From Ignavibacteriota bacterium (GTDB lineage Bacteria > Bacteroidota > Ignavibacteria > Kapaibacteriales > UBA2268): 64,000 bases of DNA. Position numbers and translations under genes: made by a program. Position 1 is the stretch's first letter, and the number at the start of each line of letters is the position of its first letter. The notes below the pieces were generated by a model. The model saw nothing but the letters and a program-made list of their open reading frames with translations, searched no databases and was not told the origin of the DNA. The DNA lies in contig JAHBUQ010000001.1 in assembly GCA_019637995.1 (NCBI GenBank), positions 1,103,589 through 1,167,588 of the forward strand, in the 5' to 3' direction. Shown here piece after piece: positions 1-64,000 of the stretch.

Positions 1-1968
1 TTTTGAATAATCATTGACTTTGAAATTATCAAGAGCAAAATTAATATTTTCAATAGCAGTATTCAATCTGGAAAAAATCCATTTATCCGAAAGAGTTAAT
101 TCATCAAAAATTAATATATCATCAGATTTAATATTGAATTCTTCAGAAATTTGGTCTCGTTTCATTATTAGAAATCTGCCTGCATTCCAGATTTTATTAC
201 AGAAATTTCTTCCTATTTCGATTGAAGGAATATCCTGAGTTTCGACATTAACATCCATTCTTACATCCTGACCCAATGGAGACATATAAACCATTGTAAA
301 CCTTACAGCATCAGCTCCGTATTTATCAATCACGTTCAGCGGGTCAGGAGAATTTCCAAGTGATTTGGATAATTTTCTCCCCTGCCCGTCACGAATCAAA
401 CTCGTGAAATAAACATTCTTAAATGGAATCTCATTTTTGAAATGGAGAGTAGCCATTATCATTCTTGCAACCCAGAAAAATATAATATCGGGTGCAGTAA
501 CGAGCAAATCTGAAGGCAAGAATTTACTGAGTAAGGGGCTTTCCTCATTTGTACCGTCTGCAAGCCAACCCATTGTCGTCAGGGGCCATAGCCACGATGA
601 AAACCATGTATCAAGTACATCTTCATCACGTCTTAATGTCACAACGGCATCAAGCCCAAGCTTTTTCCTTGCATCTTCAGGAGAGTTTGCAGCAGTAAAT
701 CTGCCGTCTTCGGTATAATAAACCGGTATTCTGTGTCCCCACCATAATTGACGGGATATGCACCAATCCTTGATATTTGTAAGCCAATGCTCGTAGGTCT
801 TAACCCAATGATTTGGATGGAATTGAATTCTGCCATCCTGAACTGCCTGAAGAGCCTTTTCGGTAAGAGGCTTCATCTTGACAAACCACTGGTCACTTAA
901 ATAGGGCTCAACCGGCTCTCCCCCACGCTGTGAAAAACCAACATTATGGGTATATTCTTCAATTTTCTCTATTAAATCTTTTTCTTTCAATTTATCAACA
1001 ATTTTCTTCCTTGCTTCAAATCTTTCTTGTCCGGCAAATTCACCGGCAAAATCGTTTAAAGTGCCGTCAGGATTTATTGAATTGATTATCTCCAGATTAT
1101 GTCTTTCTCCGACTAAGAAGTCATTTGGGTCATGTGCAGGAGTGATTTTTACGCAACCTGTTCCGAAAGCAGGGTCAGCATATTCATCAGCTATAACCTC
1201 AACAAGTCTTCCACAAAGCGGTACGCGAACTTTACTGCCAATCAGGTGCTTATATCTTTCATCATTTGGATTTACTGCAACAGCGGTATCACCAAATATT
1301 GTTTCAGGTCTGACGGTAGCAACCATCAGATAGCCAGAACCATCTTCATAATAATATCTCATTGTATAGAGATGTTCTTTCACCTCACAAAATTCTACTT
1401 CTTCATCTGAAAGAGCAGTCATTCCCATTGGAGACCAGTTAATAATCCTTTTGCCACGATAAATCAAACCTTCGTCAAAAAGTCTGATGAATACTTCGTT
1501 TACAGCATTACTTGGAGCTTCGTCCATTGTAAAAATGGTTCTGTCCCAGTCAGGCGAAATACCAAGTTTTCTTTTCTGGTCAAGAATAATTCCACCATAT
1601 TTTTCACGCCACTTCCAAATTCGCTCAACAAATTTTTCTCTGCCTAAATCATATCGGCTGAGTCCTTCTTTTCGGAGTTCAGTTTCAAGCCTTGCCTGAG
1701 TAGCAATTCCTGCATGATCAGTTCCAGGAAACCAGCATGATTCAAATCCATCCTGTCTTTTACGTCTGATGTATAAATCCTGTATTGTCAAGTTTAAAAT
1801 ATGTCCGAAATGTAATATACCGGTTATATTCGGAGGTGGCATAAGTATGCTGTATGCAGGATTATCAGACATTTCGTCTGTATTAAACAATCCTTTATTT
1901 ATCCACTCTTCATAAAATTTACTTTCTGAATTTTGTGGTGAATATGCTTTTGGAAATTCTATTGACAT
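1..1968 (-). CDS. valS: Valyl-tRNA synthetase, N-terminal ~655 aa; 3' end lies outside the window
   Basis: Reverse-strand translation from the ATG at 1968-1966 reads MSIEFPKAYSPQNSESKFYEEW...PNITGILHFGHILN (HIGH motif)...GQGRKLSKSLGN (KMSKS motif). The frame stays open to position 1. The plus-strand short ORFs listed at 14-1699 are antisense artefacts. Confidence 0.85.
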   Translation of the reverse strand, partial: MSIEFPKAYSPQNSESKFYEEWINKGLFNTDEMSDNPAYSILMPPPNITGILHFGHILNLTIQDLYIRRKRQDGFESCWFPGTDHAGIATQARLETELRKEGLSRYDLGREKFVERIWKWREKYGGIILDQKRKLGISPDWDRTIFTMDEAPSNAVNEVFIRLFDEGLIYRGKRIINWSPMGMTALSDEEVEFCEVKEHLYTMRYYYEDGSGYLMVATVRPETIFGDTAVAVNPNDERYKHLIGSKVRVPLCGRLVEVIADEYADPAFGTGCVKITPAHDPNDFLVGERHNLEIINSINPDGTLNDFAGEFAGQERFEARKKIVDKLKEKDLIEKIEEYTHNVGFSQRGGEPVEPYLSDQWFVKMKPLTEKALQAVQDGRIQFHPNHWVKTYEHWLTNIKDWCISRQLWWGHRIPVYYTEDGRFTAANSPEDARKKLGLDAVVTLRRDEDVLDTWFSSWLWPLTTMGWLADGTNEESPLLSKFLPSDLLVTAPDIIFFWVARMIMATLHFKNEIPFKNVYFTSLIRDGQGRKLSKSLGNSPDPLNVIDKYGADAVRFTMVYMSPLGQDVRMDVNVETQDIPSIEIGRNFCNKIWNAGRFLIMKRDQISEEFNIKSDDILIFDELTLSDKWIFSRLNTAIENINFALDNFKVNDYSK

Positions 1969-1988
1969 AAATAATCAAACTTTTAGTA

Positions 1989-2015
1989 ATTTTGCAAAAT
2001 AATAATTTGCAAAAT
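1989..2015. promoter_or_regulatory. Two 12-bp palindromes, ATTTTGCAAAAT (perfect, 1989-2000) and AATTTGCAAAAT (2004-2015), with centres 15 bp apart in the divergent valS / S8-protease promoter region. Candidate operator, or Bacteroidetes-type TAnnTTTG -7 elements.
   Basis: Read directly. A third degenerate copy, CTGCAAATT, lies at 2027-2035. The pair sits 21-47 nt upstream of the valS start and about 160 nt upstream of the 2170 gene. Confidence 0.3.
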
Positions 2016-2169
2016 AGCAATATTTCTGCAAATTTCAGCATTATTATGAAAATTTTCTTCAACTAAAATTGTAAATTAAAATTTGAATAATTATTATTCT
2101 CAAATTAAATTTCAACACAATTTCATAATATCCGTCTTAGAAATTAATAATAAAACAACTGAATAACCT

Positions 2170-5100
2170 ATGAAAAATACATTAATTCTGTACATTATAA
2201 TTGGAATGTTATGCGAGATTTCGGCTTTTGGTCAGGAATTTAATTCTTACTTAATTAAGTATAAAGGAAATCCAACAAAACTCAGTAGCGAGCTTTCAAA
2301 AATTGGAATAAATCAAAAACCTGCGATAAATTTCAATGATATGACTAAAAATAAAGATAGCGAAATTTTGCTAAATGCCAATCAAATGGAAGCTATTTCT
2401 GAACTTGGAAGTTTTTATCTGATTCCTGCAGGTGATTTCAGCAAATTGGCAAAAGTATATGAATTGCTTGGCAACGATGAAAATTTTATAAGTTTAGAGC
2501 CAAACTACATATTCAAAATTCATAAAGACGATTTAAAACCGAATGATTCACTTTATAATCAATTATGGTGGATTCAGGCTGTAAATACCGAAAAGGCTTG
2601 GCGAACATCAACAGGCGAGGGCGTCATAATCGGATTGATTGATACAGGAATTGATTTTAATCATCCTGATTTGAAAGACAATTTATGGATTAATTCAAAA
2701 GAAGATTTGAACGGGAACGGTACTTTTGAACCATGGCCACATACAGAGCAGCGTAATGGAGTTTTCGGTGATTTGAATGGCATAGATGATGATGGTAATG
2801 GATTTATTGATGATGTAATAGGATTTGATTTTGTTGACCAGGATTTTGCTAATTTCGGTGACTTTTCAAATCCTGACCCTATACCCGATGACCAAGGTGA
2901 ACACGGTACGCTTGTTGCCGGAGTTATGAGCTCAACACGGAACAATTCAATAGGAATAGCGGGTATTGCTTTTAACTCGAAAATCTTGACAGCCAAAGCA
3001 TTTGATATAACCGGTAATGCAGAGTCTGATGATATTGCAAGAGCTATTGTTTACGCAGTTTTAAACGGTGCTAAAGTCCTGAATTTCAGCTTCGGGGAAA
3101 GGAATGAATCGCCGATAGTACATGACGCTATCAAATTTGCATACTCAATGGGCTGTGTTATGATTTCTTCTTCAGGGAATAATGGCTGGAATAATCAGCA
3201 TTATCCAAGCGACCATCCTGAAGTAATATCAGTCGGTGGCATTGATGAAGGGCTTGTTAGAGCAGGTAGAGCTAACTATGGCTCTATGCTGGATATTGTT
3301 GCACCTTCACAAAATATTCTAACAACTGATGTCGGTGGTGGCTACAAAGTTACAAATGGTACATCACTTGCTGCACCGGCAGTATCTGCTGCGGCGGCAC
3401 TTATTCTTGAAAAAAATCCCAACCTCTCACCTGCCGAAGTTCGTGGAATAATCCAGATGTCAGCCCAAAGAATAAATAATCCCGTTTGGGATGTTTTCTA
3501 TGGTGCAGGAATTCTTGATATAGGAAATGCTGTGATTGCAAGCGGCAGTTCAGTATTTGAAATTAACTATCCAAAAAATGAACAATATATAAATATTTCC
3601 ACAAATCCTGAAATATCAATCACTGGTACAGCTGCATCAAGCTTATTCGAAAGTTTCGATTTAGCAATTGGAGAGGGAATTATGCCTTCTCAATGGGTAG
3701 TTAAAACAGAAAAACAATTTTCTCAGGTAATTGGTAGTGAGCTTGGTACAATCAATTTAGTAGGTTTGAGAAACGGAATTCATACCTTGTCACTCAGAGT
3801 TTATCAAAAAAACACAAATATTATTGAAAGAAGAATATATCTTAACATTACTAACGATAATTCACCTTTAATTGTATCAAGTTTTAATGTCGAAAATGCT
3901 TATTATAACGATAAAAGAGTAGTTATTTTAGGTGCTTCTACAGATAGAAAATGTAACCTCATAGTTAGATATGGAAAGTCCGGTGAAGAACAATTCCGAG
4001 TAACAAGGCAATTTGACTTTAATTCAAGATATCACACAGTAGTCTTGGGGGATGACATCGAGTCTGAAATTGAGTATTCGGCAGAAGCAATATTTTTTAC
4101 AAGTTCAGGAGACAGCACGAAGAGAAATTTCAATTTTATGAAGAAAAATGATGTTTTTAATACTGCAAATTTTGTGAGGAAGAATTATACATTACCAAGA
4201 ACATACTTGCTCAATCAGGTAGAAGACCTTTATAATAACGGCAAAAAGCATCTTGCAATAAATGACCTCAGCGGTTTATTTATAGGTGATGCAGCAATTT
4301 ATGAATTTGATAATAACTCTTTCAAACTTAAGGACACATCCCGTGAAGGTTGGATTGCTGCAGGAATTGGCGATTCAAACGGTGATGGAATTCCTGAAAT
4401 TTTTGGTACATCTGATGGTTTAAGCACCATCAAGCAAGCAAATATTTACGGGAATAATCCTTTTGAAAAGGAATTATACCGGAGTCCTATAGACTCAACC
4501 TTCTGGGCTGAGCAAATATTCGATATAGACGGTGACGGTATTGATGAGCTGATTGGATATAAATTTGATTTAAATTTGCTAAATTATTATGCTGTTTACA
4601 AATTTATAAATGGCAATTACAGATTACTAACACGCGCCATTCTTCCCGGAACTTTAAATCAGGTGGCTTTGTCACGTGGCTCAGCAATAGCTGATTTCGA
4701 CGGCGATGGAAGGTATGAATTAGTCTTTGCAAATACACGAGGACATTTATTCATATATGAATTTAATAATGGCACTTTGAATCTTGAGTTTGTTGACTCT
4801 AATTCTGTGGCAAGCAGTTCTCAATATATAGAAAAGCCTGATATTGACGGCGATGGAAAACCGGAAATTATGCATGCTTATGCCGGAAGTGTTAAATTAT
4901 TTAATGAAAATGAGGTCGGAACGCCACTTTGGACTGTTCGATTGTTACGTTCAACCGCTCCCGACTCTTACGAAAAAGAATTTTGGAGCGATAATATCTA
5001 TGGTGTCAGGTTAGGTGCAACCCGGCAAGGAGTGTTTTTCAGGAATGGAGCCTCTTTCGGCGATCTGAACATGGACGGAAAAGATGAAATCGTACTTTCG

Positions 5101-6471
5101 GCATTCCCAAATTTATATGTTTGGACTTGGGATTCAACAAATAGTAATATGAAGCCATTTTGGTACTATCCAACTACTTTATCGAATACCGCTGTAATTC
5201 ATGATTTTGATGGAAACGGAGTTAATGAAATAGGCATTTCGACATTTTCCAATACATCATTTTTTGAATTTGATGTAAATTTCAACGGTCCTCATTCGCC
5301 AAAGAATTTTGAAGGTTGGGCAGAAAGTCAGACTTCAGCATTTTTTAAATGGGATGAAATTGAAAATGCCGAGGAATATGTTCTGTTTTTTGTGGACAGA
5401 AGTTCAAATCCACCACAGGCAATCGAGCAGGCAAGAACAAGCGGAACTGAAATATTACTTGATGGATTATCTGCAAATTCATACTACGAATTTGTACTGG
5501 CTTGTTATAATTCAAATCTTCCAAACGAAATCAGTGATTTCAGTGAAATAGTCGAAATAATTACTACACCTGAAACCAAACCAAATTCAATTAAGATTTT
5601 GAGCGACGAAAGTATAAATCTAAGCTTATCCGGAAGACTAAGTAGAAACAGTCTTGCGCCTGAATATTTTAGAATTTTTGATTCGGATGGTGTAATTTTT
5701 AGCAACTGCAAATCAGCAATAATAAGCAATGACAGTAATTTGATTCTGACATTTGATAAGAAATTTTTACAAGGCAATTACTCTCTCAGAAACTTTAGAT
5801 TCAGCGATTATTTCAATAATCCTGTTCGGGAAAGCGAAATTATTTTTGAATATTTTGTGCCAATTGAGCAGCCTGAATTATATCTTCTAAGTCTTGAATT
5901 TGCATCTGAGACGCTTCTAAGAATTAAATTTTCAGAAAAAGTTGAAACAACTTCAGCCGAAATTGCAGAAAATTACAAAATGAATCCTATTGGACGAGTT
6001 TTATATGCAGAAGTTGACCAAACTGACAATCAATATGTACTTTTGAATCTCTCACAGGAAATCAGAAATCAGGGAGCTCGAGGCAGAAACTATACTATAA
6101 CTGCAAATAATATTATCGCTGCTTCAGGCAACGAAATGACTAAAGGTGCAGGAAATACACTTGGTTTTGTTATTTCAAAAGACAATTTGAGAGATGTTTT
6201 CATTTATCCAAATCCTATCCGACAATCTGAAAATCCTGAAATATATTTCGCAAATCTGACTAATAGAGCTACGGTTACTATCATGACATTAGACGGATCA
6301 GAATTACTTACTTTAGTAGAAACTGACGGTAATGGCGGTGTCGAATGGGACGGACGTGACAGAAACGGCAACTTACTTCCAACAGGAATTTATCTTTTCA
6401 AGGTTGCCGGAGAAAATTCCGAGGGTTTAAACGTGTTTGAAGAGAAAGGTAAATTTGTAATACTACCATAG
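2170..6471 (+). CDS. Secreted S8 subtilisin-family peptidase, 1433 aa, with FG-GAP/VCBS-like repeats, an FN3-like domain and a T9SS C-terminal sorting domain
   Basis: Signal peptide MKNTLILYIIIGMLCEISAFG. Catalytic Asp (GLIDTGID), His (HGTLVAG) and Ser (GTSLAAP). Repeated DxDGDGxxE(L/I) motifs (DIDGDGIDELIG, DFDGDGRYELVF, DIDGDGKPEIMH, DLNMDGKDEIVLS). The C-terminus ...TGIYLFKVAGENSEGLNVFEEKGKFVILP is T9SS-tail-like. Confidence 0.85.
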   Translation: MKNTLILYIIIGMLCEISAFGQEFNSYLIKYKGNPTKLSSELSKIGINQKPAINFNDMTKNKDSEILLNANQMEAISELGSFYLIPAGDFSKLAKVYELLGNDENFISLEPNYIFKIHKDDLKPNDSLYNQLWWIQAVNTEKAWRTSTGEGVIIGLIDTGIDFNHPDLKDNLWINSKEDLNGNGTFEPWPHTEQRNGVFGDLNGIDDDGNGFIDDVIGFDFVDQDFANFGDFSNPDPIPDDQGEHGTLVAGVMSSTRNNSIGIAGIAFNSKILTAKAFDITGNAESDDIARAIVYAVLNGAKVLNFSFGERNESPIVHDAIKFAYSMGCVMISSSGNNGWNNQHYPSDHPEVISVGGIDEGLVRAGRANYGSMLDIVAPSQNILTTDVGGGYKVTNGTSLAAPAVSAAAALILEKNPNLSPAEVRGIIQMSAQRINNPVWDVFYGAGILDIGNAVIASGSSVFEINYPKNEQYINISTNPEISITGTAASSLFESFDLAIGEGIMPSQWVVKTEKQFSQVIGSELGTINLVGLRNGIHTLSLRVYQKNTNIIERRIYLNITNDNSPLIVSSFNVENAYYNDKRVVILGASTDRKCNLIVRYGKSGEEQFRVTRQFDFNSRYHTVVLGDDIESEIEYSAEAIFFTSSGDSTKRNFNFMKKNDVFNTANFVRKNYTLPRTYLLNQVEDLYNNGKKHLAINDLSGLFIGDAAIYEFDNNSFKLKDTSREGWIAAGIGDSNGDGIPEIFGTSDGLSTIKQANIYGNNPFEKELYRSPIDSTFWAEQIFDIDGDGIDELIGYKFDLNLLNYYAVYKFINGNYRLLTRAILPGTLNQVALSRGSAIADFDGDGRYELVFANTRGHLFIYEFNNGTLNLEFVDSNSVASSSQYIEKPDIDGDGKPEIMHAYAGSVKLFNENEVGTPLWTVRLLRSTAPDSYEKEFWSDNIYGVRLGATRQGVFFRNGASFGDLNMDGKDEIVLSAFPNLYVWTWDSTNSNMKPFWYYPTTLSNTAVIHDFDGNGVNEIGISTFSNTSFFEFDVNFNGPHSPKNFEGWAESQTSAFFKWDEIENAEEYVLFFVDRSSNPPQAIEQARTSGTEILLDGLSANSYYEFVLACYNSNLPNEISDFSEIVEIITTPETKPNSIKILSDESINLSLSGRLSRNSLAPEYFRIFDSDGVIFSNCKSAIISNDSNLILTFDKKFLQGNYSLRNFRFSDYFNNPVRESEIIFEYFVPIEQPELYLLSLEFASETLLRIKFSEKVETTSAEIAENYKMNPIGRVLYAEVDQTDNQYVLLNLSQEIRNQGARGRNYTITANNIIAASGNEMTKGAGNTLGFVISKDNLRDVFIYPNPIRQSENPEIYFANLTNRATVTIMTLDGSELLTLVETDGNGGVEWDGRDRNGNLLPTGIYLFKVAGENSEGLNVFEEKGKFVILP

Positions 6472-6580
6472 TCAAGTCCAAAAATAATGAAGTGAGTTCT
6501 TTTCTTAAATGAATAATCCATTTAAAAAAAGTGTATATCAACAAACCTCTAACCGCTATATCCGGTGGAAAAACCCGATT

Positions 6581-6605
6581 ACAACCAGAGTTGTTTTATT
6601 TATTT
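6581..6605 (+). terminator. Weak rho-independent terminator candidate after the S8 gene (5-bp stem ACAAC/GTTGT followed by TTTATTTATTT)
   Basis: Short AT-rich stem plus a T-tract between convergent genes. Weak. Confidence 0.3.
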
Positions 6606-6644
6606 ACAATGGAATATTATTTTTAAATCAAGAAGACTTCAATC

Positions 6645-9600
6645 CTACTTTATATTTATAATATTCAACATCTCATTTTGATACTTAGATTTTAATAATA
6701 TGAAATAGTTGCCTGAACTGAGATTTCGTAAATTAATTATTACCTCCGAATATTCTCGTCCCGGTCTGATTATACCACTTTCAGAAATAATTCCTGAAAT
6801 ATCAATAACTGAATATTCTACATCAACGTCGCCGGTTGAATTCATCTGAAACTTATAAATGCCATCATTTGCAAGGTCACCCGACTTAATTCTGAACCAT
6901 GGCATCATAATAAATTTACTTAAAGCTACAGTTTCAGCACAGTAATCTGTAAGCTGAAGTTTGCCATTTTGAGTATCAATCATAATATCTTTATCAGTTG
7001 CAATATCAAACACGTCTATTTTGAGTTGCGTATTATCAGGAATTGAAGCCATTACAGTACCCAAAATCTTAAAAATTTCTCCGTTTGATTTGAGCAAATC
7101 TTTGGACTGATTTCCTGATACTGATACTTTTAAAACACCACTTAAGTAATCAAATTCAATTGGACTGTATAAATTATTCTGCCTTACACTCATAGCATTG
7201 GGATAAAAAAGATATTTATCAAAGCTAATTTGAATGTCAATTTGTTCGGCATTAATTCTCTCAATTCCTTCTTTCAGGTTGACGGAAATTTCAATTTGCT
7301 CGCCTGCTACTGCTTCATATTCATTTATGAAAACTAAATTTTCATACTTTTCTTCAAATACTGAGCCTGAAATATCAGCACTAACTGAATCCACACAAAG
7401 AGATGAATATTTTACCAATATTTCACCGCTATAGTCACCAAAATTTCCTGCTATAAATTGAATATCGAACTCAATATGTTTTCCGGAAGAAATCATTTGA
7501 CCAAGAGGACTACCTATAAGAATAAAGTCAATCTCATTGCTTAGACTAATATCATCTATTTTTAAATCAGTCTGACCAACATTATGAATCTCAACTTTCA
7601 AGACAGGTTTCTGTTCTTCCCATTTTGAGCCAAAATCAATCGTTGTTGGTATAATAATTAATTCTGGCTTGATTATTTCTGCCTGGACATTAATCTCGAA
7701 ATTATCCGGACAAACAACTGAATTTAAAACAAATTTACCTGAATAATTACCAACTTCTGAAAACAAATCCGGACTTACTTCAAGTGAAATTTCTGCTTCA
7801 CCTCCTGATTCTATTGTCCATTTTTCTCCGATAATACTAAAAGCAGTATGCCCCTGATAATCAGAAAAAATAATTGTATCAGCTATTGAGCCGCTATTTA
7901 TATATTTTACTGTTATTTGTTGTTTTTCGGAACAGAGTTCTAAATTCCTAAAATCAACATTGTGAATTTTGGGCGCAATATCAGACATTCTAAATTCACC
8001 GGTTAATAAAACCGAAAAGCTCTGCCCATCATCACCTATTGTAACGATATTAAGATTCGTCAAAAATATTCCTTCATTCTGCGGTAAAAATCTTAAACGA
8101 ATTATAAAATCTTCTTCGGGCTGAAGTATAAGTGGTAATTCCGGTAAATTTAATATTGAAAATTCATTAATATCAGGTGAAAACGAAATTGAACTTATGG
8201 TATCAGGCGAAAATCCACGATTCGATATCGTAATATCAAAATATTTTTCTGATTTTTCGCATAAAGTCAAACCAAAATCAGCAGCTTTAGGGTTGACATC
8301 AACAAGTCGGCTAAAGCTGGATAAATCTAAATCAACATAGAATGTTTCAAGACACAAACCATCGGTTTCAATTACTATTCTGCCTTCAAGCTTTGATGCT
8401 GAAAGTGGTGTAAAATTGAATGTAAAATCTGCTCCTTGCTCAGGAAGCAGTACCATCGGAACTCCCGGACTGAAATTATAACTCCAGCCTTGGGGTTCAG
8501 GTTCAACTCTTATACTTTTTACATTTAAATTTATATCGCTTAGAGAATTAATTCTAACTGTTTCAGTCAAAATTTCGCCTGTTTTTACAATGCCTGTTAT
8601 AACCTCAGGAATAATATCGAGCTCATTCGATACTACTCTGCCATTAATTATCAGATATGTTATTTCATCGCATGGCTCAGCTCTAATTGCAATTACTTCC
8701 CTGAATTCACCTTTTTTAAGGGCATTATAAGAAACTCTTATTGAAACTGAATCATTGCCTCTGATTCGGCGATTAATATCTTCAATCGAGACTATCATTT
8801 CGCCGGGAATATCCCTAATGCTTAATATTGCATCGAGGTTTCCGCTATTCTTTAGTCTGACAGTTTGCAACTTAGTCAATCCAAGGCAAATATCACCAAA
8901 GTCAATAAATAATGAATCAATTAGCTCGACTCCGTTTGAATTGCCTGTTAAATTAATAATATATGGATTTTTATTACCGTTTACTTTTGTTGAATCATTA
9001 TTAACAAGAATTATTTGACAATTCTCATTTCCATATTTTTCCGGTGAGTAGGAGATTAAAATCTCTGCAAATTCATTTCTTTGAATTTTTACAGGATATG
9101 AATTTTGATTTATCCATCCAACAATCGAAAAACCACTTAAAGTTGGTTCTAATCTGGCACCATCAATATTGAGAATATCATTGCCAGTGTTATGAATTTT
9201 TATAGTGTCAATGATAGTTTCAAGACATTCGCTTGTAAAATCTGTTTTACCCGAATGACTTATAATTGGTGATACTCCATAAGCTCGAATCGTAATAACT
9301 GTATCTTTATAACAAGGGTCAAGCGTAACTCTGAATTTCGTTTCAAACCAACCGGTATCAGGAAGCTGAATTGCAAATTCAGAGTTTGTAACAGGTTTGG
9401 TAAGCGGATATGGAATTGGTGACATATTTCTGATAAAATTTGTGCCTTCAATTTGTCTGATATCAAGAATTGACTCGCCATCTCCTTCTAAAAACCATGG
9501 TAAAGCAATGATATTCATAGTATTACAAACAACACGGTTTTCAATTATCAAATCATTTTGAGGAAATGCTGTAACTTTACTTACTTTTCCAACCAAATAA

Positions 9601-10865
9601 ATATATTTAATAACTTCCTGAGAAGTTCCTGGATGTACCGTAATTTTCAATCTTGCTAAATGGTCATTCTGATTTTTGGGTGTATATCGAACAGAAATTC
9701 TTGTATCAGAGCAGCCGGGTAAATAGAAAAATTGCTGTGGCGTAATCAGTTCGAAATTACCATCGGAATCATCAATTATTTCAAATTCGGAATATGCTTC
9801 TATAAATGACAGATGTTTAATTAGTAAACTATCAGATTTTGAATCACCAAGGCATAAATCTTTGAAAAATAATGAATCTTTGGTAAAGTCATATTCTGGT
9901 GGCGACAGCTTGTAAACTCCACTACCGACGACATATCCGAGATTTGGATGCACAAACCAGATATCATCAAGATTACCGTCTTGCCGTATTCCACAGTTAC
10001 GAGTTTGCCATGAAAGTCCTCCGTTAGTCGTTTTAAGTACACTTCTTCCATCTCCGCAAGCCCATCCGTTTTGAGCATCAAGCAAATATGTCCCGAACAT
10101 AGCAAATCCTGTCTGATAAACATTCCAGGAATTTCCCATATCTGTAGTAAATCTCATACCACCGTCTCCGCCCTGACCTGAGCAGTTTGTACCGGCATAA
10201 GGAAGTAGAAAAGAAGAACCGCTGTTAGTAATTTCCTCGTGCCAGACATTTGAACCGGTTGATGTAAAAATAGCCCAAGTTCTACCTCCGTCAGTGGTTC
10301 TCCAAAGGTTTCCGCTTGAGACAGCATAGCCTAATCCGTTTGGTTCGAATAGAAGTAAATCTGTTAAGCCTGAATTTGGCTCACTTGCCGTGAACAACGT
10401 CCAGGTCTGTCCTCCATTTTCAGTGCGGTAAAATCTCTGCTGACCTATACAACCACCACCAATAACTAGACCGACATTCTCATTTACAAAATAACAGCCC
10501 CAGTAATCAGCAATTGTTTCAGGAGTGATATTTGACCAGCTTACCCCGCCGTCGGTACTTTTGAAAATGCCTGCCGGACCGGAAGTATAGCCGATAGTTA
10601 GTGTTGGAAAATGTACATGCTCCAGATGATTAGCTCCATTTACTATAGAGCCAGACCACGAATCGCCGGCATTAGTTGTTCTTATAACCATTCCGCTGAA
10701 ACCACAAACCCAACCATAATCAGGATTTGACGGATGAAAATATACATCTAACCAATAGTTAGTCCTGAATGGTGCAGGAATATTTTCAAACTCTTTCCAA
10801 TACTGCGATTTTGCAGAAAAAATTGTAATTAATAACAGAATAAATGTAGTATAAAATCTTTTCAT
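6645..10865 (-). CDS. Large secreted BNR/Ycf48-like beta-propeller protein, 1406 aa, with many Ig-like (DUF1573/ASPM-type) repeats and a T9SS C-terminal domain
   Basis: Signal peptide MKRFYTTFILLLITIFSAKSQ. The N-terminus carries repeated S/TxDGGxxW motifs (STDGGVSWS, TENGGQTWT, TTDGGRTWA, TTDMGNSWN, TTNGGLSWQ). A long series of about 100-aa beta-sandwich-like repeats follows. The tail ...LSSGNYFILLKSKYQNEMLNIINIK resembles a Por secretion tail. Confidence 0.75.
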   Translation of the reverse strand: MKRFYTTFILLLITIFSAKSQYWKEFENIPAPFRTNYWLDVYFHPSNPDYGWVCGFSGMVIRTTNAGDSWSGSIVNGANHLEHVHFPTLTIGYTSGPAGIFKSTDGGVSWSNITPETIADYWGCYFVNENVGLVIGGGCIGQQRFYRTENGGQTWTLFTASEPNSGLTDLLLFEPNGLGYAVSSGNLWRTTDGGRTWAIFTSTGSNVWHEEITNSGSSFLLPYAGTNCSGQGGDGGMRFTTDMGNSWNVYQTGFAMFGTYLLDAQNGWACGDGRSVLKTTNGGLSWQTRNCGIRQDGNLDDIWFVHPNLGYVVGSGVYKLSPPEYDFTKDSLFFKDLCLGDSKSDSLLIKHLSFIEAYSEFEIIDDSDGNFELITPQQFFYLPGCSDTRISVRYTPKNQNDHLARLKITVHPGTSQEVIKYIYLVGKVSKVTAFPQNDLIIENRVVCNTMNIIALPWFLEGDGESILDIRQIEGTNFIRNMSPIPYPLTKPVTNSEFAIQLPDTGWFETKFRVTLDPCYKDTVITIRAYGVSPIISHSGKTDFTSECLETIIDTIKIHNTGNDILNIDGARLEPTLSGFSIVGWINQNSYPVKIQRNEFAEILISYSPEKYGNENCQIILVNNDSTKVNGNKNPYIINLTGNSNGVELIDSLFIDFGDICLGLTKLQTVRLKNSGNLDAILSIRDIPGEMIVSIEDINRRIRGNDSVSIRVSYNALKKGEFREVIAIRAEPCDEITYLIINGRVVSNELDIIPEVITGIVKTGEILTETVRINSLSDINLNVKSIRVEPEPQGWSYNFSPGVPMVLLPEQGADFTFNFTPLSASKLEGRIVIETDGLCLETFYVDLDLSSFSRLVDVNPKAADFGLTLCEKSEKYFDITISNRGFSPDTISSISFSPDINEFSILNLPELPLILQPEEDFIIRLRFLPQNEGIFLTNLNIVTIGDDGQSFSVLLTGEFRMSDIAPKIHNVDFRNLELCSEKQQITVKYINSGSIADTIIFSDYQGHTAFSIIGEKWTIESGGEAEISLEVSPDLFSEVGNYSGKFVLNSVVCPDNFEINVQAEIIKPELIIIPTTIDFGSKWEEQKPVLKVEIHNVGQTDLKIDDISLSNEIDFILIGSPLGQMISSGKHIEFDIQFIAGNFGDYSGEILVKYSSLCVDSVSADISGSVFEEKYENLVFINEYEAVAGEQIEISVNLKEGIERINAEQIDIQISFDKYLFYPNAMSVRQNNLYSPIEFDYLSGVLKVSVSGNQSKDLLKSNGEIFKILGTVMASIPDNTQLKIDVFDIATDKDIMIDTQNGKLQLTDYCAETVALSKFIMMPWFRIKSGDLANDGIYKFQMNSTGDVDVEYSVIDISGIISESGIIRPGREYSEVIINLRNLSSGNYFILLKSKYQNEMLNIINIK

Positions 10866-11290
10866 TGCATTTCCTTTTTATTTTATACTAATTTAATAAA
10901 AAAAAACTTAAAATACAATTATTTTAATTTTATTTAATACAATAAGTTATAATCTCACTTCATTAGCATCACTTAAATATCAAGGATTCCTTAGCTATTT
11001 ACTACCACAGAATACCATATATCTTAAGGCTGTATTCTTCGGAAAATTTAAAAAAAGTGCTTTTTGAGTTTTTTTTCTCTGCCGCATCTAAAATCTATTG
11101 CAATATTTTGAAATTCATCTCTTATACCAATAAAAACTACTCCTTATTGAAGCATCTTCAAAATTGTACCTGTCTTATCCTGAAATAGTTTGACATAAAA
11201 CCGGAGCAAAAGATGTCAAATAAGAAAAAATTTCCAATTTTTTTCGACAGGCTGTGAGAGAATTTTTAAAAAAACAACATTTGAGAAATA

Positions 11291-11332
11291 TTAAAAATCA
11301 AATCCCCCGAGCTTACTTACGAGTCGGGGGAT
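11291..11332 (-). terminator. Rho-independent terminator of the 11349-16199 gene. A 9-bp stem (ATCCCCCGA / TCGGGGGAT) with a 13-nt loop is followed on the minus strand by TTGATTTTT.
   Basis: Perfect GC-rich inverted repeat 17 nt downstream of the stop, followed by a T-tract in the transcribed orientation. Confidence 0.6.
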
Positions 11333-11348
11333 TAGTAAAATATAGAAG

Positions 11349-14300
11349 CTACTTCATGCGAATAATTTTTCTTATGAACCTTTGATTTTCAATATCAATA
11401 ATAACAGTATAATCTCCAATCGCCAAATTAGAGCCATCAAGTGAAATCTTCTTCAAGCCTGATTGAAGGAATCCTTCGTATAAAGTACTAACTTTGGCAC
11501 CTCTGTTATCATAAACACAGATTACGACCTTGCTCTCAGTTTTTAAACTGAACTCCATTGTAAGTACATCTGAAAATGGATTTGGTCTCACAATAATGGA
11601 TAAATCATCATTCATCGTTTCAATATTTGCTTTAGCTATAATTACAGCATCGGTTTTGTAATTCAGCCAAGATTGTGATTCTCCGCTGATAATGTCAGTC
11701 ATTTCGAACAACTCTACATCATTCAATCTACCTGTTTTATTGTCGTAATGCTTTATCCGCAATTCGTTGTTGGCTTTAGCACCATCGCTTCCCGGGGATT
11801 GAGAATTGTTGCCCCAGATTGTAACTATTGCTTTTCCATCAAGGAAAATTCCTGATCCGAGAAGTAAATCAAATTCAGAATAAACACCTATTTCATTGCC
11901 ATCCGGAACATCTGCAAATATAACAAGAGTAGAATTATTTCCGGTATTTGAAATTGCCGGTATTAGAATTTTTGGATGCTTGATTAAACTTTCATCCATA
12001 AGTGCACGCTTCCCTAATGAGTTTTGAGGATAAGTCAGAATAGAATTTTTACTTAAGTAAATCTGATATCCTTGACCCGGTTGCATATTACCAATATTAT
12101 TAATGCCAAACATAGGAAGATATGTGCCACCGGAATTATTTTTTGCGATTACAAGTGCATCATCATCAGTCAATGTAGCCATAGCATCAACAATATTGAG
12201 TGGATTATTGCGAAGGTAGGAAACAATTTTCCAGCCTGACCCCAAAGCTATATTATGGTCTTCCGGAACAACTTCTGTACCGGCAATTACGAGCTCAACC
12301 GACTGAGAAGTGTAAACCTGATAGCCTTCGTAATTATGCCAATTTACTATATTATCAACATCAAATAATGGCAGATATGTTTTTCCGGCATTGTTCTTCA
12401 CTAAGACTATGTTATCTTTAACATCATTCCAAATAGCGGGTATTGAAGAATCATCGGGTGCAATAAAGGATGAAATTAAATTCCATCCTGAATTTAATGT
12501 AATGATTTGTTCGTCACCGGTGCCGGTTGTTAATTCGTACTCAGTTCCATAAGAAGTGCCCAATGAATTTGTGGCATAAGCTCTGTAATAATACTTGGTA
12601 CCTTCGGTCAACCCGGTGATATTACTGACAAAAACACCACCACCAGTACCATCAATGGTTTTATTATCTGTAATATCCGGATTTGGATTATCAGACCAAC
12701 AAACACCTTTACTTGTTACTTCCAAACCACCTTCAGAAGTAACTTCGCCACCAGTTTTAGCTGATGTTGACCTTACATTTGTTGCAATTGTAGTTATAAC
12801 AGCAGGAATATCGGTAATAATTACAGAATAATCTTCCGACTCGCCATAATCGGAATAATCGCAAGGATCTAAGTCAATATTATATACTATTCTTGCTCGT
12901 AATCTTGTTTTACCTAATTCTGCATCATTTGGAATTGTAATGTTCTTCAAAAATGTCTTATTGCCATCTGTGGAATTCAGTATAATCAATTCTTCTGTGT
13001 CGAATTCTTCATTTTGATTATAATCAATCCATACACCAACTTTATCACCATTATATTGAACAGGATTAGTCACTTTGATTTGATATTCAGCTCCTCTGAC
13101 CACAGTAGTTTGAATATGTTTATAGTCAGAATGACCATTTAAAAGACCGCAACCTGATGTATTTGAAATTGTATTAAATTCAAATTTACCAATGTATTCA
13201 TCGCACTCGTCAGTAAATGGGGCACAATAAATATCGGCAATTTCAAACATCCATTTGCCTGAAAATTCGTTTGCCCCTCCGGGCAGATTTGCTTCAACGT
13301 ACCAATAGTACTTTCCAAGCACAGGTGTTTCATCGAATACATACATTGTATCATTTAAATTGATAATATCTTCATCAATAAAATCATAATTATCTGCAAA
13401 ATGCAACTTATATCCTTCTGCATTCTGGAATTGATTCCATTTCAAAACTATATTACTTTGCATTATTGTTGCAAATTCAGGTTGTACAAGGTCAATTTTA
13501 TTAGGTTTATAATTATGCGGTACTGCAAGAGCAGTAATTTCATTATTATTCTTGACATCAGATAGTTTCATAACCGAAGAGTTGTCAAAGTCAAAATATG
13601 AAATCTCGGAATTAAGATTGCTTTCCGAATCATAAAAATAGGAACTTAAATAAAGCATCTCATTATCAAGGTCATATTCCATACTTTGTGCAAAATTATA
13701 ATCTGCATTTAAATCTTTCCAAAATGGGAAATCACCTTCCCATTTATCATATTGAAGAATATTATCATCTTCAATATCAATCATGAATAAATTTCCATCT
13801 TTATCACATGCCAAATTGATGAGTAGCATACCATAATCAAATTCTTGAACTAATTTAACTGATCCCGATTTTGGATTAACAGTATAAAAACTTTGACCAT
13901 TCAGTCCGCCAACAGCCCATATAAGATTAGTTTCCGGGTCATAAGCCAGCCCGTTGACCGGTATATCGAAATTCATCACAATTGTTCTCTGACCATTGGT
14001 AGTGTCGTATGTCACTAATTTTAACGAACCGGTACCATCATCTTCAATACAATACCACTTTCCTTCGAACCAGGTCCCCCCTCTTGCAAAAACAGGTGAT
14101 CGGTCTGCTGTCAAAAAGTTCAAATTAGTAGCGTCATTAATAATAAATGACAAAGGGCTAATTGGATCAGAATCTTGGCTGAATGCATTATAAGCGAATA
14201 CTTTTGGTACTTTGTCAGGGTCAACAATATTAATTTCAAAATTGAATGTACTGTCACCAATAATACCTACATCAGTAGTAAAAGTTAGAGCCAGATTGGC

Positions 14301-16199
14301 TTTGGCAAAAGCCTTATTGATATTGTTTTTTACTTTTACCTTCAATGTATCCAATTTAATGCGTGAGTCTCCTGTGAATGTACAATTTCCGCTGCCGGAT
14401 AGAATATTCAAAATATTCTCTTGTTGAGTAAGTTCGAAACTGACATTAGAAGAACCATAGAGAGGGTTAAAATTATCTGCATGAACTACAATTGATATAT
14501 TTTCATCCGGAGCGTAATTATCCTTGTTGGGAATAAATTCAAAGCCAGCCGGAAGAATTTTCAATTTGTTTGTCATTTTCGCATTTGGAAATTCAAGAGA
14601 TTTTTCAGCATTAATTCTTCCAAATCCCATTAAATTATTGTAATTACCAAGAGGAGATGAAATATCATCAGAATTAGCAAGAAGAATTTCAGTTAATTCA
14701 TCATTAGTATAATCGTAATTATATGATTTCATCAATCCAAGAAGTCCGGCTACCAGTGGTGATGCCATTGAAGTACCCTGCATCACTTCATAACCGTTAT
14801 TCGGCACTGTGCTTAGAATTCGAGCATCACCGAACCAATCACCTCCCGGAGCTGCAACATCCACCCAGGCACCATAGCTTGAATAATATGCTTTTGCGTC
14901 AGACTGAGCTACAGAACCTACTGACAGAACACCTTTGTAATCTGCCGGATATGTTCTTGTATTGTTGCTGTTATTACCGGCAGAGATTACAAGATATGAT
15001 CCTAAAGATTTGACGTAATCAATAACTTCCTGATTAGCTTTTGAATATGAATATCCTCCCCAACTGCAATTAATTATGTCTGCTCCCATTTCTGCAAGGT
15101 AGATAATTCCGCTATATCCGTTAATGATTGAAGTTGAGCCTGAATTATTCCCATTTTTTGTTGGAAGATATTTTACATTCCACGAAATTGATGCTATTCC
15201 GGTACTGTTATTTGTTTTGGCTGCAGCAATTCCTGCTACGTGAGTACCATGTTTATTAGGAATGACCGCTTTTGGATTATTGGCAGCTGTACCATCATCA
15301 GTAACAAAATTCCAACCAATAAGGTCATCAACATAGCCGTTGCCATCATCGTCAATATCATTAAGGTCACCCGGGTCAAGTACCCACTGACCTCCGATAT
15401 ATTCTATAGTAAGACCATCGCCATCAGCATCTTCGCCTAAATTTTGGTATAAATTTTCTACTAAATCATTATGAGTCCAGTCAGTTCCGGAATCGCAAAT
15501 ACCTATCAATACAGTTGTTAAACCATTTTCACCTTTGTGAATATCCCAAGCTGCAGCAGCAGAAATTTTTCCAAGATAAAACTGGTCATTGTATCGTGTA
15601 TCGTTTGGAACAGCAAAAACTCTGTCAATTGGCACAGGTTCAGCATATTCCACAAAATCAAACATGCTGAATTCCTGAATTATATCGTCAATATTTTGTG
15701 AAGGTTCAAAAACAATTCTAAAAATATTTTTTAAATTAGAATTATTAGTTCTATCGGCTGAGTTCAAATATTCAGAATGTTTTTTACTATTAACTTTGAA
15801 TGCCTCTTCAATTCTTATTATACGATATTTTGGAATCAGAATATCAAGTTCCGGATTACCAAAAGATATTGCATAAAGATGCAAATTACTTTCATTTATA
15901 ATATGCGGAATAATGTTATGATACAAAAATTTAACATAAATTTGATTGTCGAAACAATTTGTATCTTTAACTACATTTGAAGTATTTTTTGATTGCTGAG
16001 ATTTGTTTGGCAATGCTGATGACTTCTGTAATATTTCTTCACTTCCGATATCGGATTGATTTTTCATTACAAGTAAATTATCTTTACTTAAGCGTTCTTT
16101 TTCGGACGATTTATTTTCATTTTTTTGAGAATAAACCAGCGTTTCTGAGCATATTGTGAAGAACACGAATAATGCTATAAATCTTATAAAAACAAACAT
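11349..16199 (-). CDS. Secreted S8 subtilisin-family peptidase, 1616 aa, with FN3-like and GEVED-like domains and a T9SS C-terminal domain
   Basis: Signal peptide MFVFIRFIALFVFFTICSETLVYS. Catalytic Asp (GICDSGTDW), His (HGTHVAGIAAA) and Ser (GTSMASPLVAG). A GEVED-like motif (DYGESEDYSV). The tail ...IVRPNPFSDVLTMEFSL...GDYTVIIDIENQRFIRKIIRMK is T9SS-tail-like. Confidence 0.85.
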   Translation of the reverse strand: MFVFIRFIALFVFFTICSETLVYSQKNENKSSEKERLSKDNLLVMKNQSDIGSEEILQKSSALPNKSQQSKNTSNVVKDTNCFDNQIYVKFLYHNIIPHIINESNLHLYAISFGNPELDILIPKYRIIRIEEAFKVNSKKHSEYLNSADRTNNSNLKNIFRIVFEPSQNIDDIIQEFSMFDFVEYAEPVPIDRVFAVPNDTRYNDQFYLGKISAAAAWDIHKGENGLTTVLIGICDSGTDWTHNDLVENLYQNLGEDADGDGLTIEYIGGQWVLDPGDLNDIDDDGNGYVDDLIGWNFVTDDGTAANNPKAVIPNKHGTHVAGIAAAKTNNSTGIASISWNVKYLPTKNGNNSGSTSIINGYSGIIYLAEMGADIINCSWGGYSYSKANQEVIDYVKSLGSYLVISAGNNSNNTRTYPADYKGVLSVGSVAQSDAKAYYSSYGAWVDVAAPGGDWFGDARILSTVPNNGYEVMQGTSMASPLVAGLLGLMKSYNYDYTNDELTEILLANSDDISSPLGNYNNLMGFGRINAEKSLEFPNAKMTNKLKILPAGFEFIPNKDNYAPDENISIVVHADNFNPLYGSSNVSFELTQQENILNILSGSGNCTFTGDSRIKLDTLKVKVKNNINKAFAKANLALTFTTDVGIIGDSTFNFEINIVDPDKVPKVFAYNAFSQDSDPISPLSFIINDATNLNFLTADRSPVFARGGTWFEGKWYCIEDDGTGSLKLVTYDTTNGQRTIVMNFDIPVNGLAYDPETNLIWAVGGLNGQSFYTVNPKSGSVKLVQEFDYGMLLINLACDKDGNLFMIDIEDDNILQYDKWEGDFPFWKDLNADYNFAQSMEYDLDNEMLYLSSYFYDSESNLNSEISYFDFDNSSVMKLSDVKNNNEITALAVPHNYKPNKIDLVQPEFATIMQSNIVLKWNQFQNAEGYKLHFADNYDFIDEDIINLNDTMYVFDETPVLGKYYWYVEANLPGGANEFSGKWMFEIADIYCAPFTDECDEYIGKFEFNTISNTSGCGLLNGHSDYKHIQTTVVRGAEYQIKVTNPVQYNGDKVGVWIDYNQNEEFDTEELIILNSTDGNKTFLKNITIPNDAELGKTRLRARIVYNIDLDPCDYSDYGESEDYSVIITDIPAVITTIATNVRSTSAKTGGEVTSEGGLEVTSKGVCWSDNPNPDITDNKTIDGTGGGVFVSNITGLTEGTKYYYRAYATNSLGTSYGTEYELTTGTGDEQIITLNSGWNLISSFIAPDDSSIPAIWNDVKDNIVLVKNNAGKTYLPLFDVDNIVNWHNYEGYQVYTSQSVELVIAGTEVVPEDHNIALGSGWKIVSYLRNNPLNIVDAMATLTDDDALVIAKNNSGGTYLPMFGINNIGNMQPGQGYQIYLSKNSILTYPQNSLGKRALMDESLIKHPKILIPAISNTGNNSTLVIFADVPDGNEIGVYSEFDLLLGSGIFLDGKAIVTIWGNNSQSPGSDGAKANNELRIKHYDNKTGRLNDVELFEMTDIISGESQSWLNYKTDAVIIAKANIETMNDDLSIIVRPNPFSDVLTMEFSLKTESKVVICVYDNRGAKVSTLYEGFLQSGLKKISLDGSNLAIGDYTVIIDIENQRFIRKIIRMK

Positions 16200-16401
16200 A
16201 ATTTCACCTCAAAATATTGTTAATATCCGATAATTCACAGCAAATCAAAAATACAAATATTTACTCAAAAATCAAATTAATTTTTAATTAAATTAAATTT
16301 TTCTTGTTATTTTTAAATATATTTATAAGTTGATAATTATTTATTAACCGAATAACACATATATAGCGAAAAATATATTGAGATTATTTTAGGAAACCGA
16401 T

Positions 16402-16435
16402 AAAAAAAACAACCACACCTTTGAGGATGTGGTTG
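16402..16435 (-). terminator. Rho-independent terminator candidate after the EF-G2-like gene: stem CAACCACA / TGTGGTTG preceded, in minus sense followed, by an A8/T8 run
   Basis: 8-bp inverted repeat with an adjacent homopolymer run, about 80 nt downstream of the stop at 16516. Confidence 0.55.
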
Positions 16436-16515
16436 CAATAAATATATTAACTAAGAAATTTCGCTTGCTTTTTGATACATTTAGAAAAAATGTAACCGGA
16501 ATAATTAAGCAAAAA

Positions 16516-18645
16516 TTACTCTTCTTCAGTTTGGCTTTTCTTATATGATTCAATAAGCTCAACCTGAACGTTCGGCGGTACTGCCTGATATTCTGCAAAC
16601 TCGGAGCTGTAGGTTGCTCTTGCCTGAGTCATAGAACGTAATCCCTGAGAATATTTATCAAGTTCTGCAAGAGGCATACGAGCTTTAATTTTTTGATACT
16701 TACCTTCAGAGTCAATTCCCAGAATCACACCACGACGTGATGGCAGGTCACTCATTACATCACCGACGAATTCTTCAGGTACTTTTACTTCAACATTATA
16801 AATTGGTTCAAGAATTTTAGGACTTGCCTGAGTAAAATTATCTTTGAATACCATCATACCGGCAGTTTTGAAGGCAGCTTCATTTGAATCAACAGGGTGC
16901 ATTTTACCGTCATAAACAGTTACACGAATGTCGCGAACATAGGAGCCTGTAAGAGGTCCTTCCTGCATTTTGTCCATTACACCTTTGAGGATGGCAGGCA
17001 GGAATCTTTGGTCAATTACACCACCAACGATACAATTTACATATTCAAGACTACCGCCCCAATCAAGAGGATAAATATCTTTTCCTCGAACATTAAAACC
17101 ATCAGGATTAGGCATACCTTCTACCCATGGCTCAATCATCATGTGAACTTCTGCAAATTGACCTGCACCACCTGATTGCTTTTTGTGGCGGTACGAACCT
17201 TGTACTTTTTTCTGAATAGTTTCACGGTAAGGCACACGAGGTTCAATAAATTCAACTTCTACTTTATAGCGATGCTCAAGTCTCCATTTGATAGCACTAA
17301 GATGCAGTTCGCCTTGAGCAAAAATAATGGTTTGGCGTAATTCCTGAGAATGTTCGACTATAATTGTTGGATCTTCGGCGTGCAGAGCATGAAGACCAAC
17401 GCCGACTTTTTCTTCCTCTCCTCTTGTCTTAGGAGCAATAGCAGTACGCACTTTTCCTGTCGGGTATTCAATTGGTAAGAACTTAACATTGAATCCTTTT
17501 TCATGTAGTGTATCTGAGATATTAGTATTCTTCAATTTTACTGTTGCTCCAATATCGCCTGCTGATAATTCAGTTATTTCTTCTCGTTTTTTGCCGGAAA
17601 CAACATAAACGCCTCCAAATCTTTCTGACGAGTTTCTTGATTCATTTACTAAATCAATGCCTGAATGCAATTTGCCTGATTTCACTTTGAAATATGTCAT
17701 ATCTCCAAGTTTCGGATCCGAAAACATTTTAAAGACAAATAATGATACCTTAGCATTTGAATCGCAATCAACTTTTATGCTACCTTCTGCAACAGGCATA
17801 GGAACTTCATTTGGAGCCGGAGAATAATCTGCTACAAAATCAAGAATTGATGAAATTCCTGCTAAAGATTTTGTTGATGTAACAAATACCGGAAATATCT
17901 CGCGCCCTAAGAATGCTTTGCGTAGTCCGGTTAATAGTTGTTCTTCAGTAAGGCTGCCTTCCTCGAAGTAGATATTCATTAAATCTTCATTAGTTTCAGC
18001 AACAGATTCAATTAGTTCATTTCGGATCTCTTCAGCTCTTGAAAGTTCGCTTGAAGGAATATCGCTAATTTCAGGATTTGATGAACCATTAAAAGTTAAT
18101 AATTTTAAAGAAAGAATATCTACAATACTTTTAAAGTTGCTACCTGGATTGAGTGGGTACTGGAATGCTGTTACTTTGTTGCCATACTGTGATTTCAGGT
18201 CATTTATAATATCATCAAATCTGGACTGGTCATTGTCCAATTTATTGATTACATAGAAGACAGGTTTACTTAATTTATTGGCATATGTGAGGGCATTTTC
18301 TGTGCCGACTTCAATACCGCTAACACCGTTAAGGACAACCATAGCTGTATCGCATACATACATCGGAGCAATCATTTCTCCGATATAATCATCATACCCG
18401 GGTGTATCAATTATATTAATTTTTTTATCATTGTGCTCAGCATTAACAACACTGCTGAATACAGAGCATCTTCTTTCGTGCTCAAGCTCATTAAAATCTG
18501 ATACTGTGTTATTATCTTCTATTGTACCTATTCTGCTGATAATACCTGTGTGGTGAAGAATAGCCTCAATCAAAGAAGTCTTACCTGAGCCTGCGTGTCC
18601 GGCAACGGCAAGATTTCTTATACTCCGTGTTTCATACACTTTCAT
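16516..18645 (-). CDS. Elongation factor G paralog (EF-G2-type translational GTPase), 709 aa
   Basis: Full five-domain EF-G architecture. The G1 motif is the non-canonical AGHAGSGKTSL rather than AHIDAGKTT, as seen in EF-G2 paralogs such as the Thermus one. It also has NKLD and the IEPIYNVEVKVPEEFVGDV domain-IV region. Confidence 0.85.
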   Translation of the reverse strand: MKVYETRSIRNLAVAGHAGSGKTSLIEAILHHTGIISRIGTIEDNNTVSDFNELEHERRCSVFSSVVNAEHNDKKINIIDTPGYDDYIGEMIAPMYVCDTAMVVLNGVSGIEVGTENALTYANKLSKPVFYVINKLDNDQSRFDDIINDLKSQYGNKVTAFQYPLNPGSNFKSIVDILSLKLLTFNGSSNPEISDIPSSELSRAEEIRNELIESVAETNEDLMNIYFEEGSLTEEQLLTGLRKAFLGREIFPVFVTSTKSLAGISSILDFVADYSPAPNEVPMPVAEGSIKVDCDSNAKVSLFVFKMFSDPKLGDMTYFKVKSGKLHSGIDLVNESRNSSERFGGVYVVSGKKREEITELSAGDIGATVKLKNTNISDTLHEKGFNVKFLPIEYPTGKVRTAIAPKTRGEEEKVGVGLHALHAEDPTIIVEHSQELRQTIIFAQGELHLSAIKWRLEHRYKVEVEFIEPRVPYRETIQKKVQGSYRHKKQSGGAGQFAEVHMMIEPWVEGMPNPDGFNVRGKDIYPLDWGGSLEYVNCIVGGVIDQRFLPAILKGVMDKMQEGPLTGSYVRDIRVTVYDGKMHPVDSNEAAFKTAGMMVFKDNFTQASPKILEPIYNVEVKVPEEFVGDVMSDLPSRRGVILGIDSEGKYQKIKARMPLAELDKYSQGLRSMTQARATYSSEFAEYQAVPPNVQVELIESYKKSQTEEE

Positions 18646-18785
18646 AACAAATACTCCAATTAAACTTATTTTTTTTTAAATTAGTAATAAAATAAACTCC
18701 AAATTAGGGAATTATTATGAATTATTAAAATTTTTTTTAAAATTTTGATGTTTTTCTGCGTCTTTTATTTAATTTTTGGTGAAAA

Positions 18786-20075
18786 ATGAGTTTTGAACTT
18801 AATAAATCTGTAAAAATAATCAGACACAAATTAAATAATGGTTTAGAAGTAATTATTTTAAATAATCCTAAAGTTCCAATTGTTAGTATGAATTTATCAT
18901 ATAAAGTTGGTTCTAAGGACGAAATAGTTGGTATTCGTGGTTTTGCACATTTGTTTGAGCACCTGATGTTTGAGGGCTCAAAGAATGTACCTAAAGGAGA
19001 ATTTGATAAAATTTGTTCTTCTGCCGGTGGAACAAATAATGCTTACACTACTTACGACTACACCGCTTATACAATGACTTTACCGTCTCACCAGATTGAA
19101 TTAGGTCTATGGCTTGAATCGGATAGAATGTTCTATTCTGAAATTTCTCAATCCGCCCTTGAGACTCAGCAAAAAGTAGTTACAGAAGAAATTCTTCAAA
19201 CCATCGAAAACCAACCTTATGGTAAATGGCGTGAAAATTTGGCAGCTCTTGCTTACTCGCCGGAGTGTTCTTATTCATGGGAAGTTCACGGTAGTAAGGA
19301 GGATGTTGCTAATTCTACGCTTGCAAACGTTCAGAATTTTTTCAACACATACTATAATCCCGAAAATGCCTGTCTAGTTCTTGCAGGTGATTGTCCGCCG
19401 GAAAATACGATGCCTCTCGTCGAAAAATATTTCGGCATTGAAAAAAGTAATGGTAATATCCGAAGGAATATTTTTGTTGAGAATTTCAAGCAAAAAGGTA
19501 AAACTGAAATTACTTATGACAATGTACCACTTCCGGCTGTATTTATTTCTTTTCATTTAGGTGATTTCAAATCCGAAGATATTTATACTGCTGATGTACT
19601 TTCTTATATGATTGGCAATGGACGCAGTTCGGAATTATACAAAAAACTTGTTTACGAAATGCAGATTGCATCTCAGGTAGGTGCTTTTGTTGATAAGCGT
19701 GAACATTGCTCGCTACTTACATTTTACGCAGTGGGCAATAAACCGCTAATCCAAACTGATGAATTGAAAAAGGCTATACTTTTTGAGATTGAAAAAGTTA
19801 AGAAAGGGCTTTTTGATGAAAGTTCACTATTCAAAACCAGAAATCAACTTACCTCTCAGATTGCAAATGAAATACAATATTCTCACGGTTTGGCTGATAT
19901 GATTGGCAATTTTACATTATTCTGGAATAATCCGGAAATGATTTTCGAAGTATTGGGTAAATATAATGCTATCAATAGAGAACACTTGATTGAATTTGCA
20001 GATAAATATCTGGTAGCTGAAGAAGCAATTGAAGTTGTAGTACTACCAAAAGAAATGTCTGACAATGAAATATAG
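18786..20075 (+). CDS. M16-family (pitrilysin/insulinase-like) zinc peptidase, 429 aa
   Basis: Inverted zincin motif HLFEHLMFEG (HxxEH) at residue ~55 and an E-rich downstream region. The length is typical of single-chain M16B. Confidence 0.85.
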   Translation: MSFELNKSVKIIRHKLNNGLEVIILNNPKVPIVSMNLSYKVGSKDEIVGIRGFAHLFEHLMFEGSKNVPKGEFDKICSSAGGTNNAYTTYDYTAYTMTLPSHQIELGLWLESDRMFYSEISQSALETQQKVVTEEILQTIENQPYGKWRENLAALAYSPECSYSWEVHGSKEDVANSTLANVQNFFNTYYNPENACLVLAGDCPPENTMPLVEKYFGIEKSNGNIRRNIFVENFKQKGKTEITYDNVPLPAVFISFHLGDFKSEDIYTADVLSYMIGNGRSSELYKKLVYEMQIASQVGAFVDKREHCSLLTFYAVGNKPLIQTDELKKAILFEIEKVKKGLFDESSLFKTRNQLTSQIANEIQYSHGLADMIGNFTLFWNNPEMIFEVLGKYNAINREHLIEFADKYLVAEEAIEVVVLPKEMSDNEI

Positions 20076-20847
20076 TACTTTGATATTGATTTTAATAATT
20101 TCGATGAACTTTAATTTGCACTCATCAAATTATTCATTCAATGAAAATACTGAAACTGTACTAATAACAACAGCAAGTGTTATGGGACTTGCTGTGCAAA
20201 TGAGCAGAGGTGAGTATGAGCCCCTTACCGAATATAAAATTGAAGAGTTAATGAAAAAAGAATTGCTTGGAATCAATAGATTTGCAGTTCAAAATTACAA
20301 TGACAACACGGCTTTGGTAAGCGATATTTTACTTGGTATTTGCCTTGCGGTTCCTGCAATTCAAATTTTTGACGAAAGAGTAAAACCCGAATGGGGGATT
20401 TACGGATTGATGTATTTAGAAACAGGTATGCTTAGTGTAGGTACAACTCAAATTGTTAAGAATATTTTCCAGCAGCCAAGACCATATATTTATAATCCTG
20501 ATGTTCCAATTGAAATGAAAATGACTAAAGACGCACGCCAATCATTTTTCTCAGGTCATTCTTGTCTTGCATTTGCGGGAATGACTTTTTTCGCTGAATC
20601 CTATTCAAAATATTATCCCGATAATAGCAATCACAATATAATTTGGCTTGGTTCTATGTCACTTGCTGCTACTACTGCACTTCTGAGAGTACTTTCAGGC
20701 AGACATTTTCCGGTTGATATTTTGATAGGTTCTGCGGTTGGATTTGCTGTTGGTAAGATAATTCCTCACTTGCATGAATCCCGAAATGCTCAAATTCCGA
20801 ATGAATTTATAAACAACCGGATAATCGCAATTTCGTTTAATTTATGA
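20065..20847 (+). CDS. PAP2-superfamily phosphatase, 260 aa, with signal peptide
   Basis: PAP2 motifs are KNIFQQPRP (KxxxxxxRP), FFSGHS (PSGH) and SGRHFPVDILIG (SRxxxxxHxxxD). It overlaps the M16 gene by 11 nt. Confidence 0.75.
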   Translation: MKYSTLILILIISMNFNLHSSNYSFNENTETVLITTASVMGLAVQMSRGEYEPLTEYKIEELMKKELLGINRFAVQNYNDNTALVSDILLGICLAVPAIQIFDERVKPEWGIYGLMYLETGMLSVGTTQIVKNIFQQPRPYIYNPDVPIEMKMTKDARQSFFSGHSCLAFAGMTFFAESYSKYYPDNSNHNIIWLGSMSLAATTALLRVLSGRHFPVDILIGSAVGFAVGKIIPHLHESRNAQIPNEFINNRIIAISFNL

Positions 20848-20982
20848 TTTTATATATACTATATTACTCCGTTTAATCAATCTAAATGTTATAAAAATAA
20901 AATAAGTTGCATTTATAAACGATTACATTAAGATATATTTAGTATTTTTGTAATTATTAATTTGACTTAAGAGAAATATTTA

Positions 20983-21963
20983 ATGAGAGCAGTAATTCCT
21001 GTTGCCGGTGTCGGCACTCGACTCAGACCACACACTTACTCATTACCCAAAGTTTTGCTAAATGTAGCAGGTAAGCCGATTCTTGGACATATACTTGATG
21101 CTTTGCTTGAGCAATCAATCAATAAAGCAACGATTATTACAGGCTATATGGGTAAGCTTGTTGAGGAATATGTTAAAGAAAGATATTCGGCAATGGAATT
21201 TGAGTTTGTAGTTCAGGAGCAGCGTCTGGGGCTTGGTCATGCGATATGGATTGGCTCTAAAAGTTACGGAAATGAACCGTTAATGATTATTCTTGGTGAT
21301 ACGATTTTTGATGTTGACCTTGGTTTAGCATTCAAAAGCGGTGTAAATTCAATTGGAGTGAAAGCTGTTGAAGACCCAAGAAGATTTGGAGTCGTTGTAA
21401 AAGGCAGTGACAACAAAATCACAAAATTAATCGAAAAACCTGAAGAACCAATCTCGAAACTTGCTATTGTTGGACTATATAATATTCAGGACACCGAGCT
21501 ACTTACCAACAGTCTGAATGAGTTAATGGATAAAAATATTAGAACCAGAGGTGAATATCAGCTTACAGATGCACTACAGCTTATGATAGATAAGGGAGCT
21601 GATTTTACAACCTTCCCGGTTGAAGGCTGGTACGATTGCGGTAAACCCGAAACATTGCTTTCTACTAACAGGTTTTTATTAGACCACAAGCCTCAATTTC
21701 CAAAATATAAAGATTCCGTTATAATACCTCCTGTTTTTATCTCGGATTCGGCAGTAATTGAAAGGTCTGTTCTTGGTCCTTATGCATCTATTGCCGATGG
21801 TGCTGTAGTTAAAGACAGTATAGTTCGAAATAGCATTGTCAGCTTTAATGCAAAAGTAGTTTCATCACTACTTGAAGAATCAATTATTGGTAATGATGCT
21901 GAAGTAAAAGGTCATTTTCACAAATTAAATGTTGGTGATTCAAGTCAAATTTCAGAAAGTTAA
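20983..21963 (+). CDS. Sugar-phosphate nucleotidyltransferase (RmlA/GlmU-like NTP-transferase with a C-terminal left-handed beta-helix), 326 aa
   Basis: The N-terminal MRAVIPVAGVGTRLRP..LPKVLL matches the G-x-G-T-R-L nucleotide-binding motif. Hexapeptide-like repeats follow from residue ~250. Confidence 0.75.
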   Translation: MRAVIPVAGVGTRLRPHTYSLPKVLLNVAGKPILGHILDALLEQSINKATIITGYMGKLVEEYVKERYSAMEFEFVVQEQRLGLGHAIWIGSKSYGNEPLMIILGDTIFDVDLGLAFKSGVNSIGVKAVEDPRRFGVVVKGSDNKITKLIEKPEEPISKLAIVGLYNIQDTELLTNSLNELMDKNIRTRGEYQLTDALQLMIDKGADFTTFPVEGWYDCGKPETLLSTNRFLLDHKPQFPKYKDSVIIPPVFISDSAVIERSVLGPYASIADGAVVKDSIVRNSIVSFNAKVVSSLLEESIIGNDAEVKGHFHKLNVGDSSQISES

Positions 21964-21998
21964 TTGTTTAATGTTTAATCTTTTAAAGATATACACAA

Positions 21999-23144
21999 AT
22001 GAGTAATAATTCATATTTATTTACTTCTGAATCGGTCTCAGAAGGGCATCCGGATAAAATTTGCGATCAGGTTTCTGACGCAGTATTAGATGCGATGCTG
22101 ACCGATGACCCAAACAGCCGCGTGGCATGTGAATGCTATGCAACTACGGGTATGATTGTAGTGGGCGGCGAAATTAAAACAAATACTTATGTGGACTTGC
22201 AGAGTTTGGTTCGCGGAGTAATCCGTGACATCGGATATGATAAGAACGGTCTTAGATTCGATGCAGATTCAGCAGCAGTTATTAATGTTATCAATCAGCA
22301 GTCAACTGACATTGCAATGGGTGTTGATACCGGCGGTGCGGGTGACCAGGGTATGATGTTCGGTTATGCCAATGTTGAGACTGAAGAGCTTATGCCTGCA
22401 CCAATTATCTATTCACACAAATTAGTAAAACATCTTGCTGATTTGAGAAGACAACCCGGAATTATGGACTATTTAAGACCTGACTCAAAATCACAGGTTA
22501 CAATAGAATATGCTGATTCAGGTGAAATTTTAAGAGTGGATACAGTTGTTATTTCTACTCAACATGACCCTGATGTATCACAAACTCAGATTAAAGAAGA
22601 TGTTATTGAAAATGTAGTTAAAAATATTATACCATCTGAGTATCTTGACAACAATACGAAATATTATGTTAATCCTACAGGTAATTTTGTTATTGGTGGT
22701 CCTCACGGAGATACCGGATTAACAGGAAGAAAAATTATAGTTGATACCTATGGTGGAAGGGCGCCTCACGGCGGTGGAGCTTTCTCGGGTAAAGACTCAA
22801 CAAAAGTTGACCGCTCAGCAGCTTATGCCGCAAGATATTTAGCAAAAAATATCGTTGCCGCCGGACTTGCCAAAGAGTGTACTATTCAGCTTTCTTATGC
22901 TATTGGAATAGCCCAGCCGGTTTCAATACTTGTAAATACACATGGTTCATCACAATTCAGTGACAGATTGCTTGATAAATTTATACTTGAAAATATTGAT
23001 TTATCACCGGCGGGAATCATCGAGAGATTCAATTTAAGAAGACCAATTTTCAGAGCTACTGCTGCCTACGGACATTTTGGAAGAAATGAATTTCCATGGG
23101 AAGCTACTGATATTGTTGATTTATTTAAGAAAAATTTTGCATGA
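21999..23144 (+). CDS. metK: S-adenosylmethionine synthetase
   Basis: Highly conserved MAT signatures: [48 protein letters not shown] and GGGAFSGKD. Confidence 0.95.
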
Positions 23145-23163
23145 TTAATCGGGGAAGTAAATT

Positions 23164-24618
23164 TTGATGCAAAAAAATATAACAGTAGCTTACGGCAATG
23201 GTATCGGACCTGAAATTATGAATGCCACCCTTAGTATTTTAGATGCAGCCGGCTGTAATTTCAAATATGATGTAATTGAGATTGGAGAGAATGTTTATCT
23301 TAGTGGCATAAAATCAGGTATTGCTCCTGAATCCTGGGATATATTACGCCGTAATAAAGTATTCCTTAAATCCCCAATAACTACTCCACAAGGTTCAGGT
23401 TATAAAAGTCTGAATGTTACAATTCGTAAATCAATGGGGTTATTTGCAAGCGTCAGACCCACTGTGGCTTATACTAATGTCATTCATTCACATTTTCCAA
23501 ATATGGATTTAATAGTTGTTCGTGAAAATGAGGAAGATTTATATGCAGGCATCGAACATCAGCAGACAGGCGAAGTTATTCAATGTTTAAAACTTGTATC
23601 AAAACCCGGAACTGAAAAGATTATCCGTTATGCTTTTGAATATGCACGCTCTATGGGTAGAAAGAAAGTTACCTGTATGACAAAAGATAATATTATGAAG
23701 CATACAGATGGTCTTTTTCATAAAATGTTTCTTGAAATTGCTAAAGAATACCCGGAGTTTGAAACCAATCATTTAATAATTGATATTGGTTCAGCTCGTA
23801 TAGCAGATTATCCTGAAAATTTCGATGTCATTGTAACACTTAATCTTTATGGGGATATTATTTCCGATATTGCAGCGGAAGTTGCGGGATCCGTAGGACT
23901 TGCCGGTTCATCAAATATCGGGGATTCTTTTGCAATGTTTGAAGCAATTCATGGCTCGGCACCAGATATAGCAGGCAAAGGTATTGCAAACCCAAGTGGA
24001 CTTATTAATGGTGCCGTGATGATGCTTATGCACCTTGGAATGCCTGATAAAGCAGAGCTCGTTCAGAATGCACTCCTGAAAACTCTCGAAGATGGTTATC
24101 ACACTCCGGATATTTATAAGGAAGCTACTTCAAGAGTTAGAGTTGGTACTGACGAATTTGCTGATGAGATTATCAAAAGACTTGGTAAAAAGCCAATTAT
24201 ATTAAAAGAAGTTAAATTTAATCATGACTTCAAACCAATTCATGTAAAACCTTCTCCTTATATAAAACCGGACAAAGAACTTGACGGGATTGATGTGTTT
24301 CTTGATTGGACTGGTGATGAGCGAAATCCAAATACACTTGGTGATTCTCTTGAAAAAGCTATTGAGAATACGGGATTTAAGCTCAAAATGATAACCAACC
24401 GAGGCGTAAAGGTATATCCTGACGGTTTCCCGGAAACTTTCTGTACAGACCACTGGAGATGTCGTTTCAAAAGAAATAACGATGACTTAAAAATTTCAAA
24501 TAATGATTTACTTGATTTGCAGAAATCAATTGCAAATGCGGGTTTTGATATTATCAAAACTGAAAATTTATATTTAATAAATGGTGAGAGAGCTTATTCT
24601 CTCGGTCAAGGCGAATAA
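23164..24618 (+). CDS. icd: Isocitrate/isopropylmalate dehydrogenase-family enzyme, 484 aa. Most likely isocitrate dehydrogenase; it carries a ~135-aa C-terminal extension of unknown function.
   Basis: Family motifs ITVAYGNGIGPEIM, SLNVTIRKSMGLFASVRP and NLYGDIISDIAAEVAGSVGLAGSSNIG. The catalytic core ends near residue 345. The remaining PIILKEVKFNHDF...LGQGE matches nothing I recognise. Confidence 0.8.
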   Translation: MMQKNITVAYGNGIGPEIMNATLSILDAAGCNFKYDVIEIGENVYLSGIKSGIAPESWDILRRNKVFLKSPITTPQGSGYKSLNVTIRKSMGLFASVRPTVAYTNVIHSHFPNMDLIVVRENEEDLYAGIEHQQTGEVIQCLKLVSKPGTEKIIRYAFEYARSMGRKKVTCMTKDNIMKHTDGLFHKMFLEIAKEYPEFETNHLIIDIGSARIADYPENFDVIVTLNLYGDIISDIAAEVAGSVGLAGSSNIGDSFAMFEAIHGSAPDIAGKGIANPSGLINGAVMMLMHLGMPDKAELVQNALLKTLEDGYHTPDIYKEATSRVRVGTDEFADEIIKRLGKKPIILKEVKFNHDFKPIHVKPSPYIKPDKELDGIDVFLDWTGDERNPNTLGDSLEKAIENTGFKLKMITNRGVKVYPDGFPETFCTDHWRCRFKRNNDDLKISNNDLLDLQKSIANAGFDIIKTENLYLINGERAYSLGQGE

Positions 24619-24651
24619 ATTTTAAAATTATAATTAAAAAGGACTAATATT

Positions 24652-25965
24652 ATGTCAAATATACCCCCAAAAAAAGCAACCGGAAATTTCTCAGAAGTAC
24701 TGGGAAAATATTGCGTAAGAGATATTTCTCTTGCAGAAGAAGGAAGATTACTCATTGAATGGGCTGAAACTAAAATGCCTGTTTTAATGGGATTGAAGCA
24801 AAAATACAGCGAAACTAAGCCTTTCGCAGGTTACAAAATTGCTGGTTGTCTTCACGTAACTAAGGAAACTGCAGTCCTTATCAAAACACTTCAAGCTGCA
24901 GGTGCTGAAGTGCTTTGGTCAGGTTGTAATCCTCTATCAACAAATGATGCAGTTGCTGCTGCTCTTGCTGAAGAAGGCGTACAAATTTACGCATGGTATG
25001 GAAATGGTGAAGATTTCTACTGGTGTATTGAGCGTACAATTGACGCTAAACCACATCTTACTCTTGATGACGGTTGCGACCTTATTGATACAGTTCACGA
25101 AAAATACAAAGAACTTGCTACTTCTCATATTATCGGTGGCTCTGAAGAAACTACTACAGGTGTTCACAGACTTCGCTCACGTGAGGCAGCCGGTCAACTT
25201 CTCTATCCCGTTTATGCAGTAAATGATGCAGAAACAAAATGGGATTTTGATAATGTTTATGGAACAGGTCAATCTACATTAGATGGTATTATCAGAGCTA
25301 CTTCAGTATTGCTTGCAGGTAAGAATTTTGTAGTTGCAGGTCACGGTCACTGCGGTTCAGGTGTTGCAAAACGTGCTAAAGGGATGGGTTCTAATACCAT
25401 TATTACAGAGGTGAAAGCTACAGCCGCTTTAAAAGGTACTCTTGAAGGTCATGAAGTCATGACAATGGATGAAGCAGCTAAAGTTGGTGATATCTTCTGT
25501 ACTGCAACAGGTGTAAAAGATGTTATCCGTAAATGGCATTTTGAATCTATGAAAGATGGGGCTATTATTTGTAACACAGGTCATTATGATGCTGAAATCA
25601 ATATTCCTGAATTAGAAGAAGTTTCGGTAAGCAAGAGAACAATTCGTCCAAATTGCGAAGAATATACTCTGAAAAATGGTAAGAAGATTTTCTTACTTGC
25701 TCAGGGAAGATTGATTAATCTTGCAGCAGCTGAAGGACATCCATCAGAAGTAATGGATATGTCATTTGCCAATCAGTTTATGGCTCACGTTTCACTTATC
25801 GAACGTCATAAAGCAGGCGAAAAAATGCCAATCGCAGTTATGGAAATTCCTGTTGAGCAGGATGAATTTGTTGCTCATACAAAACTTACAATGTCAAATC
25901 TTAAGATTGACACTTTAACTCCGGAGCAACTTGCTTACATCAACGATTATAATGCCGGAACCTGA
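24652..25965 (+). CDS. ahcY: Adenosylhomocysteinase (S-adenosyl-L-homocysteine hydrolase)
   Basis: Conserved SAHH blocks LSTNDAVAAALA, GSEETTTGVHRL, NDAETKWDFDNVYGTGQS and the NAD-binding GHGHCGSGVA. Confidence 0.95.
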   Translation: MSNIPPKKATGNFSEVLGKYCVRDISLAEEGRLLIEWAETKMPVLMGLKQKYSETKPFAGYKIAGCLHVTKETAVLIKTLQAAGAEVLWSGCNPLSTNDAVAAALAEEGVQIYAWYGNGEDFYWCIERTIDAKPHLTLDDGCDLIDTVHEKYKELATSHIIGGSEETTTGVHRLRSREAAGQLLYPVYAVNDAETKWDFDNVYGTGQSTLDGIIRATSVLLAGKNFVVAGHGHCGSGVAKRAKGMGSNTIITEVKATAALKGTLEGHEVMTMDEAAKVGDIFCTATGVKDVIRKWHFESMKDGAIICNTGHYDAEINIPELEEVSVSKRTIRPNCEEYTLKNGKKIFLLAQGRLINLAAAEGHPSEVMDMSFANQFMAHVSLIERHKAGEKMPIAVMEIPVEQDEFVAHTKLTMSNLKIDTLTPEQLAYINDYNAGT

Positions 25966-25992
25966 TTAAATCTGTCAGTTTGTTTTTTAAAT

Positions 25993-26030
25993 CTCCCTTG
26001 CCCATTTATTAGGTAAGGGATTTTTTTTTC
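25993..26030 (+). terminator. Rho-independent terminator after ahcY. An 8-bp stem (CCCTTGCC / GGTAAGGG, with one G-U pair) is followed by T9.
   Basis: Inverted repeat immediately followed by TTTTTTTTT, 28 nt after the ahcY stop. Confidence 0.6.
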
Positions 26031-26120
26031 AAGAATATTCAATTTTTCATTTTAGCAATATTATTTTTTACTCAACTGAAACAAACATTATAAAATTGTG
26101 TCTATGCAATTGAAAAAGAT

Positions 26121-26684
26121 ATGAAAAATTTTAATAAATATAGCGACAACGATTTAATTCAAATAACGGCAAATTCCGGTGAGCCGGAAAAATCTGCGGC
26201 TTTTTCTGAATTGTATAATCGCTATGCAAATAATATTTATCTGTATTGCAGGAAAATTTTCGGTGATGGCACTTTTGCAGAGGATATTTTTCAGGATACT
26301 TTTTTACAACTACTTAAATGTATTGAAAATAAAATATATATTGGAAATGTGCAGGGGTATTTACTTAAAACAGCACGCAATTTATCACTGAATTTCAGGC
26401 GTAACCAAAGAGCTGAAATGGTAGAATTTGATGATTTCAGAGCAAATATTGACGATAACAGCTACGAACTTAAAGAACTTTCCGAAATGATTGATTCTGC
26501 TCTGGAGTTACTGCCTGAAGAGCATAAAGAAGCATTTATACTTCAATCTTATCAGGGACTTAGCTATAGTGAAATTGCAACACTAACCGACGTACCGCTT
26601 TCAACTGTCCGCAACAGAATTGTAAGGGCAAAAGCAAAATTAAGAGAAATTCTGGCTCCAATGATTAAGGAGGAAAAATTATGA
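26121..26684 (+). CDS. ECF-type (sigma-70 family, group 4) RNA polymerase sigma factor, 187 aa. Module 1.
   Basis: Region 2-like FSELYNRYANNIYLYCRKIFGD..AEDIFQDTFLQLL and region 4-like LSYSEIATLTDVPLSTVRNRIVRAKAKLR helix-turn-helix. A candidate TGAAAC-N16-TGTCTA promoter sits at 26077-26104. Confidence 0.85.
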   Translation: MKNFNKYSDNDLIQITANSGEPEKSAAFSELYNRYANNIYLYCRKIFGDGTFAEDIFQDTFLQLLKCIENKIYIGNVQGYLLKTARNLSLNFRRNQRAEMVEFDDFRANIDDNSYELKELSEMIDSALELLPEEHKEAFILQSYQGLSYSEIATLTDVPLSTVRNRIVRAKAKLREILAPMIKEEKL

Positions 26685-27919
26685 AAAATTATGATACATA
26701 CAGCGAGTTGATTTATCTTGTAATTGATGGGGAAGCAAGTGATGCTGAAAGAACTGCTTTCTATTCAGCACTTACCAAAAGCACCGAATTACAAAATGAA
26801 TTTCAAACTGCTATGAAGTTTAACAGAGCGGCTGAGAGTTATCCGAAAAAATCAACTGTTCCGGTGGCAGTTACTGATAAATTATTCAGCAAAGCCGGCT
26901 TGACATATATCCCCAAAGATGCGGCTATAGGTGCTGCAGCCGTTACAAAAGGAGCAATTGTAAAAAGTGGTATCTTTAGTAATGTTATGAGCAACTCAAT
27001 CAGTAAAATTGGCTTTGCTGTTATTGGAATGATCCTTGGTGCCGGAATAATGTATTTACTGAATGATAATTCCGAAATTATCGCTGCCGGAAGTCAGCCC
27101 AATAATATTGACAACAGATTTATCAAATTCGCAGAACCTGAAAAAGCAATTCCAATAATGAGTGCAAATAATGTTGATGAAATTTCATTTACTAAAAGCA
27201 TCAAACGTAACAAAATTGCATCTAATAATTCAGGAAAAATTCTAACAGAGGATGTTGGAATGGAAGATGAAAAATTTGAGAATATTCCTCATCTTAAAGA
27301 TATATCAGAGATATCAAATATTTCAAATAGTAATGAATATTTTCACAATTTGAGTAAATCTAATATTAATTACGAGAGATTTAATAAGATGATTTATGAA
27401 AATAACATCCTGAATAAAAACAACATATTTACATTCTTTGATAATCTGGAAATCTCTTTGGAAAATTCAATTCCGTGGTTTGTTCCTGAAGCATCAGTAT
27501 CACCAAAATCTTATAATAAATTCAACAATTTGGGCTTAAGAGTGTTATTTAAGGCAAATGATTATTTCAGGACCGGAATTTCAATAAATCAGTCCACATT
27601 TTTTGCAGAGTTTATTCAAAGTGAAATGGATGGGAATATTTACAATTATCGAATTCAGCCAAATTTAACAACGGTTTCAAGTGAAATTTTAATTAATTTG
27701 ATAAATTCGGAAGTGTTGGTGCCGTATATTCAGCTTAGTGTGGGAGCTAATCAGGCAGGGATTGTTTTAAGTCCGGCAATGGGTATTGAGTACAATGTTG
27801 TAAATTCTTTATCAATTTATTTCAGTGGTACAATGGATTATTTTAGATTTATACAAAACGACAACTGGTTCGATACTCAAAAATTCAGACTGAATTACGG
27901 TATAAATCTCAAATTTTAA
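26681..27919 (+). CDS. Anti-sigma-like membrane protein, 412 aa. It has a cytoplasmic N-domain, a single TM helix, an N/S/K-rich linker and a C-terminal predicted 8-strand OM beta-barrel-like domain ending in a beta-signal (..YGINLKF). Module 1.
   Basis: The start overlaps the sigma stop (ATGA) and is preceded by AAGGAGGA. The TM segment is IGFAVIGMILGAGIMYLL. The last ~130 aa show 8 alternating-hydrophobic stretches and a terminal Phe with hydrophobics at -2, -4 and -6. Confidence 0.5.
   Translation: MKNYDTYSELIYLVIDGEASDAERTAFYSALTKSTELQNEFQTAMKFNRAAESYPKKSTVPVAVTDKLFSKAGLTYIPKDAAIGAAAVTKGAIVKSGIFSNVMSNSISKIGFAVIGMILGAGIMYLLNDNSEIIAAGSQPNNIDNRFIKFAEPEKAIPIMSANNVDEISFTKSIKRNKIASNNSGKILTEDVGMEDEKFENIPHLKDISEISNISNSNEYFHNLSKSNINYERFNKMIYENNILNKNNIFTFFDNLEISLENSIPWFVPEASVSPKSYNKFNNLGLRVLFKANDYFRTGISINQSTFFAEFIQSEMDGNIYNYRIQPNLTTVSSEILINLINSEVLVPYIQLSVGANQAGIVLSPAMGIEYNVVNSLSIYFSGTMDYFRFIQNDNWFDTQKFRLNYGINLKF
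27138..27265. repeat. 128-bp tract (coding AIPIMSANNVDEISFTKSIKRNKIASNNSGKILTEDVGME) that is ~98% identical at nucleotide level to 31436-31563 in the paralogous anti-sigma gene
   Basis: Side-by-side reading shows three mismatches in 128 nt. The flanking sequence of the two genes is only 20-50% identical at protein level. Confidence 0.7.
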
Positions 27920-27934
27920 TTAGGAGAAATTGCT

Positions 27935-28396
27935 ATGAAATTACTTTTGAAAAGTATATTGCTTTTAATGATAATAATTATTTTCAGTTCTTGCAAAGAT
28001 ATACTTTCTACAGAACCGAGATATGATAAAAAAATCATAACTGAAAATCTATCACCTGCTGATTCACTCAAACTTCTGACCTTACCCGATGTGGACTTAG
28101 GAATTATTAGAGTAAAAGCTATGATTTCAAGGAATATCATTATTGCCAATAATTCTGATTTACACGATATAGAAATATATTCAATTGATAATGATAATAA
28201 AACGGGAATATTTACTTACGGTTTTCCTGAAGGAATGCCATTTGTTATTAAGTCGTCTTCAAGTACTGAACTTTTCCCTGCAATCGAAGTAACATTCATT
28301 GCTGACCCAATTGTACCGGGAATTTTCTATGACACATTATACATAAATCAAAACGAAGAAATGTTTATTCCAATAAGAGTGCAAACAAGATTTTAA
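27935..28396 (+). CDS. Small lipoprotein, 153 aa, with a single Ig-like (DUF1573-like) domain. Module 1.
   Basis: Signal peptide plus lipobox-like IIIFSSC, with AGGAG upstream. The core LPDVDLGIIRVKAM..NNSD resembles the C-terminal domain of the 349-aa lipoprotein in module 2. Confidence 0.6.
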   Translation: MKLLLKSILLLMIIIIFSSCKDILSTEPRYDKKIITENLSPADSLKLLTLPDVDLGIIRVKAMISRNIIIANNSDLHDIEIYSIDNDNKTGIFTYGFPEGMPFVIKSSSSTELFPAIEVTFIADPIVPGIFYDTLYINQNEEMFIPIRVQTRF

Positions 28397-28416
28397 TAAT
28401 AAAAAGGAGTTCTAAA

Positions 28417-30111
28417 ATGAAAAAGTTCACATTGTATTTAGTTGCTTTCTTTGCGATTTCCTCACCGCTTTTAGCGCAAAAGTTTAATCATCCCGAACTA
28501 CAGTCGGATACATTAAGAACATTTGAAAGTAAAAAGAATACTGTCAGCAATATTCAATTCGGTGCAACAAATTATGGGATAAGTAATTGTTATTTCAATT
28601 TCCCTGAATTACGGGGTGTAATTTGGCCCAGAAATAGTGATATTACTTATTCTTTTGGAAGCGGGTTGTGGATTGGCGCTAGTAAATATCATCCTGATTC
28701 AAATAAAACAAGAAACATGGTTCTAATAACATATAACCCGAACTCAGGGAAAAGTTGGGCTGTGCCAGGGAGAATAGAAGACGGAAATGAAGTCAAATAT
28801 GATTTGAAGAAGAAATACAGGACATTTTTAAGTACAGAATACAACACATACACAGGCGAGCCTTTTGATAGTGATTACGAATATAATTGGTCTCACTGGA
28901 TTTCAAACGGAGAGAAAAAGTACAGTCATGGAGTATTTTTAAATGAATACGAACACGAAAATTCAAAGCGAAACCGCGATAATTATCTTAATGGTCCTTT
29001 AATTGTATCCGATGAAGATATTGTAACTACCTTCAAGGATACAGACTTAAACTTTTATGAGGGTGGCTCAGCAAACAGACTGGCACAAGGTTATCCCTTG
29101 AGTTTACAAATGGAATCATCCATTTATTCTTGGAGCGATGATTTAATGAAAGATGTGATAATTCAAAGATATGTAATTGAAAATAAGTCCAATGACACAC
29201 TTAAAGACTGTTGGATTGGGAATTATAATGGTGTTGGGATTGGACTTATTTCAAAGTTTGATAACAAAGAATGGGGGACAAAAGATAGATTGATTTACTA
29301 CGAAGAAGATAAAACATTGAATCTTTTTGTTGCTTGGTCAGAAAATTCTGAGGTCATAAATGGTAAAGGATTTGGTTACTTTGGTGTATCCTTGCTTGAA
29401 ACTCCGGCAGTTGATAGCGATGGCTTTTTGAGAAATGACAAGCTAATATATCAAATGGATGAACAGATTGGATTAAAGTCATTGTATAATTGGCACATCA
29501 AGAATGATCCAAGATACGATGAACAAAGATATGACATATTAACATCAAACCAAATTTACAAGTCAGATGATTATCTTGATGGTGGAAGAGTTATGACATC
29601 TACCGGTCCATTTCACTTTCGTCCGGGAGAAAAGGCATACTTTACTGTATTGATAGCATTTGCACTTCCTGCTAAAGGAGGCGAAGCTGACGGTACAAAA
29701 GAAGATATTGCAGGTATCGGCGGCAAAATCAACAAGGGCGATAATCCAATTAAACAAAGCAACGAATTATCACTTATTGATAAAATCAAATTTGCAAGAG
29801 ATAAATATTATAATGGCTTAGTTACAAAAATATTGGAATCTGAAGTTCGCAGAAATTCAGAATTGAGTGTCTATCCCAACCCCGCTACAGATTTCATTAC
29901 AATTCAATTAAGCAAAAAAGGGCTTCAGCCCTTTGCAGCGACTGGTAAAGTGCAAATATTTGATGCGTTGGGTTTGGAAGTCATATCCACCCCGTCAGCT
30001 GCGCTGACACCCACGGGTGAGGGGAATTTAAGAATTGATGTTTCGCATTTACCAGCAGGAGTTTATTTCATACGTGTTGGTAATAAGGTAGGCAAATTTG
30101 TGAAGAAGTAA
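28417..30111 (+). CDS. Secreted protein of unknown function, 564 aa, with a T9SS C-terminal sorting domain. Module 1 cargo.
   Basis: Signal peptide MKKFTLYLVAFFAISSPLLAQ and AAGGAG upstream. The last ~80 aa, LSVYPNPATDFITIQLS...GVYFIRVGNKVGKFVKK, form a Por secretion tail. Confidence 0.7.
   Translation: MKKFTLYLVAFFAISSPLLAQKFNHPELQSDTLRTFESKKNTVSNIQFGATNYGISNCYFNFPELRGVIWPRNSDITYSFGSGLWIGASKYHPDSNKTRNMVLITYNPNSGKSWAVPGRIEDGNEVKYDLKKKYRTFLSTEYNTYTGEPFDSDYEYNWSHWISNGEKKYSHGVFLNEYEHENSKRNRDNYLNGPLIVSDEDIVTTFKDTDLNFYEGGSANRLAQGYPLSLQMESSIYSWSDDLMKDVIIQRYVIENKSNDTLKDCWIGNYNGVGIGLISKFDNKEWGTKDRLIYYEEDKTLNLFVAWSENSEVINGKGFGYFGVSLLETPAVDSDGFLRNDKLIYQMDEQIGLKSLYNWHIKNDPRYDEQRYDILTSNQIYKSDDYLDGGRVMTSTGPFHFRPGEKAYFTVLIAFALPAKGGEADGTKEDIAGIGGKINKGDNPIKQSNELSLIDKIKFARDKYYNGLVTKILESEVRRNSELSVYPNPATDFITIQLSKKGLQPFAATGKVQIFDALGLEVISTPSAALTPTGEGNLRIDVSHLPAGVYFIRVGNKVGKFVKK
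29872..30111 (+). repeat. T9SS-tail-coding block, ~90% identical at nucleotide level to 35231-35469 at the 3' end of the module-2 cargo gene. It contains an internal perfect hairpin, AAAGGGC-TTCA-GCCCTTT, at 29917-29934.
   Basis: Direct comparison of the two 3' ends. The bodies of the two proteins are unrelated. Confidence 0.7.
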
Positions 30112-30159
30112 ATCTGTTGAATGTTAAATGTTATTGAGTTGAATGTTTAATCCGTCTTC

Positions 30160-30190
30160 GCAACAAAGGGCTTCAGCACTTTGCAATAAG
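30160..30190 (+). repeat. Non-coding relic of the T9SS-tail-coding block (GCAACAAAGGGCTTCAGCACTTTGCAATAAG), about 25 of 28 nt matching 35268-35298
   Basis: It lies 50 nt after the stop of the 28417 gene and matches the SNKELQPFAA-coding segment of the 34132 gene. Confidence 0.5.
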
Positions 30191-30206
30191 ATTAAGTAGC
30201 CAAAAC

Positions 30207-30250
30207 AGATGGACTACACCTCGGAGGTGGAGTCCATCTTGCTTTTTATT
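30207..30250 (+). terminator. Long-stem hairpin terminator. A 15-bp stem (AGATGGACTACACCT / AGGTGGAGTCCATCT, one mismatch) is followed by TGCTTTTTATT. The stem is conserved with the hairpin at 34054-34088.
   Basis: Read directly. T-tract follows. Confidence 0.6.
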
Positions 30251-30509
30251 AATCCCAGAAATCCTTTAATCCGAATAATCTCTGATTCAGAAAATGTTGA
30301 AAAACTATAATTTTAAATATTGAAAATAATTTGTGACTTTTTATTCCTAATTTACGTTAATTATTTATGAAAGTTGTACTTTTATAAAAATTATGAATAC
30401 TGAATAACAAAAATATAGCGATAATGATTTAATTAAAATTATCAGAAGTGGTGAAGGTTACTCAGTTGACTATTCCTTCAACACTCTTTATGAAAGGTAT
30501 TCTGCTAAG

Positions 30510-30989
30510 TTGAATTTATTTTGTGTATTCAAATCAAAAAATCCACTTGATGCTGAGGAAATTTTCGAAGATACCTGGCTCAAGTTTCTTGATAGAATCA
30601 GGCAAGGAAAAATACCTGAATCAGTTCTGTCATATTTATTTGCAATTGCAAGAAATCTTGCGATAGACAGGTATCGTGCTGAAATTTCAAAGAAAACAAT
30701 TACAATTGAGTATCGGGATTATTTGAATTTTGAAGACGACTATAGTCAATTATCAACTGAAAATTTGGTTGATGCTGATGAACTTAAGGAGGTTATTATG
30801 GGCGTTCTTTCAAATATGGACGACATTTACAGCGAAGTTTTTATTATGCAGTGGTTTGGCGGGTTAACTCAAAGGGAAATTTCCGAAACACTGAATATTG
30901 GTTTGTCAGCAGTAAAGATGCGAAGTCATCGTGCCATGAAAGAAGTTATTAAATATGTTAAGCCAATTTATAAGAATTATGATGAGTAG
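30510..30989 (+). CDS. ECF sigma factor paralog, module 2. The 5' end is disrupted by an in-frame TAA at 30405-30407, downstream of an ATG at 30393. The longest intact ORF starts at TTG 30510 and would lack part of region 2.1. Possible pseudogene.
   Basis: The frame 30393-30989 reads MNTE*QKYSDNDLIKIIRSGEGYSVDYSFNTLYERYSAKL-MNLFCVF.... This aligns with the module-1 sigma MKNFNKYSDNDLIQI...FSELYNRYANNIYLY. Region 4 (LTQREISETLNIGLSAVKMRSHRAMKEV) is intact. Confidence 0.6.
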   Translation: MNLFCVFKSKNPLDAEEIFEDTWLKFLDRIRQGKIPESVLSYLFAIARNLAIDRYRAEISKKTITIEYRDYLNFEDDYSQLSTENLVDADELKEVIMGVLSNMDDIYSEVFIMQWFGGLTQREISETLNIGLSAVKMRSHRAMKEVIKYVKPIYKNYDE

Positions 30990-31005
30990 TTCGGAGGATA
31001 TGAAA

Positions 31006-32196
31006 ATGGAAAATATTGATAGATTTACCAAATATTATTCCGGGGAAATGAATCAAATTGAAGAGGAATTATTTTTTTCTGAATTAGCTTTAGATAATTC
31101 AGTCAGAGATGAATTTAAAACTTTTTATATGATAAATAGTTCCTTATCATCAATTGTCAGTTCCTATAAACCAAGTGAAGAAAGTAAAGCCAAGCTTTTC
31201 AGCAAAGCCGGATTGGTTTATTCACCGGCTGCCATAACGGTAGCGGCTCTGACTGCAACAAAAGGCACAATAATCAGTCAGATTGCGACTTATACAATGG
31301 GCAAACTCGGTTTAATTTTGTTTGGTTTAATTATCGGCGCCGGACTGATGTATCTGCTAAATTCTCAACCTGAAAATATTGCTTTAAATAATCAACCGGC
31401 TAATAATGAGGAAAGAATCATTCAAATCTTAGATTCTGAAAAAGCAATTCCAATAATGAGTGCAAATAATGTTGATGAAATTTCATTTACTAAAAGTATC
31501 AAACGTAACAAAATTGCATCTAATAATTCAGGAAAAATTCTAACTGAGGATGTTGGAATGGAGGAGAAAGAAGAACTTCACACCCATAATATACAAATTA
31601 AAAAGTGTCAAATACCTGATGTTCATAATTTTGAAGGAAATATAATTCCAGAATATAAATTAAATTCTGAAATTAAAAATACAGAGTATTATCAAAAAAT
31701 TTCAACAGATTTTAAAGAATTAGGTTTATCAGTTGAAACAAGATACTCTACATACTGGAATATGGTAAATGAAAATGTTCAGCCAAGTGAATTTTCGATT
31801 TTTAATAATATTGATATATTTGTTTATAAAGAAGTCTTGCAAAATTTGCTTCTGGGTGCAGGTGTGCGTCAGGAAACGTTTTATGCTAAATATAACTCTT
31901 TCGAGAATGGACGGGATTTTATATATGAGCAACAACCAAATCTTACAAATTTTGAGTTAGCAATTCGGTATTTCCCATATAATATTGAATTTTTCAAACC
32001 GCTTATTCAACTGAACTTAGGCGGTGGTAACTATGGATTCACATATCGTGGAGCAATTGGAAGTGAAATTAATCTGATAGACAAATTTTCAATATTATTA
32101 ACTATTGATTATGCCACATTCAATTTTTTTCATAAAGACATAAAGAACAATTCGGGTAAAGTTGGAATTAATTACGGAATAAATTATAAATTTTAA
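31006..32196 (+). CDS. Anti-sigma-like membrane protein paralog, module 2. Same architecture as module 1: N-domain, TM helix LGLILFGLIIGAGLMYLL, linker, and an 8-strand beta-barrel-like C-terminus ending ..NYGINYKF.
   Basis: I place the start at ATG 31006, giving MENIDRF.... This is 7 nt after GGAGGA and matches the module-1 MKNYDTY start. The ORF track begins at 30955, inside the sigma gene. Confidence 0.5.
   Translation: MENIDRFTKYYSGEMNQIEEELFFSELALDNSVRDEFKTFYMINSSLSSIVSSYKPSEESKAKLFSKAGLVYSPAAITVAALTATKGTIISQIATYTMGKLGLILFGLIIGAGLMYLLNSQPENIALNNQPANNEERIIQILDSEKAIPIMSANNVDEISFTKSIKRNKIASNNSGKILTEDVGMEEKEELHTHNIQIKKCQIPDVHNFEGNIIPEYKLNSEIKNTEYYQKISTDFKELGLSVETRYSTYWNMVNENVQPSEFSIFNNIDIFVYKEVLQNLLLGAGVRQETFYAKYNSFENGRDFIYEQQPNLTNFELAIRYFPYNIEFFKPLIQLNLGGGNYGFTYRGAIGSEINLIDKFSILLTIDYATFNFFHKDIKNNSGKVGINYGINYKF
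31436..31563. repeat. Partner copy of the 128-bp near-identical tract (see 27138-27265)
   Basis: Same basis as 27138-27265. Confidence 0.7.
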
Positions 32197-32202
32197 ATAA
32201 AT

Positions 32203-32946
32203 TTGGAGAGAACAATGAATACTAAAATCATTTTATCATTAGCATTGCTTTTGCTATTTTTGACATCCTGTGAAGACATTGTCAATTCAGAAAAGAACAT
32301 TAAGAAAACTGGATACTTGTATAATAAGGTTCTTAATAATCAGGAAAAAAACGTATTAATGCCATTGAAAGTTGGTAATATGTGGCTATATGAAGTCAAA
32401 CAATTTGACTCATCCGGTACAATGATTAACGAATATATTGACTCAATCGAAGTCTTAGAGAAAATCAACTTCAGAGGCGAAACATGGTTTAGAGTCAGAA
32501 TGATAGATATGGGTTCTACTTGGAATTCAATTCTGACTAATACAGATAAGGGGCTATATCGTGCAGACGAGAACACCACACTTGATTGTAGATTTATAGT
32601 AGCTCAATATCCTGAGAATCGAAGTCAAATTATTGCCCTTCATGAAGAAAATGTGATGATTATGTATTTTGACGGTCAGAAAGATGTTATTGATACAGTT
32701 ACAACTCAATATTTAATTGAATTAAATGCAAATTATACTGCTTCTTTTAAATCTGCAAATTATCCTGCACGGGAGTATTCTACTTACTGGAGGGCATTAG
32801 AGTTGGTTGATAGTAAAACTTTGCATAAAGTTGATGTTTTTGTTCCAAACATAGGTCTTTTTGAGCATAAACGCTACCGCTTTGCCGGAGGCAGAAGGTA
32901 TGTTGAAACCCACTATAAATTAGTAGCAACTAATTTAATAAAATAA
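32203..32946 (+). CDS. Lipoprotein, 247 aa, paralog of the N-terminal domain of the next gene. Module 2.
   Basis: Lipobox FLTSCED. The leader TAAATAAATTTGGAGA is identical to that of the next gene. Shared blocks include CEDIVNSEKNIKKT/CDDIVNSDSNIKKT and MPLKVGNMWLYEV/MPLKVGYKWLYSV. Confidence 0.6.
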   Translation: MERTMNTKIILSLALLLLFLTSCEDIVNSEKNIKKTGYLYNKVLNNQEKNVLMPLKVGNMWLYEVKQFDSSGTMINEYIDSIEVLEKINFRGETWFRVRMIDMGSTWNSILTNTDKGLYRADENTTLDCRFIVAQYPENRSQIIALHEENVMIMYFDGQKDVIDTVTTQYLIELNANYTASFKSANYPAREYSTYWRALELVDSKTLHKVDVFVPNIGLFEHKRYRFAGGRRYVETHYKLVATNLIK

Positions 32947-32965
32947 ATAAATTTGGAGAAACATT

Positions 32966-34015
32966 ATGAAATCGAAAGTTATATTAATGCTAATCACAGT
33001 GCTTGTTATTATAACAGCTTGCGATGATATTGTCAATTCCGACAGTAACATCAAGAAAACGTCGCTTGATTATAGTAAGGTACTTGATAATCAGGAAACA
33101 GGTGTCATAATGCCACTGAAGGTGGGTTATAAGTGGCTGTATTCAGTTGATAAAGTAAATGAAGAAAATGTCGCAATTAGTAATCGTATTGATTCTATTG
33201 TCGTTCTGCGTGAAGTAATGTTGGAAAATGAAAAATGGTTTGAAGTATATTTCCCAATGTTTTCAAGAGATTACAATGTCCTGATGACCAATACCGAAAA
33301 AGGTTTGATGATTCATTGCGAGCAATGCTTGGAAAAGAAATTTCTTTGGGCAGAATATCCACAAAATGGCAGTCTTTTCTATAGCGGAAGGAAATTAATT
33401 CAGTTGAAAGATTCCCAAGGAAATGTAATTGGTCAAGATTATGTACCATTAGGCAAAGAGTCGCAGAGTTCCGGTGTTAGTTTACAAAATGGAAAAAGCT
33501 TTTCAACGGTAAATTATGTCTGTTATGCAATCAATCAAAACAAAATGCAAAAAGAAGTTTTCCTTGGAGATGAGCATTTCTCTCCGGATTTTGGTTTAGT
33601 TGCCGGATTTACTAAAGCGTTAGATGGAATGCTTGGAGAGCAGTATGAGTATTTAGAGTTTTCTAATATTAGCGAAGTAAATCAATGTATTTATGAAGAA
33701 ACCATCAACCTTGGCGACATACAAATTGGAAAGGTTCATTCATTCACAAAAGAAATAACAAATACCACTGACAAAACTTATAGTTTGAAAGGAATAGCAA
33801 TAATACCGGCTACTGAAATTATCAGCTTCGGAAAAATTACACCTACAATGCACGACTGGCTTAACTTCCCAATCAGACAAAATCAAAAGCTTTCTATTGA
33901 AATTAAAGTTACACCAGACAAATTAGGAGATTTCTCTACATCAGTAATGATATTTCATTCAGAAATGCATAATTGTTTTTATAGAATTTATATTAACGGT
34001 ACTTGTGTAGAGTAG
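32966..34015 (+). CDS. Lipoprotein, 349 aa: N-domain paralogous to the 32203 gene plus a C-terminal Ig-like domain related to the 27935 lipoprotein. Module 2.
   Basis: Lipobox IITACDD. The C-terminal INLGDIQIGKVHSFTKEITNTTD... is DUF1573-like. Confidence 0.6.
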   Translation: MKSKVILMLITVLVIITACDDIVNSDSNIKKTSLDYSKVLDNQETGVIMPLKVGYKWLYSVDKVNEENVAISNRIDSIVVLREVMLENEKWFEVYFPMFSRDYNVLMTNTEKGLMIHCEQCLEKKFLWAEYPQNGSLFYSGRKLIQLKDSQGNVIGQDYVPLGKESQSSGVSLQNGKSFSTVNYVCYAINQNKMQKEVFLGDEHFSPDFGLVAGFTKALDGMLGEQYEYLEFSNISEVNQCIYEETINLGDIQIGKVHSFTKEITNTTDKTYSLKGIAIIPATEIISFGKITPTMHDWLNFPIRQNQKLSIEIKVTPDKLGDFSTSVMIFHSEMHNCFYRIYINGTCVE

Positions 34016-34053
34016 GAAATTAGATATAATCTGTATCGCAGATTTAGTCAAGC

Positions 34054-34088
34054 CAGATGGACTCCACTTACAAAGTGGAGTCCATCTG
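34054..34088. repeat. Perfect 15-bp-stem hairpin (CAGATGGACTCCACT-TACAA-AGTGGAGTCCATCTG). The stem sequence is shared with 30207-30239. No clear T-tract follows, so this may be a REP-like element or a terminator.
   Basis: Read directly. It lies between the second lipoprotein gene and the cargo gene of module 2. Confidence 0.45.
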
Positions 34089-34131
34089 AAAATCAAATAT
34101 TTTATTTAGTAATTATATAATTGGAGAAAAA

Positions 34132-35469
34132 ATGAAAACCAAAATTTTATTGCTTTGTTTATTTGTTATGATTTATAGCGAAAGTTCTTCCCAGCTTATA
34201 AAATGGGATACGTTAACAACCGACTTTGATTATTTCAACAGACAACATTTCCATACTATAAATGAAACAAGAGAATACATATATTCTTTCAATTTAGGTT
34301 CCATCGTTAATAATCTATTAGTTATTTCAGAGTATGATATTTACAAAAAAGATTTCTCAGAACAAATCTCATTCAAATTAGATCAGATGTATAATCCAAA
34401 TGAATACCGTCCTAATGATTGCATTATGACTGAAAACAACATTATTTATGTAGTTGCTGATTCAGGATATATTTTTCAAAAAAATATTTTTAACAAAGAA
34501 TGGACTTCAAGAAAAATTATTGAAGAAAGTGCTTTGATTTACAATATTGCTTTCAAGGATTCTTTATTTGGTATTATTTCAAATTATCCGGATTATGAAA
34601 ACCTGATACCTGAGCTGCATTATACTGAAGATGGAGGAAATAATTGGTCAAAATTTGAAAATCAAATTGAGAACGAAAAGCCATTTTTAATTACAAGTTT
34701 TAGATTTTTTCAGGATACAATGATTGTAATTACTTATGAACCGGAAACAAAAAATCGAAAGATATATTTCAGTTTTAACTCGGGATATAATTGGGATTAT
34801 ATCAATGAATTCCCAAAATTTAGTTCATTAGAAAGACATAATAGTATTTATTTCAAAAATGGAAAGTTATGGGTTGCTTCGATAAGGTCAGAGGAATTTG
34901 TTTTTTCTGATAATTTTGGTCTAACATGGACGAAAGTAAATGAAGTTAATTCTAATGAAGGGATTCGGGGTATCAGGAATATAACTTTTAAAGATAATTT
35001 AAATGAAGGTTTTGCACTAAATCCATACGGTGTTTATTATACTACAGATGGTTTAAACTGGGAATTTGACAGAAATCATGAAGATAAGCAACTAGAAAAA
35101 TTGAACTTAACGCAATTCAATTACAAAGATGAAATTTATCTTATACAAGATAGCGCTGCATTAAAATATGATGGTCTGATTACTTCAATTAAACAAAATG
35201 ATGTTTCAAAAATTGGAGGCATGAGCGTTCATCCCAACCCCGCTACAGATTTCATCACAATTCAATTAAGCAACAAAGAGCTTCAGCCCTTTGCAGCAGA
35301 AGAAAAAGTGCAGATATTTGATGCGTTGGGTTTGGAAGTCATATCCACCCCGTCAGCTGCGCTGACACCCACGGGTGAGGGGAATTTAAGAATTGATGTT
35401 TCGCATTTACCAGCAGGAGTGTATTTCATTCGCATTGGTGAGCAAGTGAGTATGTTTGTAAAGCACTAG
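34132..35469 (+). CDS. Secreted BNR/beta-propeller-like protein, 445 aa, with a T9SS C-terminal sorting domain. Module 2 cargo.
   Basis: Signal peptide MKTKILLLCLFVMIYSESSSQ. BNR-like motifs YTEDGGNNWS, SDNFGLTWTK and YTTDGLNWE. The tail MSVHPNPATDFITIQLS...GVYFIRIGEQVSMFVKH is ~90% identical to that of the 28417 gene. Confidence 0.7.
   Translation: MKTKILLLCLFVMIYSESSSQLIKWDTLTTDFDYFNRQHFHTINETREYIYSFNLGSIVNNLLVISEYDIYKKDFSEQISFKLDQMYNPNEYRPNDCIMTENNIIYVVADSGYIFQKNIFNKEWTSRKIIEESALIYNIAFKDSLFGIISNYPDYENLIPELHYTEDGGNNWSKFENQIENEKPFLITSFRFFQDTMIVITYEPETKNRKIYFSFNSGYNWDYINEFPKFSSLERHNSIYFKNGKLWVASIRSEEFVFSDNFGLTWTKVNEVNSNEGIRGIRNITFKDNLNEGFALNPYGVYYTTDGLNWEFDRNHEDKQLEKLNLTQFNYKDEIYLIQDSAALKYDGLITSIKQNDVSKIGGMSVHPNPATDFITIQLSNKELQPFAAEEKVQIFDALGLEVISTPSAALTPTGEGNLRIDVSHLPAGVYFIRIGEQVSMFVKH
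35231..35469 (+). repeat. Partner copy of the T9SS-tail-coding block (see 29872-30111)
   Basis: Same basis as 29872-30111. Confidence 0.7.
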
Positions 35470-35481
35470 AATATTAAGAGT

Positions 35482-35509
35482 TGTCCGACACTTCCGTAAG
35501 TGTCGGACA
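35482..35509. terminator. Bidirectional terminator candidate between convergent genes. A 12-bp stem (TGTCCGACACTT / AAGTGTCGGACA) has a 4-nt loop.
   Basis: Perfect inverted repeat between the stops at 35469 (+) and 35531 (-). Confidence 0.5.
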
Positions 35510-35530
35510 TCTTGAATTGCAATATTTATC

Positions 35531-37621
35531 CTACTTCAGATTCTTATCAAGGAATTTAAATAATTTATCACTCCAGATTATAAATTCCTGTGGCTTTCCA
35601 ATAAAATGATTCTCATCAGGAAAGATGCAAATTTCAGCAGGAATGCCTTGAGCACGAGCTGCTGTGAAAGCTTCAAGACTTTGAGTATAAGGCACGCGGA
35701 AATCTTTCATCCCTGTAGAAATAAATATCGGGCTATCCCAGTTTTTTACATAATTGTGAGGTGAGAATTTTTCAAACTGTGCTCTATGTTTGGTATCCCA
35801 GTAAGGACCACCAAATTCCCAATTTGGGAAAAACAGCTCTTCAGTAGCACCATATTTACTGATAAGATTAAACACTCCGCAATGCGAAACAAATGCAGAG
35901 AACCTCTTGTTATGGTGACCTGCAAGCCAGAATGCCGCATAACCTCCGGCACTTGCACCCATCGCTGCTCTGCCGTCGAGCTTTACAAAAGGCTCTTGTG
36001 AGAACTGGTCAGTTGCGGCAAGGAGGTCATTCATAGGCATACCGCCCCAGTCAAGACTTATTGAATCGTTCCAAGCCTGACCGAAACCGGGTACACCACG
36101 CCTGTTAGCTGCAAGCATAATATATCCCTGAGATGCAAATAGAAACTGATTCCAGCGATAGTGGAAATTAGGAGAAATCATACTTTGCGGACCGCCCTGA
36201 CAGTATGTAACTACAGGATACTTTTTATTGGGGTCAAAGTTGGGAGGATAAATAATCCAAGAATGGATTTTCTTGCCGTCATTAGCAGTAAACCAACGTT
36301 CTTCGACCTTTACTTTGTTGATTTTTTCGTATAATTTTTTATTTTCATCTGTAATTTGATTCATGTTACCGGACTCAATATCCATAGAATATATATCAAG
36401 AGGTTCAGTAAAACTTTGCTTTCCGAAAACAAGTGTCTTACCGTCATTAGTGATATTAAGACCACTGCCTATCTTATGTATGCCCTCGGTTACGATTTTC
36501 CAGTTGCCTTCGAGGTCTAAATGAAAAATCTGAACTGTACCCTGATTTCCGGCTACTAAATAAAAGGATTTGCTGTCCGGAGTCCAAACAAATTCTTCCA
36601 CCCATTGATCTAAAGTTTTTGATATTTCAGTAATTATTCCATCCAGACGATTATAGACCATAAGCCTGATTCTGTCTGATTCAAAGCCCGGACGTTCCTG
36701 ACTAACGAATGCGATTAAATTTCCATCTGGTGAATATTTAGGGTTTTTGTCGTAACCAAGCATACCTTCAGTTATATTTTTGGTTGTTCCGTTTTCAATA
36801 TCATATAAATATATATCTGAATTGGTACTCCATGGATAATCGGAGACTTTTTTGGATGTATAAGCAATTTCTTTTTCATCAGGTGAAATGTCATATTCTT
36901 CTGCACCTCCAAAAGGTTTGAGTGGAGATTCATATTTTTCACCCTCCATAATGTCTTTAGGCTCACCGCCTTCAACAGGAGCCACAAAAATATGGCTTAC
37001 CATCTCGTCATTCCACTCATCCCAATGTCTGATATGCAAATCATCATAGAAATGCATATTTGCTTTGTCAAATTTCGGATACTGATCTTTCAGAGATTCA
37101 TAAGCCTTGATTTCACTTGCGAATACGAATGTTCCGGGTACTCCGGCATGCACGAAATTACTTACACCATTTTCCACATTTGTGAATTTCTTAGGAGTAC
37201 CCTTAGGAAAATCCATAATATAAATCTGTGGAGAGCCGTCAACTGTTGTTATAAATGCTAACTTATTATCACTAATAAATCTTGCATTAAACTCCGGAGC
37301 CGTGTTATTTGTAAGTTGAATTTTCTCGCTTCCGTCAATTTTAACAGCAAATAAATCGCTATATAGTTTGTTATCAGCTATTGATGGAGTCGAAAGTCGG
37401 TAAACTAACCATTGTCCATCGGGAGAAAGAGTAAAGTCGCTAACCCTTTTGGTTGTATATAGGTCTGTGGCGCTAAAATCTCTTGTTTCAAAATTGGTTT
37501 GATTCAAACTGAAGTCAATATCGCTTTTTACAGCTGTAGTTTCCTGAGTTTTTTCTTCAGAGCAGGACATAATCATAAGCAATAATCCAGTCAAAATAAT
37601 TGCTGAAATTTTATTTAACAT
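35531..37621 (-). CDS. S9-family serine peptidase (prolyl oligopeptidase / dipeptidyl-peptidase-like), 696 aa, with an N-terminal beta-propeller; lipoprotein or signal peptide
   Basis: Nucleophile motif GASAGGYAAF (GxSxGG). Catalytic Asp/His region CIFPDENHF. N-terminal repeated WD/TolB-like blades. Signal with Cys (LLLMIMSCSE). Confidence 0.85.
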   Translation of the reverse strand: MLNKISAIILTGLLLMIMSCSEEKTQETTAVKSDIDFSLNQTNFETRDFSATDLYTTKRVSDFTLSPDGQWLVYRLSTPSIADNKLYSDLFAVKIDGSEKIQLTNNTAPEFNARFISDNKLAFITTVDGSPQIYIMDFPKGTPKKFTNVENGVSNFVHAGVPGTFVFASEIKAYESLKDQYPKFDKANMHFYDDLHIRHWDEWNDEMVSHIFVAPVEGGEPKDIMEGEKYESPLKPFGGAEEYDISPDEKEIAYTSKKVSDYPWSTNSDIYLYDIENGTTKNITEGMLGYDKNPKYSPDGNLIAFVSQERPGFESDRIRLMVYNRLDGIITEISKTLDQWVEEFVWTPDSKSFYLVAGNQGTVQIFHLDLEGNWKIVTEGIHKIGSGLNITNDGKTLVFGKQSFTEPLDIYSMDIESGNMNQITDENKKLYEKINKVKVEERWFTANDGKKIHSWIIYPPNFDPNKKYPVVTYCQGGPQSMISPNFHYRWNQFLFASQGYIMLAANRRGVPGFGQAWNDSISLDWGGMPMNDLLAATDQFSQEPFVKLDGRAAMGASAGGYAAFWLAGHHNKRFSAFVSHCGVFNLISKYGATEELFFPNWEFGGPYWDTKHRAQFEKFSPHNYVKNWDSPIFISTGMKDFRVPYTQSLEAFTAARAQGIPAEICIFPDENHFIGKPQEFIIWSDKLFKFLDKNLK

Positions 37622-37755
37622 AATTTCCTCAAAAATATTATTTTTAAAAATGTTTGTAACAATCTACTAAAATAATAAAAAATTATTAATATAAATAAAA
37701 TACACAGTATTTATTTTGGATTTGAAATTACGCGATTGGTAAATTCAAAAAAAAA

Positions 37756-38658
37756 TCACTTCTTTTTTATCTTAATATTAGATAATGCCCCATCAATTTG
37801 AAAATCAATCTTATTAACATTATCATAATAATTTTTAGTAACAAAAATACCGGAACTGTTTTTTGTAAAATTCTCAAATGAAGTCTTGCTTAATGCAAAA
37901 TCCCCTTGAACTGAACAGCCTGCATCTTCTGGTACAGTAATGTCAAGAGTAGCAGCACCACAATTTATATTTACTTTAGTCATCGGCAGATGAGCTCCAA
38001 GCTTTAATCCGGCATTAGTGGCACCTGCGTCAATATTCAGATTTGGGACTTTCAACTCTTCCAAATCCAGTTTAATTTTTGATGCTCCGGCACTGATATC
38101 AATATCCCATTCCAAATCTTCTAAAATCTCAATTTTAGTATATCTTGACTGGTTATTAGTACCCTCACTACCTGCAAGACTGTAATTTAATACAACAAGT
38201 GAATCATTAGGGCGGTCAATTGTAACATCACAAAATACAGATGAAGAATTCACTTCGTATAAATAATCCATAGTATTTGAAATGACAAAACTACCAGCTC
38301 CACCAGAAAAATTGAGTACACCCTTCGTTACTTTTTCATCAAGTATCTCATGATTGCTGTTGCAATCACTCTTTGCAGAATTGATATCAATATTATTTCC
38401 AAGCTCACTCAAATAACTAAAACCGCTTGTAAACATTGCTACTATAAGCAATGAAAGTAAAAGACCCGACAGTGAAAGAATTATATTTTTTACAATGAGT
38501 GGAATTTTTAGAAGTGATAAGCCCCATATTATCAAAAGAAGTGGCCACCAGTCAATTACTTCGCTGAAACTAACGCGAAATGCACCGAAATTATTTGATA
38601 AGATAAAAATTCCAAGAAAAATTAGAAATGAGCCCCAGAAAAAAAGACTGCTTTTCAT
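37756..38658 (-). CDS. LiaF-like / DUF4097 (head GIN-type beta-helix) membrane protein, 300 aa
   Basis: Three N-terminal TM helices, then a repetitive beta-helix-like C-domain (IDISAGASKIKLDL..NIDAGATNAGLKLG..NINCGAATLDITV). The start overlaps the pspC stop by 4 nt. Confidence 0.6.
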   Translation of the reverse strand: MKSSLFFWGSFLIFLGIFILSNNFGAFRVSFSEVIDWWPLLLIIWGLSLLKIPLIVKNIILSLSGLLLSLLIVAMFTSGFSYLSELGNNIDINSAKSDCNSNHEILDEKVTKGVLNFSGGAGSFVISNTMDYLYEVNSSSVFCDVTIDRPNDSLVVLNYSLAGSEGTNNQSRYTKIEILEDLEWDIDISAGASKIKLDLEELKVPNLNIDAGATNAGLKLGAHLPMTKVNINCGAATLDITVPEDAGCSVQGDFALSKTSFENFTKNSSGIFVTKNYYDNVNKIDFQIDGALSNIKIKKK

Positions 38659-39089
38659 AATACACCTCCATTTTTCTTGCTTGCTTTGTAGATAATGTAA
38701 GCTCCAAATCCTACAAGTATGAGGGGCCAGATGTAGCTTAAATCAATTTGAGGTATAAATCTTTTTAATAAAAACAACATTCCGAATGCTATTAATATGG
38801 AGCCGCCAATTATCCTTCTTTGATTTTGCCTCGCTTCGTATATGATTTTCTCAACTTCCGGTACTTCAGCTTTAACATCTTCAGAGAACTCAACACCTTC
38901 GATATCATCACTAAGAGGAACAAAAATCCATAATGCAATATAAACAATAAGGCTAAGCCCCCAAGCAAATAACGATACAATAAATATAACCCTTATAATT
39001 ACAGGGTCAACATCAAAATACTCTCCTAATCCACCGGCTACACCACCTATGAATTTATTCCTGCCGGACCTGTATAATTGCTTTGTCAT
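38655..39089 (-). CDS. pspC: PspC-domain protein (phage-shock/envelope-stress family), about 144 aa
   Basis: Canonical PspC domain MTKQLYRSGRNKFIGGVAGGLGEYFDVDPVIIRVIFIV. I place the start at the internal ATG (39089), preceded by AAAGGTG. The ORF track starts at 39158. Confidence 0.75.
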   Translation of the reverse strand: MTKQLYRSGRNKFIGGVAGGLGEYFDVDPVIIRVIFIVSLFAWGLSLIVYIALWIFVPLSDDIEGVEFSEDVKAEVPEVEKIIYEARQNQRRIIGGSILIAFGMLFLLKRFIPQIDLSYIWPLILVGFGAYIIYKASKKNGGVL

Positions 39090-39229
39090 TTCAGCACCTT
39101 TTAATTTAATTGTATTTGTTTTATTTAATATTACGCTGTGGTTATTTACAAGTTTCAAAGATAATATTTTTTTTCTTTTTTTATAGAAAATTATTTACAT
39201 GTTTACCGTCTTTATTTATTTTAATCAAA

Positions 39230-39937
39230 ATGGAAGCTAAATTTACTTATCTATTGCTGAATTTGTTTACAATTTCATATCCATTGGCTCAGAGTTTCGA
39301 ATGGAGACTGACATATTATAAAAGCTGGTATGCTCTATTTCCTGCGATGCTACTAACAGGCATTTTTTTCATTGTTTGGGATGTTCTGAAAACCTGGTAT
39401 GGAGTATGGTCATTTAATCCTGAGTATTTAATCGGAATAAATATCATAAATCTTCCTTTAGAAGAATGGCTGTTTTTTGTCACAGTTCCTTATGCTTGTG
39501 TATTTATCTATGAAGTTATGAATTATTATGTAAAAAAAGATGTTTTTGGCAATATTTCAAAGCAAATTTCTTTAATTCTCGGTATTTTTATTTTAGTAAG
39601 CGGGCTTCTGAACAATGATAAGGCATATACTTTTGTTATGTTTTCGTTACAGGGAATTTATTTAATTTTGATGTCCTTATATTTCAAGCCCAAATGGTTT
39701 GGCAGGTTTTTTCTTGCCTATCTTGTATCTCTTATTCCTTTTGGATTAGTAAACGGCATCCTGACTGCTCTTCCAGTAGTAATTTACAATAATGCTGAGA
39801 ATCTTGGAATCAGACTTTACACAATCCCTATCGAGGACACCATGTACAGTATGATGCTTATGATGATGAATATTCATTTATACGAATTTTTCAAAAGCAA
39901 GTCACTAAAAAAACATCTTAGAATTAATTCATATTGA
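39230..39937 (+). CDS. Lycopene-cyclase-domain protein (fused CrtYc/CrtYd-type, two tandem domains), 235 aa
   Basis: Two repeats, each with three TM helices and a P-x-E-E/D-x-hydrophobic motif (LPLEEWLFFVTVPY; IPIEDTMYSMM). I use ATG 39230 (MEAKFTYLL). The ORF track start at 39110 overlaps pspC. Confidence 0.55.
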   Translation: MEAKFTYLLLNLFTISYPLAQSFEWRLTYYKSWYALFPAMLLTGIFFIVWDVLKTWYGVWSFNPEYLIGINIINLPLEEWLFFVTVPYACVFIYEVMNYYVKKDVFGNISKQISLILGIFILVSGLLNNDKAYTFVMFSLQGIYLILMSLYFKPKWFGRFFLAYLVSLIPFGLVNGILTALPVVIYNNAENLGIRLYTIPIEDTMYSMMLMMMNIHLYEFFKSKSLKKHLRINSY

Positions 39938-39995
39938 AAAGCCCCCAAATAATTGGAGGCTTTTCTGAAATCATAATTTCAAAACAAGAAACAGA

Positions 39996-40955
39996 CTATC
40001 CCTTAATTGCTTTCACTTTTTCGGTTAATTTTGGTAATATATCGAATATATCACCTACTAAACCATAGTCAGCAACTTTGAAAATCGGTGCATCTTTGTC
40101 TTTATTTACTGCAAAAATTATTTTCGAGCTTGACATACCTGCAAGATGCTGAACTGCACCGGAAATACCGCATGCAACATATAATGTTGGAGATACAGTT
40201 TTACCTGTCTGACCTACCTGCTCAGAATGTGGTCTCCAGCCGGCATCAACAACTGCACGTGAAGCACCTACAGCACCGCCAAGAGCAGAAGCAAGATTTT
40301 CGATCAGATGATAATTTTCAGGTCCTTTGAGTGCTCTACCACCTGAAACTACAATGTCAGCTTCAAGAACGTCGAGCTTGCCTTCATTTCGGAGAATATT
40401 TGTAACCTTAACTTTTGCTTCAGCAGTTGAAGTTTCTGCATTTATGCTTTCAACATTCATACCTGAAACAGGATTTTTCACCGAAGTAAATACGTTAGGT
40501 CTTAATGATAATACTTTGTTTGATGTATTAAACATAGATGTAATTATTGCTTTTCCTGCGTAAACAGGCTTTTGTACACTAATTTCCCCATTTTCAATTT
40601 TTATGCCAACAACATCTGCGACATATCCTGCACCTATACCTACTGAAACTCGCGGTGCTAATTCAAGTCCTGTCGCATTAGCTGAGAACAGCACTGTATC
40701 GAATCCTTTTGATTTGATAACACGATTTAAAATGGAGGCATGTTGGGATGAAGAATAACTTGAATCACCATCAAAATTAACGAGTATAGCATTTTTCAAT
40801 CCATATTCTTCTGCTGTTTTTGCTTGTTCGGCAGTTCCACCGATTAAAATCCCCGTAACATCATCGCCAATTAATGATGCCGCAGAAATAAGCTCATAAG
40901 AAACTCTTTTAAGAGAACTTTTGTTAGGTTCGAGATAAACTAAAATTTTGCTCAT
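39996..40955 (-). CDS. etfA: Electron transfer flavoprotein alpha subunit
   Basis: N-terminal MSKILVYLEP, the FAD-binding C-terminal LYVACGISGAVQHLAGMSSSKIIFAVNKDKDAPIF, and a length of 319 aa. Confidence 0.9.
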   Translation of the reverse strand: MSKILVYLEPNKSSLKRVSYELISAASLIGDDVTGILIGGTAEQAKTAEEYGLKNAILVNFDGDSSYSSSQHASILNRVIKSKGFDTVLFSANATGLELAPRVSVGIGAGYVADVVGIKIENGEISVQKPVYAGKAIITSMFNTSNKVLSLRPNVFTSVKNPVSGMNVESINAETSTAEAKVKVTNILRNEGKLDVLEADIVVSGGRALKGPENYHLIENLASALGGAVGASRAVVDAGWRPHSEQVGQTGKTVSPTLYVACGISGAVQHLAGMSSSKIIFAVNKDKDAPIFKVADYGLVGDIFDILPKLTEKVKAIKG

Positions 40956-40989
40956 AATTTATATATTTCCTTTTTACTTATTTACTTAA

Positions 40990-41733
40990 TTATATTACTT
41001 TAGCATCTTCTTGGAGACTGCGAATAATTTCGGCAATATCGGCATCTGAATCTCCTAAAATTTTACCGACTCTTTGTTTGCTTGGAAGTTCCATACCTAT
41101 AACAGAAACAGTAGATTCAACCGATTTGGCATCAATTTCATCAATAGGTTTCTTTTTAGCTTTCATAATATCGGGCAATTTTGGATAGCGTGGTTCATTA
41201 AGTCCTTTCTGGCAACTTATCAGGCATGGCAATGTAGCTTCAACTGCTTCTTTACCGCCTTCTATATCACGCTCCGCTTTTACTTCATTTCCAATAACTT
41301 CAAGCTTTGAGACAACTGAAATCGAAGGAATATCAAGCAGACCTGCAACCATAGAAGGAACTTGGAATGAATCAAAATCAACACTTTGGCGACCTGCAAA
41401 TATTATATCATAAGATACTGTTTTTGCATATTCTGCAAGATTGAAAGCAGTCTGATATGAATCCAGATTTTCACCTTTAATAAATACCGCATTATCAGCG
41501 CCCATTGCAAGTGCTGTTCTCAGGATTTCACTTGATTCAGCGGAACCTACTGTAACTGCTGTAACTGTACCGCCATTTTTTTCTCTAAGTCTTAGTCCTT
41601 CTTCAAGTGCAAATTCATCATAAGGATTTAGAATGTACTTAACACCTTTGCTATCAATGTTTTTACCGTCAACACCAACAAAAATTTTGGTCGCTGTATC
41701 GGGTACTCTTGATACAAATACAAGAATATTCAT
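40990..41733 (-). CDS. etfB: Electron transfer flavoprotein beta subunit
   Basis: MNILVFVSRVPDTATKI...; length 247 aa; sits immediately upstream of etfA. Confidence 0.9.
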   Translation of the reverse strand: MNILVFVSRVPDTATKIFVGVDGKNIDSKGVKYILNPYDEFALEEGLRLREKNGGTVTAVTVGSAESSEILRTALAMGADNAVFIKGENLDSYQTAFNLAEYAKTVSYDIIFAGRQSVDFDSFQVPSMVAGLLDIPSISVVSKLEVIGNEVKAERDIEGGKEAVEATLPCLISCQKGLNEPRYPKLPDIMKAKKKPIDEIDAKSVESTVSVIGMELPSKQRVGKILGDSDADIAEIIRSLQEDAKVI

Positions 41734-41880
41734 TAAATTACTCCGATTTTAGAATCTAAATAAAATATTGTTTATATAATAATTAAAGTTAAACGAATTT
41801 ATAGTTAATTATTTTATTTTCTCACAATTTTCTTAAATTATCAAAAATATATCAGGGTAGTCAGTTGTTGATATTTGTTA

Positions 41881-41923
41881 ATGATATAAATACATCTCGT
41901 CAGTTGTTATTACTGACGAGATG
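41881..41923 (-). terminator. Hairpin (12-bp perfect stem CATCTCGTCAGT / ACTGACGAGATG, 7-nt loop) between the PaaZ-like gene and etfB. Terminator or attenuator candidate.
   Basis: Perfect inverted repeat 28 nt after the 41951 stop. In minus sense it is followed by TATTTATATCAT. Confidence 0.5.
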
Positions 41924-41950
41924 ACATACAATCACAAACAAATTCAAAAA

Positions 41951-43990
41951 TTAGATTTTCTTTGCTACAAGAGTAAGTATCGTTGCTTGGGTTACGAGCT
42001 CATTATTTTGATTAAAGACTTCGACATCCCATTTCACAACGCCATGAGGCGGCATTCCTTCTTTATCTTCTTTAGCTGTTTTTTCGAGTACAGTCAAATT
42101 TACTCTGATTGTATCACCGACATAAACCGGCTGGGTAAACCGAAGTTCGTCTATCCCATAATTTGCAAGTACAGGACCTTTCTTTGGGTCAACAAACAGA
42201 CCGGCAGCAGCCGACATGACAAAATATCCATGTGCCACCCTGCTTGTGAAAAAAGTTCCTTCAAGAGAGGTTACATCGGTATGTGCATAGAAATTATCGC
42301 CGCTTACTCCTGTAAAATTAACAATATCAGTTTCAGTTACTGTTCTGCCATGAGTTGATAAAGTATCTCCAATTTCCAGCTCTTCAAAATATTTACGGAA
42401 CGGATGTATGACATCTTCCCTACGCTCGGCACCCTTCTGCCACCTGTTACTAATTTTTGTTATGGTTGTTGGATGTCCCTGAATTGCAGTTCTCTGCATA
42501 TAATGCGTAACAGACCTGATGCCTCCAAGCTCTTCACCACCGCCAGCTCTGCCGGGACCTCCATGTACAAGATGTGGCATAGGCGAGCCGTGACCGGTAG
42601 ATTCCTTTGCACAATCCTTATTTATAATAATAAGCCTTCCGTGATATGAAGCAGTTCCGAAGAAAAGCTCTTTAGCTACATCATTATCGGCAGTAAAAAT
42701 TGAGCCTACAAGACTTCCCTGACCTTTCTTTGCCAGTATTGCGGCTTCTTCAGTTGTTTTATAAGGAATAATTGTGCTGACAGGTCCAAATGCTTCAATA
42801 TCATGGACTTCGTTTGCTGTGAAGGGATTATTACAATATAACAATGTAGCAGGGAAGAATGCTCCGTCTTCAGCATTTCCACCTACAATATCGTAGCTGT
42901 CGAGAGAACCGCTGACTAGTTCACAGCTGCGCATCAGCTCTTCTACTTTTGAACGAACTTCTTTAACTTGGGGCTTCCCTGCGAGTGGTCCCATTCTGAC
43001 ATTTTCTATATCCGGATTACCTATAATATTTTTGGCAAGTCTTGATTTCAGTGCATTTATGACCGGTTCGACCATATTTTCAGGAACAATTGCCCTACGA
43101 ATTGCAGTACATTTCTGCCCTGCTTTGACAGTCATTTCCCTAACAATTTCCTTAATATAAAGGTCAAATTCTTCTTTATCTGGTGTTACATCTATTCCAA
43201 GAATTGAGCAGTTCAATGAATCTGCTTCCATATTAAATCTTACAGAATTTTCCAAAAATGCCGGACTTGATTTCAGCATTTTGCCTGTAACTGCCGAGCC
43301 TGTAAATGTTACAACATCCTGGCATGTAACATGCTCCAGTAAATCACCGGCACTGCCTGTAATGAGCTGCAATGCACCTTCCGGGAGGATTTTTGAAACA
43401 ATAATTTCTTTCACCATAAGTTCTGTCAGATAAGCAGTAAGTGATGCCGGTTTAACAATTGCAGGTAAACCTGCAAGAAGGGAAGGTGAAATTTTCTCAA
43501 GCATTCCCCAGATTGGGAAATTAAATGCATTGATATGAATAGCTGCCCCTTCAAGCGGAACGCAGATATGATGTCCAATAAAAGTTCCTTTTTTGGATAT
43601 TACCTCAGCATTTCCCTCCAATAGAAACGGCTCGTCCGGTAATTCCCGTCTACCTTTGCTTGCGTAAGTAAATAGAGTACCAATTCCTCCCTCGATATCA
43701 ATCCAAGAGTCAGTCCTTGTAGCACCTGTGGCTTTCGATAGTTCATAGAATATTTCTTTTTTGCTTAACAAATGCTGTGCTAATGCCTTAAGCATTCTTG
43801 CTCTTTCGTGGAATGTCATTTTCCTTAAAGTTGGACTTCCTACCTCGCGGGCATACCTTAGCATATCCTTAAAATCAACGCCTTTACTTGATATTTCACC
43901 GATTGGCTCACCGGTTACAGCATGAAATAGCATAGTACCGCTTCCTTCACCCTCTATCCATTGACCGCTTGCATAGCTCTTTAATTTCAT
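41951..43990 (-). CDS. Bifunctional aldehyde dehydrogenase / MaoC-like (R)-specific enoyl-CoA hydratase (PaaZ-like), 679 aa
   Basis: N-terminal ALDH-superfamily domain (…GAAIHINAFNFPIWG…) and C-terminal hotdog/MaoC domain (…HGYFVMSAAAGLFVD…GDTIRVNLTVLEK…). Size and domain order match PaaZ. Confidence 0.7.
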   Translation of the reverse strand: MKLKSYASGQWIEGEGSGTMLFHAVTGEPIGEISSKGVDFKDMLRYAREVGSPTLRKMTFHERARMLKALAQHLLSKKEIFYELSKATGATRTDSWIDIEGGIGTLFTYASKGRRELPDEPFLLEGNAEVISKKGTFIGHHICVPLEGAAIHINAFNFPIWGMLEKISPSLLAGLPAIVKPASLTAYLTELMVKEIIVSKILPEGALQLITGSAGDLLEHVTCQDVVTFTGSAVTGKMLKSSPAFLENSVRFNMEADSLNCSILGIDVTPDKEEFDLYIKEIVREMTVKAGQKCTAIRRAIVPENMVEPVINALKSRLAKNIIGNPDIENVRMGPLAGKPQVKEVRSKVEELMRSCELVSGSLDSYDIVGGNAEDGAFFPATLLYCNNPFTANEVHDIEAFGPVSTIIPYKTTEEAAILAKKGQGSLVGSIFTADNDVAKELFFGTASYHGRLIIINKDCAKESTGHGSPMPHLVHGGPGRAGGGEELGGIRSVTHYMQRTAIQGHPTTITKISNRWQKGAERREDVIHPFRKYFEELEIGDTLSTHGRTVTETDIVNFTGVSGDNFYAHTDVTSLEGTFFTSRVAHGYFVMSAAAGLFVDPKKGPVLANYGIDELRFTQPVYVGDTIRVNLTVLEKTAKEDKEGMPPHGVVKWDVEVFNQNNELVTQATILTLVAKKI

Positions 43991-44302
43991 TTGAAATCCT
44001 AATTTTTTTTATTTGACAGAATTGATATTAATAAATTAACGTTGAAATATGAAAAGTGTTGTTAATTTTTTTGAGTTGATTAGGTGTAGTGTGTTGTGGT
44101 TAGAGTTTGAGAATTGAATAATATTGTTTTGAGACAAATTTACAGAAAATGTTATCATCAGGATACTAAAATCACAAATATGAAATCTTAAAATATCATG
44201 GACATTTCATTATGAAATATTTATCTAATGACACAATACTACTTCTGTGCTAAGTCGAAGTGTGACACTTTAATATAATATTTAACAAGTTGCCGGTTTC
44301 AA

Positions 44303-45910
44303 TTACATTCTGAAAATACCAAATCTTGGTTCAGGAATTTCCCGATTTAGTGACATAGATATTCCAAGAGCTATTGCATTTCTTGTGTCGAGCGGGTCAA
44401 TGATTCCATCGTCCCATAGTCTTGCAGTACTGTAGTATGGGCTTGCTTCTTGCTCATATTGCCGAAGAATAGGTTCCTGAATCATACGAATGTCTTCATC
44501 AGTTAGTTTCACACCAGTTTTTTCCAACTGTTTGATTTTGACAGTAGAAAGAACATTTGCTGCCTGCTCGCCGCCCATAACAGAGATTCTGCTATTTGGG
44601 TACATAAATAATAAACGAGGTTTGTATCCTCTGCCACACATAGCATAATTACCTGCACCATAAGATCCGCCGACTATAACAGTAAATTTCGGCACCTGTG
44701 CATTAGCAACAGCGTGAACAAGTTTAGCTCCATCGCGTGCAATGCCTCCATGTTCATATTTTTTCCCAACTATAAATCCTGTTATATTTTGTAAAAATAG
44801 TAATGGGATTTTTCTCATAGAGCATAATTCGATAAAATGGGCTCCTTTTAGACTTGACTCTGAGAAAAGAACACCGTTATTAGCAATAATTCCTACCGGA
44901 TACCCTTTAATTCTTGCAAATCCGGTAATTAAGGTCTTGCCATATTCAGCTTTGAACTGCTGAAATCTACTTCCATCAACAAGTCTGGCAATCACTTCCA
45001 TCATATCAAATTGTTGGCGGAGATTTGCAGGGAGAATGCCATAAATTTCTTTCGGGTCATAGAATGGCTCTTCAGGGATTTCAATATCAAGTTCAAATTT
45101 TCTTTTTTTGTCGAAATTTTCAACAATATTCCGAACGATTTCAAGAGCGTGCATATCATTTTGGGCATAATGGTCTGAAACGCCTGAAATCTTGCAATGT
45201 ACATCAGCACCTCCAAGTTCTTCATCTGTAACTATTTCTCCGGTTGCAGCCTTAACAAGTGGCGGTCCTCCGATAAATATTGTCGCCTGATTTCTGACCA
45301 TAATAGTTTCGTCGCTCATTGCCGGAACATAAGCTCCACCTGCTGTGCAGGAACCCATCACACAAGCAATCTGAGGAATTCCTTCGGCTGACATCTGAGC
45401 CTGATTATAAAATATATTTCCAAAATGCTCTTTATCGGCGAATGTATCGGATTGATATGGCAGAAAAATTCCGCCTGAATCCACGAGATATATGCAAGGG
45501 AGCTTGTTTTCAAGAGCTACAGTCTGAGCTCTTATGTGTTTTTTGATTGTCATCGGGAAATATGTACCACCCTTGACTGTGGCATCATTGGCGACAATCA
45601 TACATTCCCTGCCTTTGATTACACCAATACCGGTAATCACACCGGCAGATGGAGCATCGCCATCATACATATCGTAAGCAGCAAGTGAATTAAGCTCAAG
45701 AAATGGAGTATTTTCATCGCAAAGATTGGCAATTCTGTCGCGTACTAATAATTTACCTCTGTCTGTGTGGCGTTTACGGGCAATTTCCGGACCTCCAAGC
45801 CTGACCTTATCGAGAGTTTCTTTAAGCTGTGAAGTAAGTTTTATCAAATTTTCATGGTTTTCTTTAAATTCAGGCGATTTTGTATTTAATTTTGAATTAA
45901 TTCTGTACAT
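44303..45910 (-). CDS. Acyl-CoA carboxylase carboxyltransferase (beta) subunit, 535 aa; methylcrotonyl-CoA or propionyl-CoA carboxylase beta-like
   Basis: Two carboxyltransferase half-domains: …[30 protein letters not shown]… and …[29 protein letters not shown]…[16 protein letters not shown]…. Confidence 0.85.
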
Positions 45911-46270
45911 TCAAAAAGCTCCGGAAATTTCATAAATAAAAATTCTAAAACGTATTGATTAAAAAAACATTTTCGTTTTCATTAAAACCTTCTGTGATTT
46001 AAAAATATTGAAAAAATAAAAAAAAACTATATTATATAGACATTATACATTTAAAATTTTGTTTATTAATCAAAATTTACTAATTTTAAGAGTTATAAAT
46101 GTGTAAATATGAATATTGTGTTAAAATTTTTGCATTTAGATTACTTGTTATCGTAAAATCATAGAAAATTTTATACCAATTTCATTTTAGAAAAATAATT
46201 TGTAACTTTTTTTGTAAATAATGTGTTATATAATAATATTTTTGTTAATCTTTTTAATGGAGTTTTTTTC

Positions 46271-48790
46271 ATGAAATCTATAAATACAAAATTAGGTATC
46301 AGCCTATTTTTATTTGCTTTTTTGTTGCTTGTTGGCACAAACGATGCTTTAGCAATAAAAAGAGTATTAATTGAACAACAAACCGGTGCTTGGTGCGGTT
46401 GGTGTCCGGATGGTTCTGTAAGAATGGACCAAATAATTGACCAGAATCCTGACAGAGTTATTGGGGTCAAATGGCACAATGGTGATGCTATGACAATTAC
46501 CGAACAATCACAGTTTGCTCAGACTTTTGGTATAACCGGTTATCCTACAGGAACTGTTGACAGAAAACCATACAATGGTAGGATTGCATTAAATAGAGGT
46601 GACTGGGCTGCAGCAGTAAATGCAAATTTGAATTCACCAAATGTAGCTGATGTATCAGTGCAATACGATTTAGATCCTACAACTAAGAAAATAACAGCTA
46701 CTGTTACAGGCAAAGCTCTTGTAAACGAAACCCGTCAATTAGCATTAAATCTATATATCATTGAAGATTTTTGCTCCGGTACCGGAAACCAGTGGGACCA
46801 AAGAAACTATATGTCAGGAAATGCAAGTTTTGTTGGACATCCTTACTATTCCAAACCTGACCCAGTTACAAACTATCAGCACATGAAAGTTGTTCGTAAA
46901 GTTTTAGGTGGTGTTTATGGTAGCACAAAAAATGTACCTGCTACATTAAATAACGGACAGGAGTTTTCTGAAACTTTCACTTACAATGTTGAACCTTCAT
47001 GGAATACTGACAATCTTTATGTTGTTGGTGTAATTCAGGCGTTTGTTACTTCAGGACAAAGTTTAACTGATGCTCAAATTATCAATGCAATAGAAGTTGG
47101 TAGAAAAGAAGTCCTAATTACAGAAGTTAATGTTGCTGAGCCTCACAAGATGATTGACCCGGGTCAGACCATGAAGAGACAAATCGAATTGCAAAATCCA
47201 CAGGATTTCCAAATTTCTGTAAATTTAGCAATATCAGGTACTGTACCTAATGGCTGGGAACTTACTTTCCCATCTTCAGTAAATATTCCTGCTAAAGGCA
47301 AAGTTAGTGTAGAAGCTACAGTTGTTGCACCAACAGGTACACCAAGTTTTGCAGAATTCAAATTCACAGCAACTCCTAAGAAATTTGCTGAATACAATTC
47401 TGCTCCTTCAGCAGGTGGATTTACTTCACTTACCAGCAATACTAAATTTATTTATTACACAGGTTCTAATGGTAATTCAGCTGCTTTCACCAGTACTATG
47501 AACGGAATGAACGAATATATTAAAGATTTCGCATTTGTTCCTTTTGGTGCAGATGTTATTGATGCCTACAAACCTGCATATTTCGATGTAATATTCATTT
47601 CATCTAATTTATCAGGTGCTTCAGGATTGTTTTCAGGCGTATCAGGTGCAAGTGTAGCTACTTTCAATGCTGTTACTCAGGCAATCAATGCAGGCAAGAA
47701 AGTTGTAATCAGTTCAGATTACGATTTATCTTATGCATTAAGCAATAATGGCACCCAGCAAGCAAGAGATTTTTATAGTTTTCTTGGTGTTGAAGGTGGC
47801 GAATATGTATTCCGTCGTCAGTTTAGTAATGGTCAGTGGGGAAATCAATTGTTCAATTTCCCTGTTAAAGGAGTTAATGGCGATGTAATTAGTAATGGTA
47901 TGAGCTTCACAGGTAATCAATATAACCAAGCTACAAATCCGTATTTTGTTTACTTAACAGATGTATTGCGAGTTAAAGCAGGTTCTTTTGGTGTACCATT
48001 CCTTATCATGGATGATGATCAATCCAGAATTGGCGGCATCCGTTTTGAAAAAGGTGAATCTAAATATATTTATATGAGTGTTGGTTTCGAAGCTTTAGTC
48101 CCTGCAGACAGAGCAATGTTAATTGACAAAATTATGAAATGGTTCAAAACTGAAACTGCTCCCGATGGTCCAAAAGTGGCAGTTAATACCAAAACCCTTG
48201 ATTTCGGTACTGTTGACACAGACCAGTCAAAAGATATGACAATTACATTATCAAATACAGGCGACCAGGCTCTTACTGTTTACAGCATTGTGAAAACCGG
48301 AGATAGTAAAAAAGCATTCACAATTGTATCAGGTGATAATGTGAAGTCAGTAGCTGCAGGTGAAAGTGTAGATGTATTGGTTAAATTTGAACCAAAAGAT
48401 GCAGATAACTATTCAGGTGTAATAACATTTACAACTGATGGTAAAAACGAGCAAACAACTTCTGTTAATCTTAGTGGCAGAGGAAATCCGGCAGGTAGTG
48501 TGGCTTATGGCACTACTCCAAACGGAGCTCTGACAATGTCAATGACACCTAATCCGGTAGTTGATAATTCTCAGTTCAACTATACGATCAGTAGCGATGA
48601 ATCAAGAAATGTAAGAATTTATGTAATGGACTTAGCAGGCAAGGTTATAACTGAACTTGTAAATTCAAGTCTTTCAGCAGGTACTTATAATATGAATTTC
48701 TCAGCTACAAATTATGTAAGCGGTACTTATTTCATTATGGCAGAAGTTGATGGCTCAAAAGCACAAATTCCTGTTGTAATTACTAAGTAA
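46271..48790 (+). CDS. Secreted protein, about 839 aa, with an N-terminal CxxC (WCGWC) thioredoxin-like motif, Ig-like DUF1573-type domains and a T9SS C-terminal sorting domain
   Basis: I place the start at ATG 46271 (MKSINTKLGISLFLFAFLLLVGTNDALA signal). The motif reads QTGAWCGWCPDG. The Ig-like part includes KTLDFGTVDTDQSKDMTITLSNTGDQALTV. The tail is MSMTPNPVVDNSQFNYTI...GTYFIMAEVDGSKAQIPVVITK. Confidence 0.65.
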   Translation: MKSINTKLGISLFLFAFLLLVGTNDALAIKRVLIEQQTGAWCGWCPDGSVRMDQIIDQNPDRVIGVKWHNGDAMTITEQSQFAQTFGITGYPTGTVDRKPYNGRIALNRGDWAAAVNANLNSPNVADVSVQYDLDPTTKKITATVTGKALVNETRQLALNLYIIEDFCSGTGNQWDQRNYMSGNASFVGHPYYSKPDPVTNYQHMKVVRKVLGGVYGSTKNVPATLNNGQEFSETFTYNVEPSWNTDNLYVVGVIQAFVTSGQSLTDAQIINAIEVGRKEVLITEVNVAEPHKMIDPGQTMKRQIELQNPQDFQISVNLAISGTVPNGWELTFPSSVNIPAKGKVSVEATVVAPTGTPSFAEFKFTATPKKFAEYNSAPSAGGFTSLTSNTKFIYYTGSNGNSAAFTSTMNGMNEYIKDFAFVPFGADVIDAYKPAYFDVIFISSNLSGASGLFSGVSGASVATFNAVTQAINAGKKVVISSDYDLSYALSNNGTQQARDFYSFLGVEGGEYVFRRQFSNGQWGNQLFNFPVKGVNGDVISNGMSFTGNQYNQATNPYFVYLTDVLRVKAGSFGVPFLIMDDDQSRIGGIRFEKGESKYIYMSVGFEALVPADRAMLIDKIMKWFKTETAPDGPKVAVNTKTLDFGTVDTDQSKDMTITLSNTGDQALTVYSIVKTGDSKKAFTIVSGDNVKSVAAGESVDVLVKFEPKDADNYSGVITFTTDGKNEQTTSVNLSGRGNPAGSVAYGTTPNGALTMSMTPNPVVDNSQFNYTISSDESRNVRIYVMDLAGKVITELVNSSLSAGTYNMNFSATNYVSGTYFIMAEVDGSKAQIPVVITK

Positions 48791-49007
48791 ACTATTACTT
48801 TTTGACTAAATATGACAGCCGGAATAGGTTATATTTCGGCTGTTTTAATAAAAAAGAATATGAAATTGGTAACTTATGCCCTAAGATAATGAATTAGTCA
48901 TAATCTTAGGATGCAAGTTAAACGAAATATTGATTTTATTCGACTATAAATTTATATATATTATTGAAAACAAGAAATTTTTCAAATTAGTTTAAGGAGT
49001 AATTATA

Positions 49008-51194
49008 ATGAAAAGCAAATTTTTACTGATATTAACTACCTTGTTAGTCAGTTTGATGATGTTGCCACAAGGACTTTTCAGTCAGGAGAAGTATTACATC
49101 ATTTTCGATAATTTCGAAGACCAAATCGGTAACGATGGAGTCCAGATAACTAACTTATTTGATTTATGTTACTGGGATCCATTGAGGACTGATGTATTAT
49201 TAGGCAAATATGCAGAGAAAAAGCCTTTTAATGCTCTTACATTTGCACAGAAAGAAATTACCGAATATGATGTTGCAATCTTTGTAATGGGTACTACCAA
49301 TCATCTCGGTACATCAGTTGATGGTATCAAAGTCCTTGATAAGATTAAAATGATGGTTAATGCCAATAAAGGAGTTTTAATCATCGGCACTAATGTTGTT
49401 CCCGAAGCATTCAAACCGGGCGGTGATGCTCAGGCAAGGGCATGGCTAACTGAATGGCTTGGAATTGACAATGTCAGGATTTTGGGTCACGTTCAGGGAA
49501 ACACAATTTATGGTATGCGGGTTGATGGTGTGGAAGGCGACCCGATTTCCCGCGGCTTCCAGAAACAATGTAACCGCCAGTTTGCTGAAAACAACCCCGA
49601 GCTTCGCGGACCTATTCGCTATTACAGTGGCACTCCTTTTTTTGAGATCAAAGGTGGCAAAAATGCTAAAGGATTTGACTTCATTAAGGAAGCAGCAGAC
49701 CAAAATATAACTGAAACCTGGATAACCGGCGCAAGAGCTGAACAAGGCAAAGCAAGAGTAGCACTTTGGACTACTAATTTTGATATTGCTTCTACATACC
49801 ACACAAACAGATTTTACAATGCAATGACTTGGGCAGTTCGTTGGATGGTTAGCGACGTACCTCATCCGGAAGGTTTCCTGACTATAGAAGATGAAACTGT
49901 TGATTTCGGTATTGTAGAGCCTAATCAGTCCGGCTATATGCAGGCAGTCTTCATGAATACCGGTCGCCAGAAACTTACTGTTTCAAAATTTGAAATTGCA
50001 GGCGACGAGCCTGATGGCAGCTTCAGAATTACCGAAGGCGGTGAAGGGATTACTATGAATCCTGGTGACGTACATATCGTTAATTTGCAGTTCTCCCCAA
50101 AAGAACAGAGACTATACGAAGATTATTTGATTATTGAATCTGATGCTTATAACGGCACAATCGAAGCTAAATTAATCGGACAGGGCGGCGAGCAGGTATT
50201 CAATGGACCAAGACTTCAGCTATCTTCACTTCCCATTGATTTCGGAACAGTTCCTTTTGGGCAGTATTCCGATAAGAATATTGCCATTTCAAATATCGGA
50301 AATGTAGCAATGGTTGTCGAAACTGTAACATTCGAAGAAGACGCAGGCAAAAGATTTACTTTCGCAGAAATAGTAAAAACTCCAATGACTGTACCTCCGG
50401 GTGAAACTCAATATGTAAAAATCAGATTTACATCAGCTGATGAAGAATCCGGAAATTACGCAGGTAAAATCAATGTTACTTCAAATGCATTGAATAATTT
50501 AGGAAAAGGTTCACTTGAATTGAAAGCACGTGCTGCTGGATTATCAACTAACTCAGGATTATCATTGTCTTCAACATCAATTGATTTTGGTGAAGTCGAA
50601 GTAACTGATGATGATGTTCAAACATTGAAAATTTCGAATATCGGTTCAAATGTACTTAGAATTTTCAGCATTACATGGGACTCAAAGTCAGGTGGTGAAA
50701 ATTTAGCTCAGTTCTCATTTATAGATAATACAAATGTAACTAAACCTACAATTGAAGTTCAACCCGGTGAATCTCATGATTTAAAAATTAAGTTTGCTCC
50801 TCAGGCAGGCAAAGACTATGCAGCAATTATTCAAATGCTTACAAACGACCCTGTAGATGAAGGGCTTGTCGAAGTACCTGTTGCCGGAAAAGGCAAAATT
50901 CCTGCAAGTGTAAAAGATGGTATAGCAAAAATTCAGGGATTAAATGTAAAAATCAGTCCAAATCCTGTGACTGACAATAGCTCTGTAGAATATACACTTG
51001 ATGTTTCAGGAAATCTTGAAATGTCAATTATTGACCAAACCGGTAGAAAAGTATCTGACATTTATAATCAATTCACAAATGAAGGATTATATATGAAAGA
51101 ACTTTCAGCAGGAAATCTTGCAAATGGTGTATATTTCCTATCAGTTAAATTTAATGGACAAACTGTTCAGATGCCATTTGTTATAAGCAAATAA
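49008..51194 (+). CDS. Secreted protein, 728 aa, with three or more Ig-like DUF1573-type domains and a T9SS C-terminal sorting domain. Architectural paralog of the 46271 gene.
   Basis: Signal peptide. Repeated xIDFGxVxxGQ...ISNxGNxxLxV units. The tail is ISPNPVTDNSSVEYTLD...GVYFLSVKFNGQTVQMPFVISK. AAGGAG lies upstream. Confidence 0.65.
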   Translation: MKSKFLLILTTLLVSLMMLPQGLFSQEKYYIIFDNFEDQIGNDGVQITNLFDLCYWDPLRTDVLLGKYAEKKPFNALTFAQKEITEYDVAIFVMGTTNHLGTSVDGIKVLDKIKMMVNANKGVLIIGTNVVPEAFKPGGDAQARAWLTEWLGIDNVRILGHVQGNTIYGMRVDGVEGDPISRGFQKQCNRQFAENNPELRGPIRYYSGTPFFEIKGGKNAKGFDFIKEAADQNITETWITGARAEQGKARVALWTTNFDIASTYHTNRFYNAMTWAVRWMVSDVPHPEGFLTIEDETVDFGIVEPNQSGYMQAVFMNTGRQKLTVSKFEIAGDEPDGSFRITEGGEGITMNPGDVHIVNLQFSPKEQRLYEDYLIIESDAYNGTIEAKLIGQGGEQVFNGPRLQLSSLPIDFGTVPFGQYSDKNIAISNIGNVAMVVETVTFEEDAGKRFTFAEIVKTPMTVPPGETQYVKIRFTSADEESGNYAGKINVTSNALNNLGKGSLELKARAAGLSTNSGLSLSSTSIDFGEVEVTDDDVQTLKISNIGSNVLRIFSITWDSKSGGENLAQFSFIDNTNVTKPTIEVQPGESHDLKIKFAPQAGKDYAAIIQMLTNDPVDEGLVEVPVAGKGKIPASVKDGIAKIQGLNVKISPNPVTDNSSVEYTLDVSGNLEMSIIDQTGRKVSDIYNQFTNEGLYMKELSAGNLANGVYFLSVKFNGQTVQMPFVISK

Positions 51195-51252
51195 TACTAT
51201 ATTCATCTTAAGAAAATGGCTGTTAATTTTCACATTAACAGCCATTTTTATT

Positions 51253-51975
51253 TTAGTTTTTCTTTCTTGACTTTGTCATTTCCTGCCCTTTATTGATTGC
51301 TTCCATTGCGGCAATTGCAAGGCGATTTTCGAGCTTCCCGAATTTCTTACGGTAGTCTTCTCGACTTCTGTTAATGACATCTAAAGCCACATCTTTTCCA
51401 TAAGTATGGGTTATGATGCATTTTTGATTGATTTGTCCGGGCATATCCTTGTAAGTTAGGAAATAATGTTTCAGACGGGTAATAAGAGCAGTAGGAACGT
51501 CATCAATATTTTTCCAATCAGCATATACTTCATCTTGCCTCAGAACAGCAATGATTTTATCATCAGCTTCATCGCCGTCAATCATCCTGAATCCACCAAT
51601 TGGACGGCATTGAAGCAGCAAATTACTATGAACGATATTTCTTTCGGTAAGAACACAAATATCAAGTGGGTCACCATCGCCTAAAATATCAGTACGGTTA
51701 TTGCTCTGATTGCAAAGCTCAGCAACCTTCCTGCCGCAATATGTCTGAGGCACAAAGCCGTAAGGAGCCGGGATTATACTTGAAAATTTCTGTGGGCGGT
51801 CAAGTTTAAGGTAACCTGTCTCTTTGTCAATCTCGTATTTTAAAGTATCTGATGGCAGTACTTCAATAAATGCGGTAATTATTTCAGGTGCATCCGGTCC
51901 GATATTTATACCGTGCCAAGGGTGCGACTTGAATCTAAGTGCGGCTAATTGCCAAAATTCATGTAATGATTCCAA
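51253..51975 (-). CDS. ppa: Inorganic pyrophosphatase (family I), 240 aa, with a ~60-aa C-terminal extension
   Basis: Family I signatures PEIITAFIEV..KYEID, DGDPLDICVL and IDGDEADDKIIAV. Confidence 0.85.
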   Translation of the reverse strand: MESLHEFWQLAALRFKSHPWHGINIGPDAPEIITAFIEVLPSDTLKYEIDKETGYLKLDRPQKFSSIIPAPYGFVPQTYCGRKVAELCNQSNNRTDILGDGDPLDICVLTERNIVHSNLLLQCRPIGGFRMIDGDEADDKIIAVLRQDEVYADWKNIDDVPTALITRLKHYFLTYKDMPGQINQKCIITHTYGKDVALDVINRSREDYRKKFGKLENRLAIAAMEAINKGQEMTKSRKKN

Positions 51976-52198
51976 CTTTTTTTCTCAGTTAACATTTTTA
52001 AAAAAGCAAATTTACAAAATTTTCTTATCATTACATAGATATTTTTGAGTTTATAATGCTAAATTGAATTTTTGTTAAGTTTTAAATGATACAATACATT
52101 AAAATGAATAATGTATCGAAACTTCTTTTTCAAACATTATTACAATTTTCAAGCAGAAATATCTTAATATAAAAAATCAATAAACAATAAAACCAAAA

Positions 52199-52690
52199 TT
52201 ACTTAGTAATATCTGTTAAGCGGTCTGCACTGAATTTTCCTGCTGTTACGGTTATCACTTCACCTGTTTTATCATTTGAAAATGTTCCTGAAAATGTTCC
52301 TTTAACTTTTGATTTGACCTGACCATAATCAGTAATTTTTAGGATTCCGGAGCCATTGTCAGACCTAAAATCCTGGTCACCAAATATCAACCTTATATAT
52401 GTTTCATCAGTAAGTTGATAATCGCCCGGAGTATTTCCATTAATAACAATCGCTATCGCACTACCTATGTGTGGTTCTTTTATTGCTGTCAGCGATATGG
52501 TTGTAGTATTATTATAGGTGTGATTCCTGGCTTGAGTATACTGGTATAAGACTTCACCTCTGGAAGAATTAATAGAATTTACATTATCAGTTGCCGGATT
52601 TGCAGCAGTTGGAGTCTGACTGCTACCACTGCATGATGTAATAAAAAAGAATATAGAAATTGTCAAAAAAGTTGTGATTATTCTCAACAT
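52199..52690 (-). CDS. Small lipoprotein of unknown function, 163 aa
   Basis: Signal peptide plus lipobox ITSCSGSS. No recognisable domain. Confidence 0.5.
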   Translation of the reverse strand: MLRIITTFLTISIFFFITSCSGSSQTPTAANPATDNVNSINSSRGEVLYQYTQARNHTYNNTTTISLTAIKEPHIGSAIAIVINGNTPGDYQLTDETYIRLIFGDQDFRSDNGSGILKITDYGQVKSKVKGTFSGTFSNDKTGEVITVTAGKFSADRLTDITK

Positions 52691-52958
52691 AATTGTTCCA
52701 ATTAATTTGTAAATAAAAATTATAGTAAAAACAAAATTGTAAAAAAATAAAATTTAAAATAAAACAATTTTATTATTGCTAATTATTTTTTAAATACGTA
52801 TTGAATTATTATTTAGTTTTGTTTTATATTTGATGATTGATTAAATCTCAAATAAAATAAATATTTTAGAATAAAATCCGACATTTTTTGTTAAATTAGA
52901 AATTTTTAATTATTTTTGCATTTACTAATTGTCCTATTTTAAAAAAAGTTGGTGATTT

Positions 52959-54503
52959 ATGACAGCATTTGAAAATATGGTTCCTCTCAGTTTCCAAAAC
53001 CCTGAGGAAATTCAAAAACAAAAAGAAGCTCTGGCTTTTGTCAGAGAGCAACTCGGAAAGGAATATCCAAACATAATCGGCGGCGAAGAAATTTATACTG
53101 ATAAGAAAACTGTATCTTACAATCCCGCAAGAAAAACCGAAGTGGTCGGTACTTTCCAAAAAGGAGTAATGAACCACGCTGAAGATGCAATCCAAGCTGC
53201 AGCAAAAGCATTTGAAACTTGGAAATACACTCCTGCTGAAGAACGTGCTTCCTATTTATTCAAAGCAGCAGAAATTATGCGTCAGCGTCGTTTTGAAATC
53301 AACGCATGGATGATAACCGAAGCCGGCAAGAATTTTGCTGAAGCTGATGCCGATACTTGCGAAGCAATTGATTTTATGGAATTTTATGCCCGCGAAGCAA
53401 TACGCTACGGACAGATGCAGCCACTTACCCCATATCCGGGCGAAAAGAATGAATATTTCTATATTCCACTTGGTGTAGGTGTATGTATTCCACCTTGGAA
53501 TTTCCCGTTTGCAATTATGGCTGGTATTAGCTCAGCAGGATTTGTAGCTGGCAATACAGTAGTATTGAAACCATCATCTGAAACTCCTATGATGGCATGG
53601 CTCTTTGCAGATATTATGCGTCAGACAGGTCTTCCGTCGGGCGTTCTAAACTTCTTTGTAGCCAGTGGTGCTGAAGCAGGCGACCACCTTGTTGACCACC
53701 ATTTGACAAGATTCATCTCTTTTACCGGCTCAATGGAAGTTGGTTTAAGAATTATTGAACGTGCTGCTAAAACTAATCCGGGTCAAATATGGATTAAACG
53801 TGTAATTGCTGAAATGGGTGGCAAAGATGCTATCGTTGTTGATTCAGAAGCTGATGTTGATTCTGCTGTAGCCGGAACAGTAGCTTCTGCGTTCGGTTTT
53901 CAGGGACAGAAATGCTCAGCATGCTCACGCGTAATAGTTGATACAGCAATCTATGATGAATTTGTTGAAAAAGTTCAGAAAGAAGTTGAAAAAATTCAGG
54001 TTGGTGAACCGGCAGATAACTACCGTATGGGTCCGGTTATCAGCCCTAAAGCTGAAAAAACTATCCTCGAATACATCGAAATTGGTAAAGGCGAAGGCAG
54101 ATTAATAAACGGTGGCTCAAAAATAGCAGAAATGGACGGATATTTCATTCAGCCGACAGTATTTGCAGACATTGATGAAAATGCCCGTATTGCTCAGGAA
54201 GAAATTTTCGGTCCGGTTCTTGCGATTGTTAAAGCTCGTGATTATGACCACGCTCTTGATATTGCAAACGGTACAATTTATGGTTTAACCGGTGCAGTTT
54301 ATACTAATAATGAGGCAAAAATCGAACGCGCTAAACGTGAATTCCATTGCGGTAATTTATATATCAACCGTAAGTGTACGGGCGCTCTCGTGGACGTACA
54401 TCCATTTGGTGGATTTAACATGAGCGGTACAGATTCAAAAGCAGGTAGCCGTGATTATTTAATGCTCTTCTTACAGGGTAAATCTGTAGCTACAAAAATA
54501 TAA
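52959..54503 (+). CDS. pruA: L-glutamate gamma-semialdehyde (1-pyrroline-5-carboxylate) dehydrogenase, 514 aa
   Basis: ALDH superfamily member with a RocA/PruA-like N-terminus (PEEIQKQKEALAFVREQLGKEYPNIIGGEEIYTD), the catalytic Cys region GQKCSACSRVIV and the Glu motif AEMGGKDA. Confidence 0.85.
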   Translation: MTAFENMVPLSFQNPEEIQKQKEALAFVREQLGKEYPNIIGGEEIYTDKKTVSYNPARKTEVVGTFQKGVMNHAEDAIQAAAKAFETWKYTPAEERASYLFKAAEIMRQRRFEINAWMITEAGKNFAEADADTCEAIDFMEFYAREAIRYGQMQPLTPYPGEKNEYFYIPLGVGVCIPPWNFPFAIMAGISSAGFVAGNTVVLKPSSETPMMAWLFADIMRQTGLPSGVLNFFVASGAEAGDHLVDHHLTRFISFTGSMEVGLRIIERAAKTNPGQIWIKRVIAEMGGKDAIVVDSEADVDSAVAGTVASAFGFQGQKCSACSRVIVDTAIYDEFVEKVQKEVEKIQVGEPADNYRMGPVISPKAEKTILEYIEIGKGEGRLINGGSKIAEMDGYFIQPTVFADIDENARIAQEEIFGPVLAIVKARDYDHALDIANGTIYGLTGAVYTNNEAKIERAKREFHCGNLYINRKCTGALVDVHPFGGFNMSGTDSKAGSRDYLMLFLQGKSVATKI

Positions 54504-54527
54504 AAAAATATAATATTTTTTAATACA

Positions 54528-54559
54528 AGTCCGTCATTCACAATGTCGGGCTTTTTTTT
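54528..54559 (+). terminator. Weak terminator candidate after pruA: imperfect hairpin (…TCCGTCA…TGTCGGG) plus T8
   Basis: The T-run GGGCTTTTTTTT is clear. The stem is imperfect. Confidence 0.3.
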
Positions 54560-54795
54560 AAAAATAAATTAAATTATAGTGTAACTTTTTATTCATGTAA
54601 CTAAATTTATTCTGAATTTAATTGATTTGAATATAGTTTGATTTAAAAATATGCTTAAAATTATGTCTTGTTGATAAAAAAAAGTAGTTTTATATAATTT
54701 TTTTTCACATATTTGTATTTGTATTTTAGTACAATTGCAAAATTGTTTTTAATTTAGACAAGAATTTTTATAAACTTAAATTTTACGGAGACTCT

Positions 54796-55101
54796 ATGAA
54801 GTTATCAAAAGTTGCAACTGCAATCGGAATGAGCTCTATTATGATGTTTTCAGCGATGTCTTTTACAGGTTGTACACCTAAGATTACTGATGACCAGCTT
54901 GCTCGTTTGCAGGAACTACGTAAACAGGAACGCCAGATAAGTGCAGATATTTCCACCAGACAAAGCGAAATATCTAAAATTGAAGGCGAAATAAAGGCAC
55001 GCCAAGCAGAACTTAACGACTGCAGCAAAGATAAGGATTTTATCATCCAGAAATTAGCTCAGTGGCCTAATGTTTGGCCTGATTATACTCCATCTAAATA
55101 A
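54796..55101 (+). CDS. Small coiled-coil lipoprotein, 101 aa
   Basis: Lipobox FTGCTP. Heptad-rich LARLQELRKQERQISADISTRQSEISKIEGEIKARQAELNDC. Confidence 0.5.
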   Translation: MKLSKVATAIGMSSIMMFSAMSFTGCTPKITDDQLARLQELRKQERQISADISTRQSEISKIEGEIKARQAELNDCSKDKDFIIQKLAQWPNVWPDYTPSK

Positions 55102-55136
55102 CACTATGTGAAACAAATCAATTAAAATGAGGAATC

Positions 55137-55919
55137 ATGAAAAATCTATTTAATATCCTATTGTTATCGCTGTTAGTGCTTGGAGTTGCGTGTCAGCAAC
55201 CTGTATTGCCACCTGACAGTAAACCTGATACTGAACTTACTAAAGGTGAAGCTGATTTAAGAATTCAAAAATTCGAAGCAAGCGTTAAAGCTCTTCAAGC
55301 AAGACTTGATGAATTAAATAAAAAATCTGCAGATACAAAAAACAATCTTGATGATGTCAATAAACAACTTGTTGATTGTCAGGCTGAAATTTTAAGACTT
55401 ATTGGTGCCACTCAGGCTGATGTTGACGCTTACCGCCAAAGACTTGGTGTTCTTGAAGGTAAAGTACGTGCAATGCAGAAACTATCCGAAGCAGTTCTAT
55501 TAGAAAGACAAGCTGATGTAGTTGCACTTGAAAATGAATTAAATGAACTTCGTGCTAGTAAAATCTCTTTAATTCCGGAATTCTACAATAAAATTATTGC
55601 TCTTGCAAAAGATATTCGTGGTCTGTACAGAGAAAAGAAAATCACAACTTACACAGTTGGTACTTGGGCTGAAAACCGTGACTGTTTGTGGAATATTGCA
55701 GGTAAGATTGATATCTATTCAGATCCATTTATGTGGCCAAAGATTTGGCAGGGTAATACTGACCAGATTCGCAATCCTGACATAATTTTCCCTGGTCAGG
55801 TTCTTCAGATTCCTGCTAAAGGACCTAAATCCAGTGACGAGCTCAAAGCAGAACGTAAATACTGGAGAATGAAGAAAGAAGCACAAGCTGAAAACGCTCA
55901 AGCAGGCGGAGTTCAGTAA
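55137..55919 (+). CDS. Coiled-coil lipoprotein with a C-terminal LysM peptidoglycan-binding domain, 260 aa
   Basis: Lipobox LGVACQQ. Long coiled coil. LysM reads DCLWNIAGKIDIYSDPFMWPKIWQGNTDQIRNPDIIFPGQVLQIP. Confidence 0.65.
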   Translation: MKNLFNILLLSLLVLGVACQQPVLPPDSKPDTELTKGEADLRIQKFEASVKALQARLDELNKKSADTKNNLDDVNKQLVDCQAEILRLIGATQADVDAYRQRLGVLEGKVRAMQKLSEAVLLERQADVVALENELNELRASKISLIPEFYNKIIALAKDIRGLYREKKITTYTVGTWAENRDCLWNIAGKIDIYSDPFMWPKIWQGNTDQIRNPDIIFPGQVLQIPAKGPKSSDELKAERKYWRMKKEAQAENAQAGGVQ

Positions 55920-55946
55920 TCTTCCTGAACCTGAGATAGTATATTT

Positions 55947-55986
55947 GAAGCCCTGCTCCATATTTGGAAGTAGGGCTTTTTATTTA
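55947..55986 (+). terminator. Rho-independent terminator after the LysM lipoprotein gene: stem GAAGCCCT / AGGGCTT plus TTTTTATTT
   Basis: Inverted repeat with a T-tract, 28 nt after the stop. Confidence 0.5.
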
Positions 55987-56003
55987 TAAATATAAAATAA
56001 TCT

Positions 56004-57014
56004 ATGGAATTATTAGAAAAGAAAATTGCATTTGATAATGTGGAGCTGTTAACACTTTTCGGCTCTAATGACACACATCTGAATCTTATAGAAAATCGTT
56101 TCAAAGCTGGTATCATAGTCAGAGGTAATATCATAACACTCAAAGGACCTCAGGAAGATATCCTCAAAATTGAAAAAATTTTCGAGGAAATGCTTTATAT
56201 GATTAAACGCAATAAGAACATTTCTGAAGATGATGTTAAGACTGTAATAGAACTAATTGACGGTAATCATAGTAAATTAGATCCAAAGAAAGACAACAAA
56301 TCAATCAATCAAATCATTTTTCAGGGCGTCAAAGATTCAATAAGAATTCGCAATCCTAAACAGCTTGATTATTTAAATAAAGTTGAGGAGAATGACTTGG
56401 TATTTGCGATTGGTCCTGCCGGAACCGGTAAGACCTTTCTTGCAGTAGCAATGGCTTTGGCAGCCCTTAGAAATAACGAGGTCTCAAGGATTATTTTATC
56501 CAGACCGGCTGTAGAAGCCGGAGAATCTTTAGGTTTTTTGCCGGGAGATTTACAGGAAAAAATTGACCCTTATCTCCGCCCTCTTACAGATGCTATGCAC
56601 TATATGATTTCTCCTGAAAAAGTAAAGACTCTTATGGAGAGAAATATCATAGAAATCACTCCTCTTGCATATATGAGGGGAAGAACTCTCAGTAATTCAT
56701 TTATCATTTTGGACGAAGCACAAAATGCTACGACAATGCAGATGAAAATGTTTTTAACCAGATTGGGTGTTAACTCCAAAGCAATTATAACAGGAGATAT
56801 TACACAGATAGATTTACCTCTGAAAAAACTCTCCGGACTGATAGATGCAAACAGAATTCTTCAAAATATTAAAGGCATAGAATTTGTATATTTTGATAAC
56901 AAAGATGTTGTTCGTCATCGTTTGGTAGCAGATATTGTCAAAGCTTATGAGAAAGATGACTCAAGCACTAAAGAAGTTACAAAACAAAAAATAAAAGATA
57001 ATAATAAACAATAG
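56004..57014 (+). CDS. phoH: PhoH-like ATPase (PhoH/YbeZ family), 336 aa
   Basis: Walker A GPAGTGKTFLAVAMA and Walker B IILDEAQN. An N-terminal KH-like extension is present. Confidence 0.9.
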   Translation: MELLEKKIAFDNVELLTLFGSNDTHLNLIENRFKAGIIVRGNIITLKGPQEDILKIEKIFEEMLYMIKRNKNISEDDVKTVIELIDGNHSKLDPKKDNKSINQIIFQGVKDSIRIRNPKQLDYLNKVEENDLVFAIGPAGTGKTFLAVAMALAALRNNEVSRIILSRPAVEAGESLGFLPGDLQEKIDPYLRPLTDAMHYMISPEKVKTLMERNIIEITPLAYMRGRTLSNSFIILDEAQNATTMQMKMFLTRLGVNSKAIITGDITQIDLPLKKLSGLIDANRILQNIKGIEFVYFDNKDVVRHRLVADIVKAYEKDDSSTKEVTKQKIKDNNKQ

Positions 57015-57020
57015 TTACAT

Positions 57021-57785
57021 ATGGAACTGTTTAAGATAGGATTTCTAACCATAACGATGTTTGATTTGCTCGATATTTTTATCGTAGCAACTCTGTTTTA
57101 TTATCTTTACAGAGCATTAAAAAATACTGTTGCTGTTCAGATTTTATTTGGTATGGTCATAATTATCGCTTTACAGTTTATAACAGAGGCATCTAATTTT
57201 CGCTCATTAAATTGGATTTTGCGTACAATATCAGATGTTTGGCTTCTTGCATTTGTAATACTTTTTCAACCGGAATTACGAAAATTACTTCTTATAATTA
57301 CAAGAAGTCCAATTTTCAAATTATTCGTTAAACCAAAAATTTCTGAATCCTTAGATGAAATTGTAGATACAATCAAGGAACTGTCAGCTAAGCATATTGG
57401 TGCATTGTTAGTCTTTACACGCTCACAGAATGTACAGATGACAGTTGATACCGGAGTTCCTATGCAGGCTGCAATTTCAAAAGAATTACTAATGTCAATT
57501 TTTAATACAAAATCACCTCTTCATGACGGAGCTGTAATAATCAATAACGACATAATTCTTGCTGCTCGTTGTGTTTTGCCTTTGACCTCGGTCACAAAAT
57601 ACGGCTCAAAAAATTTAGGTACCAGACACAGAGCCGGACTAGGATTGTCAGAACAAGTTGATACTTTAGTAATTATTGTTTCTGAAGAAACAGGTGGTGT
57701 AACAGTGGCTGATGGCGGCGAACTTATAATCAATATCCCTGATGACCAACTTTTCAGTATAATTAGCTCCAGATTATATGACTAA
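57021..57785 (+). CDS. cdaA: Diadenylate cyclase (c-di-AMP synthase, CdaA-type), 254 aa
   Basis: Three N-terminal TM helices. DAC domain with HIGALLVF..., DGAVIINN and TRHRAGLGLSEQ motifs. Confidence 0.85.
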   Translation: MELFKIGFLTITMFDLLDIFIVATLFYYLYRALKNTVAVQILFGMVIIIALQFITEASNFRSLNWILRTISDVWLLAFVILFQPELRKLLLIITRSPIFKLFVKPKISESLDEIVDTIKELSAKHIGALLVFTRSQNVQMTVDTGVPMQAAISKELLMSIFNTKSPLHDGAVIINNDIILAARCVLPLTSVTKYGSKNLGTRHRAGLGLSEQVDTLVIIVSEETGGVTVADGGELIINIPDDQLFSIISSRLYD

Positions 57786-58443
57786 TGAAATTATAAATAA
57801 TTTTCTAAAACTAAATCCGCAGAAAAGAGAATTTTTGGTTAGCAGTTTGCGAAACAAAGGCATCTCAGAACTTACTTTATCTGCCCTAAATTCAATACCA
57901 AGAGAGTATTTCTTAAAAAAGTCTCTTTGGGATGAGGCTTATGATGACAAAGCTTTGCCAATTGATTTCAATCAAACAATATCTCAACCAGCAACTGTTG
58001 GTTTAATGACTGACTTGCTTGAAATTGAAGAAGGCTCCAAAGTTCTTGAAATTGGTACTGGAAGCTGCTATCAGGCGCTGATATTATCCTATTTAGGTGC
58101 AGAAGTATTTACTGTTGAAAGAATAGAAAATTTAAAAATCAATATTGAACAAACCTTTAAAGATTTTCCTTATAAATTCAACTATTTCTTTGGCGATGGA
58201 ACATCTGGACTTGTTGAATACGCTCCTTACGATAGAATAATTGTTACAGCCGGCTCGCCGGAAATACCGACAACATTACTTAATCAGCTTAAAATCGAAG
58301 GTATAATAGTGATTCCTGTCGGTGATAAAAATGGACAAACCATGAAAAAAGTCATCAAATTATCGAAAGATCAATATGATGTCAGCCAACATGGCGAATT
58401 TCGTTTTGTTCCTTTATTGGGATTGCATGGCTGGAGTTATTAA
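57778..58443 (+). CDS. pcm: Protein-L-isoaspartate O-methyltransferase
   Basis: ISQPATVGLM and the SAM-binding VLEIGTGSCYQALILSYLG; 221 aa. Overlaps cdaA by 8 nt. Confidence 0.9.
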   Translation: MTNEIINNFLKLNPQKREFLVSSLRNKGISELTLSALNSIPREYFLKKSLWDEAYDDKALPIDFNQTISQPATVGLMTDLLEIEEGSKVLEIGTGSCYQALILSYLGAEVFTVERIENLKINIEQTFKDFPYKFNYFFGDGTSGLVEYAPYDRIIVTAGSPEIPTTLLNQLKIEGIIVIPVGDKNGQTMKKVIKLSKDQYDVSQHGEFRFVPLLGLHGWSY

Positions 58444-58462
58444 TCACAAATTTGAACAGAAT

Positions 58463-59392
58463 ATGAAAAGACTTATAGATTCTCTTACAATGTCGGATAT
58501 TTACACTTTGTCAATGCTGCTTCTCTATACACTCTTGGCAGTTATCTTCTTCAACAATATAGGACATTCACTTTATCTTATTATTGGAAATATTGCTATT
58601 ATTTCATTTGTTGTTTATATTTCTTTAATCACAAAAAGATTCAGCAATAATGAGAAGTTTATGCTCTTCCGACGGGTATATATAGCACCGGTAGTTTTTG
58701 TAATTTATTCCCAGATTCATAATTACATACCGATTATCAATCCTGAATTGTACGATTTGACGTTGATTGAATGGGACAAGTTTTTATTCGGTGTTAATCC
58801 TACAGAATGGATATATGCAATTGCATATCCTCCACTTACTGAATATCTTCAATTCAGCTATATGCTTTATTTTGTTATGCCGATAGTTCATGGTGTCGAA
58901 CTTCACTTCAGGAAAGAAAATGCAAGTTTAGGAATTTTTGCTCGCAATATATTATTTGCTTTTTATCTTTCTTATTTGCTGTATTTCTTTATGCCTGCAA
59001 TAGGACCGAGATTTTTTATTCACGATTTTGCCACATTAAGCCTTGAGCTGCCCGGACTATTGCTTACTGAATTTTTCCGAAGCATAGTAAATAATGGTGG
59101 TGGAATTCCAATAGGTGCTGTTAATCCGGCTGATTTTGTAAATAGAGACTGCATGCCAAGTGGTCATACAATGATAACACTGGTAAACGTATATTTTGTT
59201 TTTAAGAATAAATCAAAATTTCGAATCCCAATATTCATTTTTTCAATGAGTTTGATTTTTGCAACAATCTATTTGAGATATCATTATGTTGTCGATATTA
59301 TAGCAGGAGTTATTTTTGCGTATATTTCAATTAAAATTGAGCCCATTATAAGAAAATTCGTTAAGGAAATACTTGGTTTTAAGAGCGCTTAA
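58463..59392 (+). CDS. PAP2-superfamily integral membrane protein (lipid phosphatase / phosphotransferase-like), about 309 aa
   Basis: Six or more TM helices. PAP2 motifs CMPSGHTM and LRYHYVVDIIAG. I use ATG 58463 (MKRLIDSLTM). The ORF track start at 58376 overlaps pcm. Confidence 0.6.
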   Translation: MKRLIDSLTMSDIYTLSMLLLYTLLAVIFFNNIGHSLYLIIGNIAIISFVVYISLITKRFSNNEKFMLFRRVYIAPVVFVIYSQIHNYIPIINPELYDLTLIEWDKFLFGVNPTEWIYAIAYPPLTEYLQFSYMLYFVMPIVHGVELHFRKENASLGIFARNILFAFYLSYLLYFFMPAIGPRFFIHDFATLSLELPGLLLTEFFRSIVNNGGGIPIGAVNPADFVNRDCMPSGHTMITLVNVYFVFKNKSKFRIPIFIFSMSLIFATIYLRYHYVVDIIAGVIFAYISIKIEPIIRKFVKEILGFKSA

Positions 59393-59400
59393 CCTTAATA

Positions 59401-59889
59401 TCACTCCATAAATAGAAACGGTTTCCATGATTCTTCAAGTTTACCTATGTGCTGTTTAAGAAAAACAATATGATTTGGCTTTCTTGGCTTTGATAATAAA
59501 GGCATCCCTGCTTCTTCAGGAGTTCGGTTGCCTTTTTTATTATTACAACGTACACAAGCAGTTATAAGATTTTCCCATGACTCAACACCACCTCTTGACC
59601 TTGGAATAATATGGTCAATAGTCATTTCGATACTATTCTTATTGCAATACTGGCAGCGATTACCATCACGTTTAATAACATTTTTACGGGACAGTTCCAC
59701 ATTTTTTAATGGAATTTTTACATAAGTCATTAGTTTAATGACACTTGGATATGGAAAATAATTATTGATTGTCCTGATAGTTCTGTTTTTTCTTTCTACA
59801 ACCATCTCCGCTTTGAAAAGAAGCAAAAGCACAATTGCTTTTCTGACCGAACAAAGACTTACAGGCTCATAACTTTGATTTAATACCAA
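59401..59889 (-). CDS. HNH endonuclease (McrA/COG1403-like stand-alone HNH), 162 aa
   Basis: HNH core CQYCNKNSIEMTIDHIIPRSRGGVESWENLITACVRCNNKKGN and the conserved N-terminal (K)VLVLNQSYEPVSL. The start is TTG. The frame stays open upstream to a TAA near 60030 without a canonical start. Confidence 0.85.
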   Translation of the reverse strand: MVLNQSYEPVSLCSVRKAIVLLLLFKAEMVVERKNRTIRTINNYFPYPSVIKLMTYVKIPLKNVELSRKNVIKRDGNRCQYCNKNSIEMTIDHIIPRSRGGVESWENLITACVRCNNKKGNRTPEEAGMPLLSKPRKPNHIVFLKQHIGKLEESWKPFLFME

Positions 59890-60133
59890 AACCTTACCAC
59901 CTAACCCCGTTGATTCTTTGATTAACGGTTCACTTCGAGGCTCTAAGTACTCATATTCACTTCTTAAAAAACTGAAAACTGGCTCCTTTATTTTAACTGT
60001 AATTAAGTCGTTACAAATGCTTAATTTATTTTATCTAAAATAATATTTAAATAAAAATTTTTGATGTATTATCAATTAATTTCAAGTTAAGCAATAATTA
60101 TTTATGAAGTTTTCATATATGATATGTTTTAAT

Positions 60134-60169
60134 CAGCTATCAACCTGATAGCTAATTATAGCTATCAGG
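60134..60169. repeat. Three 8-bp half-sites AGCTATCA / TGATAGCT / AGCTATCA (arranged forward, reverse, forward with spacers of 3 and 6), allowing two mutually exclusive hairpins. Candidate operator or RNA switch.
   Basis: CAGCTATCAACCTGATAGCTAATTATAGCTATCAGG, read directly. It lies about 245 nt upstream of the HNH start and about 115 nt downstream of the MNT stop. Confidence 0.4.
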
Positions 60170-60213
60170 TGGGTGAAATTATTATCAGGAGATTTGGAAG
60201 AATATAATATTTA

Positions 60214-60264
60214 TCCTACCTCACCACCACTACCTGCTCCCTAAGCAGTGTCCAGGGTGTTACC
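60214..60264 (-). repeat. Orphan copy (about 80% nucleotide identity) of the 3' coding end of the 60697 gene. On the minus strand it reads LNCGKVTPWTLLREQVVVVR*, compared with the in-gene GIYTIHLTAPWTLLREQVVVVR*.
   Basis: A direct repeat of about 50 bp flanks the MNT gene. This copy is preceded by an in-frame TAA, so it is non-coding or only a 23-aa remnant. Confidence 0.6.
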
Positions 60265-60283
60265 TTGCCGCAATTAAGACACA

Positions 60284-60643
60284 CTAATTATTTTTTATTG
60301 AGATTTCAATGCCATTTTGTTTTACATTTTGAATAACAGGCGATATTTTATCATTAATAAATCTTTTTAATCCTACGGGATATGGTTCGATTTTATAATT
60401 TGATTTTGCTGTTAATTTCCAAATTATACCAAGATATTTATCTCTATCCTCATCAAATTCCGGAGCTACAAGCATTAAATCTATGTCACTATCTGCATTT
60501 TCAGTTCCATTTGCATAACTTCCATAAAGTAATACTTTAGAAAGATTTATACTATTGTTATTCAAATCAGATATATACTCTTGAATCATTTTTATAATAG
60601 ACTCTTTAACCATTGTAGTAATTCCTCTGTTTCTTATTAGCAA
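60284..60643 (-). CDS. Minimal nucleotidyltransferase (MNT, Pol-beta superfamily), 119 aa; antitoxin-like of HEPN/MNT pairs, with no HEPN partner found
   Basis: GS motif LLYGSYANGTENADSDIDLMLV (hG[GS] ... DhDhhh). Small size. Confidence 0.75.
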   Translation of the reverse strand: MLIRNRGITTMVKESIIKMIQEYISDLNNNSINLSKVLLYGSYANGTENADSDIDLMLVAPEFDEDRDKYLGIIWKLTAKSNYKIEPYPVGLKRFINDKISPVIQNVKQNGIEISIKNN

Positions 60644-60694
60644 TCAGTTACTCATATTTTTAAACGAATAAGTTCCATATTATTATACAACATC

Positions 60695-60745
60695 TCCTAC
60701 CTCACCACAACCACCTGCTCTCTAAGCAACGTCCAGGGGGCTGTT
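60695..60745 (-). repeat. In-gene copy of the tail-coding repeat, the true 3' end of the 60697 gene. Partner of 60214-60264.
   Basis: Same basis as 60214-60264. Confidence 0.6.
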
Positions 60746-63700
60746 AAGTGGATTGTATAAATGCCATTGCCCAGATTTTGTGTGTTAATGTTGTAGTCTT
60801 TTTGCTCGAATGTTTTGTCGGATTTTGTAAATTCTGTGCGATACACTTCACGACCCTGAACATCAAATATTACAAGGCGGAAGCTGCCATCCTCCTGCGT
60901 ACCGATGTTGACTTTCAACTCTCCGCCAGAAGGATTAGGTGAAACAGACATGCGTGTTGGGGCGAACTGCTGTATCCCACGAATTGGCACCTGACATAAG
61001 GAATCCAGTGTCAGTGAGCCGTCGCGGGTAGTAATAGAAAGCGATGCTTCACTTTCGATAAATTCAATATGAATTGGGGTGGTCATTCTTGGTGAAAATA
61101 ATACATCACCTTTCAGATGGAAAAGTACAGTTTCTGTGCTTGTAATTTCTGGGAAAGTATTCTCAATGACCATACTTTCATAATTACCATCAGGGGTTTT
61201 ACTTAGAATTTGAGCGTCAGGACTTGATACGTTGTAGTATAATTCAGGTAAATATCGTAAATTGAGTTTATATTTCTTGCCACTTATTTGTGCTCCAATA
61301 TCTGTATCTGCAAATATTGGAATTTCATAACCTTTTATTCCAACTTCAGAAGTGTGATGATTTGCCCAAATTGTCATTAATCGGCTGACATCTGCTTTAA
61401 GCGCAATTTTGATTGAATCTTCACAATCACCAAGTCTAAAATATACAGTCATTTCATCGGCATATTCGCCTATTATTTCAGATGAAAATGATATATTAAT
61501 CAATCCTTTTTCATTTTTGGAGATTGCTTTAGTAAATGATAAAATGCTGAAATTTGATGTAAGAGTTTTTACTTCTGAAATTTCAATTTCTTCACTTCTA
61601 TTCAAAATTTCAAAATTAATATTCTTGATTTCCCCCGGTTTTAATTTGCCAAAATCTATTACCGTTAAGTATTCAAGTTCGGGGATTACCCTTTCACCTA
61701 TTATTTCGACATCAAAATTTCTTTCAGAGCCATCAATCATCAGTTTAGCCCGGACTTTTGCGAAATTCTGAGATTTCACTTTGTCTTGTGGTAAATACCG
61801 CACTGCAACAGCTATATATTTCCCTGACACCAATTCAATAGGTAATGTTAAAACATCCACGAATTCAAAACTACCATCATTTTCTATAAACGAAAAACCA
61901 GTTACCTGAACAGGCGAATTTCCTGTATTATAGATGCGGAGACTATCAATAAGTTCTTCGCACCAAGGCACTTTTCCAAAGTCTATTCCGGTTATTTCAG
62001 CTTTTGAGGAATCAAACTTGCAAACCAAATTACTTGTTAAATCCGGTGAACATCTGCCACTGAAAATAAACTCTATATCAGTATTGATTTCACCTGTTAT
62101 TGATGATGATAACTCTAATTCAATTTCTATTTCCTGCATTGAGGGAATTTCAATCGGAAGTGCTGTTGCTAATGTTACTCTGTTATCACCAATTATAATA
62201 TTATTTAGTGTGAAATTATCTCTTGTATTATTTCTGATTGTAAGCACAGTATCGTATAATACGTTCAGATTTCTGATACCCATAACAATATCATTTACTG
62301 AAATATCAATCTCTGCATATTCGCCTTTGAGAGGACAGTTTAGTGTCTTTTCAGATGTAATAATTTCTAATATTGCAGATTTATTACCATAAGGAGCAAG
62401 CGGTTTGTACTCTATAACAAATTTTGCGGGGTTACCTCTGATAAGAATTTCACCATCATTTGGCTTTTCAAGAATAGTGAAGTTATCTGCATTTAAACCG
62501 ATTATTTGAGATGAATTATATGTCAAAGGCAAGTTGGTTACATTTTCAATCGTTATAGTATCTGTTTTATTCTCACAAAAATACAAATAGCCGTAGTCAA
62601 GTGAATCTGCATTAATTACTATACTTTCTGTTACACCCTTACCTTTGATGATTACCTCAAGTGTGTCAGGACAGCCCGTTCCGGCATAAATTTTATATTT
62701 GTACTCAAATGTTCCGGCAACTGTTGGAGTAAACTCTATCGTATAATCAAGGTATTCACCGCCTTTTATGAAATTGCTCGTTTGTTCAGGTGAAATCTGT
62801 TTGAATGGTGCTGGTAAATCTTTTATTGCTTGTATCCATGAAGCAACATCACCGTTATTGTAAATTCTGAATATACCGGATGCTGTATTATTAATCAGTA
62901 TTGTTCCCAAATCCCAGACCAAATCTGTTTCAATTATCACGGCTTTGGTTACTCCGCTAAACTCTACAGTATGGCTGAAATCTGAAATACTATTCTGCTT
63001 AAATACTACACTACCTGTATGAGTTTTATGCTGCTTGGGTGCGAAGATAATAGTAAATTCCTTCTTTTCACCCGCCTGAAGTGTGAATGCTTCATTTGGT
63101 ACTATTCTGTATCCTTCTCCTGTCAAGTGCGGTGGCTCAAATTCCATTTGTGAGTGCCATTCGTTGCTAACTTCTACCTTGAACAATGTCTCGTGGTTTA
63201 CGCATATTGTATCACTGATTTGTATTTTGGTTGGTGTTACACTCACAAGTTTGCTGTCGTCAAGCTTAAAACGGAACGTAATCAGGTCATAAAGTGCATT
63301 TGTACTCAATTTCGGATCTATGGTATTCCAATCAGGAAGAATATGTGTATATGATTCTATTGGATAAAAATCATCAAGAGCATATTTACTGCTGTCCTGC
63401 ATATAGGTCATTTCATCCACATTTGAAACAAAGTAGTCTAAGTAAAGTTCATGATTGAATATGCGAGAACTCTTAATTTCAAATAGTTGAAATTTTCTTG
63501 TTTTTTCATGGAGATTATCATATTTTATATAAAGAGCCGCTGTATCCTGCCAGATGACATCACCATCCGGTGACATTTTTGTTACCACAAGCCGCCTGGA
63601 TGTGGGGTGTGAGCGGTACTCCATTGAATCTATAAATCTCTGTATAAATATATTACCTATGCTGTCTAAACTCATTATCAGCTCCGTACCGGTATTCATT

Positions 63701-64000
63701 GTTGTATTAAAGTGAACTGTTGTGTTATGATGTATATTATCATTCATTTCTAAATAAGGATATTGAATCTGCTCCCTTAGGAATAAGTCAAAATAAGATT
63801 CCAATTCACCGTTTTCATTAAAACGTGTATAACTACTACCAGAGGTTGCCCTCAAATTACTAATTGTATAATTATCAGGAAATTTAAGGAACTGACTTAG
63901 CCATAAAAGTTTTCCTGTGCTATCGAATTTCATAAGACAGGGTTGCCCCTTATCAGGATTCGGATTATATGGATTAACCTTAATTCTGTCTTTGTACTTT
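60697..64000 (-). CDS. Very large secreted protein with many Ig-like (DUF1573/ASPM-type) repeats and a T9SS C-terminal sorting domain. Partial: the N-terminus lies beyond the window end.
   Basis: The frame is open past position 64000, reading ...KYKDRIKVNPYNPNPDKGQPCLMKFDS.... Repeated xIDFGxV...N.GN..L.I units. The tail is MSVSPNPSGGELKVNIG...GIYTIHLTAPWTLLREQVVVVR. Confidence 0.7.
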   Translation of the reverse strand, partial: KYKDRIKVNPYNPNPDKGQPCLMKFDSTGKLLWLSQFLKFPDNYTISNLRATSGSSYTRFNENGELESYFDLFLREQIQYPYLEMNDNIHHNTTVHFNTTMNTGTELIMSLDSIGNIFIQRFIDSMEYRSHPTSRRLVVTKMSPDGDVIWQDTAALYIKYDNLHEKTRKFQLFEIKSSRIFNHELYLDYFVSNVDEMTYMQDSSKYALDDFYPIESYTHILPDWNTIDPKLSTNALYDLITFRFKLDDSKLVSVTPTKIQISDTICVNHETLFKVEVSNEWHSQMEFEPPHLTGEGYRIVPNEAFTLQAGEKKEFTIIFAPKQHKTHTGSVVFKQNSISDFSHTVEFSGVTKAVIIETDLVWDLGTILINNTASGIFRIYNNGDVASWIQAIKDLPAPFKQISPEQTSNFIKGGEYLDYTIEFTPTVAGTFEYKYKIYAGTGCPDTLEVIIKGKGVTESIVINADSLDYGYLYFCENKTDTITIENVTNLPLTYNSSQIIGLNADNFTILEKPNDGEILIRGNPAKFVIEYKPLAPYGNKSAILEIITSEKTLNCPLKGEYAEIDISVNDIVMGIRNLNVLYDTVLTIRNNTRDNFTLNNIIIGDNRVTLATALPIEIPSMQEIEIELELSSSITGEINTDIEFIFSGRCSPDLTSNLVCKFDSSKAEITGIDFGKVPWCEELIDSLRIYNTGNSPVQVTGFSFIENDGSFEFVDVLTLPIELVSGKYIAVAVRYLPQDKVKSQNFAKVRAKLMIDGSERNFDVEIIGERVIPELEYLTVIDFGKLKPGEIKNINFEILNRSEEIEISEVKTLTSNFSILSFTKAISKNEKGLINISFSSEIIGEYADEMTVYFRLGDCEDSIKIALKADVSRLMTIWANHHTSEVGIKGYEIPIFADTDIGAQISGKKYKLNLRYLPELYYNVSSPDAQILSKTPDGNYESMVIENTFPEITSTETVLFHLKGDVLFSPRMTTPIHIEFIESEASLSITTRDGSLTLDSLCQVPIRGIQQFAPTRMSVSPNPSGGELKVNIGTQEDGSFRLVIFDVQGREVYRTEFTKSDKTFEQKDYNINTQNLGNGIYTIHLTAPWTLLREQVVVVR

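Follow-up and report, generated by a model that had tools for sequence, protein, structure and literature searches.

The movement of chromosomal toxin–antitoxin pairs without transposases or integrases is, to our knowledge, poorly understood. The elements e14 and phage 21 at icd integrate into the 3' end of the gene and carry a replacement for that end. Jackson et al. (2009) reportedly dealt with the displacement of C termini at effector–immunity loci of the Rhs, CDI, and T6SS types. For Rhs and T6SS loci, such displacement has been attributed to homology-facilitated illegitimate recombination (PMC5361080, Kirchberger et al. 2017). [quoted passage not shown] The criteria for long target duplications used below are those of Furuta, Abe and Kobayashi 2010 (PMC2853133), reviewed in PMC3874152. 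HepT/MntA (HEPN–MNT) pairs are type VII toxin–antitoxin systems (PMC7641770, PMC4621449, PMC11586414).

Here we analyzed a 64-kb stretch of DNA, referred to as the window, in which a minimal nucleotidyltransferase (MNT) gene is bracketed by two direct repeats, one of which is the 3' end of a giant gene for a T9SS-secreted protein (gene B). With a probability of roughly two in three, we consider this locus to be the scar of an integrase-less HEPN–MNT cassette that inserted at the 3' end of gene B by recombination anchored in tail-coding DNA. The locus resembles restriction–modification insertions in that host sequence, tens to hundreds of base pairs in length, is directly repeated on both sides of a small, addiction-type cassette that has no mobility gene, but it differs in its cargo, a HEPN–MNT pair. 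As in the Rhs, CDI, and T6SS loci, a conserved coding stretch would anchor the incoming DNA, the 3' end would be taken over, and the old end would be orphaned downstream. Different from those loci, what is displaced is a 14-codon secretion tail and not a variable toxin domain accompanied by an immunity gene, and the cargo is a separate two-gene cassette that leaves the host protein unchanged. Like e14 and phage 21 at icd, the locus has a synonymous replacement 3' end that keeps the host gene intact, with the old end at the other junction; those elements have an integrase and a defined core, whereas the element described here has no integrase, is smaller than 1 kb, and has variable junctions.

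The 3' part of gene B occupies 60697..64000 on the minus strand. The gene extends past the end of the window and encodes 1710 aa in full according to the gene call on L001. Its sorting domain, encoded by approximately 60697–60966, matches PF18962 (Por_Secre_tail) with 39 bits at a cutoff of 27, and the protein contains Ig-like/ASH domains in addition. Another T9SS gene of 1159 aa, gene A, is located immediately upstream of gene B, just outside the window, and matches PF18962 with 36.4 bits (cutoff 27); the proteins encoded by genes A and B both have a type A T9SS sorting domain at the C terminus. Over their last 271 nt, the two genes are 97.4% identical. In the tandem of A and B (L001, 1218–4697 and 4785–9917), the bodies of the genes are unrelated, and the shared 271-nt block begins sharply at the domain boundary (FAPTRMS...). 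At the level of sequence comparison, this block suggests that the paralogues recently underwent gene conversion or exchanged the secretion tail as a module. Mismatches between A and B are concentrated at the 3' edge of the block, with 5 in the last 42 nt versus 2 in 229 nt (Fisher p = 0.0012). This clustering could result from gene conversion that seldom reaches the edge of a homology block, which counts against our main reading.

An initial annotation of this DNA had described direct repeats of about 50 bp and about 80% identity around the MNT gene. We observed an ungapped repeat core of 44 nt on the minus strand, 60214–60257 versus 60695–60738, with identity at 39 of 44 positions (88.6%), and an extended repeat of 55 nt at 82% identity (60203–60257 and 60684–60738, also on the minus strand). 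Both lengths exceed the 30 bp required by Furuta et al. for direct repeats. Copy 1 (60695..60738, minus strand) consists of the last 13 codons and the stop codon of gene B (PWTLLREQVVVVR followed by the stop) plus 2 nt. It is the true 3' end of gene B, as had been proposed (the protein ending in TIHLTAPWTLLREQVVVVR, also given as GIYTIHLTAPWTLLREQVVVVR), and this is borne out by the match of the encoded domain to PF18962 well above the cutoff. Copy 2 (60214..60257, minus strand) is an orphan tail fragment that again encodes PWTLLREQVVVVR and a stop, plus 2 nt. Its translation reads LVCLNCGKVTPWTLLREQVVVVR between two stop codons, in agreement with the earlier description of an orphan behind an in-frame stop. 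The orphan codes for 13–16 residues and is not a sorting domain. All five differences between the two copies are synonymous in the frame of PWTLLREQVVVVR. A fusion of MNT to the tail by frameshift was considered and rejected: there is a stop codon immediately upstream in the tail frame, and 13–20 residues do not amount to a sorting domain.

The core pattern CCCTGGAC..TGCTTAG.GAGCAGGT.GT.GTGGTGAGGTAGGA occurs twice in the 64-kb window, at the two positions given above, with an expectation by chance of 0.00 in 100 shuffles. The possibility of a common intergenic repeat, which had been named as a point to check, was rejected, given that a degenerate form of the tail pattern was present in 1 species genome of approximately 185,000; a looser pattern matched four metagenome contigs, one of them by chance.

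Past the orphan on the minus strand follow GATAAATATT, a hairpin, and then a gene for an HNH endonuclease. The hairpin, CCTGATAGCT-ATAATT-AGCTATCAGG (60144..60169, minus strand), was read from the sequence approximately 45 nt past the orphan stop and has a perfect 10-bp stem and a 6-nt loop. After it, there is a partial third copy of GATAGCT and no T-run. It may be the original gene-end hairpin. Terminator prediction called no intrinsic terminator, and the hairpin did not qualify as one because it lacks a T-run. The HNH gene (59401–59922), which had been noted as lying just beyond the MNT gene, is indeed present, but it is a widely conserved core gene and stands outside the event. In agreement with the earlier statement that no integrase is present, neither an integrase nor a transposase is annotated within approximately 10 kb according to Pfam gene calls, and there is accordingly no mobility gene in or next to the insert over this distance, as in the insertions described by Furuta et al. 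A weak IstB match within approximately 10 kb falls under a PhoH ATPase.

Direct repeats around a small cassette look like attL and attR, and the tail could thus be an attachment site used by a recombinase acting in trans, be it integron-like, Xer-like, or integrase-mediated. Folding of the two repeat copies gave no structure beyond that of shuffled sequences (z = 0.09 for the orphan and –0.74 for the other copy), and a search of 59800–61000 against Rfam gave no match at E ≤ 1, so that a structured RNA was rejected. Neither a conserved core or attC-like structure nor a nearby recombinase was observed, and a tRNA search of 55000–64000 found none. Because an integrase, a transposase, and a tRNA are all missing nearby and the repeats have no significant fold and no core in common with other loci (see below), we regard site-specific recombination as very improbable.

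The MNT gene is real, but its start probably differs from that given in the initial annotation, which had proposed 119 aa at 60284–60643. The ATG at 60613 (109 aa) is more likely the start than the TTG at 60643 (119 aa), because the database form has 109 aa and homologues start with MVKESII. The gene would then occupy 60284..60613 on the minus strand. It is intact and matches PF01909 (37.4 bits, E = 3e-9, cutoff 21) and PF18765 (35.5 bits, E = 1e-8, cutoff 26.9). The GS...DxD motif (G31 S32 ... D43 I44 D45) is complete and invariant across an alignment of 14 sequences. Judged by comparison with its homologue on the metagenomic contig L007, the solitary gene shows purifying selection (dN/dS = 0.14). 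An identical MNT protein is annotated in a Candidatus Kapabacteria metagenome-assembled genome (GCA_026129425.1, contig JAHCIB010000002.1; the window is 100% identical). The family to which this MNT belongs has more than 5,000 members. Searches of plasmid and phage collections gave no MNT match, and a scan of viral contigs returned distant MNT families only, none of them with flanking repeats. Distant MNT homologues of 31–33% identity (L012/L013, 4001–4315, and L041–L050) are also without a HEPN gene and without flanking repeats. In L012, the MNT gene adjoins convergent genes with T9SS tails, and in L041 it is preceded by a 34-aa open reading frame that is a candidate HEPN remnant.

An assembly artefact is barely credible as the origin of this arrangement. 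The window comes from a metagenome-assembled genome, and an assembler might in principle be confused by the near-identical 271-nt sorting-domain blocks that A and B have in common, but a second contig of 1.5 Mb has the same MNT gene with the same neighbours, and the same architecture is present on independent contigs from other samples. In addition, the two repeat copies are not collapsed k-mers because they differ at 5 of 44 positions.

In the seven homologous cassette loci that were fetched, with 36–89% identity of their MNT to that of the window, an intact PF05168 HEPN gene is positioned directly upstream of MNT and overlaps it by 22–28 nt. No such adjacent partner is present in the window, where global alignment and tblastn against L007 identified a HEPN remnant at 60595..60660 (minus strand). 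A filler of approximately 28 nt (60633–60660) takes the place of approximately 359 nt of L007. With the L007 HEPN protein as a tblastn query, residues 113–125 alone matched, at 60633–60595, and there was no HEPN gene elsewhere in the 64-kb window. The last 13 HEPN codons (TEELLQWLKSLL followed by the stop) remain and end at the same stop codon overlapping the MNT start. Because about 28 nt stand in place of about 359 nt and only the 13 terminal codons are left, the toxin-like HEPN gene was deleted in place, and the MNT gene is the rest of a two-gene HEPN–MNT cassette. The earlier claim that a HEPN partner is missing thus holds for the window, with the refinement that its absence is secondary: there is no toxin–antitoxin pair because HEPN was deleted in situ.

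With its GS...DxD motif and, in relatives, its pairing and translational overlap with a HEPN-domain gene, the MNT gene resembles the HepT/MntA systems. However, in these relatives HEPN comes first in the gene order, and the partner belongs to PF05168 rather than to DUF86/HepT. PF05168 is the sole Pfam match of the L007 partner (60.8 bits), and precomputed Pfam matches of the partners in the other loci are also to PF05168. The locus is therefore not a member of the HepT/MntA systems, because the partner is PF05168 instead of DUF86 and is absent from the window. From the composition of the cassette, MNT is presumed to be the antitoxin half of the HEPN–MNT pair. Toxin–antitoxin systems usually decay by loss of the toxin first, while the antitoxin stays. 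By analogy, the solitary MNT may be an orphan antitoxin, and the locus would be an example of toxin-first decay with the antitoxin kept.

The relative most informative for the junctions is L007, a metagenomic contig of 5.6 kb with other flanking genes unlike those of the window. Its order is a 245-aa gene (the protein ending in TIHLTAPWTLLREQVVVVK), HEPN, MNT, a stretch of 45 nt, and the tail end once more, as a perfect copy of 26 nt. The MNT genes of L007 and the window are identical at 89% of amino acids and 91.6% of nucleotides. Window positions 60851–60661 align with 1177–1367 of L007 at 80.6% identity, continuously across the stop codon. This homology reaches from 155 nt inside the sorting domain, past the stop, to approximately 34–36 nt into the cassette, and it resumes at the end of HEPN and in MNT until 60299, inside the last MNT codons. 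Thus, the left junction is common to both loci and includes a non-coding cassette end of approximately 34 nt after the stop codon (60661..60694, minus strand). From the MNT stop to the orphan repeat there is a spacer of 26 nt (60258..60283, minus strand), which is non-homologous to the spacer of L007. The initial annotation had likened the locus to an insertion or a recombination by way of homology between tail-coding sequences and had considered that the DNA arrived together with MNT from another tail-bearing gene. The layout of L007, where the same MNT is located behind a tail-bearing gene and is followed by a second tail copy, supports both proposals, as does the continuation of the homology past the stop codon.

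The 245-aa gene of L007 (594–1331) has no Pfam match and resembles a T9SS sorting domain over its last ~52 residues only. Because the match is limited to these residues, it may be a chimera that was made when a cassette with an attached partial tail landed. Window and L007 may go back to one ancestral event and would then be non-independent; the spacers between MNT and orphan, as well as the orphan lengths, differ between the two, which argues against one shared event. On L003, a metagenomic relative of L007, there is an orphan fragment of 104 nt from the same T9SS tail without a cassette (1433–1650). In front of this fragment stand the first 18 codons of the 245-aa gene, together with 37 nt from the end of an endonuclease III gene, in scrambled order relative to L007.

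Comparison of the tail copies indicates which end belonged to the resident gene. The orphan is of the resident type: it is identical to the tail of paralogue A at 42 of 42 positions and differs from cassette-free orthologues of gene B (L002, L005, and L006) at 1–3 of 42 (39–41 identical). The present tail of gene B differs from every other copy at 4 or more of 42 positions and is the outlier of the eight copies compared. The GTG GTT codons of this tail are also found in L002, which has no cassette, so that the "imported" signature is not exclusive to cassette carriers. L002 is 91% identical to gene B over 3.4 kb, and L005 and L006 are 84–86% identical. In all three, homology ends exactly at the stop codon, past which there is a convergent gene or an IS3-like transposase unrelated to the window. 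In L005 and L006, the transposase open reading frame (MSKSTEKYSREYKDRAVKLMLDKG...), its identity judged from sequence, lies approximately 190 nt past the stop of the gene B orthologue. L002, L005/L006, and the window thus have three different downstream contexts, each from the stop codon on.

A clean empty site was not obtained from L002, L005, and L006, though each of them holds a single tail copy, because synteny downstream of gene B is broken in all relatives retrieved. Orthologues of the HNH gene did not provide one either: in the nearest relative, the genes upstream of HNH are unrelated. In L051, L052, and L054, the slot upstream of HNH is occupied by a different pair of small genes, among them a member of the TumE family (PF20126; for example, L051 5863–6548), and on the sister contig L053 it is filled by other small genes. 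Small cassettes may land repeatedly in this position upstream of HNH.

Homology between the window and L007 extends past the stop codon, homology to the cassette-free orthologues extends to the stop codon only, and the orphan equals the tail of A. On these grounds, it is most likely that the present tail of gene B arrived with the cassette and that the orphan is the displaced resident end. The alternative is an insertion in situ with a long target duplication, in which the last 44–55 nt of gene B were copied on the spot and diverged later. Insertions of this class are described for restriction–modification addiction modules (PMC2853133, PMC3874152), and a simple duplication would fit loci in which the repeat copies are near-identical, as in L007 (26/26) and L008 (83/84). 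In the window, however, the orphan has no changes relative to paralogue A, whereas the functional copy has five, all of them synonymous. Neutral decay of an orphan should result mostly in non-synonymous changes, indels, or loss of the stop codon, but the orphans of the window, L021, and L031 all retain both frame and stop. Moreover, the tail of gene B and 36 nt past its stop are inherited together with the cassette, which is also the case in L007. For the window, L021, and L031 at least, a pattern of synonymous or conservative changes therefore speaks against an on-the-spot duplication with subsequent neutral decay. As an explanation of the window, we consider in situ duplication unlikely; it may have been the founding event in some lineage, with homologous recombination spreading the cassette later.

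We infer the direction of the event, that is, which copy was imported and which was resident, and the route of recombination as follows. A cassette would have come in on the same piece of DNA as the 3' end of a homologous gene with a T9SS tail, and recombination anchored in tail-coding DNA would have joined gene B to the incoming tail. The incoming tail is a synonymous variant, and the protein encoded by gene B would therefore have remained unchanged. The last 14 resident codons and the sequence downstream of them would have been pushed to the far side of the cassette, to persist there as an untranslated orphan. A later deletion of HEPN in place would have left the solitary, intact MNT gene. 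Three routes are conceivable. A homologous crossover at one end could have been combined with an illegitimate join at the other, or a circularized fragment could have been integrated by a single crossover. Alternatively, an orphan copy already present could have served as the right-hand homology arm in an ordinary double crossover.

For all independent loci fetched (n = 8), the 400 nt to the left of the cassette were compared with the 400 nt to its right. Direct repeats flank the cassette in seven of the eight loci, six of seven when the window is left aside, with scores of 38–109 bits and lengths of 19–139 nt. Random intervals never reached 38 bits in 1284 controls, 700 in the window and 584 in the other loci (maximum 32), and five distant MNT loci had no flanking repeat. 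The repeat in the window (44 nt, 88.6%, 48 bits) is the 3' end of a T9SS gene, and that in L007 (26 nt, 100%, 52 bits) is a T9SS-type tail. In L008–L010 it is a piece of a methyltransferase gene (84 nt, 98–100%, 109 bits), in L021 the last 44 codons of a porin-like gene (139 nt, 85%, 109 bits), and in L031 the 3' end and terminator of a NuoN-like gene (61 nt at 90%, or ~130 nt at 76% with gaps; 74 bits). In 2 of the 7 repeat-flanked loci, the repeats are local repetitive elements and not gene ends: a palindromic intergenic element in L011 (~100 nt, 77–100%, 42 bits) and a local repetitive element in L017 (19–24 nt, 92–100%, 38 bits). L027 has no flanking repeat (20 bits). The repeat is a gene 3' end in four loci, with the orphan keeping frame and stop. 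Between the repeat copies of L021, there are 12 synonymous versus 4 non-synonymous differences; under a rough expectation of 56% non-synonymous changes, the synonymous excess has a binomial p of ~0.016 in the window and ~0.012 in L021. Repeat copies that are 77–100% identical and differ in a synonymous or conservative pattern point to one copy having come from another genome, unlike the duplication in restriction–modification insertions.

This recurrence bears on two of the alternatives. The orphan could be all that is left of a third T9SS paralogue in the tandem after deletion of its body, with MNT merely sitting in the gap; a tandem of A and B with near-identical sorting domains already exists, and L003 has its tail fragment without an adjoining cassette. 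We consider this quite improbable, given that the bracket recurs beside porin-like, NuoN-like, and methyltransferase genes, for which the loci fetched show no tandem of paralogues, that the exact tail–cassette–tail layout is found again in L007, and that random intervals never have such repeats. Site-specific recombination would seem compatible with L009 and L010, two independent assemblies that each gave a 1226-nt contig of a homologous HEPN–MNT cassette whose ends overlap, by 55 nt and 30 nt, respectively, which is a circular signature. Such circular contigs are, however, the expected assembler output if a repeat exceeds the k-mer length, and they are also compatible with an excised circle. 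Furthermore, the repeats are unrelated between loci except for the T9SS tail in the window and L007, vary in length, and revealed neither a shared core nor a junction motif. The window, L007, and L008 have a GGTGGTG-type run where their repeats end, which was dismissed as chance because it is absent from the other loci.

The repeats suggest that the landing pads are conserved coding ends, such as secretion tails, C termini of outer-membrane proteins, and gene ends with terminators. A broader proposal, which we put forward only tentatively and with some doubt, is that the HEPN(PF05168)–MNT clade consists of integrase-less mobile cassettes that carry a piece captured from the host gene next to them, in most cases the 3' end with the terminator. 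In a more radical and purely speculative version, the proteins of the cassette might themselves promote the insertion event.

In conclusion, we describe a probable insertion scar that can be read at single-nucleotide resolution: a synonymous replacement forms the gene end on one side of the cassette, and the original end lies displaced on the opposite side. Annotators should regard short orphan 3' ends beside small cassettes as informative scars and not as noise. The recurrence of the repeat bracket extends the mode of mobility known from restriction–modification systems to a toxin–antitoxin-type family. If the broader proposal is true, the two bracketing copies would be built-in homology arms with which host recombination pastes the cassette behind an orthologous or paralogous gene without damage to it. 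Displaced gene ends would then be a fossil record of insertions in related genomes, and shared tails such as the T9SS sorting domain would provide many landing sites per genome.
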